Position numbers and translations under genes: made by a program. 16,450 nucleotides of DNA, taken from the IMG/VR virus record IMGVR_UViG_2537561618_000007; one strand, written 5' to 3'. The stretch comes from a virus (lineage: Duplodnaviria > Heunggongvirae > Uroviricota > Caudoviricetes). Below are positions 1 through 16,450 of the stretch, one piece after another (positions within the stretch are counted from its first letter, which is position 1; every line of letters starts with the position of its first letter). The notes beneath the pieces were generated by a model. It saw nothing but the letters and a program-made list of their open reading frames with translations. It ran no database searches and had not been told where the DNA came from.

Positions 1-9173: not shown

Positions 9174-9257
9174 TGGTAAGGGGCGACTTTCTAGAAAATA
9201 TTTTACGTACGTAAAAAACGGGATATTCTGTTAAGAGTGGTTGCTTCGCCACACAGC
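9174..9257 (+). promoter_or_regulatory. Candidate late promoter / Q-utilisation region, including a perfect 16-bp palindrome TTTTACGTACGTAAAA (9201..9216)
   Basis: Located between the Q stop and the first downstream terminator, where lambdoid phages carry pR' and qut. No confident -35/-10 assignment was made. Confidence 0.35.
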
Positions 9258-9259
9258 TT

Positions 9260-9284
9260 AAACCCGCCTCCGGGCGGGTTTTTT
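9260..9284 (+). terminator. Intrinsic terminator (tR'-like)
   Basis: 9-bp stem AAACCCGCC / GGCGGGTTT with a 4-nt loop, followed by a run of six T. Confidence 0.6.
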
Positions 9285-9372
9285 ATGCCTGAAAAACGGT
9301 ACAGGACGTTAAACACGCTGGTGGTCAGATGAGTTTGCAGATGTGATGACATATGGTTATTATTCTGCCTCC

Positions 9373-9449
9373 GGCCCTTTAGCTCAGTTGGTCAGAGCGA
9401 GCGACTCATAATCGCCAGGTCGCTGGTTCAAGTCCAGCAAGGGCCACCA
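9373..9449 (+). tRNA. tRNA with CAT anticodon, ileX-like (tRNA-Ile2; Met not excluded)
   Basis: Acceptor stem GGCCCTT/AAGGGCC, anticodon loop CTCATAA, T-loop GGTTCAAGTCC, 3' CCA. Resembles recalled E. coli ileX. Confidence 0.75.
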
Positions 9450-9450
9450 A

Positions 9451-9527
9451 CCACCACTAGCTCATCCGGATAGAGCATCAACCTTCTAAGTTGACGGTGC
9501 GAGGTTCGAGTCCTCGGTGGTGGGCCA
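9451..9527 (+). tRNA. tRNA-Arg (anticodon TCT, reads AGA)
   Basis: Acceptor CCACCAC/GTGGTGG, D-arm GCTCATCCGGATAGAGC, anticodon loop CTTCTAA, T-arm CGAGGTTCGAGTCCTCG, 3' GCCA. Confidence 0.75.
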
Positions 9528-9529
9528 GC

Positions 9530-9605
<76 letters not shown>

Positions 9606-9608
9606 TAT

Positions 9609-9683
<75 letters not shown>

Positions 9684-9689
9684 GTCAGA

Positions 9690-9735
9690 GTCTTTCAGTC
9701 TGCGATGATGGGAAATCCCGGAGTGACTGAAAGAC
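9690..9735 (+). repeat. Perfect 11-bp inverted repeat (GTCTTTCAGTC / GACTGAAAGAC) with a 24-nt loop, directly after tRNA-Gly
   Basis: Arms at 9690..9700 and 9725..9735 are exact reverse complements. No T-run follows. Confidence 0.6.
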
Positions 9736-9742
9736 GTTTAAG

Positions 9743-9815
9743 TTATGAATGATCGCCTTTTTTTGCAAAATTGCTGTGCAGAAATACTAACCTTCGGGCG
9801 TGCGATCATTCATAA
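9743..9815 (+). repeat. Perfect 14-bp inverted repeat (TTATGAATGATCGC / GCGATCATTCATAA) separated by 45 bp
   Basis: Arms at 9743..9756 and 9802..9815 are exact reverse complements. Lies in the noncoding gap between the tRNAs and the holin. Confidence 0.6.
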
Positions 9816-9975
9816 GCACTCTGCTTTTATTCCGATTAACTGTGGGTGGTTTGTTGGATAGAGTGCTTTCCTTACTGTATATATCGTTTCGCCCGCTTTT
9901 GCGTTTTTTTCTTTTCAAATCCCTTTCATTTCTCAGTGTAAAACTACGCCATCCGTTATTTGCGGAGGTGAGGCT

Positions 9976-10191
9976 ATGAAATCCATGGACAAAATTTCAA
10001 CGGGCATTGCCTACGGCACCTCCGCCGGCAGTGCCGGCTACTGGTTTTTGCAGTGGTTGGATCAGGTCAGGCCATCACAGTGGGCTGCGATTGGTGTGCT
10101 GGGAAGTCTGCTTCTGGGGCTTCTGACTTATCTGACGAATCTGTATTTCAAAATAAGAGAAGACAAGCGTAAGGCTGCACGGGGAGAGTAA
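9976..10191 (+). CDS. Holin (EssD-like)
   Basis: 71 aa [31 protein letters not shown]...[30 protein letters not shown] with two hydrophobic segments and a charged C-terminus. First gene of the lysis cassette. Confidence 0.7.
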
Positions 10192-10194
10192 ATA

Positions 10195-10824
10195 ATGAAG
10201 CATGAAGAAATGAATCAGCGATTCAATCACCTGGAAAATGAAATCACTGAGCTTAATAAAAAATTGTCGGCGTTGGTGAGTTCTGAAGATGAAAACAAAC
10301 GCCGCGATGAGCATTATGCGGCGATTTACGATTACTGCCACAAAGTCGCTCACGAGACTTTTATGAAGTTTTTGCAGGAAAAGTTTTTACCGGCCGCATT
10401 GTCAGAAAAAGAGGCGGCTTACCTGCGGCCTGAGTACGTCATTACGGTTAACGGTGCCGGAGAGGAAGAGCATAAAAGTGATTTTATTGCGTCTGCACCG
10501 GATAAAGACCAGGAACCCCATCGGCCTTTCAGGGTTTCCTGTGAAGAGGGTGAGTTCGTCGTTTATGAGAACGGAAAACCTGTCCGGGCATCGCATCATC
10601 ACTGCCTGAAAATTATTAATCTCGCTATCAGATGCCTGAAAGACGAAAACACCAGAGTTATGAAACGCATTGGCCGTTGCATGGGGTATTTGCAGGTGGC
10701 GGCAGAGATTGAAGCACTTGCCAGTGGTGCAGACATGGATGCTGCGGTGCGGGAGGCTCTTCTTCGTGATTTCAATACTCCCCCTTTAAGAAAGAGCCTG
10801 ATGACTGGATCCAGCCGGGGCTGA
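10195..10824 (+). CDS. Uncharacterised 209-aa soluble protein inserted between holin and endolysin
   Basis: ATG 4 nt after the holin stop with RBS GGGGAGAG at 10181..10188. No signal peptide or membrane helix. Coiled-coil-like N-terminus and a Cys/His-rich segment HHHCLKIINLAIRCLK...RIGRCMGY. Family not recognised. Confidence 0.6.
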   Translation: MKHEEMNQRFNHLENEITELNKKLSALVSSEDENKRRDEHYAAIYDYCHKVAHETFMKFLQEKFLPAALSEKEAAYLRPEYVITVNGAGEEEHKSDFIASAPDKDQEPHRPFRVSCEEGEFVVYENGKPVRASHHHCLKIINLAIRCLKDENTRVMKRIGRCMGYLQVAAEIEALASGADMDAAVREALLRDFNTPPLRKSLMTGSSRG

Positions 10825-10889
10825 CTTATCTTAAAAGGCGTATATAAGTTGGCTCGTTATTTGTTGCCGATAAATCCTGATAAATATCC

Positions 10890-11423
10890 ATGAGCGCAAA
10901 AATCAAATACGGCCTGTCGGCTGCTGTTCTGGCGCTGATTGCCGCAGGCGCGTCTGCTCCCCAGATACTTGACCAGTTTCTGAACGAAAAAGAGGGTAAT
11001 CACACAACGGCATACCGTGATGGTTCTGGCATATGGACCATCTGTCGTGGTGCCACAATGGTGGATGGTAAGCCTGTCATACCGGGAATGAAGCTGTCGA
11101 AGGAAAAATGTGACCAGGTTAACGCTATTGAACGTGATAAGGCGCTGGCATGGGTGGAGCGCAATATTAAAGTACCTCTGACCGAACCCCAGAAAGCGGG
11201 TATAGCGTCATTTTGCCCCTATAACATTGGCCCCGGTAAGTGTTTCCCGTCGACGTTTTATAAGCGGCTGAATGCCGGTGATCGTAAGGGCGCATGCGAG
11301 GCGATTCGCTGGTGGATAAAAGATGTTGGGCGCGATTGCCGCATACGTTCAAATAACTGCTATGGACAGGTTATTCGTCGTGACCAGGAAAGCGCATTAG
11401 CCTGTTGGGGGATAGATCAATGA
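10890..11423 (+). CDS. SAR-type endolysin (T4-lysozyme-like glycoside hydrolase)
   Basis: N-terminal weakly hydrophobic Gly/Ala-rich segment (signal-anchor-release type) and catalytic E-x8-D-x5-T triad ([18 protein letters not shown]). Stop overlaps the Rz start. Confidence 0.8.
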
Positions 11424-11887
11424 GCAGAGTCACCGCGATTATCTCCGCTCTGGTTATCTGCATCATCGTCTGCCTGTCATGGGCTGTTAATCATTACCGT
11501 GATAACGCCATTACCTACAAAGAGCAGCGCGACAAAAACGCCGGAGAACTGAAGCTGGCGAACGCAACCATTACTGACATGCAGCAGCGCCAGCGTGATG
11601 CTGATGCACTCGATGCTAAATACACGAAGGAGTTAGCTGATGCGAAAGCTGAAAATGATGCTCTTCGGCGCAAGCTTGATAATGGTGGTCGGGTGCTCGT
11701 CAAAGGAAAATGCCCTGTGCCATCCTCAGCCGAAACCTCCAGCGCCTCCGGCATGGGCAATGATGCCACCGTCGAACTCTCTCCAGTTGCTGGACGAAAC
11801 GTTCTCGGTATCCGGGACGGAATCATCAGCGACCAGACAGCATTGAGAATGCTTCAGGAGTACATCAGGACTCAGTGCCTGAAATAA
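11420..11887 (+). CDS. rz: Rz (i-spanin)
   Basis: N-terminal membrane anchor [21 protein letters not shown], coiled-coil periplasmic domain, Rz1 embedded in the +1 frame. Confidence 0.75.
11640..11846 (+). CDS. rz1: Rz1 (o-spanin lipoprotein) embedded in Rz
   Basis: Lipoprotein signal ending in lipobox VVGC followed by a proline-rich mature region ([16 protein letters not shown]), entirely within Rz in another frame. Confidence 0.65.
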
Positions 11888-11919
11888 ATTTTTTTGCAAA
11901 TCACAAAGTCCATTTAATG

Positions 11920-11945
11920 AGCCTCGCACTTGCGGGGCTTTTATA
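11920..11945 (+). terminator. Intrinsic terminator downstream of Rz
   Basis: 8-bp stem AGCCTCGC / GCGGGGCT (one G-U pair), loop ACTT, followed by TTTTAT. Confidence 0.5.
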
Positions 11946-12089
11946 TGTCCGCAGTAAACCGCGCATCGCAGCGCGTAACAATCCCGAGTCTTTCAGAAAG
12001 CTGAGCCTGAGAACTGCCGTATAGGTGAGGACCTCTCGGGGACGGCTTTTCTGTGCGAACAGGCTCAACTTTCTAAAGGAAATACCGAC

Positions 12090-12269
12090 ATGAACAAATC
12101 ATTAACCGTTCTTCCTTCTGGCGAATACCCGACCATGAGCAGTCTTGAGATGGTGGATTACATTAATGCTGATCGGAAATCCAAAGCGGAGGCGGAGGGG
12201 CTTGCGTTCCCCTGTAAGAAATATCGCAAACTCGAACACCGCAGTTTCATGAAGAAAGTACCCAGGGTC
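12090..12269 (+). pseudogene. 5' fragment of a second Rha/antirepressor-like gene truncated by IS600
   Basis: MNKSLTVLPSGEYPTMSSLEMVDYINADRKSKAEAEGLAFPCKKYRKLEHRSFMKKVP fits the Rha N-terminal pattern. Frame runs into the IS600 terminal repeat at 12270. Confidence 0.5.
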
Positions 12270-12312
12270 TGAGGTGTACTGGCAATAGCGGACACTACCA
12301 TTTGTTCTTTTT

Positions 12313-13104
12313 TTAAGCAGCCATCTGATGATATTTTTCCCTGAAGGCTGCCGGGGAGATATTCCCCAGACGAGAGTGACGACGCTGACGATTGTAGAAA
12401 ATCTCAATGTATTCCCGTATTACTGAGATGGCTTCATCCCGGTTATTAAAACGATAGTGGCTCAGGCTCTCATTTTTCAGCGTTCCCCAGAAGCTTTCCA
12501 TCGGAGCGTTGTCGTAACAGTTACCTTTACGCGACATTGATGTTTTCAGACCAGACTGCTCCTGTATGACCCGGTAATCGTATGCGCAGTACTGTGAACC
12601 TCGATCAGAGTGGTGGATTAGCCCGGCAGGTGGGCGCTGGCTCCTGAGCGCCATAAACAGGGCTTTACCTGTCAGCTCTTTTGTCATGCGCTCTCCCATG
12701 GCGTAGCCGACAATTTCGCACGTATAAACATCTTTGATGCCAGCAACATACGTCAGGTCCGCCACCCAGACCTGATTTGGTGCTGTAGGAGCGAACGTCT
12801 GGTTCAGCAGATTTGGCGCAACTGGCAGATTGTGGTTCGGGTTCGTAGTCGCTCTGAACTTGCGTTTCTGCTTACAGCGTAGCCTCAGCTCCTTACGAAG
12901 ACGTGCCAGTCGGTCACGACCAACGATGATGCCATTCTCTGCCAGCTCCGTCTGGAGCCGCCGGGTTCCATATGTTTCGCGAGTGCGGATATGTGCCACC
13001 TTAATCTCCAGTTTTAGCCGCTCATCACTTTGTTTTCTGTCTGAGGGTTCATGCTGTACCCAGTTGTAATAACCGCTCCTGGATACACCAAATACCTGAC
13101 ACAT
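12313..13104 (-). CDS. IS600 OrfB (DDE transposase domain)
   Basis: 263-aa ORF-track product, identical to the product of 14856..15647 on the opposite strand. Carries the typical HSD...YDN...E pattern. Confidence 0.85.
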   Translation of the reverse strand: MCQVFGVSRSGYYNWVQHEPSDRKQSDERLKLEIKVAHIRTRETYGTRRLQTELAENGIIVGRDRLARLRKELRLRCKQKRKFRATTNPNHNLPVAPNLLNQTFAPTAPNQVWVADLTYVAGIKDVYTCEIVGYAMGERMTKELTGKALFMALRSQRPPAGLIHHSDRGSQYCAYDYRVIQEQSGLKTSMSRKGNCYDNAPMESFWGTLKNESLSHYRFNNRDEAISVIREYIEIFYNRQRRHSRLGNISPAAFREKYHQMAA

Positions 13105-13139
13105 CGCTTCAATGGGAAATTGTTGTCGCCATTGTTCGA

Positions 13140-13319
13140 TTAACGCGTATTTTTCAGCGACTCCTGTGCAAAATACGCTGTTGATTTTTTTAATATATCG
13201 CGCTCAAGGCGAGCTTCATTTAACGCCTTACGCAGTTGCAGAATTTCAGATTCCAGTTCAGCCACCGTGCGGGAACCAGGAGTACCGAGCCCTTTTCTGG
13301 CGGCGGTAACCCATTGTCC
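13140..13319 (-). pseudogene. IS600 OrfA, 5'-truncated
   Basis: Encodes ...GQWVTAARKGLGTPGSRTVAELESEILQLRKALNEARLERDILKKSTAYFAQESLKNTR and lacks the N-terminal ~40 codons present in the copy at 1..226. Confidence 0.75.
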
Positions 13320-13370
13320 TGAAGGCACTGAACCGCCCCGGGTTTCCTGGAGAGTGTTTTATCTGTGAAC

Positions 13371-14252
<882 letters not shown>

Positions 14253-14261
<9 letters not shown>

Positions 14262-14579
14262 CCAGAGGCGGTCGAACTCCGCCTTCGCAAAATAAGCGGA
14301 AGCCTGGCGAAGGATATCGTTACTGCGGCGCAGTTCACGATTTTCACGCTCCGGCTCTTTCAGACGCTGACGTTCAGCGGTGGTGAGCCCTCCATCACCG
14401 CCCCCGGTATCCCGCTCATGCTGGCGACCCCAGACACGCAGAGTCTCCGGCGTACAGCCAATCTTTGGAGCAATGGAACAAATTGTCGCCCATTGTGAGT
14501 CATATTCGCCCTGACTTTCCAGAACCATACGGACTGCCCGTTGACGGACTTCGGGGGAAAAACGAGTATTTTTAGTCAT
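14253..14579 (-). CDS. IS629 OrfA
   Basis: 108 aa [50 protein letters not shown]...[20 protein letters not shown] matches recalled IS629/IS1203 OrfA. Confidence 0.85.
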
Positions 14580-14634
14580 CCTGTTTACCTCTTTCTCAGG
14601 AAGTTTAGTCTCCAGGATTCCCGGGGCGGTTCAC

Positions 14635-14820
14635 ACTTTAGGACAATGGGTTACCGCCGCCAGAAAAGGGCTCGGTACTCCTGGTTCCCGCACGGTGGCT
14701 GAACTGGAATCTGAAATTCTGCAACTGCGTAAGGCGTTAAATGAAGCTCGCCTTGAGCGAGATATATTAAAAAAAGCAACAGCGTATTTTGCACAGGAGT
14801 CGCTGAAAAATACGCGTTAA
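14635..14820 (+). pseudogene. IS600 OrfA, 5'-truncated
   Basis: Encodes TLGQWVTAARKGLGTPGSRTVAELESEILQLRKALNEARLERDILKKATAYFAQESLKNTR, stop at 14818..14820. Contains the A7 slippery run at 14769..14775. Confidence 0.75.
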
Positions 14821-14855
14821 TCGAACAATGGCGACAACAATTTCCCATTGAAGCG

Positions 14856-15647
14856 ATGTGTCAGGTATTTGGTGTATCCAGGAGCGGTTATTACAACTGG
14901 GTACAGCATGAACCCTCAGACAGAAAACAAAGTGATGAGCGGCTAAAACTGGAGATTAAGGTGGCACATATCCGCACTCGCGAAACATATGGAACCCGGC
15001 GGCTCCAGACGGAGCTGGCAGAGAATGGCATCATCGTTGGTCGTGACCGACTGGCACGTCTTCGTAAGGAGCTGAGGCTACGCTGTAAGCAGAAACGCAA
15101 GTTCAGAGCGACTACGAACCCGAACCACAATCTGCCAGTTGCGCCAAATCTGCTGAACCAGACGTTCGCTCCTACAGCACCAAATCAGGTCTGGGTGGCG
15201 GACCTGACGTATGTTGCTGGCATCAAAGATGTTTATACGTGCGAAATTGTCGGCTACGCCATGGGAGAGCGCATGACAAAAGAGCTGACAGGTAAAGCCC
15301 TGTTTATGGCGCTCAGGAGCCAGCGCCCACCTGCCGGGCTAATCCACCACTCTGATCGAGGTTCACAGTACTGCGCATACGATTACCGGGTCATACAGGA
15401 GCAGTCTGGTCTGAAAACATCAATGTCGCGTAAAGGTAACTGTTACGACAACGCTCCGATGGAAAGCTTCTGGGGAACGCTGAAAAATGAGAGCCTGAGC
15501 CACTATCGTTTTAATAACCGGGATGAAGCCATCTCAGTAATACGGGAATACATTGAGATTTTCTACAATCGTCAGCGTCGTCACTCTCGTCTGGGGAATA
15601 TCTCCCCGGCAGCCTTCAGGGAAAAATATCATCAGATGGCTGCTTAA
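14856..15647 (+). CDS. IS600 OrfB (DDE transposase domain)
   Basis: 263-aa product identical to that of 12313..13104. Confidence 0.85.
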   Translation: MCQVFGVSRSGYYNWVQHEPSDRKQSDERLKLEIKVAHIRTRETYGTRRLQTELAENGIIVGRDRLARLRKELRLRCKQKRKFRATTNPNHNLPVAPNLLNQTFAPTAPNQVWVADLTYVAGIKDVYTCEIVGYAMGERMTKELTGKALFMALRSQRPPAGLIHHSDRGSQYCAYDYRVIQEQSGLKTSMSRKGNCYDNAPMESFWGTLKNESLSHYRFNNRDEAISVIREYIEIFYNRQRRHSRLGNISPAAFREKYHQMAA

Positions 15648-15690
15648 AAAAAGAACAAATGGTAGTGTCCGCTATTGCCAGTACACCTCA

Positions 15691-16249
15691 GTATGTGGAG
15701 CAAGCGAAAGATAATTCTTTGCAACCTTCCCAAACGGTAACGGACTCTCTCAAGGTAGCGGACTTATCCACCATTATTCAGGAACAACCCTCTTTCGTAG
15801 CAGAAACCCGTGCGGCTGACAAAAATACAGATGCTGTTTTACCTTGGCTGGCGAAAGATATTGCTGTCGTTTTTCCGCCCGAAGTTGTACACACCACGTT
15901 AAGTCATCGCCGCTTTCCCGGAGTTCCTGTTCAGCAAGCAGACAAATTGACCCAATTACGTCGCTTAGCCTGTAGCGTGTCGCAACGGGATAATAAAACA
16001 GCCACATTTGACTTCAGCACCTGTTCTTTAGAATGGCAAAACACCGTCGCCCAAGCGATCAGTCAGATCGACGGCCTGAAAACAACACAGCTACCATCAC
16101 CAGTAATGGCTGTACTCACGGCACTTGAAATGAAATGCACAAGATATAAAGTGCGTGAGGATGTTATGGATCAGATCGTCCAGGAAGGCAGTCTGGAATA
16201 TGCTACTGATGTAATAATACACCTTCAACAGATTGATATTAAATGGGAT
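15691..16249 (+). pseudogene. Internal fragment of an unknown gene, truncated at the 5' end by IS600 and at the 3' end by IS1
   Basis: One frame is open across the whole 559-bp interval. The ORF-track ORF (15659..16276) starts inside IS600 and stops inside the IS1 terminal repeat. Product not recognised. Confidence 0.45.
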
Positions 16250-16450
16250 GGTAATGCTGCCAACTTACTGATTTAGTGTATGATGGTGATTTTAAGGTGC
16301 TTGCGTGGCTTCCATTTCCATCAGATGTCCTTCCTGCTCCGCTACTGAAGGCGTGGTGCGTAACGGCAAAAGCACTGCCGGACATCAGCGCTATCTCTGC
16401 TCTCATTGCCGTAAAACATGGCAACTACAGTTCACTTACACCGCCTCTCA
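16250..16450 (+). mobile_element. IS1-family element, left end only (continues beyond the window)
   Basis: GGTAATGCTGCCAACTTACTGATTTAGTGTATGATGGTG... matches the recalled IS1 left terminal repeat. Followed by the insA reading frame. Confidence 0.8.
16305..16450 (+). CDS. insA: IS1 InsA, N-terminal part (partial, runs off the window)
   Basis: GTG start; translation [48 protein letters not shown] matches the recalled InsA zinc-finger N-terminus. Confidence 0.75.

Follow-up and report, generated by a model that had tools for sequence, protein, structure and literature searches.

The interval of 292 nt that separates the tRNA-Gly gene from the holin gene in the prophage late region studied here (positions 9684–9975) raises the question of what, if anything, such a site carries. 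The window, i.e. the whole 16,450-nt stretch of DNA analysed, had been described previously from its letters alone. That sequence-only reading regarded the gap as empty of ORFs, drew attention to two perfect inverted repeats within it, and listed as possible explanations a processed RNA element, a small RNA, a protein-binding site and a scar left by the loss of cargo. As is detailed below, the word 'empty' holds in substance for ORFs, in which no codon-position bias was observed, and fails for the site itself, which holds a structured RNA.

Location of the gap in the prophage late region

The features that surround the gap were identified using Pfam, ARAGORN and RNA folding, and the earlier placement of the gap after Q, tR′ and the tRNAs and before the holin was confirmed. 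The Q gene occupies positions 8757–9173 (Phage_antitermQ, PF06530). Downstream of Q is the intrinsic terminator tR′ (9260–9286, + strand), a hairpin with the sequence AAACCCGCC-UCCG-GGCGGGUUU plus a U run, for which a folding energy of −18.5 kcal/mol was calculated (z = −3.3). On the upstream side it bounds the tRNA unit. Four tRNAs, Met/Ile2(CAU), Arg(UCU), Thr(UGU) and Gly(UCC), are clustered at 9373–9683 on the + strand, on the basis of ARAGORN, the Rfam tRNA family and the PGAP annotation of an identical locus; the last of these, tRNA-Gly, was placed by ARAGORN at 9609–9683 (+ strand). On the other side of the gap lies a P21-type holin gene (9976–10191, PF04971). The holin 5′ leader, with its ribosome-binding site, occupies positions 9916–9975 (+ strand) and is outside the conserved RNA described here; its GGAGG site is covered by a hairpin in the predicted fold, and in HK639-type copies the homology to the window stops 5′ of this leader.

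The prophage in the window is an IS-riddled remnant, ended after Rz by nested IS3-family insertions. The window is matched, with rearrangements, in Escherichia coli ECMA0423 (100% identity over 5965–10257) and in Shigella flexneri. The gap is 100% identical in CFSAN029787, where the prophage is apparently intact; this full identity is limited to the gap.

Inverted repeats and predicted folding of the gap

Perfect inverted repeats of 11 bp (9690..9735) and 14 bp (9743..9815) had been reported for the gap, and both were recovered by a repeat search. The 11-nt arms of the former (9690–9700/9725–9735) are 24 nt apart and the 14-nt arms of the latter (9743–9756/9802–9815) are 45 nt apart, with 100% complementarity in each case. 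The search also revealed a third repeat that had not been noted before, with 9-nt arms that are again 100% complementary (9814–9822/9860–9868). When positions 9684–9975 were subjected to mononucleotide shuffling, an inverted repeat of at least 14 nt arose in 0 of 2000 shuffles and one of at least 11 nt in 3 of 2000. Chance does not account for the inverted repeats. Folded as a + strand RNA, the gap has a minimum free energy of −89.1 kcal/mol (z = −4.07), and none of 200 shuffles gave a lower value; folded as a − strand RNA, its z score is −1.9.

Distribution among genomes and phages

The gap is present in 540 of 5426 complete E. coli genomes (approximately 10%), and every copy is chromosomal. 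In 502 of these 540 carriers it is 95–99% identical to the window. It was found as well in four E. coli phage records, and in phage HK639 at 75% identity. When IMG/VR was scanned for exact matches to a 19-mer of H2, the second of the three hairpin modules described in the next section, at least 120 loci were returned, and 63 distinct 256-nt versions were present among the matches listed, with identities from 98% down to approximately 45%. Further variants were obtained via a second IMG/VR scan with a 16-mer from H3, the third module, for a total of more than 140 loci. In other genera the identity is approximately 60–75% and pairing is maintained.

Copies were recovered in E. coli, Shigella flexneri, Enterobacter hormaechei, Phytobacter ursingii and Yokenella regensburgei. 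The pattern with which the genome collection was scanned (AAGCA-N20-45-GGGTGGTTTGTTGG) was too loose and gave mostly random matches, with at least five true copies, so that this taxonomic range is a lower bound. Carriers of the element include prophages or phages that are apparently intact, viz. CFSAN029787, HK639, phi467 and PhiR47_1. In the E. coli genomes among the matches listed, no RefSeq/PGAP annotation was found beneath the gap match.

Modular architecture of the element

The element is composed of three hairpin modules, H1, H2 and H3, and then an intrinsic terminator, and the modules occur in different combinations. H1 (9690–9735, + strand) is optional. Its 11-bp stem is accompanied by an internal loop and by an apical hairpin of the form GGG-N4-CCC, the calculated folding energy being −22.5 kcal/mol (z = −3.9), and the encoded CCA of tRNA-Gly precedes its start by 6 nt. 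The internal loop, UGCGAUGAU/GGAGU, is invariant; when it was inspected for a K-turn or sarcin-ricin motif, the required GA dinucleotide by the C-stem was found to be absent. H1 is missing where the tRNA abuts H2, and also in copies without a nearby tRNA.

H2 (9743–9815, + strand) is a Y-shaped core module with a 14-bp outer stem, an inner hairpin (9759–9766/9778–9785, + strand) whose loop is AAAAUUGCU, and a small CC-UUCG-GG hairpin (9791–9798, + strand). The most constant part of the H2 loop is GCUG. H3 (9814–9868, + strand), also a core module, combines a basal stem of 9 bp with an internal loop and an apical helix. It contains a near-invariant GU-rich strand, GGGUGGUUUGUUGGAU (9845–9860, + strand), which is kept even in loci picked solely by the H2 word.

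The H1 internal loop, the H2 loop and GGGUGGUUUGUUGGAU are conserved in sequence beyond the needs of pairing. When the window was scanned for sequences complementary to three motifs, each either conserved and single-stranded or invariant, the motifs themselves were the only matches. The GU-rich strand is a candidate seed or protein contact, but the consensus fold predicts it to be base-paired, an uncommon state for a seed.

Several loci carry part of the set. H2 is found without the other modules in Salmonella phage Fels-1 and in two IMG/VR loci (L118 and L059), where STnc100 comes next. H3 is found without H2 in two others (L142 and L157), in which a different hairpin stands before it, and one copy (L079/L147) is split by an IS element. 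Because H2 and H3 can be found separately, what is referred to here as one RNA may be a string of independent modules.

Covariation and strand

Two alignments were prepared. Alignment A2 comprises the H2+H3 core of 34 representatives less than 96% identical, with a structure computed by RNAalifold, and alignment A3 comprises 28 copies of H1. For A2, RNAalifold predicted the Y-shaped H2 and a long H3. Standard pairs occupy 97.3% of the 1352 pair cells of A2, versus 36–50% when the 3′ partners were slid by 1–3 columns. It is apparent that the pairs have changed while pairing was preserved: 12 of the 40, covering 64 cells, are altered in both partners, and not one of 500 shuffles matched the observed pairing, the covariation score or the number of compensatory pairs. 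Helices 1–3 (H2) are paired in 93–99% of cells and helices 4–6 (H3) in 95–99%, and each of the two sets has six pairs altered on both sides. An H3 example is provided by columns 88–131 of A2, which read CG in 18 copies and UA in 13. The pairing partner of GGGUGGUUUGUUGGAU varies only between A and G, with A-U or G-U pairs retained (A2 columns 102–103/123–124). In A3, 96.2% of cells pair, versus 37–59% in the slid controls, and 4 of 14 pairs are changed on both sides. As a separate observation, covariation this strong is unusual among sRNAs.

The strand was examined in the same alignment. A total of 169 cells of A2 are G-U on the + strand, 97.3% of cells pair on that strand versus 85.9% on the − strand, and the minimum free energy of the + strand is lower than that of the − strand in 31 of the 34 copies. 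The G-U cells, the strand-specific pairing and the fold stability indicate an RNA with the orientation of the tRNAs and of the late genes. The gap encodes a conserved, structured, non-coding RNA on the + strand. Structure prediction and a covariance check on homologues had been proposed by the sequence-only reading, and they reveal that both of its repeats are kept as structures, with compensatory changes. Among the explanations that it listed, the two that involve RNA (a processed RNA element and a small RNA) are supported by these changes, by the + strand G-U pairs and by the unrelated intrinsic terminators that come after the element in relatives (see below).

Promoter, tRNA operon and terminator

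A consensus scan identified a sigma-70-like promoter at 9334–9363 on the + strand (TTTGCA, 18 nt, TATTAT). The first tRNA, Met/Ile2 (CAU), begins 9 nt past the end of its −10 hexamer. The whole promoter is situated downstream of tR′ and would, therefore, be independent of Q. Across the copies, the −35 hexamer reads TTGCAA, TTTGCA or TTGCGT, the spacer is 17–18 nt, the −10 hexamer reads TATTAT or TATCAT, and the promoter ends 9–10 nt before the tRNA. A promoter scoring at least 8/12 at this fixed offset was found in 56 of 58 unique upstream regions and in 15 of 16 sequence clusters, while the same criterion selected 65 of 5000 shuffles (1.3%). The position of the promoter is conserved although the flanking sequences are unrelated. 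In HK639 no promoter fits between tR′ and the tRNA, which begins 8 nt after tR′; this phage retains the element though its tRNA-Gly is degenerate. Inside 9684–9975 the consensus scan found no promoter. An internal promoter built on the TTGCAA of the H2 loop was considered and rejected, as an acceptable −10 hexamer is absent.

The relationship of the element to tRNAs was determined in 98 contexts. In most of them a tRNA lies upstream of H2 by 53–54 nt (or by 0 nt), tRNA-Gly being typical at 53–54 nt, and approximately a dozen have no tRNA within 700 nt.

At the other end of the element, the window has a decayed intrinsic terminator (9890–9915, + strand; CGCCCGC-UUUU-GCG-UUUUUUUCUUUU), with a 3-bp stem of −3.3 kcal/mol plus U7, and this copy is doubtful as a terminator. 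The terminators of relatives have a 6-bp stem and energies of −11.5 to −16 kcal/mol (−11.5 in the relative used for comparison). Among 79 copies of the window type, the 3′ arm of the terminator is GCGGGC in 23, GCGGGT in 21, GCGG in 26 and GCG in 8, a stepwise G/C-to-T erosion of the E. coli and Shigella arm without change in length, in which the window represents the GCG form. An intrinsic terminator follows H3 in nearly all versions, with at least five unrelated sequences, and a strict terminator test was passed in 63 of the 98 contexts. The occurrence of unrelated terminators at the same place argues for selection on termination there.

The simplest reading of this layout is a unit comprising a promoter, two to five tRNAs, an optional H1, H2, H3 and a terminator, which would be autonomous within the late leader. 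The conserved tRNA-operon promoter and the arrangement of the unit suggest that the gap is the 3′ trailer of a prophage tRNA operon, with HK639 as an exception.

Linkage to lysis cassettes

A same-strand holin or endolysin gene follows the element in 76 of the 78 loci with enough downstream sequence. The distance from the element to the lysis gene has a median of 103 nt and reaches 2.9 kb in some. The cassettes are of the P21, Fels-1 and HK639 types, and in some loci STnc100 stands between cassette and element. The leader of HK639 contains four annotated terminators in series. This linkage fits a role in cis equally well as one in trans.

Comparison with known RNAs

Rfam 15 families were searched for in the window and in diverged copies, at gathering or E-value thresholds, and only tRNA and chance matches were obtained. 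STnc100 (RF02076) is absent from the window at the gathering score of 47 bits and from positions 9600–10000 at E ≤ 10. The same search detected STnc100 at 52–138 bits beside the element in four loci (L002, L043, L066 and L287), and STnc100 directly adjoins the element in HK639, Fels-1 and many IMG/VR loci. The two are alike in being located between Q and the holin, in being co-oriented with the late genes, and in consisting of a structured domain of approximately 150 nt plus an intrinsic terminator. Unlike features are found in sequence and structure, in which no homology of STnc100 or PasD to the element was detectable. PasD1 and PasD2, which are STnc100 relatives, were seen in Hfq RIL-seq and confirmed by northern blotting (PMC8550237; bioRxiv 10.64898/2026.05.13.724894). 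Comparison of the gap with the E2348/69 PasA/D2, PasD1 and PasC loci (L004–L006), using blastn at word size 7, returned 10–15-nt chance words, and a covariance model built here (R1) gave no match to the E2348/69 PasA/C/D loci. The Pas gene coordinates were taken from table S6 of PMC8550237, and the comparison covered PasA, PasC and PasD1/D2; PasB is located among structural genes (bioRxiv 10.64898/2026.05.13.724894).

The Rfam models of AgvB (RF02702), AsxR (RF02703) and Esr41 (RF02676) gave no match here. Together with the EcOnc sRNAs, these RNAs belong to EHEC prophages (Tree et al. 2014, PMC4104026). They resemble the element in being non-coding RNA cargo of the lambdoid 'moron' slot downstream of PR′, but the class described is 51–60 nt in length and is often convergent to the late operon. 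StxS, a short PR′-tR′ transcript of Stx phages, has an sRNA function (PMC7547250), and provides a case in which termination within the late operon yields a by-product that functions as an sRNA in lysogens. StxS ends at tR′, whereas the element is found past both tR′ and the tRNAs, with a putative promoter of its own upstream.

Several other candidates were rejected. Sub-threshold matches of istR, isrB and rsmX to the HK639-type copy were limited in alignment to a generic terminator hairpin. The element and gcvB have in common a 9-mer (GTCTGCGAT), the 7-mer TTTGCAA and a GU-rich run; the words are reordered, and approximately 0.2 shared 9-mers and 3 shared 7-mers are expected by chance, so homology was dismissed and the resemblance is possibly a functional analogy. 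The put RNAs of HK022 and HK639 consist of two stem-loops directly after the early promoters PL and PR, in place of N. The element, which follows Q, tR′ and the tRNAs in the late leader, is in the wrong position for a put-type antiterminator RNA, and an activity of that kind would be expected to defeat the conserved terminator that follows.

A further parallel is 3′ETS-leuZ, the trailer of the E. coli operon glyW-cysT-leuZ, which, according to Lalaouna et al. in 2015, is reportedly set free by RNase E and serves as a sponge of RyhB and RybB. It is among the RNAs listed in PMC8550237 table S2. Like the element, it is non-coding, is co-oriented with its operon and is placed after the last tRNA and before the intrinsic terminator of that operon: in the window, tRNA-Gly ends at 9683, H1–H3 extend over 9690–9868 and the terminator remnant is at 9890–9915, and neither ARAGORN nor Rfam RF00005 and its clan detected a tRNA or tRNA-like sequence beyond 9683. 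The element differs in that it is approximately four times longer (about 230 versus about 50 nt), has three covarying hairpin modules and is prophage-borne; there is no sequence relation between the two, and some copies of the element have no adjacent tRNA. The element was not described in the literature searched on HK639, prophage 3′ETS and the ileZ/argN/argO promoters. The closest known RNAs are 3′ETS-leuZ by mechanism and STnc100 and PasD by position and build. The element is regarded here as a new RNA family of a kind already known, i.e. a prophage late-leader sRNA or a tRNA-operon trailer RNA.

A proposed mechanism

Taken together, the fold, the unit layout and the parallels above suggest that positions 9690–9915 specify a conserved, structured + strand RNA that is the 3′ trailer of a prophage tRNA operon and that would be released as a stable, trans-acting sRNA. 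We consider the odds of this reading to be slightly better than even (a probability of roughly 0.55). Several of the observations above weigh against it: the outcome of the scan for complements of the conserved motifs, the paired state of the GU-rich strand, the retention of the element in HK639 beside a degenerate tRNA-Gly and without the promoter, the contexts that have no nearby tRNA, the separate occurrence of H2 and H3, the near loss of the terminator in the window and the close linkage to lysis genes. Transcription from the sigma-70-type promoter at 9334–9363 would proceed through the four tRNAs, H1, H2 and H3 up to the intrinsic terminator, and tRNA 3′-end processing just past the CCA of tRNA-Gly would free an RNA of approximately 230 nt. 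The released RNA may be shielded at its 5′ end by H1 and at its 3′ end by the terminator hairpin; its presumed stability would follow from the closure of both ends. It would most likely act in trans, as a regulator or a sponge, and would do so through the invariant GU-rich strand within H3 together with the H1 and H2 loops, which are conserved. A further role of the terminator would be to block transcription from the tRNA promoter from entering the holin gene, and Q-modified polymerase from PR′ alone would be able to read through this terminator. The sequence comparisons show the structure with its strand, conservation, modularity and position, the conserved promoter and the terminators; co-transcription, release by processing, stability and action in trans are what we infer, and action through the invariant motifs is proposed by analogy with 3′ETS-leuZ and STnc100/PasD. 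The element is probably a regulatory small RNA.

Alternative explanations

Three alternatives would deny the gap a functional RNA, and the comparative data effectively exclude all three. That it encodes a small protein, in ORF 9787–9918 (− strand) or ORF 9800–9979 (+ strand), is scarcely credible. The − strand ORF is labelled 'hypothetical protein' in phage records ON470583 and ON470580 and is open in 66 of 73 near-identical copies. Variable sites, however, are spread evenly over the codon positions in both frames (8/8/7 in the − strand ORF and 7/8/7 in the + strand ORF), the GTG start of the + strand ORF is missing in most relatives, diverged copies carry indels within both ORFs, and RefSeq has no annotation there in the E. 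coli genomes among the matches listed. It is very improbable that the gap is a functionless scar or a decaying remnant, whether it stems from degenerate tRNAs or from a cargo gene since lost. The condition of the window prophage, filled with IS elements and with an eroded terminator, would agree with such decay, as would the degenerate tRNA-Gly that adjoins the element in HK639; against it stand the covariation across genera, including the apparently intact CFSAN029787, HK639, phi467 and PhiR47_1, the lack of tRNA-like matches in 9684–9975 by ARAGORN and Rfam, and the lack of an ORF signal. The cargo-loss scar in the earlier list is refuted by the 95–99% identity in 502 E. coli genomes and the retention of pairing in other genera. 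A DNA-level role for the repeats, as a palindromic operator, another protein-binding site or a recombination 'linker' for lambdoid mosaicism, is likewise most unlikely. Mosaic joints do fall at the module boundaries, where H1, H2 and H3 are variously combined, and the H2 loop holds a short palindrome, GCAA-AA-TTGC, but the compensatory changes preserve pairing rather than sequence, and the 169 G-U cells fit an RNA of the + strand only. The arms, moreover, are 24–45 nt apart with structured inserts, unlike those of operators, and the scan placed no promoter in the gap. The difference in pairing between the strands (97.3% on + versus 85.9% on −) thus makes a purely DNA-level protein-binding site, another of the options first listed, unlikely.

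A purely cis-acting role is the more serious alternative, and one that we regard as possible, if somewhat doubtful. In that case the hairpins and terminator would insulate the late leader and halt polymerase not modified by Q before it reached the holin gene, or, after antitermination, would supply RNase III/E sites or stabilize the 5′ end of the lysis mRNA that remains after excision of the tRNAs. The polymerase so halted would have leaked through tR′ or started at the tRNA promoter, and no trans-acting RNA would be involved. The proximity of lysis genes of any holin family (a median of 103 nt downstream, in 76 of 78 loci) is consistent with such a role, as are a terminator that is nearly always there and is swapped for unrelated ones rather than lost, the four annotated serial terminators in the HK639 leader, and the start of H1 6 nt past the CCA of tRNA-Gly, at the point expected for a processed 5′ end. 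One simple hairpin would suffice for insulation, however, and approximately 180 nt with three covarying modules and invariant loops and strand would not be needed. The terminator, furthermore, is mostly situated between the hairpins and the holin gene, and a transcript that ends there cannot stabilize holin mRNA. In some loci STnc100, or as much as 2.9 kb, intervenes between the element and the lysis genes.

Implications for prophage biology

We know of no earlier case of a prophage tRNA operon with a long, conserved 3′ trailer RNA, and the trailer reading, if correct, would extend the 3′ETS-leuZ idea to mobile elements. A broader proposal, advanced here tentatively and as something less than likely, is that constitutive tRNA operons of lambdoid prophages in the Enterobacteriaceae deliver a modular regulatory RNA of approximately 230 nt, and thereby rewire the post-transcriptional networks of the lysogen. 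Were this so, a GcvB-like GU-rich seed directed against C/A-rich mRNA leaders would be conceivable; alternatively, the RNA could act on host sRNAs, RNA chaperones or tRNA-targeting defence nucleases as a sponge or decoy. Approximately 10% of E. coli isolates, among them ST131 and APEC lineages, would then hold an uncharacterized phage riboregulator, and the late leader would be the site of a toolkit of RNA 'morons', H1, H2, H3 and STnc100, that are shuffled among phages.

The data also suggest that phage tRNA clusters are autonomous, Q-independent units, in which the terminator must guard the host against the lysis genes. The 'moron' slot before the holin can carry RNA cargo, which ORF-based annotation reads as empty, and covariance model R1 could be used for annotation. 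Prophage sRNAs such as AgvB, AsxR, StxS, the Pas sRNAs and STnc100 represent an emerging layer of lysogenic conversion, to which the element would add a widespread family missed by annotation pipelines.

The RNA of the gap and the adjoining tRNAs

The structured RNA between the tRNA cluster and the holin gene is followed by the remnant of a terminator at 9890-9915. When this terminator was compared with those of the relatives, it was apparent that its 3′ arm decays in steps, from GCGGGC through GCGGGT and GCGG to GCG. The changes are G/C-to-T substitutions; the U tract grows while the total length remains constant.

The 5′ half of H1, the first hairpin of this RNA (9687-9720), weakly matches sequences of phage HK639 (L002 5749-5782) and of an E2348/69 locus (L005 3613-3646), in each case just upstream of the rha gene. 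The match covers 34 nt at 76% identity (E ~0.06), and the resemblance may be due to chance.

The second tRNA slot is hypervariable across related loci (e.g. L090, L024, L043, L011 and L141), where tRNAs for Arg(UCU), Lys(UUU), Phe(AAA) or Leu(UAA) were observed. The tRNA in this slot of L090 was called 'Stop'(UUA) by ARAGORN and is a possible ochre suppressor; several of the other second-slot tRNAs have irregular anticodon loops.

The late leaders of Salmonella Fels-1 and HK639 are chains of structured RNA modules, each ending in a terminator. Matches to the Rfam family STnc100 number three in the Fels-1 leader (L287 1273-3028) and one in that of HK639 (L002 3254-3459), and four terminators are annotated in HK639 from Q to the lysis genes.

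The lysis region

A hairpin predicted at 9940-9990, immediately preceding the dual-start MKSM codons of the holin gene, spans the holin Shine-Dalgarno sequence, CCGUUAUUUGCGGAGGUG. This arrangement resembles the sdi-type control of holin and antiholin starts. Between the holin and endolysin genes lies an ORF of 209 aa (10195-10824, + strand), for which a Pfam search gave no match and the sole annotation is hypothetical. Relatives have shorter, YdfR-like proteins in this slot.

IS insertions and the wider window

Nested IS3-family insertions occupy 12313-15647, directly 3′ of the Rz gene. An orfB on the - strand (12313-13104) and another on the + strand (14856-15647), equal in Pfam score and mutually inverted, enclose a third element, comprising orfB (13371-14039), orfA (14253-14579) and an ALIL frameshift pseudoknot (14183-14298). 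The window prophage is truncated at these insertions; the apparently intact prophage of genome CFSAN029787 has terminase and head genes in the same place.

In comparisons with loci L207 and L226, positions 5965-10257 were 100% identical to Escherichia coli ECMA0423, and identity to Shigella flexneri SFBU1023 was 99.8%. Upstream parts (1-5965) are relocated or inverted at IS boundaries with respect to these loci. Together, the rearrangements and the matches suggest an IS-rich, Shigella-like host genome.

Immunity RNAs

Rfam matches to isrK (4043-4119, + strand; 58 bits) and, directly 3′ of it, to C4 antisense RNA (4144-4231, + strand; 75 bits) were found in the window. These constitute a P1/P7-type immunity RNA pair within a lambdoid prophage remnant.

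Follow-up and report, generated by a model that had tools for sequence, protein, structure and literature searches.

The open reading frame of 209 amino acids at positions 10195..10824 (+ strand, ATG to TGA) of the window, that is, the whole 16,450-nucleotide stretch of DNA analysed here, is explained best, and with somewhat better than even confidence, as an accessory gene of the YdfR type whose copy in this DNA is an impaired remnant. We are highly confident of its identity and architecture, which are those of a stand-alone C-terminal module of YdfR-type proteins belonging to PHROG 1085, devoid of the DUF1327 domain and frameshifted at its 3' end. In all likelihood the gene is not essential for lysis and, being a common, domain-deleted and frameshifted copy of a catalogued family, it is an ordinary gene and not a new lysis component.

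The ORF was present as the initial annotation had described it, co-oriented with the lysis genes and located between a holin and an endolysin. The holin, an S21-type class II protein (pinholin type) of 71 amino acids (9976..10191, +), was recognized by PF04971 (E=5.5e-35) and by PHROG holin families, carries the dual-start motif MKSMDK and has a counterpart annotated as 'class II holin family protein' in L001, an apparently complete prophage of E. coli CFSAN029787. Its stop codon TAA (10189-10191) is separated by three nucleotides from the ATG at 10195, and the Shine-Dalgarno sequence of the 209-aa ORF, GGGGAGAG (10181..10188, +), lies within the last holin codons (RGE), which bears out the strong ribosome binding site and the start 4 nt after the holin stop that had been claimed. 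The 65-bp gap before the endolysin was likewise found, as an AU-rich leader lacking a Shine-Dalgarno sequence (10825..10889, +) and ending in CCTGATAAATATCC-ATG. The endolysin itself (177 amino acids, 10890..11423, +; PF00959, E=5e-24) is of the rrrQ type, with relatives annotated as lysozyme or rrrQ, and has an N-terminal hydrophobic stretch that, from its sequence and general knowledge, we take to be a SAR-like segment, in agreement with the neighbours named initially. It is followed by an Rz-type i-spanin (11420..11887, +; PF03245, E=5e-30; annotated as 'lysis protein' in L001), and a +1-frame ORF embedded in the Rz gene (11640-11846), with a lipobox-like VVGC, is probably Rz1.

Upstream, the window contains a Q antiterminator (8757-9173; PF06530) and, 5' of the holin, four tRNA genes (9373-9683), which place the 209-aa gene within the late operon of a lambdoid prophage; together with the position between S and R and the good Shine-Dalgarno sequence, this supports the late-operon context proposed at the outset. 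Neither a sigma-70-like promoter on the + strand between 9976 and 10195 nor a terminator setting the gene apart was found. ORFs of 92, 66 and 58 amino acids also occur on the opposite strand inside 10195-10824 and were interpreted as shadow frames of the gene. Membrane segments are absent from the product, as had been stated, the maximum Kyte-Doolittle mean over 19 residues being 0.76, and the protein would be made late, in the cytoplasm and together with the holin.

Profile comparison matched the protein to PHROG 1085 (E=9.9e-74, 249 bits), with residues 1-209 aligned on profile positions 117-288 of 296; the alignment lacks the N-terminal domain, and the last ~8 positions are lost through the frameshift. 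Such a strong match means that the protein belongs to an already catalogued family, whose function is unassigned. The family was not recognized in the initial annotation, which holds in that its function is uncharacterised and that scans of Pfam, NCBIfam and PADLOC returned nothing beyond coiled-coil noise, but not with respect to PHROG 1085 and to the relationship with the C-terminal module of YdfR-family proteins. In PADLOC-DB, no family was matched by the window protein at E<=1, and one long form of the family gave only a coiled-coil-type match at 0.018. Searches of PDB sequences with the single sequence and with a 53-sequence profile gave nothing below E=0.05, and no similarity to lysis-category or lysis-regulator families was detected in Pfam, PHROGs or NCBIfam. 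The profile and fold searches suggested by the initial annotation thus led to PHROG 1085, but to no relative, by sequence or by fold, whose function is known.

Homologs in a collection of 5.8 billion proteins came from E. coli and Shigella throughout, and many of them are proteins of 268-333 amino acids, annotated as 'YdfR family / DUF1327 domain-containing protein', with an N-terminal PF07041 domain. The homology covers the C-terminal two-thirds of these proteins, at up to 81% identity, and the window protein begins after the DUF1327 and linker columns in two of our alignments (A1 and A2). Since the defining domain of PF07041 (DUF1327, ~75 N-terminal residues) is absent, with no hmmscan match at E<=0.1, the window protein falls outside that Pfam family. 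A profile search of 1.84 billion representatives returned 40 matches, all from the same family or fragments thereof, and no link to any second family. In a second, word-indexed search, the divergent matches were Salmonella enterica 'hypothetical proteins' of 250-320 amino acids, also built of three parts, in which a DUF1327-like domain at the N-terminus is followed by a short coiled coil and then by a conserved core at the C-terminus; at 30-35% identity, the E. coli and Salmonella proteins have conserved motifs in common. Judged from these comparisons, the ancestral architecture is an N-terminal DUF1327, a coiled-coil hairpin and a core ending in PPFKKxPxxWIxPGxxYLKxRI, and the stand-alone core forms of 185-217 amino acids are a recurrent derivative of this three-part ancestor. 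In E. coli, stand-alone forms that have no DUF1327 but keep the tail intact are frequent (P0030, on 203 contigs; P0046, on 100); the loss of DUF1327 alone is therefore no sign of decay, and the C-terminal module probably functions on its own. Public databases already list the protein as hypothetical; contigs with its exact 209-aa sequence number at least 1000, and the entry is named 'MULTISPECIES: hypothetical protein [Shigella]'.

The gene for YdfR in Qin, a prophage of E. coli K-12, occupies the slot of the window gene, flanked by an S21/essQ-type holin and a lysozyme of the rrrQ type, with the same left junction, in which the gene starts a few nucleotides after the holin stop. The two proteins differ in that K-12 YdfR (103 amino acids) consists of DUF1327 only and lacks the C-terminal module, whereas the window protein is the reverse and lacks DUF1327. 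It has been reported that residues 1-72 of YdfR bind the catalytic N-terminal domain of RNase E, as observed by two-hybrid and pull-down assays, and that YdfR co-purifies RNA (PMC13232886). These RNase E-binding residues fall in the domain that the window protein misses; the RNase E link concerns K-12 YdfR only, and nothing ties the C-terminal module to RNase E. In addition, almost no RNA-seq reads were assigned to K-12 ydfR in normal growth, and overproduction of the protein barely altered the transcriptome (PMC13232886). This was the sole relevant YdfR study, and our literature search for an S-R intergenic gene of this type found no paper.

The coiled-coil-like N-terminus noted initially was recovered in the predicted structure, in which residues 1-64 (10195..10386, +) would form an antiparallel helical hairpin or coiled coil (helices 3-26 and 31-64) that gave only weak coiled-coil family matches. 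Residues 65-108 (10387..10518, +) make up a variable linker, rich in alignment indels, with pLDDT below 50, and residues 109-196 (10519..10782, +) represent the conserved core, defined by its invariant columns and predicted by AF2 to fold as a three-stranded beta-meander followed by three helices. The core signature K-R-[IL]-G-R-[CSA]-M-G-[YL]-L-Q-x-A-A-E-I-E-A is represented in the window by KRIGRCMGYLQVAAEIEA plus H136 (alignments A1, A2 and A4). AF2 produced no usable model (mean pLDDT 50) from a shallow alignment limited to E. coli; a rerun for P0002, an intact relative of 217 amino acids, used 53 sequences, Salmonella homologs among them, and gave pLDDT values of 68-82 for the core (110-195) and of about 60-77 for the N-terminal hairpin, low values for the linker and the tail, and a pTM of 0.42. 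Foldseek comparisons returned nothing at E<=0.001 against either the PDB or BFVD. With moderate model confidence and no informative fold match, the mechanism proposed below rests on genomic context. A HEPN-like Rx4-6H motif, considered by eye, was absent.

It had also been proposed that a Cys/His-rich segment could bind metal. The residues are indeed present in the window protein (H134-H136, C137, C147 and C162), but the set is not conserved: among E. coli members, S or E can stand in place of C137 and Y, R or H in place of C147, while across the wider family C162 (in GRCMG) is C, S or A and H134 varies in the Salmonella relatives. H136 is the sole near-invariant residue of the set, and a metal-binding site, for which at least 3-4 Cys/His ligands should be conserved across homologs, was rejected.

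The gene between holin and endolysin had been regarded as a departure from an otherwise tight cassette, and a synteny survey had been suggested. We fetched 80 IMG/VR loci with S21-type holins, 74 of which include the endolysin, and found that the slot is occupied in most of them: in 47 of the 74 a DUF1327 (YdfR-family) gene starts a few nucleotides after the holin stop, and the remaining 27 are empty, with the endolysin ATG overlapping the holin stop (TAATG). A gene in this position is thus the majority state and no anomaly. Slot lengths among the 47 occupied cassettes are discrete, from 312 to 1085 bp, with proteins of 103-243 amino acids. In a second set of loci, fetched by the core motif, all E. 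coli members begin 0-4 nt past the holin stop, and the gap to the endolysin is either 36-65 nt or about 450 nt, the longer gap being accounted for by a convergent ORF of about 90-126 amino acids. The left junction of the window recurs in 47 DUF1327-only and 60 DUF1327-plus-core cassettes; for example, P0004, a relative of 333 amino acids with 81% identity, is encoded between the PF04971 and PF00959 genes, at distances of 4 nt from the holin upstream and 42 nt from the lysozyme downstream. Comparing the junctions of 144 cassettes, we observed that in empty ones an equivalent Shine-Dalgarno sequence (GAGAGGTGAA-TAATG) serves the endolysin, while in filled ones the endolysin is preceded mostly by the AU-rich CCTGATAAATATCC-ATG without a Shine-Dalgarno sequence, or else by another leader that also lacks one; this 3' part of the endolysin leader is kept in most slot-occupied cassettes.

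These arrangements raise the question of whether the 209-aa protein regulates the timing of lysis, as a soluble protein that would be translated along with the pinholin and bind the cytoplasmic C-terminal tail of the holin or the tethered SAR endolysin and so delay or sharpen triggering. P1 LydB and T4 RIII are precedents for soluble holin antagonists encoded beside holin genes and, like the slot protein, they are small to medium-sized, cytoplasmic, encoded by or after the holin and co-expressed with it. The position directly after the holin stop with a holin-embedded Shine-Dalgarno sequence, the constant association with lysis genes in E. coli, the solubility of the product and a coiled coil fit for oligomeric binding all agree with such a role. 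Moreover, occupation of the slot changes the geometry of S:R expression, since the endolysin loses its coupled start and receives a leader lacking a Shine-Dalgarno sequence. However, unlike the P1 and T4 genes, the slot gene is optional, 27 of 74 very similar S21 cassettes being without it, and across the 144 cassettes the holins do not co-vary with slot content, the cytoplasmic tail KAARGE being the same in either case. The Salmonella homolog, located downstream of Q and HicAB, stands upstream of an unrelated holin (PF16080), from which a convergent ORF of 105 amino acids separates it, and this placement indicates linkage to the start of the late operon and not to one particular holin. Occupants ranging from 103-aa DUF1327-only proteins to forms of 333 amino acids would also be awkward for a single holin-binding role, and no lysis-regulator profile in Pfam, PHROGs or NCBIfam matched the protein. 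Considering these points, we regard a lysis-timing function as unlikely, and the 209-aa protein would appear to have no dedicated holin partner.

A lysogen-expressed moron conferring superinfection exclusion, anti-phage defence or a host-fitness trait was judged improbable, even though the facultative and mosaic distribution of the gene and its many length variants are typical of morons. The region from Q to the lysis genes is a known cargo site, in which late-operon morons such as stx and those of the bor/lom type occur as facultative mosaic cargo similar to the slot gene; in L002 the homolog is found in the same region as stx2AB, and in Salmonella it lies between Q/HicAB and the holin. Many relatives also have the adjacent convergent small ORF, which would need its own promoter. 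Classic morons, however, carry their own promoter and terminator, while the slot gene has neither and its start is coupled to the holin stop. The convergent partner is missing from the window, and neither the window protein nor the long forms matched PADLOC beyond the single coiled-coil-type hit already mentioned. Furthermore, a trait expressed in lysogens is difficult to reconcile with the near silence of K-12 ydfR in normal growth (PMC13232886). Among the roles listed by the initial annotation, that of a late-expressed host-modifying factor would fit the one experimental lead of the family best, and defence cargo is the least supported.

Besides the loss of DUF1327, the window copy has a second lesion, at its 3' end. 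DNA alignment with L086 and L002 revealed a 1-nt deletion in a C5 run (10780..10784, +), where intact alleles have CCCCCC or CCGCCC; the window reads ACTCC-CCCTTT against ACTCCCCCCTTT in L086 and ACTCCGCCCTTT in L002. The last 12 codons and the TGA of the window ORF result from this deletion, and the product ends in ...PPLRKSLMTGSSRG (replacement residues LRKSLMTGSSRG) in place of the family tail. Three-frame translation located the remnant of the ancestral 3' end, FKKEPDDWIQPGLTYLKRRI followed by a stop, in the -1 frame at 10785..10847 (+), outside the product of the window ORF, and the DNA from 10785 to the endolysin start is 100% identical to the intact allele L086. The missing tail, PPFKKxPxxW[IL]xPGxxYLKxR[IL], is the most conserved element of the family, with W, P-G and Y near-invariant from E. 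coli to Salmonella. Disruption of the ORF in close relatives had been named as a refuting observation, and what we observed is its mirror image, in that the window copy is disrupted, by its frameshifted tail and its lack of DUF1327, whereas the close relatives P0002 and P0004 are intact.

The frameshifted allele is the standard one in Shigella. Complete Shigella and E. coli genomes carry it in prophage copies at differing stages of decay, including one with the endolysin deleted (L169), one with IS elements in place of the replication genes (L172) and two in which Rz is fused to a chromosomal gene (L174 and L175), while another has the same layout as the window (L171). Among 5426 complete E. 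coli genomes, 92 had some match, 18 a full-length one and 7 a match at >=99% identity. The match of the window to L001 (98.5% identity) begins at position 4005 and ends precisely with the Rz stop (11887); beyond it, IS3-family transposase genes follow, with two inverted IS3-family copies of 1085 bp at 12269-13353 and 14609-15691, and the window is a decaying, IS-eroded Shigella/E. coli prophage remnant. Because the same frameshifted allele is present in the complete-looking L001, the lesion is older than the decay seen in the window; this occurrence and the lack of further lesions in the window ORF outside the frameshift indicate that the allele may retain activity without its tail. On balance we find it rather probable that the window allele is impaired, whether weakened or inactive.

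One way in which the tail could be restored is a -1 ribosomal slip at C CCU UUA (10782-10788), which would yield the full-length end (...NTPPLKKEPDDWIQPGLTYLKRRI) and hence two isoforms in Shigella. The deletion left this heptamer in register (X XXY YYZ), and simulating the slip gave a product (peptide ...NTPPLKKEPDDWIQPGLTYLK) that regains the family tail with only an F-to-L change, a leucine being found at that position in some Salmonella homologs. Against this, no downstream stimulatory structure was predicted (MFE z = -0.2 versus shuffles), no SD-like element lies upstream and the same downstream DNA occurs in intact alleles that need no frameshift, so that recoding has not been under selection. 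Slippage without a stimulator should reach the percent level at most, and we consider programmed restoration of the tail highly unlikely.

Selection on the family was estimated from pairwise Nei-Gojobori dN/dS values for 41 unique alleles (hundreds of pairs), with medians of 0.33 for the coil, 0.55 for the linker, 0.33 for the core, 0.24 for the tail and 0.31 for DUF1327. Purifying selection is strongest in the tail and weakest in the linker and, in our judgement, is moderate and about what an accessory phage gene should show. The idea that the ORF is a chance reading frame in spacer DNA between S and R, which could draw on the absence of a Pfam or NCBIfam family and on the purely hypothetical annotation, is refuted by dN/dS values well below 1 in all regions, motifs shared between E. 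coli and Salmonella, the PHROG 1085 match (E=1e-73) and the good Shine-Dalgarno sequence at the correct spacing, and is given practically no credence.

Returning to the preferred explanation, we propose that this is an accessory, non-lysis gene of a YdfR-type family found in E. coli, Shigella and Salmonella, whose lambdoid prophages have it where the late operon begins (5' end); in E. coli its slot, between the S21-type holin and the rrrQ-type SAR endolysin, is fixed. With a start 0-4 nt past the holin stop and a Shine-Dalgarno sequence in holin codons, the gene is expected to be translated from the Q-antiterminated late transcript, along with those for the lysis proteins. The family members may be cytoplasmic, probably oligomeric proteins that bind host factors and act late in infection; DUF1327 may serve for docking, to RNase E (its catalytic half) and/or to RNA, with the C-terminal module as a possible effector or partner-binding part. 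In the window allele both the docking domain and the tail are gone, and it could be a hypomorphic or dead remnant kept by clonal inheritance, the most likely state given the loss of both elements and the IS-eroded setting. That the function of the family is directed at RNase E or RNA is a tentative and rather doubtful suggestion. It is quite unlikely that the C-terminal module (beta-meander, three helices and W-PG-Y tail) is a new autonomous late effector domain aimed at RNase E/RNA turnover or at the lysis clock, with DUF1327-less forms active by themselves and -1 slippage at C CCU UUA restoring some activity to the Shigella allele.

None of these findings would surprise a phage specialist or open a long-standing question, and the window itself matters little, as it holds the standard Shigella allele, without two conserved family elements, in a decaying prophage. 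What is new here is descriptive, namely that the C-terminal module forms a separable unit, conserved from E. coli to Salmonella, that the Shigella allele is frameshifted and that the slot gene takes over the coupling site of the endolysin. The family is of modest interest, being under purifying selection and having one domain reported to bind RNase E. Overall, most S21-type cassettes, Stx-phage ones among them, carry a family member at the site of translational coupling between pinholin and SAR endolysin; the definition of the C-terminal module as a conserved unit, and the observation that insertion of the slot gene strips the endolysin of its coupled Shine-Dalgarno sequence, may offer a handle on the tuning of lysis or of host RNA metabolism in Stx-converting and related prophages.

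The region from the end of the 209-aa ORF through the endolysin ATG (window 10825-10892) was compared with the holin-endolysin junctions of the other loci retrieved (L003-L168). In cassettes where the slot between the two genes is empty, the holin stop codon is overlapped by the ATG of the endolysin (GAGAGGTGAATAATG), an arrangement suggesting that the endolysin may be translationally coupled to the holin. When the slot is filled, the Shine-Dalgarno (SD) sequence of the empty-slot endolysin is taken by the slot gene and the endolysin is left without one. Most of the filled-slot cassettes share an AU-rich leader (CCTGATAAATATCC-ATG) preceding the endolysin, and the endolysins that follow this leader have a different, rrrQ-like N-terminus.

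The 1-nt deletion in the window ORF left C CCT TTA (10782-10788) in register as a slippery heptamer for -1 frameshifting, at which a -1 slip would bring back the conserved family tail. Neither a stimulatory structure nor an SD-like element was found in a search at this site, and the slippery register is therefore probably accidental.

A 68-aa ORF lying inside Rz in the +1 frame (11640-11846, plus strand) begins with a segment resembling a signal peptide and also shows a lipobox (VVGC) and a proline-rich body, features indicating that it is probably the Rz1 o-spanin, with which the lysis cassette of the window would be complete (S, R, Rz, and Rz1). Homology to the apparently complete prophage of E. 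coli CFSAN029787 ends exactly at the Rz stop (11887), and thus the window prophage has lost the part beyond its lysis cassette. The window also carries a nest of IS3-family elements, in which two inverted 1085-bp copies that are 99.2% identical (12269-13353 and 14609-15691) enclose an IS3-type transposase pair on the minus strand (13371-14579), while the first 110 nt (1-110) are a partial repeat of the same IS. Shigella genomes typically show such a combination of an IS nest and a truncated prophage. Among the Shigella/E. coli contigs with an identical 209-aa gene are some (L174 and L175) in which chromosomal genes directly follow an extended Rz ORF of 231 aa that matches the PBP5_C domain (L174, 1766-2461; L175, 1736-2431), suggesting that the prophage end may have been fused to a host gene by deletion.

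Four tRNA genes are located between Q and the holin (9373-9683). The first was assigned as tRNA-Met (CAT) by ARAGORN, versus tRNA-Ile in the RefSeq annotation of a near-identical prophage, and the remaining three are Arg(TCT), Thr(TGT), and Gly(TCC).

Downstream of many YdfR-family genes comes a convergent ORF, about 90-126 aa in length and without a Pfam match, which is found on the minus strand in L002 (stx2AB-bearing E. coli locus, 5777-6091), L083 (Salmonella enterica, 4809-5126), L030 (4220-4486), L013 (4187-4468), and L018 (4031-4303). The window has no such convergent ORF, its 209-aa ORF ending only 65 nt before the endolysin. Since the L002 and L083 products share 52% identity, the YdfR-family gene and the convergent ORF form a unit conserved across genera. 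In the three Salmonella loci (L083-L085), the YdfR-family gene and its neighbours (4001-4789 and adjoining genes) comprise a Phage_holin_2_3 holin downstream, Q upstream and an adjoining HicAB toxin-antitoxin pair, a placement that therefore links the YdfR family to the late-operon cargo region and not strictly to the S-R gap.
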